From: Blepharisma stoltei ATCC 30299
Taxonomy: Eukaryota; Protista; Ciliophora
Assembly: GCA_965603825.1 (NCBI GenBank)
Contig: CBFDEM010000046.1
Span: 62,001-126,000, forward strand
Length of the DNA stretch: 64,000 bases
Direction: 5' to 3'
Below are positions 1-64,000 of the stretch, in pieces. The notes under the pieces were generated by a model. That model was not told where the DNA came from and searched no databases. It saw nothing but the letters and a program-made list of their open reading frames with translations. Each line of letters opens with the position of its first letter. Positions within the stretch are counted from its first letter, which is position 1. The translations under genes and the position numbers were made by a program.

Positions 1-1073
1 CGCACTTCCAATTTAACTACATTATCGGCCGAGGAGGCTTAGCAAAAGTCTGAAAAGCCATGCGCTGTAACTCCAAAAAAGAATTTGCTATAAAAGTTAT
101 GCCAAAAGTAAAAGTTTTGGCACGAAGTTCTATAAATAGCATCCTCAACGAGATGTCTTTCTTAAGCACATTGAGGAGTCCAAGCATTGTAAACATGCAT
201 TATGCCTTTTATGACAGCGAAAATTTATATTTAGTCCTTGATCTTATGCCTTGCGGAGATCTTAGATTCCATTTGTCTCACAGAAAAAAAAAATTTTCAG
301 AAAATCAATCGAAATTTTTAATTGCCAATATTGTGAGGAGCTTGGTATTTATCCATGGGGCTCATGTAATTCATAGAGATTTAAAGCCAGAAAATTTATT
401 ATTTGATGAAAAAGGGTATCTTCACTTAACAGATTTTGGAACGGCAATTAATTATGATGAGAAAAATGGAAACTGGATGGGCGGGACTCCACAATATGCA
501 GCCCCAGAAATGTTGTTGAGAGAAGAACAAACGATAGCAATTGATTATTATGCCTTAGGTGTTATATTATATGAGCTGATGACAGGCAAAAGGCCTTATG
601 AAGGAAAAAACTGAAAAGAAATGAATGAGCTTATGAAAAATGAATTTACAGTAAAAGAAAGCGACCTACCTGCGGGATGGTCAAGTGATGTATTGGATTT
701 AGTGAACAATGTAAGAATTACTTAGTTACTGAGAAAACAGCCAGAGATGAGATTAGGATTTAATGGTCCGGAAGAAGTAAAAAGTCACCCATGGCTAAGA
801 AATATTGATTGAACAGAAATTTCTAATGGATTAACAAAAGCCCCATTTCTTCCAAACTCTACAACTTCAAATTTCAACCATTTTGTGGAAATGTCACTTA
901 ATGGTAATGAAGATAAAGAAGCATTGCACAGAAGTAAAGATTTGCTTAAAGATGAAGTAACTCATTCACTTTTTTCGGGATTTTACTATAATGAGCTCGC
1001 GCAATACTCAGGATCAGTTTCTAACCCAGATCTACCTCTTTTATATCAGTATAGTCCTAAATCAAAATTGTAA
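1..1073 (+). CDS. AGC-group Ser/Thr protein kinase (5' partial; TGA=Trp at 51, 612, 810; 15-nt intron 711-725)
   Basis: IGRGGLAKV[W]K, FAIK, HRDLKPEN, DFG and GTPQYAAPE motifs; after intron removal LLRKQPEMRLG...HPWLRNID[W]...APFLP AGC tail; ends TAA. Confidence 0.92.
711..725 (+). other. 15-nt spliceosomal intron GTAAGAATTACTTAG
   Basis: Carries an in-frame TAG; removal restores kinase subdomain XI (DLVNN|LLRKQP). Confidence 0.9.
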
Positions 1074-1389
1074 TTGTGTAGCAAAATGCTATAATATGCA
1101 CTTATAATAATTTTTTTTAAAAAAGCTGATAAATTTCGCTTCATTAATTAGTATATTGATATTTTCCCTGTGATTATCTCATAAAATAAGCTTATAGACA
1201 AGAATGATGGGTAGGGGTCGCTGCTTTCTAAATAACAAATTTCATTTAAAAATTACACATTTATTCGCCAAATACTTAATAAAAGACTTTTGCATCAGAC
1301 TTTTTTATCTCCAAACAATTAGCAGGAATACCCAATAAGCAAGCTTTAAGATCTCTCTTACATTTTATTTACCAAATATTAAATTTTAT

Positions 1390-2742
1390 ATGTCAGAAGT
1401 TAATTCTCAATTAAACGCTACTAAGAGGTCCAGCATATTTTCATTCGGCAATGAATCAGTGCGATTAGAAAACGAAATAAATCATTTTACTCGAAAACTT
1501 GAACACGAGCGAAGACTATCTCTTTTACTTGACAAAGACTTGAAAGAAATAAAGCAAAATATCGCAAATATCAAAAAAAATAAAAATCAAAAATTCAGCA
1601 CCATCAAGGCTCAAGACAAGGTAAAAGCTTTAGAAATCAGACTTGAAGCCGTAAATAAGCAACTTGGAGAAGTCAGAAACAAAACCCGAAAGCTTATAAA
1701 TGAAATTGACTGTATGAGAAAAAACGCTCAAGGCTACCATACAGGAAATTTAAGCGCAAAAAAAGAATTAGAAAGAGCGCGATCCCAAATTATTGAGACA
1801 AACAGAGTATCTTCTGAGCTACAGAAAACAATTGAAAAATATAATGAAAATATATTAAGCACACACAGCAAGTTTGAAAGCAACCGGGATATTTTAGCCG
1901 AAAGCCTCAGCTTAATGAAATCTAATTATTTAGAAGACAAAATCGAAGGGACTAAATTCAGACAAGGCTTCACTGTGAATTTCGCTCAGCCAATAGCAGA
2001 CGCCTCAGAAATGCATGGGATTTATAAAAATCAAGCCCAAAAATGGTCAGAAAAATGCAAAAAATTGACTTCGGACAAAGAAAGTATAAGATCCAGGGTA
2101 TCTGACCTAAATTCTGCTATGGAAGAAATGAAGGCCCAAAGTAAATTAAGCAGCTCAAAAGACATAGTCGATCTTTTTACTACTAGTATAAATGAATATT
2201 CCAAGCTAAGCCACTATTTCTATACAATTTCAGAAGAAATCTTTGAAGTCAGTGAAAAAGTGAGGCTAAATAAAGAAAAAGTTGAAGAAATCAGCAAAGG
2301 TTTTCATGAAGAAATAAAAATAGAAGGAATTGAGACTGGAAAAGAAAATTTAAAAAAAATTGGAAAGGAAAAAGAAAGAGCTAAAGAGAAGCTAGGAAAG
2401 ATTCGGGGGAAAATTTATTTTTTGCCAGATGGGTTTAGAATGATGACTGAAGAGCTTTTAAAGCTAGGGATAAATAATGAAGTGGAGCTTCCTGATTTAG
2501 ACGAAGATACAGTGACTAAGGTGATGTTTGAATTAGAAGAATCAATAAATTCGGTTATGTATTGAAGGAAAATAACAATTGACCAAAAACCTGAGTCTTC
2601 GCCATCTAAAAAAATTATTGATTTTAATGAAGTGGATATAGAGAAACTTATAGAGGATGATTTGCCAAATGCTCCGATGACTATTAAAGATTTTCAAATA
2701 AAAGCAATTAAGTCTATTGATAAGCTTTCTGAAGGTTCTTAA
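1390..2742 (+). CDS. Coiled-coil protein resembling outer dynein arm docking complex subunit (CCDC63/CCDC114/ODA1-like), ~450 aa
   Basis: ORF 1390-2565 continues through TGA (Trp) to TAA at 2740-2742; long heptad coiled coil; RLENEINHFTRKLEHERR N-terminus. Confidence 0.55.
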
Positions 2743-2817
2743 TATGCTGCTTAATAATAAAATGCATTATAAAATCCCTTCTGCGAAAATTATCGTTAAG
2801 TAAATTGTTATCAACAA

Positions 2818-3471
2818 TTATTTCATTTTTTTTAATTCATTTAATTCTTCACTTATTCGGTTTATGCTTTTCTTCAAGCTCGCGATAGGTTTTATTTGCA
2901 ATTTTACTTTGTTTTTATCTATAAAAGCTTTATTGATTTTTTCTATTAATTCAGTCAAATCCTCTCTGCTTTGACTTACTTCCTTTACTTCCTGTGTAGC
3001 TATAAATTCTCTTTGCTCAGGCATAGTAAAAAAGAATTCATCTTGTTCAGAATAAGTTTCAGTTGAGCTGGATAAAATTTCAGTAGAATCTGAATGGCTT
3101 CTACTTAAAACATCAATAGGGTTATCTATAGCAACTTCGTCAATATACTCGTCTAAGCAGATATTGGTATAATTCAGACCTTTTTTCATTTCTAAGCATA
3201 ATTTTGAATTATTTTGAATCCCTACTTTATCTAATGTAATATAGTCGTTGTCTGATAAAAAGCGAAAACCATATGACCCGGGCTCGAATTCTATCATTAT
3301 TTTAAGATCAAAATCGCCAATGAGGCCTAAATTGCTGAGTAGAAACAATTTAAGTTCCGTAAGAGTCATACATTTTGGCACTATAAAGGATTTCCAGTTA
3401 TAGTCGTCCCAGTCTTCTGAGCTTGAGATAACGCAAGCTTCAATATGTGTGGAATTTATATCAGATATCAT
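2818..3471 (-). CDS. Hypothetical protein, possible N-terminal ubiquitin-like fold, 217 aa
   Basis: Complete ATG-TAA ORF; MTLTELKLFL...ITLDKVGIQNNSKLCLE pattern resembles Ubl domains. Confidence 0.6.
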   Translation of the reverse strand: MISDINSTHIEACVISSSEDWDDYNWKSFIVPKCMTLTELKLFLLSNLGLIGDFDLKIMIEFEPGSYGFRFLSDNDYITLDKVGIQNNSKLCLEMKKGLNYTNICLDEYIDEVAIDNPIDVLSRSHSDSTEILSSSTETYSEQDEFFFTMPEQREFIATQEVKEVSQSREDLTELIEKINKAFIDKNKVKLQIKPIASLKKSINRISEELNELKKMK

Positions 3472-3548
3472 TATATTTATTTTTTGAATCAGCTAATTAA
3501 TGAAATTTAACATTTTAGAAAATATATAGAAATCATCAATTACTAAGA

Positions 3549-4871
3549 TTAATATCTTGGCCTGTCCTTGATGATCCAAACACAGTCAATCTCAGTCAAT
3601 GCTTGAGAACTGAATTGTTCCCAATACATATGGGTGGTGTTAAAAGCAGTTAGTCTCCCATAGCCATAATCACTGCTTAGATACCTCGCATAAGGTGCTG
3701 GGGTGTTAGAAACCGGATTATTTTTCTCATAATTCCCTGCTCCTCCACTTTCTATATAAATCGGTGCATTTGCATTAACATGCATATTTTGGCTATCAAA
3801 TTCACTGTTAACCGTCAGATTTTTATAGATGGCAGCGTCTCTTTCATAGTTATGGACGTGGCCTTGGAGTACAAGGTCTACGCTGTTATTATAGAAAATA
3901 TCTTCTAGTATTGGTCTAATTACGGCTGGTTGGTTTGCACAATTGTCCATTATAGAACTATCATTTAATTGTTGAGAACAGTACAGTGGATGATGCATAA
4001 GGACAACTATCCAGGGCCTAATTTCTCTATTTTGATTGGCAAGGGCTAAATCATTACTGAGTCATTGAGTTTGGACTTCAGCTTCAGTCTGATAAGAGCT
4101 GTGAAAATAAGAATTTGAGTTTATTAATACAAAATGGACTGGGCCAAGGTTTAAGGAATAAAAATAGCCAGTTCCTTGGTTATCACCATTATGAGGCATA
4201 TTAAATCTTGACTTGTAGTGGCTATAGTTGTTAAAACTCTCGTGGTTTCCTGGTTCTACCATATAAGGAAAACTCGCAACAATTGGTTCGACCATATTCA
4301 AATAATCGTCTCCGATTTTTCCATTATCAGTGTCTAGGTCATATGCAATGTCCCCCATATGCAAAATGCCTAAATAATTCCTAGACTTCGACTCTTCTTC
4401 CAATAAATATTTCGTAAAATGCCCAATATGTCCAGATCCCCAGTCTCCCAGAATCACCATAGAAATTGCGTTATCTACATCATAAAAAGTTGTAGAATTA
4501 TCTGGAGTTCTTCCACTGAAAATATAAGTTTTCGATTTAACTCCAGTGTTACTGACTTGGTATTCATACCAGCAGGCAGGAATAAGATCTGTAAATAAAG
4601 CAGTATGAATAAATTGGTAATGGTTGTGGGTCGTATTTCCTTGTAAAAATTTCGTGCTTTGAGCTGCAACAGCTGTAAAATTAGAAGGGGAAGGGACATT
4701 TCCACAGAGGATTGGACGATAATAGGCTTTTGGGAATGCTGAAAGGTAGGTTACCCAGGTCACGCGGATTTGGTTGGGCTCTGAAGTCCAAGATAAGTGA
4801 ATTTGTTCAGGGTGGATTAGGCCTAAAGAAATCGATGCTTGTGCGATAAGAAGGATGAGCAGGTGCATCAA
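3549..4871 (-). CDS. Secreted purple acid phosphatase (ACP7-like), 440 aa
   Basis: Two ORFs joined by TGA=Trp at 4062-4064 (QTQ[W]LSNDL); signal peptide; PEQIHLS, GDWG, GDIAYD, GNHE, HHPLY and GHVHNYER motifs. Confidence 0.93.
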
Positions 4872-5284
4872 TTTTATTATAAACCATTAAAGATTGCAGG
4901 AAATATGCTGATATAAATGGATAAGCGCTGGGCAGTGGCGGTTTTCAGGAGTTATCTATAAATAATCATATAAGTGGGGAGCGAATTAAATAGTTTAGTA
5001 AGTGCCTTGATAATTATTATTTAATATGGAAGCTTTGAAAAATAATTTAATGTATTTTATATTATAGAGGTAATAGCAAAAATTAGCAGCTTAAGCGACA
5101 AGAATATATATAGAAACTGTATGAGAAGCCTTATGAATTAGAGGAGAGCTGCTGATAAATTTTTTATATAAAGAACTATATAGGAGAGATATTAAAAAAT
5201 TTAAGGATTAAATAAAAGATATATGGAATATAATAATCTGCGTTCTGCCATAGGAATTTATATAAAAATTAACATAAATGAATC

Positions 5285-6730
5285 TTACTTATGAAATCTT
5301 TTCTCAAAAAAGCTTTTAGGGAAAGTGTATCCTCTTATCTCATGATATTTGATTTCTTTCTTTAACTTCTCCTCATTTAAACAGTCATGATTTGGATTTG
5401 GATCGCCTGTACAGAGCAAGCAAAACTTTTTCCCCTTACACTTCTCATTTCTACAGGTCCCATAATTATCAAAATTTGGGTCCGTTCGATCATATGTCTG
5501 CAATCAATAGCAATTAGGGCACTTTTGAACAACTAAGCCCAATTGATCTAGCTTTAGATTTATTTCATATATTCTTCCAAAAGTGCTGCTCCTAGAGATT
5601 TCTCTAACTTCTCTACACTTTTCATGGTTTTCAAGCTTGATCAAGCATATTGGGCAAAATTTCGATTTGCAGTGTCCACAATAAAGCGAGGCACCATTAT
5701 CTATAATTTCTAAATACCAAGAATAGCAGATCGTGCACTGCATAACTAATTCGTCTATTTGTGCTGGCTCTACAGGCTCAGCTACAGGAATTTCAATTTC
5801 ATGGTGGATTTCACATAGTTCTGGCTCTAATGGTTTTAATTCTATTGGCTTGCTATTTTTCAAAAACTTATCTGATATTTCTTCAAATTCTGACTGATCA
5901 TTTTGTTTCCAAGAAAGATTTGGTTGATCATTTTTTTTAGCTGGCCGATATGGCACATTGACACTTGAGTCTATAAGCTCTTCTTTTTCTCCACGCAGAA
6001 ATGAATCTGTAGGGTTTATATCAGGAAGATCCTCAGCTTGCTGATACTGGAGGTTAAAGCCTGCATTAGGTACAAGATTCTGCAGACTAGAAGGATTAAC
6101 ACTTATATCAGGAAGGTCCAGCCCCGAAGTTTGCAGATTCTGAAAATTGCTTATACCAGGTAGATCACTTTCTCCAAGACCTTTATTATTTCCTTCATTA
6201 ATTATTGGTGTATTCTTTTTCTGCACACAACTTATATCAGGGAGATCATAATTTTTTGGTTCATGGCTACCTTTTTCAGGCACAAAAACCTCTTTTTTTG
6301 CTTTATTATTTTTTGCATTAATTTTTGGGTCTTTTTTTGCAATTGGGGCATTTTTCTGCTTTGCCTCAAGCTCTCTTTGCGTTCTGAAAAAAGGAGCTGG
6401 GCTTTCTACGTAGCTCTTGCAAATTGGGCAAAACCATCAATCTTCATATGAATTCGCGTCGGTTTGAAAACAATCTACACAAAACCTATGTTTACAAGCA
6501 GGAATTTGATAAATACCTTCTTTTTGTTCACAATATCCACAGGTAGGTATTGGTATTTGCTTCAGACAAATAATTTTTACTCTGGAGTTGCAATGTTTGC
6601 AATTGAGTTCTGTTCCAACGTTAGTTTCCTCACTATGAGTATTGCAAACTTTGTGGAAGCCCGCATAGTTGACAGAAATCACCCCTTTGAGTGCACAGAG
6701 AATGCACAATATGCTGCAGTCGTTGTCCAT
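5285..6730 (-). CDS. RING + IBR + Rcat-like (RBR-like) zinc-finger protein, 481 aa
   Basis: Three in-frame ORFs joined by TGA at 6437 and 5504; RING CxxC..CKHRFCVDC..CPIC; IBR CTIC..CGHCKSKFCPIC..H..C; C-terminal KCPNC..CRNEKC..FCLLC..HDC. Confidence 0.75.
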
Positions 6731-7394
6731 CTTTCTATAAATATTAAAAAATGCTATTTATAAGGAAATCGTGTGGGTATTATGATCATGACTGAGATTT
6801 GCTTGCATTCGAAGTGCTTATTGAGTAGCCCTTGCAGCTAATATTGGCATTTTTTTACATCTTTATGATTAGAGCGTTTTTCTTATTAAAATTCAAAATA
6901 ATTTTCTGATTTAAGAAAAAACTTCATATGCAAGACCTATTAATTTGAAAAGCTGTGTATAATTATTTATTGAATTTCTGACAATTTTCTTGAGCAAGAT
7001 CATGATTTTATTTTATCATTGCATCTAATCAAATTAGCTTTCTTTAATATTATAAGTCATCTAGTCCATAGAATATCATTTATGGTTACTTCAAACTTTT
7101 TGCTGCTTTAGCTTCGTTATATTACAATAAAATTAATTTTATTACCTATAAATGGTATAAATTTTAAAAGCATTAAAATAAAAAATCATTAAATTATAGC
7201 ATCTTTCTTAAATATATGCCAATTATTTATATAATTTATTTCTAGAATTATTCTCAGCCAAAATAAGCAATTAAGCTGAAATTTTAATCACATATTTTAC
7301 CCATATCTTTTTATGGCTTAGCCTTAGCACACATCCATATTAAAATTGGCTTGCTAAAGCCTAAATCACAATTTTAGCGCAAATTTACCTTTAA

Positions 7395-7778
7395 TTAAAA
7401 TTTAAACTTATTAAAACCACTCGCTTTGATGCCTCTTAAGCTGCATAGTCTTGGATCTTGCCATTGGTGCTGTAAAGGCAAGAAAATTCTATCAGGCTTC
7501 TTCATCGTTTTGAAGTAAAATAGGCCTGCTAGCCCTCGTGGAATGGGAATCATGATTCCTCCGTCTCCATCCTCATCACTATTATCCTCTTCATCAGACT
7601 TCTTTTTCTCCTCTTCAGACTCATTATCTTTTTTGGCTTCTTTTTCTTCTTTCTCATGCTCGCCTTCTTTCTGTTCCTTTTTGTTGCCTAAAAGCCCTTC
7701 AAGTCAGCCTAATAAGCCGTTTTCTTCTTCTGGCTGTCTTGCTCGGAGAACGCTAAATCTTTTCGTTTGCCTTAGCAT
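7395..7778 (-). CDS. Hypothetical 127-aa acidic protein absent from the ORF track (one TGA=Trp)
   Basis: MLRQTKRFSVLRARQPEEENGLLG[W]LEGLLG...EEKKKSDEEDNSDED...GFNKFKF-TAA; ATG in AAA context; purine-rich coding-like composition. Confidence 0.65.
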
Positions 7779-7974
7779 TTTATTATTATAATTTTAGGCC
7801 ATGGTATAGCGTATGACTGCTGAAGACAAATGCTCCCATAATGAAACTTGCCGTTTTCCAAATAAAAATCACGTAATTTCTTCAAATTTATGCCTAATTC
7901 GTCAGGAAATTATTTCCTTAAGACTCATATGAATATCCGCACTATAAATGTAAATCAAATTCAAGGCTTTATAA

Positions 7975-8766
7975 ATGGATTTATTCAATGACGTTCTTAT
8001 CACAGCTCGAAAAACTGATGAACAAGTCATAGACTCGTCTGAGCCAGAACCTGACAATACTTTAGACTTTTCTAGAATGAGTTTTTTTATAAATCCAGCC
8101 TTTAATGACGGACAAATGGCAAAACCCTATACTCACTCAGCACAATATATCCCCAAAAAACTGAAAAAAAGCAGAGTTAAAAAGAACGCGAAAACTTTTG
8201 AGCTCCAGCAGTTATTGGCGATATCAGAAATACGGTATTTTGAAGACACAAAAAAGCTGCAGCAGGCGATTGTGAGGAATAAATCGCTGCAGACTGTATT
8301 TTTGGTAGCGTTTTTGTATAAGGTTTATCCGTTTATAAAGAGGTCTGTCATGATGGTGAGGAGGGTTTATTGAAACCGGTGGAAAGGAATTAATGCAGAA
8401 TTAGGCACGAAGCCACTGCCAAGTACTTTTAAACTGAGAGGCTTTCTTAACTTATGGAGAAAAATAATGAAAAATCAACTCTTAAGGTCTTTTGTGATGT
8501 TTAAAGAGAGAGGAATTCTTTCGGAGCTGCAGCTGCAGTATTATGGGATTGACTCAAAGCTGAGATATAAAATATCTCGATATGTCCCTCCACCGAAAAG
8601 TTTGAACACAAATTTGGAAAAATTGGAGTCTATGAAAGTGATTGATCCACAAGAAAAACTGAAATTTGATAGTAAAGTTAGAAAGGAATTTTCTAAAGTA
8701 ATAAAGAAAAAAAGCGAAAATGACAGGAGGATAGAAAAAGTTATGGGGAAGACTTACTATCAATAA
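7975..8766 (+). CDS. Hypothetical protein, 263 aa
   Basis: ORFs 7975-8373 and 8467-8766 are in frame and joined by TGA=Trp with no other stop. Confidence 0.7.
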
Positions 8767-8955
8767 TGTATTATATGATTCTATTTATAATTTATATATA
8801 AACAAAATAGATCTTTTGACTTTTTATATTACAATCTTTTATAAGGATAGCTCCTTATCTTCCTAAAAATTATATGAGTAACACTTTTAAGACCTCTTTA
8901 AAATTCATCCTATTTATTTCTGGTTATCCCAAAGTTATATACTTTAATTATTTGA

Positions 8956-9441
8956 TTATTCCATCTCTGCCCACTTATTTTCTTCTCTCACCTGTGCTTC
9001 TTCTTCAGGGGTGAAATCATTTTCAATATTAAAAGTCCTTCTGATCTCTTCTGGAGTCTTTCCTTTTAGCATAGAAGCAATTTTAGCGCAGCACAAATCA
9101 AGTAAAGATTTTATATCTAAGTAATTTGCTGCCAAAATGAGTTCAAAAAGAATTTCATGCTCAAGCTCAACGAATGCAGCGTCCCATGCTGGAACCACTT
9201 CTTGCATGACAGCTGATTTCAGAGGTTTTTCAATTTCTGGAGGAGTTGAGTCTTTATAGTGTCTGGAGTACTCTATAACTTTTTCAAGGATAGCGGCCTT
9301 TACATTGGGAAGAGGTATTTCTTCATCAGTGCCAGAGTCTTCTACCATGTTTTTGATCAGCTGGGACTTGCAAGCCACGCTTTCTTCTACTTCAAATGTC
9401 TGTCCTTCTTGACTCTGTAGCTTGAGCTTGATTTCTGCCAT
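8956..9441 (-). CDS. SKP1: S-phase kinase-associated protein 1 (SCF adaptor)
   Basis: IPLPNV..ILEKVIEY, LFELILAANYLDIKSLLDL, GKTPEEIRRTFNIENDFTPEEEAQVREENKW. Confidence 0.98.
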   Translation of the reverse strand: MAEIKLKLQSQEGQTFEVEESVACKSQLIKNMVEDSGTDEEIPLPNVKAAILEKVIEYSRHYKDSTPPEIEKPLKSAVMQEVVPAWDAAFVELEHEILFELILAANYLDIKSLLDLCCAKIASMLKGKTPEEIRRTFNIENDFTPEEEAQVREENKWAEME

Positions 9442-9662
9442 ATAATTATTATAAATTTAAGATTAGGCTTGATCTAATATGAACTGAGAGCAGCTGATTA
9501 AAAAAGGATATCAAAATTATGATACGCTTTATATAGGATGATTTGAGGGTTTTAATTGTAAAATTATAGTAAAAATACTATTTAAAACGAGGAATTTAAT
9601 TATTTCAAATTTTAAATGATTTTTGGTTTTTCATAATTCAAGAATATTAGATTATAAAATAA

Positions 9663-11261
9663 ATGGAAGTAATAAGTAAAAGACGCAAAGTAATTTCAAA
9701 TCAGCTCGCAGAGGATCCATTTTCTCTCTTTTCCTCCCCAGACAGAAAAACCGAGGCAGTAAGAATCATCTTACAAAGCTTGCGAGAATTTGGTTTTGAG
9801 TAACTTTTACACAGTAAATCAGCAGCACAGCTCGAAATGGACTCCGGCATCAAGCTCGAAAACGAGAACGTCGAAAAGTTCAAAAAAGGCATTATTGAAG
9901 GCCAATGAGACCAAGTTACATCAATAGTCCCTGAATTTAACATTCAAGCCACCAAGCAGTCAAAAATCCATTTTTGTTTAAAAGAACAGAAATACCTAGA
10001 ACTCATTGAGAATGGCGATTTTCAACGAGCCTTGGACTGTTTAAGGAATGAATTGACTCCAAATCATCAAGAAGACCACGAAAAGCTTCATAAGCTTGCT
10101 AGTCATTTATTATGCCAATCCCCCGAAGAACTGAAGAAAACAGCAGACTGAACAGGCTCCTCTTCACAAGCCAGACAGCAGCTTCTAAAAAAAGTACAAT
10201 TTTATATACCCCCTGACATCATGATTCCGCCTGATAGGCTTCAATTGTTGCTGTCCCAAGCATTGACTCACCAAATATCTGAATGCAAATATCATAGAGA
10301 TTTTAAAGATACCCACAGTTTATTGGAGGACCATATGTGTGAAAACCAGCTATTTACAGCTAAAAATATACAGACGATTGGAGGAGGGAATGAAGAAGAA
10401 GTATGAGATGTGGTTTTTAGTAATAATGGAGAAGCAATGGCCAGTATATGTAAAAATACGACAATAAGTATATGAAATTTCACTGAGCAAGGCTTTACTA
10501 AGCGGTTTGACATTTTAAATTCCCATAGCCATAATGTACTGAGCGTCTCATGGAGCCCAAATAATGATAGAATTCTGAGTACTGGGGCTGATGGGGTTAT
10601 AAAGCTCTGAAACGCCCAGACTGGGGAGTTTATAAGTGAGTTTAAAGAACATACAGATAAAGTTACTAGCAGTGAATGGATAAATGACCGAGAATTTATC
10701 TCAGGCGGGGTGGATAGGAAATTCATGGCCTGAAAATGTGCAGGCGAGAAGCAAAAATTACTAGACATCAGGGTGCGGCAGCTCCAAAAATCCGAAAACT
10801 GCAAAATCGTCGCAATTTTGAACGCAGCCATCAACGAAGTCGTCATTTACAATATAGAAACCCATGAAGAGATCACCCGTATAAAAGAAGAAGACAAAAT
10901 CACCTGCATCTCTTTATCAAGCTCTGGGAATGAGCTTATCACCAATGTAAGCTTAACTGACCCTCATTTAAACCTCTGAAACACCCAAACTGGCTGCCTC
11001 ATCCAAATGTACAAAGGCCACTCACAAGAAAAATACCAATTAAAACCTTGCTTTATTGGGCTCAAAGAAGAACTTATCGCCTGTGGAAGCGAAGACGGCA
11101 GCATTTTTATATGAAATAAGCTCCATGGGACTGTGCTAGTAACACTAAAAGACCATACTGGCCCTGTTAATTCTATTGCATATTCTAGACTCAGACCTCA
11201 CTGCTTGGTATCTGCAAGTGACGATGGGTCGTTAAAGGTCTGGTCTTTAACAGATAATTAA
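9663..11261 (+). CDS. WDR26: WDR26/GID7-like LisH-CTLH-WD40 protein (CTLH E3 complex), ~527 aa
   Basis: EAVRIILQSLREFGFDKSAAQLE (LisH), IEGQ[W]D, EQKYLELIE, AD[W].G...R..LL...YIPPDIMIPPDRL..LLSQA, then WD40 repeats; 8 in-frame TGA at Trp positions; intron 9800-9814. Confidence 0.88.
9800..9814 (+). other. 15-nt intron GTAACTTTTACACAG
   Basis: Contains an in-frame TAA inside the LisH motif; removal gives FGFDKSA. Confidence 0.9.
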
Positions 11262-11268
11262 TAGAGAA

Positions 11269-11868
11269 TTAATAATAAGGTTTGTATAAGCCTTTGAAGG
11301 AAAAAAACTCCTTGGGACGGGTCTCTTTGACTAGGGAAATGGGCTCGTCAGAAGGGGTTGATCTTTTGTAAAGCTCCTCGATTGGCGTTTCTTCTGTTAT
11401 TTGACGGCGGGAAGGCTTGGGAATTGAAATCGATTTTGGGGCTTCTGGCAGCGGCTCTTCGAAATTCAAAGACTCTTTGGAAGAGTTGTAAGGGAGTTCG
11501 GGCTGGGAGATGGCAAATAAGAAAATTGAGTCGATTTCTTTGGAAAGATCGTCGAGGTCAAGAGAAATGGACTTTATCATTTCGAGGCCGAGAGGGGCTG
11601 GAGCAAAGGTGTGACGACGGTAGGAGGGGTTTGGCTGCTCTTCGACGTCGCTGGTTTCTTCGCCTTCTGCTGGGCCTTCTTCACTTCCTTCTTCTTCACT
11701 TCCTTCTTCTTCGCTTCCTTCTTCTTCTCCGCTGCCTTCTTCTTCTCCGCTGCCTTCTTCCTCTTCTTCACTACCTTCTTCTTCTTCGCTGCCTTCTTCT
11801 TCGCTGCCTTCTTCCTCTTCACTGCCTTCTTCCTCTTCTTCACTTTCTTCTTCTTTCTTTTTCGGCAT
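11269..11868 (-). CDS. Glu-rich low-complexity protein with (EEEGS)n repeats, 199 aa
   Basis: Complete ORF; ATG preceded by A-rich leader; overlapping alternative-frame ORFs are repeat artefacts. Confidence 0.65.
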   Translation of the reverse strand: MPKKKEEESEEEEEGSEEEEGSEEEGSEEEEGSEEEEEGSGEEEGSGEEEGSEEEGSEEEGSEEGPAEGEETSDVEEQPNPSYRRHTFAPAPLGLEMIKSISLDLDDLSKEIDSIFLFAISQPELPYNSSKESLNFEEPLPEAPKSISIPKPSRRQITEETPIEELYKRSTPSDEPISLVKETRPKEFFSFKGLYKPYY

Positions 11869-11989
11869 TTTATTTCAAATTTAATTACTTTTTTGTGCTT
11901 TTTATCGGATATAAAAATCGTTGAAATTTTTACTTGTGCTAAAAATTTTAAAATTAAAGTAAATCTGTAGAAAAGGTAGGGTTATAAAA

Positions 11990-13086
11990 ATGAATAAAAT
12001 GGAAAAGATAGAAAATTTCGAAGATTGTAGATTCATTTCTCAAGCGAAGCTCACAGAACAGTATGAAGCTTTAAAGCAAAAAATACTTTTTGTCAATCAG
12101 TTTTTGATTGAAGATTCTAAAGATCAGGCTGAAGGAATTTTAGAATCTCTAAGCTCACTTGTTAGTTTTTTTCAGAATATTGACTGTTTGTATTATAATT
12201 CTATTGATATTCTAGAAGATACTTCAAGTGATAAAAGTTGGATAGATTTAGCAAGCAGTTTGTGTTTTACTTATAACTTCCCAGAAGCAGATTTTTCTTG
12301 CTATTCTATATTTAATAAACTTCTGCTGTTTTACAATTTTGCATCCAAAATCATATTTTAATTTTTTTTTTGTAATATAATTCTGGAAGTTTATTGAAAA
12401 GGTTATATAAATTTAAAAATGGAGATCACTACATAGGACAATGGAAAAATGGGAAATTCAGTGGCAAAGGACTTTATCATTTCAAGGAAGAAAAAAACTA
12501 CGAAGTAAGATTTCACAATAATGCTGCAGGTGATGGCAAAAATAACTATTTAAATAAAAATATATACTGAGGATCCTTTGTAGATGGGCTGAAAGACGGC
12601 TGGGGAATACAAATATTTGCAAATGGGAATAAATACAAAGGTAAATGGGAAAATGATTTGCCAAATGGGAAAGGGAAATTTTGGTACACGCTTGGAGATT
12701 ATTGTGAGGGCGTATTTTTTAACGGCAAGCTAGCTGGCAAAGGAACAGAAAAATATGAGAATGGCGATATTTACAAAGGAGGATTTATTGATGGCCTAAA
12801 GTATGGACACGGTGTATATGTTTTTGCTTGTGGAGGCTATTATGAAGGAGACTGAAAAGATGATGAAAAACATGGAAAAGGGAAAATGGTCTATAAAAAA
12901 GGTGGATATTACGAAGGAGAATGAAGAAATGATGTCAAAAACGGTTTCGGACATGAGGTTTTTGCAAATGAAGAATCTTATGTTGGGTATTTTAAAAATG
13001 GCCTAAGGAGTGGCCAAGGAAAATATTACCTTAGTTCTGGAATTTGGACAGAAGGGTTATGGGAGAACGATAAATTTTTAAGCTAA
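11990..13086 (+). CDS. MORN-repeat protein, interrupted near 12360-12375 (pseudogene, indel or separate upstream ORF)
   Basis: Frame open from 12376 has about 9 YxGx[W/F]xxxxxxGxG repeats with TGA at Trp sites 12853 and 12922; upstream ORF 11990-12361 is in another frame. Confidence 0.65.
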
Positions 13087-13156
13087 TTAATGAGTATTTA
13101 TTTATATGCATTTCTAATGTAATTTCTTCTTCAATAAGCTATTAAAGCTTATTAAA

Positions 13157-13843
13157 ATGGCCGGGAATAGAGAAAACCCACTATCAGCTTTACAGCCTGA
13201 AGAATATTTAGAAAAAACTGGCGTCACTGCTGTGCTTAAAGACCTCATGACAGTTTTACTAGAAAACCGCCCAGAAAACCCCGTCCAATTCATCTCAGAA
13301 TATCTAAAAACTTCATCCCAGTCCTGCACAGGGATTTTAAAAAGCTATAAATTAATCAAATTATGCAGAGAAGAGCACGACTCTTTTATGGACAACCTTG
13401 TAGCTGCTTATATGAATTTAGACTCAAAAAGAGGTGGAAACAACGCAGGACTGACTGGCAGCGAATATTTAAAGTTGATAAGGATGCTATGTCTGGATTT
13501 TCCAAGCGAAATTGTAGAAGAAGTCCTTGGAGTTCTAGGGAAGCGAGAGTCTGATGTGGTGGTTTTTGAAGAATTTATTGCAGGGATACAGACTGTGCTT
13601 TTGTATGAAGATTTTCTGGTTGAGGCAGAAACAATTTTTCATTATTTAGATAGGGAAAACCAAGGACGAATTAGTGTGCAGAAGTTTTTTAAGGCGATTG
13701 ACAAGCTGAACTTGTATAAAACAGGTTTAAGGGTCCCGCCGACTGATGATATAAAAAGTGTAATGAGGACGCTTACTATTGATCCTCAAGGGTCAATAAA
13801 TTTTGAAGAATTTGCTTTGGCGCTATTTAAAACTACAATTTAA
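13157..13843 (+). CDS. TPGS1: Tubulin polyglutamylase complex subunit 1-like (RIIa/Dpy-30 docking motif + EF-hand-like C-terminus)
   Basis: EEYLEKTGVTAVLKDLMTVLLENRPENPVQFISEYL; FMDNLVAAY; GLTG..Y..LIRMLCLDFP. Confidence 0.75.
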   Translation: MAGNRENPLSALQPEEYLEKTGVTAVLKDLMTVLLENRPENPVQFISEYLKTSSQSCTGILKSYKLIKLCREEHDSFMDNLVAAYMNLDSKRGGNNAGLTGSEYLKLIRMLCLDFPSEIVEEVLGVLGKRESDVVVFEEFIAGIQTVLLYEDFLVEAETIFHYLDRENQGRISVQKFFKAIDKLNLYKTGLRVPPTDDIKSVMRTLTIDPQGSINFEEFALALFKTTI

Positions 13844-14334
13844 AATAACTTTGTGAAATAATGATAAATAAATATAGATTATATAAAGCAGTAATTATAT
13901 GCAAGATATTTGCAAATTATACAAATAATATAAAAAATTGCCTGGATTAGCGCATTGCTATAGGAAAATATTTTACCAGAGGATTTTTGAATCTTTCCCC
14001 ATCTTTACTTGCGACTAAAAATAGTTGATAAAAATATGGAAGACGCCTAGAAATCTTTCAGGTGCTCTCCATCTCTCAAATCGTTTAATTCATCCATTTA
14101 ATTCCTTACTTATTCCTTATACCTTCCAGGAAACATGTATATCCTTGCCTATCCCTTGAAATTCCCAGAAACTGGCTCTTAGTCATTGCTTAGTCTAAAT
14201 TACCTATGAGAATTGGATAGTCGAGATCCTGGCTGTTCCAAATAAAAAAGCGCGAAAAATACTCTTTATGCCCACAGTGAGTCTGTCTAAGCCAAAATTA
14301 AAAACCATGGCCAGATAGCTAATTCTAAAAATTA

Positions 14335-14814
14335 ATGGGCAATAAAGCATCTCAACTTGACTCAAACCAGATTGAGATCATTTTATCCCCAGATGAACTG
14401 CGGAGGTCGACGAACGCATTTTACGTTTTTGACCAAGCTGGCCTTGGAGAAATTGAGATTGGCCAAATTGCAAGAATGATGCAGGGACTAGGCCACACCT
14501 TTTCATACACAGAAATTAGGGCTATGATAGAAAAAGCGAAAATAAAGCGAACTTTTACATTAAATCAGTGGCTGCAAATGCAAGCACGAAGAAAAATTGA
14601 GATGCAATTCAAAGAGAAAGTGGTTGACGCCTACAAGGACTTTGAAAGATGCGGATCAAGCAAGATGAGCCTTACTGATGTCAGAGAAACTGTGGCATCG
14701 CTAGAAGGTGACCTTTCGCCAGCTAGGGCTGAGGAGATTTTGAGAGAATCAGTAAAAGATGAGCCAGTCAGTCCAAGGTTCAATGAGTTCATTAAGGTTG
14801 TCGTTGGCAAATAA
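14335..14814 (+). CDS. N-myristoylated divergent calmodulin-like EF-hand protein (paralog 1)
   Basis: MGNKAS; AFYVFDQAGLGEI; calmodulin-length with degenerate loops. Confidence 0.75.
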   Translation: MGNKASQLDSNQIEIILSPDELRRSTNAFYVFDQAGLGEIEIGQIARMMQGLGHTFSYTEIRAMIEKAKIKRTFTLNQWLQMQARRKIEMQFKEKVVDAYKDFERCGSSKMSLTDVRETVASLEGDLSPARAEEILRESVKDEPVSPRFNEFIKVVVGK

Positions 14815-15312
14815 TGATAAATTAACTTTTTTCAATAAAATTGCCTGAACTTTGTATGAGGTTTTTTTATTCGTAACCGATGAATTTGAATTTTAACGTA
14901 AGCAAAGAAGTTTTGATAAGAAATGCACAGATATTGACTTTTTAGGAAATAAATAAAGAAACAGGCAATAGTCTAAAAGAAGGATTAGAAATTTTAAAAA
15001 TAATTTAAATTTTAAAGCTAATTTACCCATAAATCAATAAATTTTAAAGACTATTATCTCTTTAATATTATATTAAATTGATTTTCACCAATCAGTCAAA
15101 TATTCAGTAATTGCAACATCATATCTAATGATATCTCATTTCAGCCATAGCTGATAATTTATTCCTCTTTTCCTATATAAATTCTCTTATTAACTCTCCC
15201 TAAAATTCTTCATCCCAGCATTATTTCATTTCCCCTCTTCAAAACCTCCAAAACTTCCTCCCTCACAATAAGAAAATTCTAGTCAATCTACTCAAACCCT
15301 TATAATAAATAA

Positions 15313-15795
15313 ATGGGAAACAAGATTTCTAAATCAAACCAGAGCCAAAATGCAAGCATATTGACTCCAGAACAAATTCAAGAATACACTGAAGCCTTCT
15401 ATATCTTCGACCAAGCTGGAGATGGCGAAATCGAAGTTGCAAGCATATGGCCCATGATGAGTGCATTAGGTCAGTGCATTCCGAATACTGACCTACGCAG
15501 ACTTATGGCCTATGCGAAGGTAAAAAACACCTTTTCCTTAAAACAATTTTTAAAAATCCAAGAAATGCGACTAGTTGAACAAAAAATCAAGGAAAAATTG
15601 GTAGAAGCCTTTAAATGCTACGAAGTAGGAGGAAACTTCGAAGAAACCTTCGACAATATAAAAAACACCCTGGAAGAGGCACAAATTGACTTATCAATGG
15701 GGAAGTTTGAAGAACTGGCACGGGAAACTCTAGAAGGAGAAGGCGATTACCGATATGAAGAATTCCTAAAAATGGTCACAAATAAAGTTGGGTAA
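15313..15795 (+). CDS. N-myristoylated divergent calmodulin-like EF-hand protein (paralog 2)
   Basis: MGNKIS; LTPEQIQEYTEAFYIFDQAGDGEI; YEEFLKM; clear similarity to 14335-14814. Confidence 0.78.
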   Translation: MGNKISKSNQSQNASILTPEQIQEYTEAFYIFDQAGDGEIEVASIWPMMSALGQCIPNTDLRRLMAYAKVKNTFSLKQFLKIQEMRLVEQKIKEKLVEAFKCYEVGGNFEETFDNIKNTLEEAQIDLSMGKFEELARETLEGEGDYRYEEFLKMVTNKVG

Positions 15796-15843
15796 TTTCT
15801 GTATTTTTTAATGATAATTAATAAATTATGTGTAATAATCTCC

Positions 15844-17211
15844 CTAACTAGGCGCTTTATCGCCCATAAGCAATCCTTTTATCTGTTCTTTTGAAAGTCC
15901 TTTGGTCTCGACCATATCAATTTTAAAATAAATAAAACTCAGCAAGCTAACTCCTGCAAAAAACCAAAAACTGCCAGCTAAAGTGATATATTTTATCATA
16001 AAAGGGGCAAAAAAGGTGACTAAAGTAAAGCAAAGCCAGTTTACACAGATGGAGACCCCACACAATTTATCGTTCAAAATTTCTCCGCTGTATAAAAAAC
16101 AGATTGTACCAACTAGGGTAAAAAATAATTTATAGACCATCACCATTGTAACGACTCCTACCACCCAAGCTGAGCTAAGATCGCAGAAAATTCCTGCCAA
16201 AAGCAAAGAAAATCCCATGCCTAAGCATCCTATTTCGTATAACTTTTTTCTTCCTGACCTGTCTACGAGTTTCTGCACTACAATGACAGAAAGAAATTCA
16301 CAAACTCCTGTTAATAAGGTAAAAATCCTTGCAAGCATTGTGGAGTGAAATAAATCTTCAAAAATACTTGTGGAATAAAAGGCTACCATATCGACTCCTG
16401 TCATTTCTTGGGTGAAATTTACCATAACTCCTAGCCTTAATGCATGCCAGTATTTCCCTGTTTTTAGCATCTGCCTTAAAGATTGTCCTTTTTCTTCATT
16501 TATTTCGTCATTTTTCATTAGCCATGATGGGTTTGGATCTGAGTATAGGTTTATCCTAAGCAGCTCAGCATCGGATTCTCTATTTTGAGACTTTAATCAA
16601 TAAGGTGTATCAAGTTTAAATACAAATAAAAACATAAAAAACTGGATTGAGCACATAATAATTTGAAATCCGAACATAAACATTCAAAAATAATTCATAG
16701 GGTGCTTAGAATAGTTGTCTTCAGGCAATAGAAAACCGAAAGCATACGATACTACTAAGCCAATTGATAGCTGAAATTCAGTAAGGGCTCCAATTTTTCC
16801 GCTCATTCGAGGCGGGGAAATTTCACTTAAATAAACTGGTGGGACTGTTGAAAAAAATCCAACAGCAATTCCGGATAGGAATCTCCCTATTGCAAATGTT
16901 GCGGTGTATGGGATTATTGTTATTAGTGCTGCTATAGCTCCAAGGATATCAGCGAACATCAATGCTTTTCGACGTCCGTATTTGTTTGCAGTGACTCCAG
17001 CATATACTGCACTCAGAAGAGCACCGACTGGGATTAATGCTGAGAATAAAGCTATGAAAAGGTCTTTGTTGTCGCCTCAGCCTAGAGTAGAAGACACATT
17101 TTCTTGACAAGTATTGAAAACACCTACGTTGTAGCCGAATAAAAACCCTCCAATGCTTGCATTTATACTCATAGCTCATATGGCAATATTGTTATATTGT
17201 TTAATAAGCAT
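15844..17211 (-). CDS. MFS sugar porter (GLUT-like) transporter, 455 aa
   Basis: One frame with 4 TGA=Trp; GGFLFGYNVGVFN, KYGRRKA, PVYLSEISP, QEMTGV...FYS, DRSGRK, ETKG. Confidence 0.92.
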
Positions 17212-17847
17212 TTTATATAATTATAGAGCTCAGAAGCCTTAAAATATTTTAATTATTAAGAGAAATCCGAAAATTTTTGCTTAGTTTGTAGTACAGTTGA
17301 AAATAAACAATGATTAGAATGATTTAGGCTTCAGTATATGGACTGGTGAATTTTTTATATAAGTTGCCAAAGATATTCCACATTTTTAATAATAAAATAC
17401 AAAAATAAATATCCAAGTTTACTAGTAAATTTTCTTTGTTATTATTCTTTATATGAAAGATTAGCATCAATGATAAATTATTAAGCTTCGACTTTATAGT
17501 GTTGCAAATATCAATTTCCAACATAATGGTGCTTTGGCACCAAAAGTTGGAATTTTCTTATCCTGAGTTTTTTGCAAAAAAGTTCAAATGGGTAAATATG
17601 CATCAGTGTTATTCCTTACGGTTATACCTATTAAAGTGAATATGAAGAGGATTGAAGCTTTTAGACGTGGAGAATATGGAGACGGCACATGGAGGATTTA
17701 TATAAATCTATGAAATATTCATTGAAATCAATTCCAAGAAATAGCTTGCTTTTCAGTTGAATATTATGATAAATTAATAAGCAGAGACTGCACTTTTTGA
17801 AACTTAAAATTATCTAATATGGAATTATGATATATTAAAGAATTGTT

Positions 17848-20800
17848 ATGGCCTTTTCTACTAAGTCATTCATAGCACGAAGAAGAACCCTCAAACTTCC
17901 AGAGCTTTCAGAGTCTGACGCTGCCTGGAGAGTTTTCAATTCCATGGACCCTAAGAATTTAGCTAATTTTCTTCCTATTGCCCGAGTATTTGATAGAGAT
18001 TTGGCATCTCATGACTGTGAAGAATTTATTTGTCCAAAACAGCTTGTATCTGCATTAGTTTCAGCAATCTCTGAATGTATTTCGAATTGTTCCAAGCGAC
18101 TTCAATCACAAACCTCAAATGATACTCGAGCAAATGACTGAAAAATCATCTTTCGTGAAACAATTGCCAATTTATCTCCTCTTATGAGAATCTTTCAGTA
18201 CATTCTTCTGCGCAACGACGGGAGCATCAAAATCGATAATGAAATTATGGAAGAAATGATCGTCTTTTTGCAGAGACTTAAAGCGTATTCTGATGATGCA
18301 GATTTAGAATTAAACAATATGATTTTAAGGCTTTATTTTGCGTTTTCAGAAGTGATTTATTTGTATGCGGTTTGTAAGAGGAAAAAGCATGGAGATAGCG
18401 AAGCGAAATTGTTTAATAGGATTTACCAAACTTTTGAAACCTTACTTATGGAGCTAATTACGGACCCACATCTACGATATTTTGCTTTAGAGCCTGCAGA
18501 GGCAGATGGGAGAGAACTTAAATATAGCAACAAATTTAAATTAGAGTCCCAATATGTTGATTTGGTCCTTTATCATATTTTTTCTTTAAATCAACTATGC
18601 AAGATGTCGCCTTCTTCGGCTGTGACTAATTCAGCTGCAGAAATTTTACCAAAAATCTTAGAATTTTTACTAACAATTGACGAATTCATAAAAATTCAAA
18701 ATTCGCCCAAAACAGACCTTGCGATCCAAAAATCAATTGCAGTCCTCAGCTTTTTAAACTCCATCTGCAACTTGACAGCCAGACAAGAACAAGGGAATAT
18801 TTTTTTGCGAAACCACAACGACAAGCTGAAAAGGATTTATTTTTACTGCGTTCATAACTATTTGAAATATTTTTACTCTTCTTCAGCTTCCCATTTTGAT
18901 ATAGAAGAAGGGCTTATAGGTCTTCTTTATAAGCTGCTTTTCGATGTTTTACCATCAAATATCATAAATACAGATTTAGAAGGCCTCCCTGTGATTTTAT
19001 TTTCAATTTTAGTACAAAAAGACATTTCAGACGAGCTAGTCCATCATCCTCCACAAATCCAAGCCTATACATTGCAATTTTTAGAAAAATACATATCAAT
19101 GATAGGGAGAAAAAGAACTGAGTCAAAAAATTTTAATATGAAAGAATTTGGGCTGATTGGGTTGCTATTTTCTCAGCCGTTTTTTGAAATTGAACAGTCA
19201 AGAAACGACGATGATTTAGATTTTGCTTTTGTGGCAGCTGAAAGCTGGGAGCAGCTATGGAAATTTGTATCAGGGATTCCTATGCATTTAGATTTAGTCT
19301 CCAATTCTATTGTCCATCAAATCAAAATTAACCATGAAGATTTTAGTTATTTACTAAAAATGAACAGATGGATACAAGAACAATTCGAAATTAACCAAGA
19401 TTTAACTGAATCCTGCTTACGAAATGGCCTAATTGAAGGCATTTTCAACGTAATCATCAGCATAAAGCGCTCCAATGAAAATCTCGACCACTTAACTACA
19501 TTTTTTATAATGATAAAAGCTATGCTTGAGCTCTATGACGTCTCACAATTCACTGACACAGTCGCCCTGCTCAGCTTAATGATGCAAGAAAACCTTCTTT
19601 TTGACCCTCTGACGTCAGATTTATGCTTAATCTGTATAGCTCGCATTCTCAGATACCAAAATAAATCCAGCTATCAAAAATTCCAAACAATTTTGAGAGA
19701 AGTCACAGACCTTTCTATCAATATAAACCTATTAAATGCAATGCAAGAAGCCTTAAAAGAGTCCTCCACAAAGCGGCACTGCCAAGAACGATTTGTAGCT
19801 GCTGGGGCTTTAAGTACTTTAAAAGACAAATTAACATGCCAATACACTAATTACTCAAAGGATCAAATTATAGGACTCTGGGCAAGTGTACTTGAATGTG
19901 TAAGGTTTTTAATTGAGGACAACCCAACCTGCAAAAAACAAATCCATAAATTTGATTTTAGTGCCATAGCGAATACTATAAGATCATCCTCATACGAAAG
20001 CTTAAAAAGTGATATTTATATGAAATCTATAGAATCACTGCTTTATATTCTGTTTGAGACTAATAACTTAGGCCAAAAAGAGCCTTTAAATGTAAAAACG
20101 CCTGAGGTAATTCCATTGATAATTGAGCTGCTTACAGATTCCAATAGTAATGAATTTTACAGTTATATAAAAAATTCAGTTGAAGACGAAATAAATGCAG
20201 CACATTTTGCGAGCAGAAGGACAACAGATTTATTGCTAGACGCTTTATGTAAACACTGCTCACAGCATTTATTGGAGTTTATAGAGACCATGCTTTCCAA
20301 AGTAATTTGCCACCACATCACGCCTCAAGAGCTGAAAAAAATAATTGATATTGCCAGAGCTACAGGCTATGACCATGAAAAGCAGCTAGTGCTCTACCGA
20401 GGGTTATCAGAGGCAATCCACTACTCATTTTGTGACATCGACCACATAAAATTCGAAAAAACCCACAAAGGACTGTCCCCGACACGATTTTTTTGCTTTA
20501 GATACCCTAGAAGTTTTTTACGTTGCAGTAACAATGAAGATTTTTCTTTTATTCCAAAAAAAGAATTTACGATTTTTACATGAATTTATCCAGAAACTGA
20601 TGATAACTGCTGCTTGATGGAATTTACTGATAGAAAAAATTGCAGCTTGGTTGTAAGTTTGGTAAAAAGAAATTTTACAAGTTTAAGTGTGGAGTATTTT
20701 GAAGGAAAAAGCGTTTACAAAGTGTGGAGCTCCAAACCTATCGCCATAAAACAATGGAACTTAATTGGGATCACGCTAAATAAAGTCGCGAAATTTATGA

Positions 20801-23800
20801 ATACCTCAATTATGGGCTTTAAATGTGAAATAAATATTTTTGTTAACAATGAATTCAGTGAAAAAACCTCAGAAGGCAGCGTTTGTCCTCCAAAGGAATC
20901 TTTAACTCAGCTTACCCTTGGCAACAATTCAGACCTTAGAGCGCCATTTTATGGTCGTATGACTTCTATATATGTCGGTAATAAATCTTTTCTGGCCCAT
21001 CATTATGTCCAAATCTATGAGTATTCTTTTCAATATGCCTTGGACTACTGCCCATTTTCAATATCTACTTCTGAATCCCTCAACTCAAATAAAACAATCC
21101 TAAAAGAAATTTGGAATTCCTTTATTTTCCAATGAAATCCCCGCAGCCATGCTCCAGAATGCTCAGTTGACAAGCTTGATATAAAAGACGAATGCGAAAG
21201 ATTTAACGGAGTCACAGTGCTAGAAGCAATAGCGGCTAATGGAGGGCTAAAAATATTAATGCCATTAATAAAAGAAGGCTTTGAGGCAGGAATGGACAAT
21301 TCAGCAATTTTATTGATAAATATTATAGGAGAAATCTGCCAGGCACAGTCATTGGAAAGTATTATAAGCAGTGAATTTTTTGATTTATTAGGCCTTATTT
21401 TGGAAGAATCGGTAAGAGAGCCTAGCGTGGACTACTTAGAGGCAGCTAAAAATATCATAGCAAAGCTCAGCTGAAATGAAGAATACCAAGCCCAGGCTTT
21501 TAAAAGCTTGATTTTTAATAAAAAAATATGGTGGGTTGATTTATCCCCTGATCTTCAAGACAATTATTTAGGGACCCTTTCTTTATATGTCCAGAAATAC
21601 TTTAAAGCCAATTTTAATGACTTATATTATATATACACCCATTTGAGCTATTTTAAAGGAAAATCAGAAAAATTTTTGGACTCTTTTATAGTGATTTTAG
21701 AAAATATTTTACCGAGGGAAATTGACTATCAAAATATTGAAGCTTTGTCATCAATTTTATTTAGGATTTTAGACCAAAAAAGCAATGAAAAGCTATTTTC
21801 TTTATTTTTAGATTTTTATAATAAGCATTTGAAAATTCCTAGAGAGCCTGCTATAGAAATCAGCATAATGATACTGCATTTAATGTGTGGGGAGCCTGTA
21901 TCTGAATTTGTCTCAAATATTGAGACTATTTTGGCCCAATCTCTTCCTGATAGTTTAATACCTACAAGTGTAGGAGAAGCTCCTAATGCCCAAGGAATGG
22001 CTTTTCTTGATTACATATCAAAAAAAGACCAAGAGCTAAACGACCAAAAATTAGAAGAGCAAAATAAAGAAAAATTTAAAATTCTGCTGCGGAACCGCTA
22101 TGAGCAATTTTTAAAATATCACAAAAAGACTAACAACGTTTTACAAGGCAGCTATTTCGGAAAAATCAAACTACGCGCAGTTTTAGACAAATCTGGGAGG
22201 ATGCCTTTTACTGAGCACAGCTTAAAGCATGATCAATCTCAACAAAGAGACTCTTCATTAATGATCCCTCGCCCTTCCCAAGACCTCGGCAGACTTTCTC
22301 TAATTACTTCAGGCCCAGAAGAATCCACCCCCAGAAACCGTTGCAATTCTGTCTTTGATAACGAAACTGAAATTTCTGACGAAAACCCCATCAACACCTT
22401 AGAGCCTACACAAACAGTCAAACTTGAATGTGAAAGAATAAAAATCAGCGAAAGCATCTACGGGTCCCTCGAAATTTCTCAAAATTATTTATTATATATA
22501 AGTGAAGGCAAAAAAAAACCGACCTCTGACGACTATTTTGGAAGCGCTTTATTGTTCACACAAGTTCAAAGAGAATGCAAAAAAATATGGGAAACTGAAG
22601 AAATTTCTGAAGTTTTTGTAAGGCGGTTTATTCACCAACATAGGGCTATTGAGATATTTTTAGAGAGTGGGAAATCAGTGTATTTTAATTTTTTTAAAAA
22701 AGAGGACTGTGATTTGGCTATTTCCACGATGAAAAGTTGGATAAAGCAAGGTGTGGTTATTATTGATGAAAACCAGAGGCAGAAAAAGCTGAAGGAATAC
22801 ACAAAACAATGGAAGTTTGGGAAGCTCACCAATATGGAGTATTTATTGGTTTTGAATAAATTCGCAAGTCGGTCTTTTAATGATATGAGCCAATATCCTA
22901 TATTTCCTTGGGTACTCAATAATTACTCCTCAAAAACGCTGAATTTTGAAGACGAAAGCATGTATAGAGATTTTACTTATCCAATAGGTGCCCAAACTGA
23001 AGCGAATAGAATCGAAGTCAATAAAAAATACAATATGTGGAAAGACGAAGACGTCAAGCCTTTCCATTATGGCTCTCATTATTCCTGTGGAGGGGTTGTG
23101 CTGCATTATTTAGTCAGGCTTTATCCATTTACCTTGCAAGCTCAAAATTTGCAGGGAGGAAAATTTGATATCCCTGATAGGCTATTTTACTCAATACAAG
23201 CAGCCTGGGAGTCAGGCCAAGGCACCAGTGGGGATATAAAAGAACTGGTCCCTGAGCTTTTTTATTTACCTGAAGTATTCATCAATAAAAATAAAGAAAA
23301 TTTTGGCATAAGACAAGGACCTGAAGCAGTCCCTGTCAATGATGTAGAGCTGCCTGCGTGGGCTAAAAATCCATTAGATTTCATTAGAAAGCACCAGCTT
23401 GCTTTAGAGTCTTCTTATGTCAGTAAAAACTTGCCTAATTGGATTGATTTAATTTTTGGTGAGAAACAAAAAGGCCCAAAAGCTGTGGCAGCCTATAATA
23501 CATTTTGCTCAATTACTTATGAAGAAACTTTACAAAAGTTATTAGAAAGAAAATCTGAAGAAGATATAGGATATTTACAAGGAATTGTTGAGCAGGTAGT
23601 CCACTTTGGCCAAGTCCCAATCCAGCTGTTTGGTAGCCCACATCCACAAAAAGACGAAAAATCAAAATCTTTGAGCATTTTTGATAAAACAAAGATAAAT
23701 GGCTGGGAAGGCAGCGAGGTAAGAGGAATCGAGCTTAAAGGGACGATTCATGCGACTTTCTGCACTACAGACTCTTTAATTGCTATAAAAGGCTTTGGAA

Positions 23801-24783
23801 ATCGTCTTGGCTTTGTGAAGCTAAAAATGAGAAAAGATCCAGAAGACTTAAAAATTGATTTTAACAGTTATAAAGACGTAGTGTTAGAAGGGACTTCAAA
23901 TTTGCAGCTTTCTAACTGGGAAGAAGGTGCCCAGTGGAAATATACATTTTCAGCAGCATTAGAAACCAAAGTGATCCTTGAAAAAGGCCCTCAACAGTAC
24001 TGTTTATGGAATGATGAGTTTATTGTATCAGGATTTCACATAGACAACTCCTTCAAAATACACAACCTCAAAGGGAAAATTGTCCTTTCCGTTCACCATC
24101 ACGCTGGACTTGTCACTTGTGTAGCTTCCTCTACATCATTGATTTTCTCAGGCTCATTAGACACTTCAATAGTATCCTGGAGCTCCTTAGACCAACGAAA
24201 CGACAAAATAAAGCCATATAATATATACTTAGGCCACACAGAAGCAATTAGACAACTTGCGACCTCAAATAACTACCAAATCCTCATTTCCTTATCAAAT
24301 AACGGCACAATCTTAATCCACGATACCCGCTCTGCCGAATGCTTTAGAAAACTGACAGAAGCCAGTGAAAATCCATGTAAATTTATATCATTCAGCAACT
24401 TTGGAATTCTTGCCTGCTATTTTCCTAATGATATGATAAATTTCTACACAGTGAATGGAGAAGAAATGATAAAGCCAATAAAAACTGACAAACAAATATT
24501 TTGTATGCAGTTTAGCAAGTCAGGTGATGAACTCTTGGTAGGTGGAAATGATTTTATGGGGTATTACGATATATATAAAGAAAGCGAAGAGGATGAAGAT
24601 AATAGTAAAGGTGTTTTTAGGGTTATGGCTGTACCTGTGGTGTCAGCAAGCTATCCAAAAGATCAAGATTTTATTGTGTGTGGGCAAAATTCAGAGGAAA
24701 AATCAAATATTATGGCGATTGAAATTTATGCAAAAGAAGTAAGGAAAAAAGGAGTTGTTGGGTTCGCGTCGTCTTTAGTTTAA
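17848..24783 (+). CDS. BEACH-domain protein (neurobeachin/LYST family: ConA-like, PH-BEACH-WD40), 2311 aa
   Basis: Five in-frame ORFs joined by TGA at 18139, 20581, 21133 and 21472; SRSFNDMSQYPIFPWV, HYGSHYS, KELVPELFY, WIDLIFG, FGQVPIQLF; C-terminal WD40. Confidence 0.93.
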
Positions 24784-24952
24784 TTTGAAAGGGAGACATT
24801 CTAATGATAAAAATTAATTTATTTGTGGTAAAATTATGAAAAATTCAACAGGATTGATTGAGCTATATAGAAAATTAATTTTACTTTCTAGTCTAATTTC
24901 TAAATGATGGAAAATTCTATGATAAAAGTTTAAATTAAATCAATTATTCTTA

Positions 24953-25384
24953 TTAGTCATCAGGAGGCATCCCATATAAAACACAAGCTGCTGAGTATCT
25001 ACTATATTTCACTTTTTTCTTAGGTTTTGGCTCCTCGTTCTTTTTTGGCAAAAATGCCCCAGTCGGGCCGCGCTCTCTTTTGCATGCGTGCTTATGTCGA
25101 GATTCATGCTTATACGGCTTTTTAGGCTTTGTAGCTGAGTTTTCTTGCTGTCGGGTTTTCGCTACTCTTCGTTTCAGTATCCTTTCGTATTGCCTCGCAT
25201 TTACAAAAACTGGCTCCTCTTCAAGCATATTGGTGGGAAGCATGCACTTCATGGGAGCTAAGGAATCTAACAGAAAAGGAGATTCTGAAAGAGTCTGTAA
25301 GGCGGGAGGTTGCTGTTCTTGGCACATCTTTGTAAAATGAGGGTAAGTTGGCATATGATTTCGAGCTGAATTCTGATTGGCCAT
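24953..25384 (-). CDS. NFYA: CCAAT-binding factor subunit NF-YA/HAP2
   Basis: PVFVNARQYERILKRR and KPYKHESRHKHACKRERG. Confidence 0.9.
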   Translation of the reverse strand: MANQNSARNHMPTYPHFTKMCQEQQPPALQTLSESPFLLDSLAPMKCMLPTNMLEEEPVFVNARQYERILKRRVAKTRQQENSATKPKKPYKHESRHKHACKRERGPTGAFLPKKNEEPKPKKKVKYSRYSAACVLYGMPPDD

Positions 25385-25818
25385 TTTGCTGTGATAAATT
25401 TTGTAAGTGAATTCAGCTAATTTGTGATGAGAAGTTTTGTGAGAGGGTTTTAGGGGAATAAAAGAAGATGAAGTTTTGGGAGGGAGGGGATGATAGGATA
25501 TATTTTTGGGGAAGAGATGGAGATTTGTTATGAATAAAACAATTTATGCTCATTAAAATCCTTATTTTTGGTTTATTATGCTAAATAAAATGATGTTTGT
25601 GTCAGTTTAAGGCACAGAATCTTTACTGGTATTTTAGATATTTTGATTTTTCAATTCTCGAATTTCTTAATTTATTTTAATAAATATTTTTTCACAACTT
25701 TAACTGGCAATTTAACTAATTTTTAGCCAAAAACGCCATCTCATCCAAATATTTGCATTAGTTGAAAATTCCTTAGGTGAATTTGGTACATTTTTCTGGA
25801 CCTAAATAAATAATTAAT

Positions 25819-26607
25819 ATGAACAAACCTCAGTCAATTGTCAAGCTGACACTTCAGGCACGCGATCTAAAAGTCGAAGACCCTAATTCTAATGGTAACA
25901 CATGCTGTAAAATATTCACCAAAACAGTAAATGCAGAAAAATGAGAAGAAGCTGGTGATACTGAATTAGTGACTTCTAGTCTGAACCCAAATTATAAAAA
26001 AGAATTCAAAATTCAGGTCACTTATAAAAAATCAAAATTGATTAAAATAATTATTTACGAGTTCTTTGCAAACGATTTACAGAAGATTGGCAAAGTAGTT
26101 TTCAGTTTATCTGACCTGTCAATAAATGGCCCAACCACATTTAACATCAAAAAATATGACGAAGTTTCAGGCCATATTATCGTTACCAGTCAAATTCACC
26201 ATCTCGACGAACAACTCCGGGTGCAAATTCGAGGTAAAAATCTTGTCAACAAAGATCCCTTCAATTTCCGCTCTCCTTATTTCAAGCTATTTCGGTTAAG
26301 AAAAGGTCAAGATAGTTTCCAATTTTATAAAAGTGAAGTAATCGAAGAAAGCCTGAACCCCCTTTGGAGCCAATCATATTTTAATTTATACGATGTCTGT
26401 GGAGACAATATGAGAATACCAATAAAAATCGAAGTTTGGGACTCAAATCCTCTGCTTAAAGACGTTCTAATGGGAGAAGGGTATACGTCGGTTGATCAAA
26501 TTCTTGATAAAAAATCAATCGTCCTGAGGAAAAATAAAAAATTCAAAGGGGTAATTGAAATAGTGGAAGCTGAGATAATAGACCACAGAATGCGGGCTTC
26601 TTTTTAA
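25819..26607 (+). CDS. Copine-type tandem C2-C2 protein without vWA domain, 262 aa
   Basis: ATG 25819 in frame via TGA=Trp (EK[W]EEAGDTE...SLNPNY); second C2 GKNL..KD....SPYF..YKSEVI..SLNPLW..IKIEVWD. Confidence 0.8.
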
Positions 26608-26667
26608 CTTATAATATGGTTAACTTATTAAATTTGTGATTAAGATATCGTCGGGTGATATTTAAAA

Positions 26668-26934
26668 ATGGGAAGTAATTTGTGTTTATATGACTCCACT
26701 CATAGTGAAGCGTTAAATTCTGCTAGCTATTTCTGAAATGAGCCAGGCTTTAGGAAACTCGGTAAAAGGCAAACACCTTCTAAGAAGTTTTATATAGGGA
26801 CTTTTTATAGAGGAAAAAGATCTATCATCACTGAAGAAGAGCTTTGAGCTGCTATGGTGATTTTAAGAGCATACAAAAGATATAGGGATAGAATGGATCT
26901 TGCCCACAGCAAAATGAAATGGGAATTATACTAA
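26668..26934 (+). CDS. 88-aa acylated IQ-like microprotein absent from the ORF track
   Basis: MGSNLC... (myristoyl/palmitoyl-type N-terminus); two TGA=Trp; AAMVILRAYKRYRDR IQ-like motif; AAAAATG start, TAA stop. Confidence 0.6.
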
Positions 26935-26995
26935 ACTACCTAAAAAATCGCAATTTTGATTAAAATATTTCAATTTTAAAAATAAATGGAGGAAT

Positions 26996-28222
26996 TTAAT
27001 TAAGTATCCTTGCAACAGCTTCATATTCGGAATAGTCCTTGCACAGTGCAAATCTCACAAAGTTATGCCCCAGATGCTTGCTTTGGGGGCTGAAAAATGC
27101 TGAGCAGGGTATTGCACAAATTTTTAAATTTTCTGTCATCCATCTGCAAAATGCGAAATCTGGGCTTCCGTTGGCTAAATATTTTGGGTCAATATCATTA
27201 GGATTTACCCTCCCTAGCAAGAAAAACCCTCCTTCAGGCTCCATAGGCTCGATTTTGAATTTTTTGGTATTTGATAATATTTCATATAAAATTTCTTTTT
27301 TCCTGGAATATTGGTTAGCAATTCATTGATAATAGTCAGGAAAGCCCATATAAGGGTTATCAGCCATTCTAAGCGACCTTGCGACGGCTCCTTGGCATGT
27401 GGTGTTTGAGCAAAAAGTCGTCCACAAATGAGATGTTGAAATTTTTCTCATAATTTCTGGCCCTCCGACAGCCCAGCCTATTTTTCAACCGGTCACAGAA
27501 AAAATTTTCCCTGCGCTGCTGAATGTTGCAGTTCTTTCCCAAAGATTGGAAAAGTCGCATAAGCTTAAATGTTTGTTTTCATTAAATGCAATATGTTCAT
27601 AAACTTCATCAGAAATAATAGCTACATTTGGCCATTTTTCCAAAATCTGAGCTATCTTTTGCAGTTCTTCACTTGAAAACATTTTTCCTAAAGGGTTATG
27701 TGGAGTATTAATGACAAAGACCCTGGTTTTTTCGTTAAAAGCTTGCTCTAATTTTTCAAAATCTACTCCCCATTTTGTCTGTCCAGCTTCTGGTGGAATT
27801 AAAGAAACCAATTTAGGGATTCCTCCAGCTAAAATCGTCTGTGGTACATATAAATCAAAGGAAGGATCAATAATTACGACTTCATCCCCTGTGTCAACCA
27901 TGGACAAAAATGCTGATAATAATCCTTCTGTTGCTCCTTCAGTTACAGCTACTTCTGTCATAGGATTTATGACTCTATTATGTTTTTTTCCATAATGCCG
28001 AGCTATTTCTTCAACTAGAGCTGGGACACCTTGAGGTCTTGAATATTGGTTTTCATTGGAATTTGTAGCATCTGCTAAAGATTCCTTTACAAAATCAGGA
28101 CATGGAAATCCAGGAAACCCTTGACCGAGATTTATTGCTTTATTTTTGATAGCTAAAGGTGTAAACTCAGTCCACACTGTATATTGAAAAGGCTCTAATT
28201 TTTTAGAAATTTGCTTCCACAT
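26996..28222 (-). CDS. KYAT: Kynurenine/glutamine aminotransferase (class I PLP), 408 aa
   Basis: AINLGQGFP, NTPHNPLGK, SDEVYE, SAGKIFSVTG[W]KIGW (TGA at the conserved Trp, 27485; second TGA at 27323), FVRFALCK. Confidence 0.92.
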
Positions 28223-28225
28223 AAA

Positions 28226-29328
28226 TTAATTATTAAAGGTTTTATTTTCATATAAAAAATCCAATAAAAATCTTCGGAATTTGTTAGAGTTTTTGTGGGA
28301 GACGTCTTCTGAGATGCCTAATGTAAAATTTTTAACATGCATAAGTATATAAACGGCTGAGTCGATTTCTTCAAAATCGTTGTCTTCTTCAACATTGGCA
28401 AATGAGAAGTAATTCCTAGATGATTCTTTAATTTCTTGATTTTTGTAATATTCATTTCCCTTTTAAAAAACTCAAAAAACGAATTAAATGCGTCTTCTGA
28501 ATAAGTAAAAGATCTAGTCGGATCATAATAATTTACTTGTCTCTCTCTTAAATTGACTACTAATAGTGTCCAAAATCCAACGAAAACTGGAAATAATAAG
28601 AAATCGTGCTTAAAAATATTTTGGCTCACATGAAAATCTTCAGAGTTACTGAAGACTTTTTTTGATAATTCTATTGATGAGACGAAAACTCTGTCATAAA
28701 TTTTGTCTGTGTTTTTTCTCTCCTGGTTTTTTAGCTTGTAAATACTCAGAATAGCATTTACAACTTTAAGAGAAATCTGTACAAAAGGCTGCAAAGTTGC
28801 TAATTCATCACGAGAAAGCTCATAATTTTTCGTGTGGATCAAAATTTCTGTTGGATCTTTGAAATGGTCAAAAACAGAGCTTCTGAAATGGTCCTTAGGG
28901 TCTTGAAATTTTGAAGGAAAATCAAGCTTTATTGGACAATTTGAAATTATACTGGACTCTCTTGTACTTCTTGCTCTCAGATCAGGGGTTTTAGCAGGCA
29001 TTCGACTTGTGAGACTTGGAGAATATCTATCTAACAGTCTTGGCGATTCCATATAAGGAGTTGGAGCCCTTTGTGTAAGACAAGGGGATAATCTGCCTGA
29101 CAAAGACGGAATTTCGTGTCCTTTTGATTGCAAAAATCTGGGGAGAGATTTTAATTTTAGATTAGTCATACTTGAGATTTTTGAAAATGGGGAAGGCTGG
29201 GCTTGTTTTAAAGATTTTTCGACGCTGTTTCTATCTGAGGCTCTTGATAGGACAGGAGCTGTTTTTGAGGAGCCTGCAGATCTTTTCATATTAGATGAGC
29301 TTGAGTGAAGTGAAAATCTTTGTGCCAT
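28226..29328 (-). pseudogene. Ulp1/SENP-fold pseudoprotease with an apparent 1-nt frameshift near 28450
   Basis: ELSRDELATLQP, FLLFPVFVGFWTLLVV, YYDP; in the -1 frame DSAVYIL...FRRFL-TAA; catalytic His and Cys both replaced. Confidence 0.5.
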
Positions 29329-29583
29329 TATCGTTATATTGCAATACTGGATATTATGAATACTATCATGAAGTTTTAAGGAATTATGAACTAATTTTCT
29401 TTTCAAAATAAAATTATTTTATGCCATTAAATTTCATAAGATTAATCAGTAATATTTTGCAGCTGAATAATATTTGAGAATTGAAAATTATTATATAGTT
29501 GAAAAGAAACCTTTTAAGATCGTAAAACTTGTGGTTTTACCTTAAAAATGAAATTAGTTTGAATTTTTTAAAATTTTAAATTT

Positions 29584-31110
29584 TTAATTAAATTGGTTTG
29601 GCCTATAAGCAGTTATTCGCGGTCTAAAAGTGCAGCCTTCTACTTCATTATCGTAATTTTGTTGTTTTTGGTATTCCAGCTTAGCTTGTGTTATTTGCCT
29701 TATCTCTAACTGCCTTTCATACATATCAGCTCCTTCAAAACTTGTCATTGATAATGATTTTTTCTTCAATGATTTATTTTCTTCAATTATTGGCTTCTTT
29801 TTAATAGTAATAATATTTTTATCTGTGTTGCATAACAACTTGCATAAATTGTCCATAGATTCACAGAATTCTCCAAAGCTTAGCTTCTGGTTTATTGATT
29901 GAAGCTCTTCTAGAAATGGCTTTATAATTTTATAAACGTCTTTTTCTATATTTTCAACATTAATGTTTTCATAGGTAATTTCTCCTTGAGAGTCTGGGGA
30001 AAGCTGTTGATAAATATCAAAATATCTTTCTATTTTGGCTTTTTGAAGAATTTTATTTGACCTCGCCTTGCTATCCATCTCTATTGGCTGATGCGGAAAC
30101 TCTTGTGGTTGAGGACTTTTTCTTTTCAGTCTATACAAAAAATCTCCAATCGGTATATCATTCCTATTCCTTTCAATTGCAGGTGGTCTCCCAATAGAAG
30201 GTTTGAATAACTCTAGACCAGTATCTCTATCTATAGGTAGCTCCATGATTTTTCTTTCATAATCAAGCCTTTCTTCTACATATTTTTTCGATAAAAGCAG
30301 CCTTTCTACAACATCTTCGCAATTACTAGAATTATTACTAATAATATTCGGCCGAAAAGTGCATACTTTTTTTAAGCTATATAAGCCTTACTATTGCTTT
30401 GCCAATACCTCTCTTTTCTTTTTCAGGTCATAAGCCTCATTATACAAATCAGTGAATTTATCCTCAGATGCTGGCCTGCTTCTATTTAAAATCTGCTTGC
30501 TCATAGGATTAACCGTCGGAGTAAAAGTGCATTCTCTTTGCTCAATTGCATATTGAAGCTCTTTTTCCTGGTCAATTTTAAGCAGCCTCAATCTCTCTTT
30601 TTCATATAAATATTCTGCTAGGTGTCTATGTCTTCTTTTATTATTTGAAGGAAATTCACTGATTTTTGGCATAAATGTTAATTCTTTTTTTTCTTTTTCT
30701 TCCTCATATTGTCTTTTCTTTTCGTTTTCTTCTTCAAGTTGATCCATAAACTCAAGGCCTTTATTATAAAGAATTTCCCCAATATTTGTGTTTGAAACTT
30801 TTTTCAGTTTATTAGCTGCCTGGATTCTTTCATAAACAGGCTTAACTGCAGCAGAATTTGCCTTTGCAGACACAAGCTCAGCTGCCTTTTCATGCTCTTC
30901 AACCAGCAGCCCTATTTGGATCGCAATTTGTTCAGAGAGTCGTTTTTCGATTTTTTCGTCCAAATTAAATTTCGCTGCAAATTCGTGCACAATCTCATCA
31001 GGAACGTCATTTTCATGGATAATTAGCTTTTCTTTCCCTAGATTTCCAAGCTCAATGTGCATTATTAAAATTTCTTTTCCTTTTCCATTCGAGAAATCTT
31101 CTTGTTCCAT
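29584..31110 (-). CDS. Hypothetical ciliate protein with repeated (C/L)TFxP motifs, ~503 aa; intron 30377-30391
   Basis: ELTFMP, ECTFTP, VCTFRP, ELFKP and GCTFRP repeats; two ORFs joined by a 15-nt intron. Confidence 0.75.
30377..30391 (-). other. 15-nt intron GTAAGGCTTATATAG
   Basis: Removes in-frame TAG/TAA and joins AKQ-YLKKVCTFRP. Confidence 0.88.
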
Positions 31111-31132
31111 ATATAATATTAATAATTTAGCA

Positions 31133-31777
31133 TTAAATTAAATACTTTTTACTGTGCCGCTTCAGTTTTGAAGTCCTTGATTTAATTACAACGCTGAGAT
31201 TTCCTAATTCTTCTATAAACTCTGAAGTAATTTGCTTTTGCTGAGGAGTTAGAACTGATGTGAGCTCTTTAGGCTTGGAACCAGACCGTGATAAAAGGCT
31301 TTGTTGGGGATAGGCAGTTCCTTCTGTAAGAATTGGCATTCTAGTCCCTAATAGGTTTCTTGAACGATTGATTTTTTCGATTTCTAAGGATAATTTTTGT
31401 ATTGAGAGCTGCTGTGAATTATTTTGGTATCTAAGCTCGCTGTTTTGTTTTAATAAATTTTTATTTTCTTCTTTTGAAATTAATAATTCACGCTGTAAGC
31501 GTTTATTATCTTGTTCAACGATTTTTAGCTGTTTTAAGATTGACTGCTTGCTTTGTTCTGAATAATGCACAGAATCTGATGGTTTTTGAAAGGAATCTTC
31601 GTTATATGAAAGATCAATTTTTTTCTGCTTTTGCGGAGAGTTATTTTGTCGAACTTTTGGGGTAATAGATGAAGAGCGTCCTGGATTTAGAGAAAGTGCT
31701 TGGAGGATTAAAGAATTTATTTCTACCCGGTCTGAGTTCATTCTATTGCTGGAATTTGATAAGGAGTCTCTTCTCAT
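31133..31777 (-). CDS. Hypothetical coiled-coil protein, 214 aa
   Basis: Complete ORF with a central heptad region. Confidence 0.7.
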   Translation of the reverse strand: MRRDSLSNSSNRMNSDRVEINSLILQALSLNPGRSSSITPKVRQNNSPQKQKKIDLSYNEDSFQKPSDSVHYSEQSKQSILKQLKIVEQDNKRLQRELLISKEENKNLLKQNSELRYQNNSQQLSIQKLSLEIEKINRSRNLLGTRMPILTEGTAYPQQSLLSRSGSKPKELTSVLTPQQKQITSEFIEELGNLSVVIKSRTSKLKRHSKKYLI

Positions 31778-31826
31778 AGTCTGTTAATATGCAAAGAAAA
31801 ATTATATAAATTTTTATATCAAAAAT

Positions 31827-31849
31827 TGTTAAGGTGTTAAGGTGTTAAG
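31827..31849 (+). repeat. Short tandem repeat (TGTTAAGG)x~3, one mismatch from the heterotrich telomere unit TGTTAGGG/CCCTAACA
   Basis: TGTTAAGG TGTTAAGG TGTTAAG read directly. Confidence 0.6.
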
Positions 31850-32323
31850 AAAGAATGACATTGTGTAGAGAAAGATGAAAATTAATCTTTAAAACGGAAA
31901 ATGTATAACTTAGAATTATTTTGAATATTATATAAGTTAAGGACTATTTAAGAAGAATCTTGATATCATTCTTATTTTCGGGATTATTAAACTTTTATTT
32001 GGTTTTTTCTTTACCTTCTTAGCTTTTTTCTCTTAAAATACGATTCAAGGGATTTAATTCTTTAATTAGGTTCTTTCTGCAGGACTATTTTACATGAAAA
32101 AGCTCATAAGTTCTTGCAATTCTTATTGCCGCGATTTGTTAGGCTTCACCTTTTCCTCTTCAAAATCTTTTTCAATTAAATGTCTATTTAATTATATCTC
32201 ATTATTTATTATTCATCAATAATAAATTCACTAAATTATCATCTATTATTAATTCCTTGCATTCACAAATTACTATAATCTCTACTATTAAGATTAGTAA
32301 GTTTAGATCAATAAATTATGATC

Positions 32324-33394
32324 TTATGGTTCGTAAGTTCTATCGTGTCCTCCATACCAGCCATGAAGAGCTTCGTCCATCGTCAAATCAACCTTGGCTT
32401 GATAGTCTTGCAAGATTCTCATCAAATTCTGAGGGAATGACACAGGTTTTACCTTCAAGTCTTCAATTTTCAATGCGTCTTTTGATACCACGATGTCCAT
32501 TTGGCTTTCTTCTACATCATTTAAGCTCATATGTCTTGAAAACCCAAACGTATGAGGCATGTATTGGATAAATTTATGGGCTTTTCTATAAGGAATTGAT
32601 CTTACATTTGGTGGCTTTCCAATCTTATTGTAGACGATTTCCATGATTTCTCTGTTAGAATACACATTCGGGCCACCAAGCTCATAAGTTTTTCCTATGG
32701 TTTCAGGCATTCTTAGACAGTTTATTACGCATTGTCCTATGTCCTTATAGTAAATTGGCTGTCTGAGTTCTTTCGCGTCATCAATAACCGGTAGATAATC
32801 GATCATCTGCTGAATCAGTCCCATTCTAGTCACGTAGTTATCATATTCTCCAAAAATTGTAGTGGGTCTTAGAATCGTCACATTAGGGTATGCTGCTTTG
32901 ACTTCTTGTTCCCCATGCCATTTAGTTTGAAGACGTGGCGAAGTGCTTGCTGGGTCAATGCCGACTGCTGAAAAGTGAATGAGCCTCAAAATGTCTGGAT
33001 TCCTTGCACAGGCTTCTGCTATTCTTCTTGGAACTGTGACATTTGACTCATAAAGAGTATCGTAGTCTCTTATATAGTGATAGCCTCCAATTGTATTGAT
33101 AACTACATTAGCGTTTTCTAGGACTTGGTCGAGGATATCTGGGTCCTTTAAATCTAGCTGCTGTCTGAAAGAAATAAACTTGAAGTTTCCAATTCTTAAA
33201 TAGTCAACCCATTTTGAAGATGTTCTGCATGGGATTAAGACTTGAGCATGGATATTGGTTAAAAGTCCTATTGCGGCTCGAGCAATTTGTGAGCTGGAGC
33301 CAAAAACGACAGCTTTGATCATGGAAGTTGAGGAGCGATCATTGACGTGGAGAATTGAGGATTTGATAGTCCTTCTCATAGCTGCTGATATCAT
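32324..33394 (-). CDS. NDUFA9: Complex I 39-kDa subunit (NDUFA9, SDR fold)
   Basis: Mitochondrial presequence; RSS...AVVFG, VVINTIG, RLIHFSA, K..GEQEVK..YPNVTILRP..IFG..D, QPIY..D, GKTYELGGP. Confidence 0.9.
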   Translation of the reverse strand: MISAAMRRTIKSSILHVNDRSSTSMIKAVVFGSSSQIARAAIGLLTNIHAQVLIPCRTSSKWVDYLRIGNFKFISFRQQLDLKDPDILDQVLENANVVINTIGGYHYIRDYDTLYESNVTVPRRIAEACARNPDILRLIHFSAVGIDPASTSPRLQTKWHGEQEVKAAYPNVTILRPTTIFGEYDNYVTRMGLIQQMIDYLPVIDDAKELRQPIYYKDIGQCVINCLRMPETIGKTYELGGPNVYSNREIMEIVYNKIGKPPNVRSIPYRKAHKFIQYMPHTFGFSRHMSLNDVEESQMDIVVSKDALKIEDLKVKPVSFPQNLMRILQDYQAKVDLTMDEALHGWYGGHDRTYEP

Positions 33395-33709
33395 TTTATA
33401 TGAGAATTATAATAAGTTTATGATGATTATTAAATTTGTGGAGAATATAAGGATTTTAGATCTGGGTGAAAAGGAGTTGAAAATAAAGCAATTGAAATAA
33501 GGAAATTAATGATCTAATAAGATAAGTTGATGATAGCAGGTCTCAATATTTTTGAAAAAATTACTATTGATTTAGACTATTTAATTCACTTATTGTAAAA
33601 TAAAGAAACTATTTTAAAAGCTCTTTTGAATTTCTAAATTTTCATACAATTAGATTGGCTTATACTTTGCATTTATAGTCTCTACTTTCAACTGCTGTTT
33701 TACAAAATA

Positions 33710-34221
33710 GCCCTATATGCTACCCCACGAAGTAGCAGATGGCTTCTACCTTTGGATGATCTGGGGACGAAGTTCTAGATTTCTTGGTAGAGATTTCCTT
33801 AAGATTAACCCATTCATATTTTGCTGGAACCTCTTTCCAACCCAAGCCATCAGCCATGCTAAGCCAACCCTGAAAAATCCTGTCTTATTGCTCTTTCTAT
33901 CAGTCCTCTTAAGCTGGAGAGACTTGAATCCTAAAGAGCTACCTTTTCTTTATGCCCTCCAAACGAAAAACTTAACTGATTTATGTCATTTATGACAGGC
34001 TCTCATTAGTCTGAAAGTTAAGTTGCCCTGATTCTATTAGAAAACTATATCTGGGCTGCTAATAAAAAATATGCTAAAGCAGCCTATCAAGTCATGCTAC
34101 TCACTGATGCTGTGCTGAGATTCTCATGAAGCTTGCCAGCCTTAGTCAGCTCTTTGCCTTAAAACATTACGTTCAGACACACTTTAGGGCACTAGCCGCT
34201 GAGAGCGCAGGCCACCGTCTA
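33710..34221 (-). ncRNA. Candidate structured non-coding RNA, family not identified
   Basis: ~42% GC by my count against very AT-rich flanks; several complementary helices; G-U pairs favour the minus strand; no convincing protein. Confidence 0.4.
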
Positions 34222-34265
34222 TTTTATGTATTAATTTTCATATACTTAATATTTCATAAATAATC

Positions 34266-37200
34266 ATGACAGACCGTTTACCAGGCAAGTACCTTGAAAG
34301 ACTTCACACAAAGCCTTGATTTCACAGCGGTCATGTCCCTGAAATTAAATACTCCTACAGTGTTTCAGGCCTCACACCGTCTCACTATCCTATTAAACCA
34401 AGATCAAGGCCTCCAGGTGCTTCAGCTGAAAAAGACCCAAGAACTCCTAAAAAAGTTTTTCCAAACGCTGATGACCCAAAACCTCCTATCAATTTTCGTG
34501 AGTTTCGTGAATACTCTTTTCTTAGAGAAAATGAAGTAATTGTAACTATCGAGCATTGTGACAACTGTGAATCACACTTAGAGACAACAAGGCATGACCC
34601 TGCGAAATATTCAAGTTTTGCACAATCTATCAAAGCAGGAGTCTTATCGAGATTCCCAATGGTAAAAGTCCTTATAAAGCCAATCTCAAAATGTGATGAA
34701 AATACAACAAATCAAAGAATGGGAGCTTTTGAGGTGCAAATCTGCAGTAAAATAAAAGGGATTATTAAAAAAGATTCACTTCACTCAAAACTTGCGACTA
34801 GAAAGTGGCCTGATATCAGAGAAGTCATAGGGAAAATGGCAAGTTACTTGCCAACTTGTCAGTTATTTGTGACTATTTATGATTACAGTGACCAAGAAAA
34901 ATTCTTAAAAGGAATCAAAGTAATCGTCAGACCTAAAGCACTCCCGATAGCAATCCCATCAAGATCAAGGCCAAAAAGCGCCAACTTTTCCACCATTCGG
35001 CCTCAATCAGCAGGGGGTGCATCTGTCAGATTTTCCTCAAGAAAAAATTCTCGGCCTACCTCTCACATCAGTTCTAAGCCCAAACCTTCTGAATCTATAT
35101 CCTACGAAAGAACTACAGACCGTGACGGTTCCTGCTTATTTGCCAATATTCCTCTGGACATCTACGAAATTGAGGTGGTCGAAACCAAAGAATTCAAAGG
35201 CGCCACCAAGCTTTTCAATACTTTTGAAGAGCCTTTACAAAATTCTAGCCTAAATGTATATATAGCTGTCCAGTCAAGAGAAATTTCTTCTATAAAAATC
35301 GTGCTAAAAGACCCAGAACTGAGGACAGAAATTGCAGGGGCAATGGTCAGGATTTCTAGAGGGACTGGAGAAATGTACTTTGTGCCAGAAATGAATAGAG
35401 GGGTATATGAGCTATCAATTCCTAAAGGAAATTATGATTTAAGCATCCAAGCAGAAGGGTATCAAGAAATCGTCAAAAGTTTGCAGGCAAATCAGGCTGA
35501 AATTGTGCTGACAGAGCTTATGAGATCGAGAGAAAGCAGAGAAGTCCAGGTCATGACTTATGATGGGCTAAGTGGGGAGCCTTTAGGGTCAGTTTATTTA
35601 GAGCTAAAAATTAATCAAAATAGCTCACCTTTGGAAGGCTTGGCCAAGCAAGGGACTTATACGTATATTCTAGATGAAGTAGGGATATTTACGATATTAG
35701 CTTCAAAACAGGGATATATGGATGCTACAGTCACTCTGAAGGTGGCCACAAAAGGAAATACTATAATTGCAATAGGATTAATCCCAATGCCAAGACCAGA
35801 GCTTTCTTATATAGTATTTTCATGGACTCGCTGCAGCGACGATTTAGAAATTGAGGCTATAGGAGACAATATACTTTTATCTTTGCGGTCACCTAATGGA
35901 AAAGGCTGCCAATTTATTGATATGCTAAAATCTCATGGAATCGCGACTATTTGTCTGACCCCAGAATGTGATAATTTAAGAATTGTCGCCAAATTGCTAT
36001 CAAAAGAGTTGCTAGAAGGAAAAGATAATGATAAGTCGCCATTATTAAGTTCTGGGTTTAGCGTGAATTATTATACAAAGCAGAGACAAGAGTCTAATAT
36101 AATACCAAGCCATGGCAGAGGAGGCTGGTGGGATATTGGAGTTTATATGAAAGAAAAAAGTGATTTTATAGAAACCAATGTAATTTCTGATGAAAAACTT
36201 ACACATTGGGGAGACTTTTTTTCTGCATTTTATGAAATCATAAACTTAGCTCAGAGCTCTGATTCGATACCTGCAGTTTTTGGATTTGACCAAAGTGGAG
36301 TCACAAAGCAGACGGAATATGGAAGAGATAAATTTGTGTCACCTGAAATTGTTAGGAAAATTTTGGCATCAGTGTGCAATGAAGACGAGCTTCAATATGC
36401 AATGAAAAGTTTAATCACACCTAATGGAGTCAGTTTGGCACAGATTAAAAAAAGATATGAAAAAAATAGAAAATTCCAGCTGCAAAAACTGTCAAGATTT
36501 CAATCAATTGATACGTATGCCAGATTTCTAGGGATGGATCCAATTGAAGATAAAGAGTACTATTGGATTGCAGAAGAAGCTTTGCATTCAAATTTGCCTG
36601 AAGGATGGGAAGTTTTAGTTGATAATAAAGGATCAATTAAATATAGACATAGCCCATCTGGACAGATAACCTCAGACCATCCAAATCCTAAGGACGAATT
36701 TTATAGAAATAAATTTTTGGAAGAAAAACAAAAAGCTTCTAAAGAAATAGAAATTAGCAGCAAAGAAATATCAAAAGCTTCAGAAGAAAGGCCAAGTTCT
36801 ATTGAAAGGTCCAGATCTGAAGAAAGAAAATCAAGCCATGAAGAAAAACACTCAAGCAGCAGTGGTGAAGAAGGAGAAGGAAATGTCCAAGAATTCATGG
36901 AGGTTGTTAACAAGCAGTGTAAAGAATTAACTGAGCTCGTAGAAGAAAAAATGAATCAAGCTGTTCAGGCAGGAATTGACATCGATATTGAGACTAAAGG
37001 AGCTTTATTAGAAAAAATTGTAGAATATGCAGAAAATTTAGAAAAATTAAAATCAGAAATTGATGATAAAGAAGCCTTGGATTTTGTGAATAATTGGATT
37101 TTGGCATTTGGAAAAATGCATAGAAGTTTGATGGAGTTTCATGTAGAAGTAAGAGCTGTGGAAGAAAGCAAGGAAGAAGTAAAGAAAGACAAAAAAGACA

Positions 37201-37508
37201 AAAAGGATAAAAAGGATAAAAAAGACAAGAAAGACAAAAAAGATAAAAAAGATAAGAAGGACAAAAACGATAAAAAAGATAAAAAAGACAAAATAGACAA
37301 AAAAGATAAAAAAGAAAAGAAAGAGAAAAAGAAAGAAAAAAAGAAAGATAAGAAGAAGCATAGCAGAAGTTCTAGTAGCTCTAGTAGCTCTAGCAGCTCT
37401 AGTAGTTCAAGTAGCTCAAGCAGCTCTAAATCTAATTCTCCTAAAGAAGAATCTCGATATGAAAATGAGCAGTTTGATGAAAGCTACAATGAAGAGAGAT
37501 CTGTTTAG
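34266..37508 (+). CDS. Multidomain protein: Rdx (SelW/SelT/SelH-like CxxC) + PEGA/carboxypeptidase-regulatory-like repeats + CEP164-type WW + KKD/poly-Ser tail, 1080 aa
   Basis: ATG 34266 in frame with ORF 34659 (one TGA); VTIEHCDNC..RH..KY...RMGAFEV...LHSKL...WPD; GNYDLSIQAEGY; YARFLGMDP..D....WIAEEAL...LPEGW...HP. Confidence 0.75.
37184..37427 (+). repeat. Coding repeats: (KKD)n 9-nt tandem repeat followed by poly-Ser
   Basis: AAAAAAGAY/AAGAARGAY units, then AGC/TCT/AGT run. Confidence 0.8.
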
Positions 37509-37535
37509 CCTAAAGTTATTTAAAACCCTTTTCAA

Positions 37536-40500
37536 TTATAATTTGTTTAAAATATCAATAGTTTCAGTCAGTAAATGCTCTAATACGATATCTCCTAGGT
37601 CCAACTTCAGCTGTGTTTCTTCGAACTCGTAATTAGCCCATATCTGATCTTTTTCTAAAATATCTTCAGCAAGCACAACTCCTAGTTTTTCTTCTCTGTC
37701 TTGCTGCAAAAGTACCTCATCTACCATTCCATTAGACATTACCATATGATCTTTTGGTACTGTGCCAATCCCGGATTGTGAAAAATCAACAATTTTGCTT
37801 GTGATTTCTTTGAAAATATTTTCTATATTAACATCTGGGTACTTTGTGTATCTATTTGTATTGCTCCATGGCATAGGAAAACAGTTTGTTCCATATGGTC
37901 TATAATTTTGTAATAATTCATTTACATTATCAAAAATCATTCGATTATGAATATGCTCTGACTCTGTTATCACATGCAAAATATGAGGCGACAAATTTGC
38001 TCTCGCAGAGATTTCTCCTCTATTTTGTTCAATTCTTATATACATCCCTAAATCTAATATTGACGTATTAGGAATTTTTTCAAGCTCAATAAAAGTCCCT
38101 ATTTCAGTATCCTGCATTTTTGCAAGCATCGCAAGTGGGTTTCTTTTTAATGGACTTTTTAAAGAATTTAAAATATCTCTAGGAGAATTTTTAATTGCAT
38201 TAAAAAGCTCAGCTAAATATTTGCATAATGCTTCATTGTTTATTTGTGTAAGATGCTCAGTTGAGGATGAAATTGACGGTAGAGGCAGGTCAGAGACTTT
38301 TATTAAGTCTAATAAAGGAATAGCTCGGCTTTCTTTATTATGAAAATCTAGTAAATCTTGGAAAACTACTAAATAAATTTCTTCAATGACTTTTTCAATC
38401 ATTATTTGTTCAAAGTTATTATCCTTATCTGGAGATTTTGGAAACCCATTTGCAGGAGTTGTAGGGGTTATATCGTCATCACTGCTGTCATAGCCTTGTA
38501 AAGGAGCACTAGGCCGAACTGGAATTAAATCAGGAGTATTAGTAGGACTGTCAACTTTATCAAATTCAAAACACACAAGTCTTGGAGGTGGCATTGGGCA
38601 TTCTTTAACTAAATTTTTTTCTAATGAATCCTCAGTCTTTATTGGCTTTTCCGGGCTTTGTTTTCGCTTATTTGGGTTAAATGGAGGAATTTCAGGCAAT
38701 AGTGCAAATTTTGGTGGTGTTTTGTATAACGGAGAATCAAAGGTAACAGTAACCACATGCAAATCTTGTGGCTTTCCATCAGGCTTTTTTGGTGTTATTA
38801 TTGCTTCAGGAAATTCAATAGAATCAATATTTTTGCTTTCTGGGCTTTGGATCGGTGACCATTGTTTTGATAAATTGAGCTTTGTTTTGATTGACTTATT
38901 ATTTTCTAAAAATTTAAGTTTTTTCTCTTTCGGCATTTCTACTTGACTAATATTGGCAACTAATTTTGGCCTATCTTCTTCTGGCATCAATATAAAATCT
39001 TTTTCATCTTCATATAAAAAGGCTTCTAATAGCTCATTTTTGGTTTTAGATAATTCTTCATCAAGTTCTTTTTCTAGCTCTTGCTCTTCATTATATGACA
39101 AATCTTCAAGTAGGGCAGATTGAATATCAATAGTAGATTTTTCTAAAATATTTTCAACTTTTAGATATGTGCGGTTTATCACTTCTTTTAAAAGACTTTC
39201 TAAGGATTCAGCATTATAAGTTCTTTGCGTTAATTGTCGTAAAGAAAGAAGCTCTTGCTGACGAAGAGTGTCAAGGATTTCTAAGTTTGTTTCTTGCCAT
39301 ATAAGCTGCTCTTTAAGGACTTTGCGATATTCTGGGTCTTTTTGTTTATTTTCGCAGCTAATTGAAGAGATGTTTTGAATTTCTTTTATTGGAGTGATGC
39401 TTGTTGGCAATTTTTCGTTTTTTATTATTTCTTTTGGCACATCGTCAATAATTTCTATACTTATTTCTTTATCATCTATAACTGCTGCCTTTTCTTCTAT
39501 TATCGGCTTTGATATAATGGTATTTTCACTTATGTCTATAATGAAATTTTCTTTTATTTTTTCTTGTGTTTTTTTATTTATTTCGTCTTCATTTAATTTT
39601 TTATTTTTTCTTGCCAAGTATCCTCTTACGGCTGACTGGATATTGACTAGGGATTTTTGCTCATTTATTAGTTGTTTTTGCATTGATGAATAATTTGTGC
39701 TATTGAATGGAAAATCTGTATCTGTGGTCTGGGATATAGGAGAAATATCTATTTTTATATCAGGAATTATATCACTCAGTTTATTTTCGGTTAAATTTTC
39801 ACTTTTTCTATGGGATTTCTTGGATTTTGACCCTTTTGAGGTCCTATTGCTTTTGCTTTCATATTGACTTATTAGCTCAGATTTCCTAGCACTTGCTAAC
39901 CTTTTGATATTTTCAGCTTTTACCCTTAATAAATCAAGCTCTTTTAGCTCTTTTTTCAGCTCATTTTTACTTTTTATGGTTGATCTAGCTGATTTTGTAA
40001 CATCTGATCGCTTTGATAAGATGATTTCTTGAGTAGAATTCAAGCTTTTGCAATAGCAAATATCATCATTTAGCTTTTCAAGCCGAAATTTTGCTTTATC
40101 AGCAGAATTAGTTCTAGTCTTAGTAGAAATCTCTTTTATTCTTCGCTCTATATCACAGCTGAGCACTCTTCCTGACCCTTTCCAAGCATTTTTTGGCTTG
40201 AATTTTTTTTGCTTGAATTTTAATAAATTATCCATTCTAATTTGGCTGTTTTGGTAACTCAATTCTTCTTTTCTTTTGTCGAAAAAGTCTTTAAGCTCTG
40301 CTTCTTCTTTTTCTTTCTGGATTCTATTTGCTTTCGCCTTTTTAAGAGTTTGGCTTACAAGCTTTTCTACTGTCAGTGGAGGTTTTTTTGATGAGTTTTT
40401 TGGCTTTTTTGGTTTTTTGGAAATTTCTTTTTCAGGCATTGCATTTTGTTCTTTGAAATTTATGGGCTGACTATATGATAAACTTGATTTGTGGCTATTT

Positions 40501-40817
40501 AATTCCTTTTTGACTAGGAAATTGCTTGGCTTTTTCAGCTTTTTAGAAATCGATTGGGAGCCTGATTTATTTTTCAGTGAAACTTTACAATTTTTGCTTG
40601 AATTTCTTGATACTATCTTATTTTTTGGCAAATTTTCTGGTTCTTTCCCAATTGATTTTTCAATTTTTGTTTGTGAAAGAATTTTTCTGCCTGTGATTGA
40701 AACTTTTGGGGTTTGTAAGAATGATTGAATATCATTGCTAATATCAAAAAATAGGCTAGACTCATCTATAAGCGAAGGGTTCTCATCTTTAATCTTCCAA
40801 CTGAACTTATTTGCCAT
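37536..40817 (-). CDS. IQ-motif + C-terminal DUF4378 (CEP350/TRM-like) protein, 1093 aa
   Basis: IQSAVRGYLARK; HIHNRMIFDNVNELL..YRPYG...PMPW; W.NYEFEETQLKLDLGDIVLEHL. Confidence 0.75.
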   Translation of the reverse strand: MANKFSWKIKDENPSLIDESSLFFDISNDIQSFLQTPKVSITGRKILSQTKIEKSIGKEPENLPKNKIVSRNSSKNCKVSLKNKSGSQSISKKLKKPSNFLVKKELNSHKSSLSYSQPINFKEQNAMPEKEISKKPKKPKNSSKKPPLTVEKLVSQTLKKAKANRIQKEKEEAELKDFFDKRKEELSYQNSQIRMDNLLKFKQKKFKPKNAWKGSGRVLSCDIERRIKEISTKTRTNSADKAKFRLEKLNDDICYCKSLNSTQEIILSKRSDVTKSARSTIKSKNELKKELKELDLLRVKAENIKRLASARKSELISQYESKSNRTSKGSKSKKSHRKSENLTENKLSDIIPDIKIDISPISQTTDTDFPFNSTNYSSMQKQLINEQKSLVNIQSAVRGYLARKNKKLNEDEINKKTQEKIKENFIIDISENTIISKPIIEEKAAVIDDKEISIEIIDDVPKEIIKNEKLPTSITPIKEIQNISSISCENKQKDPEYRKVLKEQLIWQETNLEILDTLRQQELLSLRQLTQRTYNAESLESLLKEVINRTYLKVENILEKSTIDIQSALLEDLSYNEEQELEKELDEELSKTKNELLEAFLYEDEKDFILMPEEDRPKLVANISQVEMPKEKKLKFLENNKSIKTKLNLSKQWSPIQSPESKNIDSIEFPEAIITPKKPDGKPQDLHVVTVTFDSPLYKTPPKFALLPEIPPFNPNKRKQSPEKPIKTEDSLEKNLVKECPMPPPRLVCFEFDKVDSPTNTPDLIPVRPSAPLQGYDSSDDDITPTTPANGFPKSPDKDNNFEQIMIEKVIEEIYLVVFQDLLDFHNKESRAIPLLDLIKVSDLPLPSISSSTEHLTQINNEALCKYLAELFNAIKNSPRDILNSLKSPLKRNPLAMLAKMQDTEIGTFIELEKIPNTSILDLGMYIRIEQNRGEISARANLSPHILHVITESEHIHNRMIFDNVNELLQNYRPYGTNCFPMPWSNTNRYTKYPDVNIENIFKEITSKIVDFSQSGIGTVPKDHMVMSNGMVDEVLLQQDREEKLGVVLAEDILEKDQIWANYEFEETQLKLDLGDIVLEHLLTETIDILNKL

Positions 40818-41120
40818 TTAGTTAATTTAACTACCATATTGGCAAATGACAAAAACTAATCCTTCTATGGATTTAAACCTTTTTGGTTTATAATGAATTA
40901 GCTCTAATAAATTAAAAGATTTAATAATAACGCAAAATTTATTATTTTAATATATCATAAAAATATTAATTCAAAAATTAGCATTTTCTATAAATTGAAA
41001 TCATTATTTATAAGTTAAAATATAACTAAAATTGTGTTAGAATAATTATAGCTAGGAGTCATAAGACTCCTCAATAATATAGCTGAGTTAATATATGCTA
41101 AAATTTTACTTAAAACTAAA

Positions 41121-41879
41121 ATGGAATCCAGCTCATCACTCCCACAGCTGCAAAGCAGGTCCTCCCTCTACACTTCTCCTCGTAGCAAGTTACAAACTTC
41201 CCCAAACAGACCAATAACCGGCACAAGCATGATATCAACCAACAGCGTCTTCAGTCAATCCGCTACCACCTTAACCAGAAGCGTAATTCATTGGTCGTTT
41301 TCAAAATCTAAGCGTTTTAATGAATACAAAAATGATACCTCAGATGTTCCCATCCCTAATTTAGGCAGTACACTGTCCCCAAGGGCTACAACCCAAGGTT
41401 TTGGAGGCAGAAGCTCATTTAAACCGGTAGAAAGTCCTCCCCCTAATGCATATGATATAAACTCACATTTATTTTCACGGCCTGGGCCTATTATACATAA
41501 GAGATTAAATTCAGAAGAAGCTGGAAGAGAATCTTGGGATTGCCACGGAGATGTCCCGGGTCCTGGAAAATATGAAATATCTCGAGATTTTTTAGCAAAA
41601 AATAAAGGATTTTTGCTAAAATCAAGATGTGAGCCAATTGATGCAAGAAAAGTTGTCCCTGCTCCGAATCATTATGCACCTAGGCTGAGTTTGACATATA
41701 AAAGCAGGTTTTCCGGAATTTCTTTTGGGTTTGGAGGGAGGTATAACTTTACCCCTAAAGAAGCATCACTGATCCCTGGGCCAGGGACATATGAGCTTCC
41801 TTCAAAATTTAATAAAAAAAATCGTCAAGACAGATCAGGGAAAGACAAAAAAACAACGGACAATTTATTTTTACCTTAG
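41121..41879 (+). CDS. SHIPPO/ODF3-type PGP-repeat protein
   Basis: SPPPNAY, VPGPGKY, VPAPNHY and IPGPGTY repeats. Confidence 0.8.
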   Translation: MESSSSLPQLQSRSSLYTSPRSKLQTSPNRPITGTSMISTNSVFSQSATTLTRSVIHWSFSKSKRFNEYKNDTSDVPIPNLGSTLSPRATTQGFGGRSSFKPVESPPPNAYDINSHLFSRPGPIIHKRLNSEEAGRESWDCHGDVPGPGKYEISRDFLAKNKGFLLKSRCEPIDARKVVPAPNHYAPRLSLTYKSRFSGISFGFGGRYNFTPKEASLIPGPGTYELPSKFNKKNRQDRSGKDKKTTDNLFLP

Positions 41880-41911
41880 TGTATCTATAATTATCTAGTA
41901 AACTTTTAATA

Positions 41912-42682
41912 TTAATTTTTTGGTTTCCCAATTCTGCTCCCAAGCTTTACACAGGTCGCCCTAGTCTTGTTCCCTCTATTAATATTTCCCCCAGCCCCTG
42001 GTAGTTTACTAGTCGGAACTATTGTAGAAGTTCTCGTTGACGATCTGCTTGTATTAAGTATTGACATATCTATACTATCCGTGCTTTGTCACGAGCACAT
42101 AGATACATCTGAGCCCATCCTTGAATGAACCCTCGTACTAAGCGGCGTAGGTGAAGTTTCCTTAAATGATAAATCAAGGACATCGATCCTCGGTAAATTT
42201 ATTTCTGGGACACTTACCGTTTTTTCTTCCGTTTGAGTGCCTTGGTCTATACTTTTGTGGAATTTTTTCAGCAATTCCTCATTTTTTTCTTTTTCTTTTT
42301 CTAATGATTTTTTCACAATTTCGTAATTAATAAGTTGGCTTCGGGCAAGAAATGCTCCAAAATCCGTGGAAGGAAGATTTCCTTTATTGATGATGCTAAG
42401 GAGCTCAAAATTGAGTTCTCGAAGACGGATTCGGTCTTGATTTACAAGATGGAGCAGCGAGAGCATGTCTTTTCATTCTTGGAGAAGCTGATGGTCAAAT
42501 TGTAGGTTGGAAAGTCTGTTGTGTTTTGGCTCTGAATTTAGGTCAGGAATTAAAGGCTGAGGAAGTATTTGTTGAAGTTCTGGAAAGTGCTGTTCTATTG
42601 AGTAGCCAGCAAGAAGGCAGCCAAGCCGTCTTGTGATGGTCTCGTCAATATTTTGTGATATAGAATACACATTTTCGAACAT
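41912..42682 (-). CDS. Hypothetical protein, 256 aa
   Basis: ATG 42682; TGA=Trp at 42473 and 42089; TAA at 41912-41914. Confidence 0.65.
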
Positions 42683-42749
42683 TGCTTTTAAATTAATATT
42701 GAAAATAAATTTCACTAATCTCTGGGCCAATATGTTATAAATTTTCTAT

Positions 42750-43466
42750 ATGTCATTTGGGATAAAATGCAAAAAGTCACAAGTAAAAACTCATATTTTC
42801 AGCAATGATCAGCTTCCTTATCTATTTGAAAACAATTGCAGCTTCAGTGAAAATTTAAAAAATAAGGCTAATCATAATCGCAAGCTCCGATCTCACAGCC
42901 AATTAGAATCTATAGGAATCGCTACAATTGAGAAAAATCATCAGTCAAATTGGTCATTTTCTGAAATTTCACACAACAAGAAAAGGTCATTTGGTAATGG
43001 AGATTTTCCTTATACAATTTTATCATTACTTTCCAAGCACAGGAATTTGCCAGTTGTTAAAAAATTAAGAGCTCAAGCCATATCAGCGTTAACACCTGGG
43101 AGCTTTTTATCAAAACAGATTATCAGGGAACATAATAAGACACCTAAGAGAGAGCCAATGCCTGATATTTTTATGAAAAACCATAAAAATAAATACTTGG
43201 CGAGCAATGTAAGCAGTGTGAGGGTGTCGCCTACTCTTAACGATGAAAAAAATAACAATCTTACAGAAATTTCAGGAAAAATGATAAAAACTTATACAAA
43301 GCAACGAATAAGCAAAAAAATGTTGCTTCCTTCTCTAGAAAATACTCAAAGAATAAGTCCGAGCAAATATGGACGGAAATCTTTTAAGGATATAGAAGTA
43401 AAAAAGGAAATAGATGAAGAAGAAAATTTATCATCTATATATATGACCAATTATGGATTTAACTAA
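42750..43466 (+). CDS. Hypothetical basic protein, 238 aa
   Basis: Complete ATG-TAA ORF, divergent from the 42682 gene. Confidence 0.65.
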   Translation: MSFGIKCKKSQVKTHIFSNDQLPYLFENNCSFSENLKNKANHNRKLRSHSQLESIGIATIEKNHQSNWSFSEISHNKKRSFGNGDFPYTILSLLSKHRNLPVVKKLRAQAISALTPGSFLSKQIIREHNKTPKREPMPDIFMKNHKNKYLASNVSSVRVSPTLNDEKNNNLTEISGKMIKTYTKQRISKKMLLPSLENTQRISPSKYGRKSFKDIEVKKEIDEEENLSSIYMTNYGFN

Positions 43467-43585
43467 TGTAATAAATCAATTGTTTTTTTATTAAATATAG
43501 CAAATATTATTAAATAACTAATAGAAAAAATCAGAAAAAATAGAAAAATTCTTCACTAAAAAAGATAATAATATAAACAGCTATT

Positions 43586-45937
43586 TTAATTATTTTGAAA
43601 TTTAGTATCAATAATTTCTTGAGCTCTTTGTAGTTCCTTATACATTTTTGATGCGTCAAAAAGCGTTTTCGAAACATCTTCAGCAACCCTTGCAAGCGGC
43701 AGACTATTTATTTCTTACTTTTTTTGAAAATAATTGCTTTTATCCTCTTCTTCTTGTGTAGTGTTAACTGCTCTTAATTTTTTGGCTCCTAGTTTTACAA
43801 GCTGATCAGCGAAGTGGAATTTTTCTTTGTCTTCAGCTAATGCAGCAGGGCTTCTTCCTTTACTATCAATAGGGTTTAAATCTGCGCCTAGCTGCACTAA
43901 TAAAGCCCCGATTTCTGTATTTCCAGAAACTGCAGCATAATGTAAAGGCGTTTTCGACCGATTATCGACTCAGTTGACGGACATTCCCATTTCGACTAAT
44001 CGACATATAGAGTGAGATTTTCCTTTTCTGACAGCTTTGTGTATAGCATTTGCGCCTTTTATATCAGACGAATTAATTTTGCAGCCACTAAAAAGTAAAA
44101 ATTCACAAATATCATATCGATCATTGTCACATGCAATTAAAAACGCATCCTCCCCTTTTTTCTGATTATAAATTACATTTCTGAGCTCTAAATTTCCATT
44201 TTTCCTTACAAGTAGCTGTGCAAGCTTTAAATTCCCAATACTCGCTGCATATATAAGTAGCGTCATATCTAATACTTTATCAAAAGAATTTATATCAACA
44301 CCTTCTTTTAGTGCATTTTCTACTGCACTCAGCGGAAATCCTGGCTTTTTTTGTAATAGTCTCCTTATATCTAATTCTTGATGATTTTCTGTATTTTGTG
44401 TTTCAACTTTTTTTTGATGTTCCCCGATAAATTTATTTCTAACAAATTCATCGTCATTTTTTATAAGGGTAGAAATCATGTTGTGTTTTTCTACAGGGTC
44501 TGCGGTGATTCCATTTAAATTCATATTTTTTATATCTTGTGAATATTTTTCAAGAATTGAGCTTTGATAGCTTTTTACAGCCGTCCATTTATTTTTTTGA
44601 AATTTTGTGGAAATTTCTTCTGTATTTGTCTCTACAATAATAATTCGATCTAAAACAGACATCAGCATTTTTACTTCACGAATGTCGTGAAAATTGTCAA
44701 TAAATTGCTTAAATACTTTATTTGCTGACATTGCACTGGCATTGGCTAAATCTTTTCGTTTTACAGTCAAATGAGGAATTGCTTCTCTTGCACCTTTTAA
44801 AAAATCCCAAGCTTTTAAAAACAGCTCATTAGGCCTTTCTATCAAATTATAGCTCAATTTTATTTTTTTGATCATTTTATTGTCTGCATTTCTTGTATTT
44901 TCATCTCTTATTTGTATCGCTTTCATGATCTCCCAAGCCCCATCGACACCAATTTTATTGAAGTTTAAATTGATTTTTGTGAGATTTCCTGTTGTGGTAG
45001 AAATTAAGTCACATAACGCAGGCAAGCATTTATCAGTAAATAAATTTCCTTCTAAATTCAAAATTTCAATGGAGTTGTTTAGTTCAACAATCCTGCATAA
45101 GGTTGGCATAAATCAGTCTTCTAGTTCCATATATTTCATGAGGACAACTTTGGGTGGGGTTTTACTAAACAAGTTTTTTAATAAATATAAACATTTCATT
45201 TTCATAGTCCGATTTGCCTCAATTTTAAATTCACTATTTTCATAATTTTCTTTCATATCTTCAATATCCTTATAAGCTTTTTTCAGTTTTTGGTCCATTC
45301 CCATCATTTTATTCCTTGCGTTCAAATGCAACTTTTCTAAATCTTTATATTTCCTTTCTAATAATTGGTTTGTGGTATAAATTTCGCTGAGCTTTTTGCT
45401 TGATTCTAAGTTAGCGTCAAGCGCCCTTAGCCTTCACTCATTTGTAGACTCAATCCTTTCTTTCATATAATTCGATTTTTTCAAAATTTTCTTTAAATGT
45501 GCATTGGCTTCATCCAATTGGTCTTTCAATGATTTATTTTCTCTTTCTAAATCATAAATTAATGCGTTTTTTTCTTTAATAGTATTCTCAAGTCTGCATT
45601 ATAAATACCTTTCAACAATTTTAAGCTGGTCATTTGATCAAAATTCGTTTTCAGTCTGATTATAAATTACCATAAAGGTTTTATTGGGAGACTCTATATA
45701 GGAGCTTTGTTCTTGTAGAGAACTATAGGATTTTGATTTGCTTTTAAGGGGAGAAGTAAGCGATGAGGAATGATGAAGATCTTTTATTTTGAGATTTTTT
45801 GGGATCGGAGGTTTATAATGGGAAAATGAAGTATTTGGAAGAACTTGCGTTTGGTCTGCAAATGATACACGGGGATGCAAACTAGTTAAGGTTTGTGGGC
45901 GTTTTGGACTAAGTGAATATGGGTGTTGGCTAGTCAT
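43586..45937 (-). CDS. Coiled-coil + LRR + ankyrin-repeat protein, ~763 aa; four 15-nt introns and four TGA=Trp
   Basis: LNLEGNLF and INLNFNKIG LRRs; TLLIYAA..GN, GANAIHKA and KTPLHYAA ankyrins; introns 45656-45670, 45594-45608, 44162-44176, 43704-43718. Confidence 0.8.
43704..43718 (-). other. 15-nt intron GTAAGAAATAAATAG
   Basis: Contains the in-frame TAA; removal extends the ORF to TAA at 43586. Confidence 0.8.
44162..44176 (-). other. 15-nt stop-free intron GTAATTTATAATCAG
   Basis: Removal restores ankyrin spacing LELRN|KKGEDAFLIAC. Confidence 0.75.
45594..45608 (-). other. 15-nt intron GTATTTATAATGCAG
   Basis: Contains an in-frame TAA; removal gives IVERLENTI. Confidence 0.85.
45656..45670 (-). 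other. Probable 15-nt stop-free intron GTAATTTATAATCAG (identical to 44162-44176)
   Basis: Matches the intron consensus including A at position 10. Confidence 0.6.
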
Positions 45938-46423
45938 GATTTTTTATTTATAACATTTTAAGAAAATACATTTTATTTCTATAACTAAAATGAGCTTAAA
46001 GGCAGACTGCTTAATTTTATAAAATGTTTTTCCTTGCAGTGTCTTGTTTTACCATTATATAATGCTTTAGATCCTGAGCACTAAATATTACTTGACAATA
46101 CGATAGATAGCAAACAGCTTCCTTAGTTAGTTTTGGTCTTATGTACCCCAAGAAATATGATTTCCTCAAGTCATAACTAATAAACTTATAACTTTTTGCT
46201 CCTATTAAATAATATTAGTCACTATTTACAAATATATATATCAAAATAGTCTAATATTCAAAGAAATCTCAATTTATTATATACGGTTTGGCAATATATA
46301 TTATCAATTTTACGTAACAAAAAAATTTGTATATAGAAATCTGAATTGGCAAGTCTTCCAGTACCAATTGACTTTGAAAAATAAACCGTCTTAAATAATT
46401 ATGCAAAAGTATAATAATAGAAT

Positions 46424-46867
46424 ATGGCATCCAATAGCCAATTCCAAACTGAGCGCAAAAAGGCATTCGAAGAAACTAAAAAACTCAACATAAGATTCCA
46501 AAGAGCTCAAGAAGATATTTTAGATTATGGTGACAAGCTCTGGGAGCTTCATATGGATTGTTATATGGACGGCAAAGACAAGTGTGTCCAAATGTATAAT
46601 CAAGCTTTTCTGCAATGAAATAAGCTAAGAAGACGTAAAGCAGATGCCAAAAATTGCATTAAAAAGTGTGATGAGCTTAAAGATCCAACTTCCAGGATTA
46701 AAAAAGATATTTTGAATGAGAAACATTTAGAATGCTATAAACGAGCCCATGAATGCGCGAGACAATGCACTGTTAAAGCTTTTGATTGGCTAGGAGAAGA
46801 GCAGGAATTTTTAAGAAAAAGTTTAGAGAAAATGAGGGAAGAGTTCTATCCGACAGAGAAAAAATAA
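46424..46867 (+). CDS. FAM136A/DUF842-like Cx3C protein, 147 aa
   Basis: Extends through TGA at 46616; DCY..DKC, CIKKC and CARQC motifs in a helical protein. Confidence 0.5.
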
Positions 46868-47302
46868 TAAGCTAATGATCATGAGAGTTAAGATGTTTAA
46901 AGAAAAATAGATTTTTAATGGAAATATTGGAGATGAGATCTGTATAATCTTAGGCTGAAAATGGTATTTTATTTTAGAAAAAGATAGTTTTAAATTCGCT
47001 AATGATTAAAATAAATAGAAGGCTAAACATGATAGGCATATATTTTCTTGGAGCTATAAGGTGCAGAGTCTATGTGTTTTAAGCTATTCAAAAAGATGCA
47101 TCTTTGGAGATTCTCTAAATAGTGCAATTTATTATAGCTAGCCTAGCTAAAATCATTTCATTTGTGAACTCTTTTATCATATCTAGTATAAATGCTCAAA
47201 TTTTAATGTCAGGAAAAAATTGGCTAGATAATGCTTGTAGTTACTTAGGTAAGCATATTTTTTTTCTCAAATTTAAATTAGTAAAGGTATTAAATTCAAG
47301 TT

Positions 47303-48238
47303 TTAACATCTATTACTCAATTGTAGTCGTAAATTTTCAATCCAGCCTTGACTTATATTTGGCTTGATTTTCTTTTCATTATTTATTTCTGTAGATAACT
47401 TTAACTCAAATTCTTGAATTTCTTTATCAACTTCTGATAGGGTTTCATTTACCTGGGATTTTTTTTTGCGTTTTCTTGATTTTTTTTTCTTTTGGGCAGC
47501 TTGAGGCTCTTCACTATTTTTTTCATCATTACTTTTAAGATCTGTAGGCGACTCCTTCTGAATTTTTTCTCAATAATCTAAAATTGTATTTGAGTTGATT
47601 TTTAAATCTAATTCTGGGAATGAATTTTTTTCTTTTTCATAAGAATCTTCACAATTAGACCTTTGGGTTATACGGCTGAGAAATTTATCATCGCTTAATT
47701 TCTCATAAAATAGCATTCTTGTCATAGATAAAAGAGTGTGCTCAGGCTTTGAATCATCCCCAAAAATGCACCTAGTTAAATTGGCGGCTTCTTTTGATGC
47801 ATAAACCAAAATATTGTACGCATCTAAAACAACTCTCATGATTATTCCTGAATTTGATTTTATATCAGAAATTAGCTGTCCAATGAAATTGTCTAAATGG
47901 GCACAAAAGATGTGCTTGATCTCATTACTTGGGTCATATTTTTGTACTTGGCATAAAATTATAGGAATTGTATCATTTTTCAATATTCCTGCTGGAAAAG
48001 AGTAAGACTTGTTGCTTAGGCCTGATTTTGTGCGGTGTAAAAGCTCTTTGAACAAATCGTAGCATTTGGTGTATAAAGTTTTTAATTCATCGATAAATTC
48101 CTCTTTGGCTTGCTGAATTTCTGACAAACTAAGTGGGTTTTCACCTAGAAATGAGCTGAAATCAGCTGAGATTTCATGTGAGCTGATAATTATTTCTTTC
48201 ACTTTAGTGACTGTCCTGATTTTTGACTTTTTACCCAT
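47303..48238 (-). CDS. Hypothetical protein with basic NLS-like patch and DKEIQEF..KL...KIKPNIS..WI C-terminal motif, 311 aa
   Basis: Extends through TGA at 47570 to TAA at 47303. Confidence 0.7.
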
Positions 48239-48996
48239 TTTATAAATGGATGCTTTATTTTGTAGTTTCTCTTATTTGAAATTGAGGATAAATTGAAAAG
48301 TATATTTATATTGCATAATGATATAAAATAAATCTTAAGGGTTTTTAAAGCCAAAAATTTTTTTTTTTTTTAAAAATTTTCTCATAAGTTAAGTTCAAGG
48401 ATAAATTTCATGAGGTTTCACAAACTTTAATTGCTTATTATTCAGAAAACATTTTCTATATAGACTAAGATAGTTAAAATTAGCCATTTTTATGAATAGT
48501 GAAATTTGAATTTTGAGTCAAATTTAAATAAAATATTTAATTGCGGAATTATTGCATCAAATTTTTACTGAAAAAATAAAAGATTTTATAAGCTTTAATT
48601 TTATAGTATTATCTATCAAAAACTTTTAAGTTTATTTTTAAAAATTAAAGTTCAGATTAAATCTACTATATTGTTATATGAAATTTATTACGAATTTATT
48701 AGCGATTAGGCATTTCCCACACATGTTCTAGGGTTTTTTAAAAATATTTTCTGAAAAATAAATAAAATTAGTTAAAAATTCCAAAAACATCTGAATTCAC
48801 AAACGATATTAATAAATGCTGGCAGGCTGAGACCAAAAGAAATCAATGAAAGATTAACCTTTTCTTACAAAGTTTATTTTTTTTATTATTTCTCAGTTTC
48901 TGTCAAGAAAAATCCAAAAAATAAATTTCTATTATGGCCAAATTTATTCTAGAATACCATTAATGGAAAGATATTTAGCACTATAATAATATATAA

Positions 48997-49491
48997 ATGG
49001 ATCCAATTATGAAAAGCGAACTTTACAGCATGTTTCTATGGCCCTTTGACAGCGAAATTCCTTACCTTCCTCACATTAATGCTTTTGGGGACGATACCTA
49101 TGCGAAGTCAAAGCCATCTTTCACCCCCAAAATATTTAATTGCACAAGTGTTCAGTGTTGTCAGCAGAAAAACACAAAAACCACTGGAGATATCAGAAGT
49201 ATCATATGTGAGCTTTGTGGGAGATCATTTAAAAACTATAAAGGTTTAAAGCAACACTCAGGAAAACTGCACAGTAAAAATGACAAAATTTATCATTGCT
49301 CAATTTGTGAAAAAAAATTCAACAACAAGTTTGTTGCCAAATACCACACCGAGCAAGTTCACCAAGACAAGAAAAAGGTTATGTGTCCTCTCTGCAAATT
49401 GGTTTTCTATAACAAATACGTTTTAGAAAAACATGACAAGCTAATGCATGCATCAAACCTATCAGACACAATGGATATTGAAAAACATTAA
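48997..49491 (+). CDS. C2H2 zinc-finger protein (3 fingers)
   Basis: CELC..F....GLKQH...H; CSIC..F......H...VH; CPLC..F.....LEKH...MH. Confidence 0.88.
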   Translation: MDPIMKSELYSMFLWPFDSEIPYLPHINAFGDDTYAKSKPSFTPKIFNCTSVQCCQQKNTKTTGDIRSIICELCGRSFKNYKGLKQHSGKLHSKNDKIYHCSICEKKFNNKFVAKYHTEQVHQDKKKVMCPLCKLVFYNKYVLEKHDKLMHASNLSDTMDIEKH

Positions 49492-50880
49492 GTGTTTTAT
49501 TACATTAAATTATCGCGATTAAATAACTAAAAATTTGCTTAGATAAGTTATATTCGGAGTTTCCATTTGAAATTAGACAAATCAGTGTTGACAGCTTAGG
49601 TAAATATGGCTTCGTTTTTGTTCAAATTTTGCATCAAATCTCTAAGGAAGCACCTCATGGACTTAGTTTCTAATTGTAGAGAATTAGCAATCGGCTTATG
49701 AGATAAAAATACATATCAGAACTTTCAAGTTCCCAAATTCGCAACCATCTTAAAAAAAAAAACAAAAGACTTTGACTTTTTAATTGGTTAAATTCACTTT
49801 CAAAAGAAAAGAATTCTATGGTGTGATTATTAAGCAAATGTACTTTCAAATTTAGTCTCGAAAAACTTTCGTTAATTATTTTTTTCTATCGTGAATTTCT
49901 GGATTTTTTATCATTTAATTCTGGAATTTAAATTAAGTTAATTTGTAAGAGACTTATTTTTAATTTTTTTGGTTTATAGATTAGAATTTTGCATGATGGA
50001 GAGGAAACTGATTTTTGGATAAAAATATTATTAGATATGTAACTCTTGATAGAAAAATGGCTAAAAATTTCGGTCCTTTGTATTTTACTAAAACTCACTT
50101 CTAAGTGTTATTATAACTTGACATTGGAGCAATATCATATGTGGTTAAAATTCATTTTCTGACGAAAACCTTTATAACCATAAAATTTTTTGATTATTTT
50201 CTCTTGTAACGATTATCATAATTATTTATTTTTTGGAATTATTTGTGTTTATGATATAAATTACAATTTTAAGATTATATGCTGATTATTAAAAGAATGG
50301 ATAACCTAGTATGATTTATATTATATTGTTTTATTAATCTCTTTCAAAAAAGCATTCTAATTTCCAATTAGATTTGTTTAAATTAAATAAAATCAATAGG
50401 GTTTACTTTTTATTAAAAGCACTCCAGCTATTAAAATGCATATCTTTTACAAAATATAAAGCAAACTTGCACTTCTTGGTGAAGGGTAATTTTTTGTATG
50501 ACTTTAGGTAATTAATTAAGTATTAAATATTTATATACCTTTATAAAATTATAAAGATAGTCATTATGGCAAAGTCCTTATTTTACTTTGTTTCAAAATA
50601 TTGGCACTTTTCTGGTGTAAATATTTTATTTAATGAATATTTACAAATGAATATGGATTTCGCTAATATAATACCATAATTTTTATCATCCTGTAAATTA
50701 TTCAAAAAATAAGTCATTTATTGAGCTTGAGGAAAATTTCCGCATCTAGAGAAATGCAATTATATTTTATCCGCAGTTTCATTAATTTTTAAAGATTTAA
50801 CTTTAATCTATTTTAAGAATTTTTAATCCAATTTTTGAAATACAGATACCTGAGGAAACTTAAATAAATTTACATCAATA

Positions 50881-51552
50881 ATGAATATTGAAGAACTTGA
50901 AGGATATATGAATAAAATTATTGAAATACAAAACAAACGAGAAAATGAGTCTCACAAAAAACGAAAAAATATTAGAATGCAGCTATTAAAGCACGTTAAA
51001 TCAGCCCAAGATATTTCAATTATCCAAAATAATTCTCAAGAAATAACTAAAATTGGGAAAAAGAAGTTCAGTCGATACATAGAAGAACCAACTGAATCCA
51101 GCGAATTTTCTCAAATTTTAAATGTCTACAATGAAAATCATGAGGCAAAGGTGAATTCCTACACCCTTTCTCAAGCAGATGAGCCGATGTCTCCATCTAA
51201 AAAGTAGAATTTACTTAGGAATCATGGAGGAAATTCACATGTAATAAAGTCAATTTTATCAAGCATTTGCTTACCTGGAGAATCAAATACTTCCAAACGA
51301 GAAGAATTGTGGCAAAAAATTGAAGAAGTCAGCTGAACCAACTGATTCATCGTTGTCTTCAAAGAGACTAATGAAAATGGATTTGCAGTATATGGAAGAA
51401 AACCTGGAGTACTTAACTTAATTGCAGGAGGGTTAAATATGCCTAAAAAAATTCCAATTAAAAGAATAGAGACTAGCTATGTATATGATCTCAGCATGCG
51501 AAAATTTAAATGGAGCAAGTATTGCTGGGACGTTGATGCCGTTGTTATATAA
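50881..51552 (+). CDS. Small CKK-domain (CAMSAP/patronin-type) microtubule-binding protein, 218 aa
   Basis: After intron 51204-51218: N.HVIKSILSSICLPGESN..KR...FIVVF...Y...PKKI...IE..YVYD...RKF...DAVVI; two TGA=Trp. Confidence 0.7.
51204..51218 (+). other. 15-nt intron GTAGAATTTACTTAG
   Basis: Contains the in-frame TAG that ends ORF 50881-51207. Confidence 0.85.
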
Positions 51553-51596
51553 AAGTTTGACATAATTCTTTAATTTTTTAAATGCATAATTATTTT

Positions 51597-53321
51597 TTAT
51601 TTTCCTATCAGAGGTATTATGCAGTGTGTTAAATAAGACTCATAAGGGCTTCCTTTTGCTGCCTTTTTCACCTCTTTTCGATCTGCATCTAACAAAGCTA
51701 GTGCTAAATCGGCGAATTTTAAATACCAATGTAAAATCTGTTTTTCGCCTTGTCTCATTAGCACGCAGTTTCTTTGGTTTTCAGTTAGATCAGTCCTTTC
51801 TAAAATTTGACCGTCTTCTTCTAAAGTTTCTGGATATAAAGCTATACCATTTTCTGAAAGCTTTTTAACATGCTGCAGAACTCTTTTTTCATTTGCCAAA
51901 GAAATTGGCTTAACTTTGCTAGGTTTGAAGCCTGGCTGATCCTCTTCTTGGCACTCTTCCATTATTCTTGGCAAAATTGAAATATCATTCAGCTCCAAAA
52001 ACCTTAAAAATCCCAGAAATTCGTTAAAAACGTTTTCTTTCTCATCAGCTTGGACTCTAAAAGTTTGTGATGAATTTCCATCAATTAGGCTTCTTTTTGT
52101 CATTAAATTAGGGTCTTCTTCTCTTAATTTGCATTTAAATGGATATTCATTGGCATCATTATTTCTCACAATAAAGCCATAATTTAATAAAAATCTTGAG
52201 TTGCATTTTTTACCATAACTGTCTAATACTTCAATTCCTCTTTCAATATCTTCCATAGCTTCAATAATAAAACCATTTTTTGATTCTTCATAAGACCATG
52301 TAGTTTGTCGAGGTCTTCTATGATTTAACATATCAGCAAGAGGGACAAAACCATCAGTTTTATTTCCATCTATTTGCATTCCAAAAATTCTGGAGCTTAC
52401 ACCCATTCTGATTTTAGAAAATTCAAAAAGAGGGAAGTTTGCAAATTCTGGGACAGCGTCTACAATACAATTATAATCCTCCTCAATGTCTTGTATTTTT
52501 TCATTTACCTGATCCAAAAATGGAGATCCAGTCAGCCACTCTTTATCTTCATCTGTATAAAATATTGGAAAATTAGAATAGCTCTCAGGCAAAATATCTA
52601 AATAAGGCTTCCACCAGCTTTCCTCTTTTGCTTTTTCCTGCAATATAAATGAAGATAAAAATGAGTGCTTAGGAGACAATAAATTTAAATTCGCCGCAAC
52701 CATTTTTTGGCCAATTGGAGTTGCTTTTGCCATTTCCAATGTAATTATATGAGATCTTGGGATAACCACTATGCATTCATTTTTAGCTATAAAAGTTGTA
52801 CTGTGGACTCCTCTATAGTCTTTTGAATAAAACCTCAGCTTTATTTTTGGAAATTTCGCTCCTCCTTCAATCAGCCAATTAAACAGGTTTTCAAACTTTT
52901 TCCTTTCTGGGTGGTCCAAAGGAAGTGCAGTCTCAATCTCCATATCAGCTTCAATTTCTTTTTTTAATGCTAATAGTTCTGTAAACTCAGGGTTAATTGC
53001 AAGCCCACGATGTACATAATCAATTGCTTCTTGGAATCTGCTTAATTCCCTGTGAGCAACTGCCATACGGTAGTAGCCTTTGATTCAGTTAGGGTCAGTT
53101 TCTATAGCTTTGGCTGAATCTGTGATTGCGTCTTCATAGCGGCGAAGCTCTATATAAGCTGATGCTCGATTAGTTAGAAGTATAACATGAGCTGGGTCTA
53201 ATTCGAGGCCTTTTGTGTATAATTCAAGAGCCCTCGAAAAATCGTGCATGTTGAAAGCAGAGTTACCTTTTTCTTTGAAGGATTCTGGAGTATCTCGCTT
53301 CTTTTTGCTCTTGCCACCCAT
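51597..53321 (-). CDS. TPR + SETD3/Rubisco-LSMT-type SET methyltransferase, 574 aa
   Basis: KEKGNSAF..NRASAY..DPN[W]IKGYYR TPRs (TGA at 53085); RGV, SSRIF, VPLADMLNH, SYG...N..FLLNYGF. Confidence 0.9.
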
Positions 53322-53426
53322 TTTTAGAGGTTTATTAGAAGAAAATAAGGTCAGTTATAGAAGTCTAAGAGAAAGCAAAATTTTTAGAAATTTATTCTTG
53401 AAAAATTTGATATTAAGTTACGCTTT

Positions 53427-56325
53427 CTAAAATATAAAGCATTTTTCTTTCTCTTTTTCGACCTTAGGTTTTTTACCAGAAACTTTAGAGCTTCCCAGGC
53501 TTCTCACACTCCTCGTTATCGCCGTCCTCTTAAGAACTACTTCTCCCTCATTTATAGGCAAGTTACTCATATTCCTAGCAGTATTTTTCATAACATTATC
53601 CACGCACGGTGCTTTCGCAGGCGTGCTCTTATAGGTCGGCTTCTGACTCTGAATTTTTTGTGTTTCTTCCTTCATAGCCATTCCAGTCCCAAACACCGAA
53701 ATTGCTAACTTTTTAGTTTGCATATAATTGCACAAGAAATCGTCTACGAGGACACTAGTAAATTGTTCCTTATAGTTAAAATTAGGGTGTTCTGAATAGC
53801 CAGGAAACACATTAGTTCTACGTATCCCAAGGCCTGGGAAGTGGTACTCACAATACACGTTATTTGCGTGGGATAAAGGAATATTCCAAGCCTCATGGAT
53901 TTCGACACGGAAATTTATGAGGGATCCAATAAGTTCTTCAGGGTTTTCTGGGCCTTCATCTAGCATGCTGCCATCTTCGTCTGTAGGGACAATGTTCATT
54001 TTAAGAAGTCCTGCGTCTCCTCCGCTTGTACTAATTATAAGAATGTTAAAAGGGTTATCAAATAACAGCCCAAGGGGTTTTAAAGAATAATAGCCTTTTC
54101 CAAGTATATTTTCTTCTGGAGGATCCCATAGTGGATCTTCTTCAGGTGAAGGGTCAGTTTGCTCGTCTAGCATTTCTCTGAGCATGCAAAGCCTATCTTC
54201 GAATTTTTCTACATCCCATAGCCAAATTAAGCCGTAATCTTGGTTTTGTACTTCGACTTTAAGTTCTTTTTCCCAATAATCAGGCTCCAAATCTTCTTCT
54301 TTTTCGACCTCATCAGGAAGAAGATTGATGATTTTTACATTGAATTTTACATGTCGGCTTAAATCTGTCGCTATTAAATTGGCTTCGTTTACAAGTGGGA
54401 AAAGTTTGGCAAACCGGGATCGAAGCTGGCGTTTTTTACTGTTTGGCTCAAGCTCTGGAGGGACTTCAAGGGCTGAAGCATGCTCTTGTGGAGGCTCAGC
54501 TGAATTTTCATGGTTTTCAGGGTGGGCTTCTGGCTCAGTTACACTGCGCTTTTTAGACTCTTCATGAGGAATTGAAGCAGTATTTATTAGGATTGGGGAT
54601 GGAGGCCGTGGAGGCAGTTTTGATATTTCTTTTTCCAGCTCTAATTGTTGAGATTCGTTTTTTTCCTCAATTGCAAATTCATAGTCAATATCATTTTCTT
54701 TGTATTTTGAGTCTTCTCCAGGTCTTTTGAATAAGTAAATTTGATTTGTCCCTATAATGATTCTGTCCAGGTGCTTAAGAATAACTTTTTCATAAACTTT
54801 TTGACCGTTTACATATAAAAATTCACTACAAGAGGGTTCTATAGGTTCCGACGTGATATTTTCATTTTCATCTTTATTAAAAATACAATGCCTCGGTCTA
54901 ACACTAAAATTCGCAATAATTATATCTGGCTTTGGGTTTCCAATTTTCCTACCCACAACCAATGGTACATTATCAAAATTATATACAATTTTTCCAGAAA
55001 GCAAATAATCTTCACTAATATTGGTAATATGAGGCCCAGACCTGTCAATTTCTGGCTCAAATTCTTCTTGAATAGCTTCTCTTTGCTGCTGCAGGCTCAT
55101 ACTTTGCGCAGATAAAAATTTCTCATTTGCTTCTAGCATTTCTCTAAGCTCCCTTAATCTTTTAATACCTCTTGCTTTTTCAATTAAAGATTTTAACTCT
55201 TCGTTTTCTTTACTAAGTTCTCTAATGATTTTATCTTCTGGAGACGCATTAACAACTGCATGATTTTTTATATTTTTTATAAAAATAGGCTAAGTGTAGA
55301 TAGTGTTTCTTCATAATTTACAGCAGCAGGTGAAAGTGCACAAACCATGACAGTTTTACTGTTTCCTCCCAAAGCATTTTGCAGGATTCTTGTGAGTGCT
55401 GAATCTCTGTATGGGATCACAATATCATTTTTATTGTCTTTTCCTGACAATTTTTCAGCTAAAGCTTCAATAACTGACCCTAATACGATCAAAGATTTAT
55501 TAATAGCGCATTTTTTTTTAAGTCTTTCTCTAGTAGCTCCTGTTTGGTTAGCATTTTCACTGCCCGCTAAATCAACCAGATTAATAACAGAAATTTTTCC
55601 TGTTTTTGTGTCATTATTTATCATAATTTGCTTAAACTCTATAGTAAAAATTGTATGAGCTCGGCTGCTTGTAGCATTCATCTGTGTTGACCCAATTGAC
55701 CTATTTGTGTTTCCTTTTTCAATCAATTTTTCAATTTCCGCATATGAGCTGACAGGGTGTTTTGATAAATTTTCGACAAAAACCCCATAACTTTGCTTTC
55801 TCTGATTTTAAGGCCTCCTTGCGGTCTTTGGTTTATAGGGATTAACAAATCCTGTACTTTTTCATTGTAAATTTCAAGGATACTCACCATAACTTCAAAC
55901 ATTAAATTCGGGTTCGGATTTTTATTAATTCTGATAAAGATTTCTTCTGAACACAATGGGATAATGCCTTTATTAGCTCCATATCCTACCATCGAATAGG
56001 ATTTTCCTGAGCCAGTTTGTCCATATGCAAAAAGGCAACAATTGTAACCTTCCCAAGCGTTGTTTAAAACTTGTTCTCCAAGCTTATGGTACACTATTTC
56101 CTGGTCTGCATATTGATCGTCAGCTCTGAGCAGGTAGCCATCTTCTCTTTCTGCGAAGCCATCGTGAGATCAAAATAAATAATCAAATCAATATTTTCTA
56201 GTATTGCCAGTTTTTGGGTCAGTAATTATAGTGGCTCGACCATCCATTTTGATACAAAGCTGAGCGCCTAAGTCCTTTTCTCTAGTGTTAAAAGGACGTA
56301 CCCTGACAGCAACTTTTATATTCAT
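53427..56325 (-). pseudogene. Kinesin-3 duplicate with disrupted motor; 570-aa tail ORF 53427-55139 intact
   Basis: 1-nt deletion near 55788; 4-nt-shorter replacement with TAA near 55270-55290 destroying LRYADRAK; tail uninterrupted. Confidence 0.8.
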
Positions 56326-56516
56326 ATTCGTCATAAGTAAAAATTTTTCATATAAATTCGATTGAGATTCTACATTTTTTTGTTGAAGCAATTACAGGAT
56401 TTTAATATAAAAATTTCATTGGAAGTCCTTAAAATCCTAAATTTAATTAAAATGTGATGTAATATACTTAAGTTGTTTTAAAATTCAACATTAAATGATT
56501 TTTAAATTAATTTTAA

Positions 56517-56999
56517 TTTCCCAGTAAGATTTTGCTGCATTAAATTTCAATCTTAGCCTCGAAAGATACTCATCCATGTGAGCTAATATACTGAAGTGGG
56601 ATTTATAAGCTTGGAATTTAGAAGATATATTTGCTAAATAGTCTTGGCTAAAAACCTCAATTCTTTCAAAATGCTGATCTTCATTGAAAAACTTTTTCCT
56701 TGTAAAAATCTGCCGACTTTGTCTAAAACTTCTCACTTGCTGTCAAAAACTTCAAGAATTTTTGCAATTGCATCTGGGTCGTAACCTGCAAAGTAATCGG
56801 TATAAAAATATCTCTATGGACTTCATAAATCATATTGATATAATTTTGCTTAATTATTGTATTTTCAAGATAAGCTGGGTTGTATTTTAAAGCTATATAA
56901 ACAAAAATTGCGTAACTTTCAGTTAGCTTTATGTCCTCTTCAGTAAAATAAGGAAGATTTGGAAATTCAAAGCCAAGATGATATTTATCTTTGGAAATC
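56517..56999 (-). pseudogene. 5'-truncated GST duplicate
   Basis: Aligns to 60180-60699; lacks the first ~40 codons; internal deletion of the PTFVDFYAHEL region. Confidence 0.85.
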
Positions 57000-57067
57000 T
57001 AAGCTCCGAGAGAAAGAATTTTTTTAAAAAAATTATTCTTGAAACATTTGATATTAAGTTACGCTTT

Positions 57068-59989
57068 CTAAAATATAAAGCATTTTTCTTTATCTTTCCC
57101 ACCCTTAGCGTTTTTCCCAGATCCTTTAGAGCTTTCCTTACTACTCACACTCCCAGTTGTCGCAGTCCTCTGAAGACCCACTTCTCCCTCATTTTGACGC
57201 AAGTTGCTCGTATTCCCAACAGTCACCGCTCTTTGTATCCTATTTTCCATGACATTTTCCACACATGGTGCTTGTGCAGGGGCGCTCTCATAGGTCGGCT
57301 TCTGATTTTGATTTTTTTGTGTTTCTACCTTCATAGCCATTCCAGTCCCGAACACCGAAATTGCTAATTTTTTGGTTTGCATATAATTGCACAAGAAATC
57401 GTCTACGAGGACACTAGTAAATTGTTCCTTATAGTTAAAATTAGGGTGTTCTGAATAGCCAGGAAACACATTAGTTCTACGTATCCCAAGGCCTGGGAAG
57501 TGGTACTCACAATACACGTTATTTGCGTGGGATAAAGGAATATTCCAAGCCTCATGGATTTCGACACGGAAATTTATGAGGGATCCAATAAGTTCTTCAG
57601 GGGTTTCTGGGCCTTCGTCTAGCATGTTGCCGTCTTCGTCTGTAGGGACAATGTTCATTTTAAGAAGTCCTGCGTCTCCTCCGCTTGTACTAATTATAAG
57701 AATGTTAAAAGGGTTATCAAATAGCAACCCAAGGGGTTTTAAAGAATAATAGCCTTTTCCAAGTATATTTTCTTCTGGAGGATCCCATAGTGGATCTTCT
57801 TCAGGAGACGGATCAGTTTGTTCGTCTAGCATTTCTCTGAGCATACAAAGCCTGTCTTCGAATTTTTCTACATCCCATAGCCAAATCAAGCCATAATCTT
57901 GGTTTTGTACTTCGACTTTAAGTTCTTTTTCCCAATAATCAGGCTCCAAATCTTCTTCTTTTTCGACCTCATCAGGAAGAAGATTGATGATTTTTACATT
58001 GAATTTTACATGTCGGCTTAAATCTGTCGCTATTAAATTGGCTTCGTTTACAAGTGGGAAAAGTTTGGCAAGCCTGGAATGAAGCTGGCGTTTTTTACTG
58101 ATTGGCTCAGGTTCTGGAGGGACTTCAAGGGCTAAAGCAGGCTCTTGTGGAGGCTCAGCTGAATTTTCATGGTTTTCAGGGTGGGTTTCTGGCTCAGTCA
58201 CAATGTCATTTTTAGGCTCTTCATGAGGAATTGAAGCAGTTTTTGTTAGAATTGGGGTTGGAGGCTGTGGAGGCAGCTGTGGTATTTCTTTTTCCAGCTC
58301 TAATTGTTGGGCTTCGTTTTTCTCCTCCATTGCGAATTCGTAGTCAATATCATTTTCTTTGTATTTTGAGTCTTCTCCAGGTCTTTTGAATAAGTAAATT
58401 TGATTTGTCCCTATGATGATTCTGTCCAGGTGCTTAAGAATAACTTTTTCATAAACTTTTTGACCGTTTACATATAAAAATTCACTGCAAGAGGGTTCTA
58501 TAGGCTCCAACGTGATATTTTCATTTTCATCTTTATTAAAAGTACAATGCCTCGGCCTAACACTAGAATTCGCAATAATTATATCTGGCTTAGGGTTTCC
58601 AGTTTTCCTACCCACAACCAATGGTACATTATCAAAATTATATACAACTTTTCCAGAGAGCAAATGATCTTCATTAAGATTCGTAATATGAGGCCCAGAT
58701 CTGTCAATTTCTGGCTCAAAGTCTTCTTGAATAGCTTCTCTTTGCTGCTGCCAGCTCATGCTTTGTGCAGTTGAAAATTTCTCATTTGCTTCTAGCATTT
58801 CTCTAAGCTCCCTTAATCTTTCAATTCCTCCTGCTTCTTCAATTAAAGATTTTAACTCTTCATTTTCTTTAGTAAGTTCTCTGATGATTTTTTCTTCTGG
58901 AGACTCATTAACAACTGCATGATTTTTTATTTTTTTTGCTCTATCAGCGTACCTAAGAGTGGACAGTGTTTCTTCATAATTTACAGTGGCAGGTGAAAGT
59001 GCGCAAACCATGACAGTTTTACTGTTCCCTCCCAAGGCATTTTGCAAAATTCTTGTGAGTGCTGAATCTCTGTACGGGATCACAATACCTTTTTTATTGT
59101 CTTTTCCGGACGATTTTTCGGCTAAAGCTTCAATAACTGACCCTAATACGACCAAAGATTTATTAATAGCGCAGCCTTCTTTAAGCCTTTCTCCAGTAGC
59201 TCCTGTTTGGCCAGCTTTTTCGCTGCCTGCTAAATCAACCAGATTAATAACAGAAACTTTTCCTGTTTTTGTGTCATTATTAATCAGAATTTGCTTAAAC
59301 TCTATAGTAAAAATTGTATGAGCTCGGCTGCTTGTAGCATTCATCTGTGTTGATCCAATTGACCTATTTGTGTTTCCTTTTTCCATCAATTTTTCAATTT
59401 CCGCATATGAGCTGACAGGGTGTTTTGATAAATTTTCGACAAAAACCCCAGTGACTTTGCTTTCTCTGATTTTGAGGCCTCCTTGTGGTCTTTGGTTTAC
59501 AGGGATTAGCAAATCCTGTACTTTTTCATTATAAATTTCAAGCATACTTACCATAACTTCAAACATCAAATTCGGGTTCGGATTTTGGTTAATTCTGATA
59601 AAGATTTCTTCTGAACTCACTGGGATGATGCCTTTATTAGCTCCATATCCTACCATAGAATAGGATTTTCCTGAGCCAGTTTGTCCATATGCAAAAAGGC
59701 AACAATTGTAACCTTCCCAAGCGTTGTTTAAAACTTGTTCTCCAAGCTCATGGTACACTATTTGTTGGTCTGCATATCGGTCGTCAGCTCTGAGCAGGTA
59801 GCCATCTTCTCTTTCTGTGAAGCCATCGTGGGACCAAAAGGAATAATCAAATGAAAAATCTCTAGGATTGCCAGTTTTTGGGTCAGTAATTATAGTGGTT
59901 TGACCATCCATTTTGATACAAAGCTGAGCGCCTAAGTCCTTTTCTCTAGTATTGAAAGGCCGCACCCTGACAGCAACTTTTACACTCAT
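57068..59989 (-). CDS. Kinesin-3 (KIF28-like) motor + FHA + C2-like tail with CaaX end, 973 aa
   Basis: VKVAVRVRPFN, FDYSFWSHD, GQTGSGKS, SSRAH, LVDLAGSE, IPYRDS; PHITNLNED; FHA GR..H..VNG..LKHLDRIIIG; ends CFIF. Confidence 0.95.
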   Translation of the reverse strand: MSVKVAVRVRPFNTREKDLGAQLCIKMDGQTTIITDPKTGNPRDFSFDYSFWSHDGFTEREDGYLLRADDRYADQQIVYHELGEQVLNNAWEGYNCCLFAYGQTGSGKSYSMVGYGANKGIIPVSSEEIFIRINQNPNPNLMFEVMVSMLEIYNEKVQDLLIPVNQRPQGGLKIRESKVTGVFVENLSKHPVSSYAEIEKLMEKGNTNRSIGSTQMNATSSRAHTIFTIEFKQILINNDTKTGKVSVINLVDLAGSEKAGQTGATGERLKEGCAINKSLVVLGSVIEALAEKSSGKDNKKGIVIPYRDSALTRILQNALGGNSKTVMVCALSPATVNYEETLSTLRYADRAKKIKNHAVVNESPEEKIIRELTKENEELKSLIEEAGGIERLRELREMLEANEKFSTAQSMSWQQQREAIQEDFEPEIDRSGPHITNLNEDHLLSGKVVYNFDNVPLVVGRKTGNPKPDIIIANSSVRPRHCTFNKDENENITLEPIEPSCSEFLYVNGQKVYEKVILKHLDRIIIGTNQIYLFKRPGEDSKYKENDIDYEFAMEEKNEAQQLELEKEIPQLPPQPPTPILTKTASIPHEEPKNDIVTEPETHPENHENSAEPPQEPALALEVPPEPEPISKKRQLHSRLAKLFPLVNEANLIATDLSRHVKFNVKIINLLPDEVEKEEDLEPDYWEKELKVEVQNQDYGLIWLWDVEKFEDRLCMLREMLDEQTDPSPEEDPLWDPPEENILGKGYYSLKPLGLLFDNPFNILIISTSGGDAGLLKMNIVPTDEDGNMLDEGPETPEELIGSLINFRVEIHEAWNIPLSHANNVYCEYHFPGLGIRRTNVFPGYSEHPNFNYKEQFTSVLVDDFLCNYMQTKKLAISVFGTGMAMKVETQKNQNQKPTYESAPAQAPCVENVMENRIQRAVTVGNTSNLRQNEGEVGLQRTATTGSVSSKESSKGSGKNAKGGKDKEKCFIF

Positions 59990-60179
59990 ATTTATTATAA
60001 GTAAAACTTTTCTATTCTTAATTCTGTTGAATTTCTAAAATTGCTTTTTGAAGCAATTACAGGATTTTGATATAAAAATTGTATTAGAGGCCCTTAAAGA
60101 TCATTATTTTAATTAAATTGTGCTGTAATATACTTAAAATTGCTTTAAAATCCAATATGAAGTGATTTTGAAATTAATT

Positions 60180-60818
60180 TTAATTTCCCCAGTAAGCTTT
60201 TGTTGCATTAAATTTCAATCTTGGCATTGAAAGATAGTCATCCATGTGAGCTAATTCTCTGAAGTGGGATTTATAAGCTTGGAAGTTAGGAGATATATTT
60301 GCTAAATAGTCTTGGCTAAAAGCCTCAATTCTTTCAAAAAGCTCATGTGCGTAAAAATCTACAAAGGTTGGCTGATTTCCATTGAAAAATCTTTTTCCTT
60401 CTAAATATCTACCGACTTTGTCTAAAACTTCTCTCTTGCTGTCAAGAGCTTCAAGAATTTTTGCAATTGCATCTGGGTCATAAGCTGCAACAGTAATCGG
60501 TATAAAAATATCTCTAAGGACTCCATAAATCATATTGACATAAGCTTGCTCAATTATAGTATTTCCAAGATAAGCTGAGTTGTATTTTAAAGCTATATAC
60601 ACAAAAATTGCATAGCTTTCAGTCAGCTTTATATCATCATCAATAAAATAAGGAAGATTTGGAAATTCAAAGCCAAGCTGATATTTATCTTTGGCAATCC
60701 AATCATCTCCTATCAAATACTGCTTATCTTCAAAATCAACCTCTAGATGATAAAGCATCATTCTTATAGACTCGCCTAAACTTCTGACACTTCAATATCC
60801 AAAAATCGGTTTTTGCAT
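60180..60818 (-). CDS. Mu-class-like glutathione S-transferase, 212 aa
   Basis: MQKPIFGY[W]SVRSLGESIRMML (TGA at the conserved GYW); FPNLPYFID..KLTES; PTFVDF. Confidence 0.93.
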
Positions 60819-60939
60819 TTTTATTTATTAAATAATCCAATTTTCTCTTCCAAAAGTTAATAAAACTTCCTTAGTTTATTTTATATTCTATCTCATAAAA
60901 AGAGAAGTTACTTTTCAATGCATAAAAGCAATAGTAAAT

Positions 60940-61982
60940 ATGGAAGATATTGAAGAAACCATCGAGCGCCGAAGACTTGATATTGAAAAAGAATGCCAGT
61001 CTAAAAAGATTGATCTCACCGCAATGGGTTTAGATGATTTAGATGCCCTTACTGTTGCAATTAGCATATTTAAAAGAAGTGATGAGATTGAAACTATTTA
61101 TTTAGGCTCAAATTCTATAGGAGATGAAGGCCTGGATGCAATTGCAAATTCTCTTTCTAAGCATCCAGAGCTGAAACATCTGTATCTAGGAAGCAATTTG
61201 TTTAGAGAGTCAGGACTCAATGCAATTGCCAATGTGATGCCTGATCTTATTAATTTGCAGACCTTAAGTTTAGGTGGGGCACAGATTGATGATAATCTCT
61301 GTACAAGTTTGGCGAGTTCTTTAATGGCGATGGAGTCATGCTCTCTTCGTTATCTTTTTCTAAATGGGAATAGGATTGGAGATGAAGGCTTATTATCTTT
61401 GATGTATATATTGATATAGAGTTGCCTTAACAAGCGAGAAATTCCATCTAGAGACTTTACATTTAGGAGACAATGAGTTTACTTCAAGCGGCTTAAAAAT
61501 TTTGGCAGAGTTCATTGAAAATGATACTTCTTTGGTAAAATTGTTCTTAAATGATAACGATTTTGAAGGAGATGGCCTTGGAGATTTAAGTGAAGCATTG
61601 TGTGCGAATAGAAACTTAAAGTTTATAAGCCTAGCGAACTGCGGGATTACTGATGAAAATTTTAAGCCAATATTAGCTTGTTTAAGTGTCAATGAAACCT
61701 TGGAGTCATTACACATATGGAATAATTTGTTAACTCAAGAGTCTGCTGAACTTATTTTAGAAGTATTAAGAAGACATAATAACACCTTGACTGATTTACA
61801 AATATTCGGAAATCAAATAGAAGATTATGAAAGCTATAAAGAGGTAGATTGATAATTAGGAATTAAATGAAGCATTAGCGAAAAATCAAGCCTTGGTGAG
61901 AGGAGGGGAAATTGATGAAGAAGAGGAAAAAGAATTCGCAGAAATAATTGAAAGCCAATCTGAAGAAAGCCATCCAGTTTAA
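60940..61982 (+). CDS. RNI-like LRR protein, 336 aa; two 16-nt introns
   Basis: LxxLxLxxNxIGDEG repeats continue across introns 61404-61419 and 61844-61859. Confidence 0.85.
61404..61419 (+). other. 16-nt intron GTATATATTGATATAG
   Basis: Supplies the needed frame change and restores LETLHLGDNEF. Confidence 0.85.
61844..61859 (+). other. 16-nt intron GTAGATTGATAATTAG
   Basis: Removal gives YKEELNEALAKN and an acidic tail to TAA at 61982. Confidence 0.8.
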
Positions 61983-62330
61983 GGTAATAACAAATTAGAG
62001 TAGTAAATTTAATTAAATCAGATATAATTTATGTTTCTTGATTTTGATTTTGTGAATCCTTTAGATACAATATACCATCTTTCTCAATAAATTTAACGAA
62101 CTTCTGAATTGCCGTTAAATATTCAATCATTCATTTTTTTTATCTGATGATATCATTATTTTCCTTAGAACTTCAAATTTTAGATACTAGCTTCAGGATT
62201 TGATAAAGTACTGAAAATTTCAATTAAAAATCAATATACCGCCTTTTCTCTATCTGTTTCTCGTCTTTATATATTTCAATTTATTTAAATCTCTCCATAT
62301 TTAAAATGTTTATAAGTTTATCAATTATTA

Positions 62331-64000
62331 TTAGTTCACATAAAGTATTTCAACAACCTCAGCTACGAGCTGCTCAAGCATCATATCAGCAAGATCCAGC
62401 TTTACTTGGGTTTCTTCGAATTCATAATCAACCCACTGTTGATCATTTTCCATGACTTCTAATGTCAACAGCCTAGCTAGCTTTTCTTCACGGATTTTTC
62501 GTAAAATTTCTTCTTCTGTGCTGACACTGGCGTTTAGGTCGAATTCTGGGATTGTGCCTGCTCGTATTTTGCTGCACTCCAATATATTGTCTCTGACTTG
62601 GCTAAATATTTCATATATATTTAATATATTTGAAGTACTTGGACTTCGGTTACTCCATGGCATAGGCACACCTTTTTCTCCATTTTTTCTGTATTGTTGC
62701 AAATTCTCATTAATGGCATCAAAAATCATTTTATTGTGTATAGATTCAGCTTCTGCAAGGGCATCAGGTTTTGCTTCTTTTTCTAATTTATCATAGAAGT
62801 TTGGCGATAAAACAGGATCTGCTGGAGGATCAGGGATTATGGCAGTCCCAATTTCATTTTCTTGCATCTTGGAAAGCTGATCTAAAGGATTTCTGCATAT
62901 AGGTGTTAATAAGCTCTCTTGGGCTATTTCAGGGCTTTGCAATACAAAATTTAATAATTTTTCTGTATATTGCCTCACAGCATTTTCATCTGTATTTGAT
63001 ATCACTTTAGGGCTTTCCACAGAGATATCTATAATTGGCATTTCATATGGTCTGCAATGTCTTACTTCTTCTACAATTAAATCAAAAATAATGAAATCTG
63101 TTATTTTTACCAAGAAATCAGGAGAAATCAGCAGCTGCTTTATAGTTTCATAAACAAATTCAGACAAAATCCCGTTATACATATTTTCCAGTGCATCAGA
63201 AATAAGCATTTCTTCACATTGAGCTTCATCAAATGGTCTTGCGATTTTTTCTTGGAATTTTTCCATATCAATTAAACATTCAAGGTCTGGGTTTTCTATT
63301 GACGGTTCTTCTGGGATATTACAATTCGAATTTTCAGGTGAGCTTCATTCCTGTATCAGAATTGCTGAATTTTTATTAATAGGAGAGCTGTTTTTTGAAT
63401 GAGACTCATTATCGCTTAATAAATAAGGCGTTCCTCCTGGCTCTACTATTAAATTTGGCCTAGGGCTTGCTTCATATTCAATTAAGCTTGAACTGTCATT
63501 TTTTTCACTTGAGGATTCTTTGGAGTTTTCTGTGTTTAAATCTAAGCCTTCTTCAAAACTTTTAGAGATTTCTTGAGCATTTTTTTCAGCTGAGGACTGG
63601 ATCTCAGCGTCTCCTTGGAAGGATTTGAACGATTGTGAGCTTTCTTCAGAAAATTCGCAAATAATTGGTTCTGAATCTATAGAGATGCTATTCTCAAGCT
63701 CAGGGCTCAGGAATTTTTCGACTTGTAATGCATTAAATTCTGGGGAATCCCGTTCTTCTGCTATTACATTTTTTATTTCATGGAATATAGAATCAATAAA
63801 CTTGGAATCCTGCCCAATTGGAGATTTATCAGGTATAGGAAATTGCAATGCTTTTATTTGCTCAATAAAGCTATTCGAAATATCAGCCGGCTTTTTACTT
63901 TGGCAAGGAGACAGCTCGTCGATATCAATTGATTTTTTTTCTTCTTTGTTTTCTTCAGTCTCATTATTTTCAATATCAAGCTCGCTTACCCTTACACTTT
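62331..64000 (-). CDS. DUF4378 (CEP350/TRM-like) protein, 5' partial; paralog of 37536-40817
   Basis: Open to the window edge via TGA at 63345; IHNKMIFDAINE.L, PMPWSN, WVDYEFEETQVKLDLAD. Confidence 0.8.

Follow-up and report, generated by a model that had tools for sequence, protein, structure and literature searches.

The literature on eukaryotes holds two established members of the RNase P RNA family, RNase P RNA and RNase MRP RNA, together with close uncharacterised duplicates (PMC3001073 for the duplicates). RNase MRP RNA is the precedent for remodelling of such a gene, being an RNase P duplicate in which the P4 core was kept and the specificity domain was changed (PMC10966300). In eukaryotes, Pop1, Pop6 and Pop7 form a ring around P3, and two catalytic magnesium ions are placed by CR-I and CR-V around a conserved P4 uridine (PMC10966300). 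In human, mouse and zebrafish, the RNase P RNA gene has given rise to extra genomic copies; those of human and mouse are 76% to nearly identical to their parent (PMC3001073). In Drosophila, an RNase P-type fold is carried in a polymerase II transcript without a polymerase III promoter of its own, and this intronic RNA is the sole RNase P RNA, complete and active (PMC4287351). Among ciliate non-coding RNAs, the heterotrich telomerase RNA contains a pseudoknot (PMC8287931).

The locus to be compared with these systems is a transcribed, GC-rich intergenic island of Blepharisma stoltei, whose 5' domain has an RNase P-like core. Unlike the human and mouse duplicates, the island is unalignable outside the core; pairing is kept, and the core lies inside a longer transcript. 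The likely polymerase II transcript recalls the Drosophila RNA, although B. stoltei has a complete, USE-driven RNase P RNA gene elsewhere. RNase MRP RNA has P3, CR-I and a P4 of the type GUCCCC/GGGGC, whereas the P4 of the island is of RNase P type; a GUCCCC...GGGG pair is present in the island (33768, ~33726), but its halves are only ~35 nt apart and without P1 and P2, unlike MRP. In contrast to heterotrich telomerase RNA (PMC8287931), the island is much longer and has neither a CCCUAACA template nor an upstream element. An incomplete literature search yielded no paper on this RNA or on a P3-less derivative keeping only the P4 knot.

The B. stoltei genome comprises 64 contigs (41.46 Mb) with telomeres of CCCTAACA. 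UGA codes for tryptophan in this organism (10.1101/2021.12.14.471607), and all frames were therefore translated with that code. In the window, i.e., the whole stretch of 64 kb that was analysed, the surroundings of the island are as follows:

32324-33394, minus strand: NDUFA9-like gene, neighbour in tandem, downstream of the island transcript.
34222-34265: AT-rich spacer of 44 nt with 11% GC, a probable bidirectional promoter common to the Rdx gene, without snRNA-type upstream element.
34266-37508, plus strand: gene for an Rdx and carboxypeptidase-regulatory-like/PEGA protein, head-to-head with the island.

A sequence-only reading of the window had proposed a structured RNA at 33710-34221, head-to-head and about 45 nt before the ATG at 34266; the measured distance is 44 nt. 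The protein of the NDUFA9 neighbour is found in assembly GCA_914767885.1. Within the Rdx gene a second allele was observed at 34685-34775 (three of the four runs described below carry it, with 5 differences in 151 nt and roughly a third of the depth), which is probably that of a second mating strain; no sequence variants of the island were seen in the four probable RNA runs. Another assembly has an insert of 377 nt (L049, ~2415-2791) at window position 33602/33603, 20-55 nt past the 3' end of the island transcript. Its inverted ends are C-rich and G-rich, and in appearance it recalls the BogoMITEs, a class of eliminated sequences (PMC9942856). Farther away, two related small EF-hand-like ORFs stand in tandem on the plus strand (14329-14814 and 15313-15795). 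Both start with MGN, as do N-myristoylated proteins.

The GC content of 33710-34221 was 0.426, which agrees with the earlier manual count of ~42%. It is far above that of the left spacer (0.229) and the right spacer (0.114), as had been claimed; all non-coding DNA of the window has 0.261. It is also higher than in local coding sequences, although the margin is small (NDUFA9 0.398, Rdx gene 0.364). The edges are sharp, with ~43% GC where neutral DNA has ~25%, and the most GC-rich non-coding 150-nt stretch of the 64 kb falls within the island. In the 41.46-Mb genome the island is single copy; searches for paralogues with BLAST and a covariance model gave no match but itself. It is not interrupted by germline-limited DNA, no flanking terminal repeats were found, and the NCBI annotation has no gene there. 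A repeated UAGCAU (4 copies, p 0.12) was not significant, and a 10-nt identity to U6 near 33861 is at chance level.

One ungapped contig was obtained from each of four runs, all of a single study and marked as probable RNA. The contigs (560-597 nt) reach from 33624-33658 to 34217-34223, i.e., beyond the left edge of 33710 assumed at first, and correspond to one transcript:

33624-34223, probably minus strand: non-coding unspliced transcript of ~560-600 nt, with a tight end at 34217-34223 and a ragged end at 33624-33658.

The contigs, which contain no gaps, are distinct from those of NDUFA9 and the Rdx gene, with a depth of zero at 33452-33572. They show neither the strand nor the true ends of the transcript; the minus strand is inferred from the tight end at ~34220 and the ragged end at ~33640, from the head-to-head spacing of 44 nt, and from the direction in which the RNase P-like core reads. 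Comparable head-to-head spacings of 33-38 nt occur in the related heterotrich and in the duplicate block described below. The sequence-only reading had named the lack of a transcript as an argument against its candidate; on the contrary, discrete contigs were found in all four probable RNA runs and support the transcription of a new non-coding RNA. A structured leader, also considered there, is unlikely, since the contigs join neither of the flanking mRNAs, and an RNA of the proposed strand would run away from the Rdx gene. The island is an undescribed, real non-coding transcript. A GTCCCWTAA-like element, which lies upstream of U6, U2, U3 and RNase P in this genome, is absent before the island on both strands; this suggests transcription by ordinary polymerase II. 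At the MRP gene, no clear copy of the upstream element of RNase P was found.

Two open reading frames had to be considered:

33717-34040, plus strand: ORF of 107 codons (UGA as tryptophan), judged spurious.
33720-33857, minus strand: ORF of 45 codons, with weak coding signal, no homologue and several upstream AUGs.

The earlier impression that the island holds no credible protein is borne out, as no frame has a coding signal beyond that of shuffles (p 0.35) and no homologues were found. The codon score of the 107-codon ORF falls under the 1st percentile for real CDS pieces, such an ORF arises in 4.7% of shuffles (chance 0.047), and the 92 aa that precede its first UGA have no relatives in the genome, Pfam, or two large protein collections. 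The 45-codon ORF (33857-33723) scores in the low range of real CDS and is preceded by seven AUGs; searches for homologues gave none, and it is unlikely to be coding.

The RNase P-like core and its surroundings consist of the following parts, in the order of the minus strand:

33994-34219, minus strand: 5' domain of 226 nt with an RNase P-like P1/P2/P4 core, without P3.
34200-34219, minus strand: 5' strand of P1, GCUCUCA (34206-34200) with the extension GACGG (34219-34215), starting at the contig ends 34217-34223.
34186-34191, minus strand: 5' strand of P2, UGCCCU, with a pair probability of ~1.0 with 34029-34024.
34172-34178, minus strand: P4-like 5' strand, GUCUGAA (GUCUGAG in the genome's own RNase P), preceded by GUGU.
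34054-34084, minus strand: hairpin GGCUGCU/AGCAGCC of 7 bp, pair probability 0.99.
34024-34029, minus strand: 3' strand of P2, AGGGCA.
34007-34024, minus strand: CR-V-like segment with the 3' strand of P4, 16 letters as in the genome's own RNase P plus a 2-nt insert.
33994-34005, minus strand: 3' strand of P1, UGAGAGC (34005-33999) and CUGUC (33998-33994).
33650-33993, minus strand: 3' extension, 41% GC down to 33710, predicted to contain several helices and without a known family; folding z +0.8.

Along the minus strand, P1 (34219-34215 and 34206-34200), P2 (34191-34186) and P4 (34178-34172) are thus followed by an interior of ~140 nt, and then by P2 (34029-34024), CR-V with P4 (34024-34007) and P1 (34005-33994). 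The complementary segments on which the sequence-only reading had based its topology (34200-34206/33999-34005, 34186-34193/34021-34029 and 34172-34178/34009-34015) are all in place, and P2 and P4 cross inside P1, as it had described. This order, P1-P2-P4(5')...P2-CR-V/P4(3')-P1, is that of the B. stoltei RNase P RNA, and the domain is of similar length (226 versus 234 nt). The P4 strands, GUCUGA/UCAGAC, are of RNase P type, with a predicted pairing of 34178-34172 with 34015-34009 and a duplex energy of -7.6 kcal/mol, which is equal in the island and in the genome's RNase P; a U matching the conserved P4 uridine is present. The CR-V (AC..AA..UCAGACUA) directly precedes the 3' strand of P1 and is identical to that of the RNase P RNA except for the 2-nt insert; with a short gap allowed, its 16-letter pattern occurs in 41 Mb only at the island and at RNase P. 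Part of this segment is also pairable as an extension of the P4 helix, which could partly explain the CR-V-like letters. The letters of P1 and P2 are unlike those of RNase P, as would be expected if pairing and not sequence was kept.

Compared with RNase P RNA (RF00009), the island lacks P3, the CR-I purines, the upstream element and an Rfam score, and it carries a 3' extension of ~350 nt. The absence of P3 and of the CR-I motif had been recognised correctly: just 7 nt separate P2 and P4, and GUGU stands before P4, where the purine run GGAAG is expected. The idea that P3 had shifted into the 3' extension (CAUAAAG 33954, GCUUAAGA 33914) was rejected, as no closing stem was visible by eye. Weak look-alikes of CR-II, CR-III and CR-IV were noted by eye in the interior and are unconvincing; the interior is unrelated to RNase P, its alignment with RNase P and MRP being no better than that of shuffles.

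The likeness was evaluated with a strict descriptor, consisting of both P4 strands, CR-V, a 7-bp P1 and a 6-bp P2. The island and the true RNase P pass it, as do 10 of 7.16 million shuffles (1.4e-6 per 512 nt), a frequency to be read with thresholds that were chosen post hoc, when the locus had already been seen. Genome-wide (41 Mb), 2 of 59 anchor loci pass, namely the island and the true RNase P only; ~0.1 chance hits are expected per genome, and a far smaller number within a non-coding island that is transcribed. With helices relaxed to 6/5 bp, four loci pass, and 11 if G-U pairs are allowed. Taken by themselves, P4 anchors are no more frequent than chance (16 versus 18 in the control); among 15 such chance-level loci the island has the best P1+P2 score, 34 versus 31 for RNase P. 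The 5' strand of P1 begins where the contigs end, at 34217-34223, a feature which the descriptor did not use. The P1-P2-P4 topology of RNase P/MRP type, pointed out by the sequence-only reading, is the one feature of the island that stands above chance.

Comparisons of the domain as a whole gave less. Its similarity to RNase P is marginal (p 0.006-0.07), and coding windows score higher. With a model built from the domain, RNase P ranked second of 38 weak matches (E 0.45), in a different register; this second register, the 5' part against the 3' half of RNase P, was not significant. In the pseudoknot-free ensemble P2 is kept, and other partners are found for P1 and for both P4 strands; P1 itself has a pair probability of only 0.02. 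Competing pairs are 34181-34174/34053-34046 and 34017-34012/34005-34000. The RNase P-like fold with P4 open lies 12.8 kcal/mol above the minimum; for the real RNase P this value is 9.9.

Strong overall structure is unsupported by folding energy. The z-scores against shuffled sequence, proposed as a check by the sequence-only reading, were -1.39 (plus strand) and +0.53 (minus strand) for the whole region, and are not significant. Among 70 sliding-window z-scores on both strands, one reached -2.6, on the plus strand, and no minus-strand window went beyond -1.6; for scale, the genome's RNase P has -2.0, MRP -3.2, and the 5' domain of the island -0.6. The description as helix-rich does not hold either, with 12 perfect helices of at least 7 bp versus 8.4 +/- 2.9 in shuffles. 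The hairpins at 34054-34084, 33984-33997 and 33719-33736 are present, as is the duplicated ACUUCGU followed by CCCC (33773) or GGGG (33733). The segments of the suggested 5'-3' helix GGUGGC/GCCAUC also exist, but a better competitor for the pairing was found in GAUGGCUU at 33851-33844. Between 33773 and 33718 on the minus strand, the GGGG in the loop region of the 33719-33736 hairpin is pairable with the CCCC of the other ACUUCGU copy, and could form a small second pseudoknot, at a level not above chance.

Canonical family members are found elsewhere in the genome: RNase P RNA at G000:C18:415074-415307 (L001 1501-1734; 234 nt, 83 bits with RF00009) and RNase MRP RNA at G000:C31:54778-54979 (L002 1501-1702; 202 nt, 106 bits). 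Both RNAs are compact and have a P3 with a common loop motif. In the genome paper only tRNA, rRNA, SRP and spliceosomal RNAs were masked (10.1101/2021.12.14.471607), and therefore the RNase P and MRP genes may be unannotated. U3 is encoded by two genes and SRP by one, also elsewhere; the suggestion that the island is a highly divergent known RNA thus fails for the genome's sole RNase P, MRP, U3 or SRP. With regard to proteins, one Pop1, one Rpp29 and one Pop5 gene and one weak Rpp14-like match were found, hence no dedicated second protein set. A search for PRORP (PF16953) in the whole genome, carried out without positive control, gave no match.

An Rfam scan of the island, which the sequence-only reading had recommended (E<=10, with 2 kb and 250 nt), gave nothing meaningful. 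The RF00009 covariance model, which scores 83 bits on the true copy, had no match at E<=10, and membership in nuclear RNase P RNA was rejected on model score, P3, CR-I and promoter. RNase MRP RNA (RF00030) was likewise rejected, as the island has no corresponding model score, no GAAAGUCCCC/GGGGCUU P4 and no P3. Telomerase RNA was rejected because the upstream element and the CCCUAACA template are lacking; the latter is absent throughout the 64-kb window, as had been noticed before. An SRP or snRNA signature had not been seen and was not found: there is no match to U3 or SRP models and no snRNA-type upstream element. A snoRNA cluster was rejected in view of missing canonical boxes and rRNA guides; no Rfam snoRNA exceeded the cut-off in the island, no UGAUGA box and no H/ACA guide of at least 11 bp occur there, and the longest antisense match to the rDNA loci is 10-11 nt. 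ARAGORN gave no prediction for the island.

Some insight into the history of the site came from a related, Blepharisma-like heterotrich with UGA as tryptophan (L037; SRR24908292), which has the same gene order with a gene for a 172-aa protein between NDUFA9 and the Rdx gene, and from a duplicate block in B. stoltei (L046; G000:C19:64244-67759), with a decayed NDUFA9, an intact 172-aa gene and an Rdx paralogue. The members of this uncharacterised protein family, which has no Pfam match above cut-off and two copies in B. stoltei, are:

L037 3018-3536, minus strand: 172-aa protein gene of the related heterotrich.
G000 C19:65744-66259: copy in the duplicate block of B. stoltei.
C41:251073-251582: second copy in B. 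stoltei.

The Rdx paralogues of B. stoltei share 79% identity, and 69-71% with that of L037; therefore, the duplication should have followed the split from the L037 species, with reciprocal losses, which suggests that the C19 block is a segmental or genome duplication after that split. Since the slot holds the 172-aa gene in L037 and in C19, and the island has no similarity to it at the DNA or protein level, the island arose in the slot or moved there after the duplication; an origin from the 172-aa gene by decay or inversion was rejected for the same lack of similarity. At NDUFA9- and Rdx-anchored loci of other heterotrichs nothing similar was found, more distant loci not being syntenic, and an exact-pattern scan of metagenomes for the island was empty.

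Overall, RNase P ancestry of the island RNA appears probable in the sense of an even balance. The reading preferred here, tentatively and somewhat short of that balance, is a non-catalytic RNase P-derived domain within a lineage-restricted lncRNA, which may serve as a partial protein-binding site or as a protective 5' fold. An orphan, species-restricted polymerase II lncRNA, which came from the bidirectional Rdx promoter after loss of the 172-aa gene and resembles RNase P by chance, is a possible but more doubtful explanation. It agrees with folding and helix counts at chance level, with the island as a young occupant of its slot, with an interior lacking similarity to RNase P, and with the chance frequency of P4 anchors taken alone. 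It requires, however, a coincidence of ~1e-6 per island, and in addition a 7-letter identity with the CR-V of RNase P and a P1 that starts at the transcript end, and it leaves ~43% GC with sharp edges unaccounted for.

The other explanations are considered unlikely. It is improbable that the transcript comes from the remnant of a mobile element or from a protein gene in decay: the GC content does resemble that of coding DNA and the length is close to that of the 172-aa gene lost from the slot, but similarity to that gene, a frame signal and terminal repeats are all missing, and the island is single copy in the 41.46-Mb genome. Equally little weight can be given to a catalytically active third RNA of the RNase P/MRP family, P3-less, with a 350-nt extension, its own particle and a new, possibly organellar substrate; we rank it just behind the remnant. 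The core evidence, including the equivalent of the conserved P4 uridine, applies to it equally, and the PRORP gene that went undetected (without positive control) would leave room for an organellar or other RNase P-like role; yet the eukaryotic P3 is the platform for Pop1, Pop6 and Pop7 (PMC10966300) and is absent here, as are the CR-I purines and convincing CR-II, CR-III and CR-IV, there is just one Pop1 and one Rpp29 gene, and the RNA is missing from the syntenic slot of the relative. Very unlikely is an mRNA for a small protein of 45 aa (minus strand, 33857-33723) or 107 aa (plus strand, 33717-34037). The contigs are mRNA-like and the 45-aa frame falls in the low range of real CDS, but against it stand seven upstream AUGs and no homologues, for the longer frame a non-coding codon usage and its occurrence in 4.7% of shuffles, and also atypically long GC-rich UTRs and the lack of a gene in the NCBI annotation.

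In the preferred reading, the first 226 nt of the B. stoltei lncRNA of ~570-600 nt would descend from an RNase P RNA gene. The minus-strand RNA would be made by polymerase II from the 44-nt bidirectional promoter common to the Rdx gene, as inferred from the missing upstream element, which U2, U3, U6 and RNase P have. The 5' end of the RNA should pair into P1 and the P4 knot should form. Without P3, loading of the Pop6/Pop7(Rpp25/20)-Pop1 module would not be expected, and without the CR-I purines the two-metal active site is probably not built; with both absent, there should be no normal holoenzyme and no cleavage of tRNA precursors, and the island RNA is presumably not a tRNA-processing enzyme. 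Its most likely role may be to offer core RNase P/MRP proteins, e.g., Pop5-Rpp30, part of their binding site or to act as their decoy; alternatively, it could provide a compact protective 5' domain for the longer RNA.

If the likeness is by chance, the island would be an orphan lncRNA of modest interest. If covariation confirms the core, this locus would be a natural case in which the duplicate of a ribozyme gene has turned into a long non-coding RNA, and it would allow one to test directly which RNase P proteins can bind when P3 is missing.
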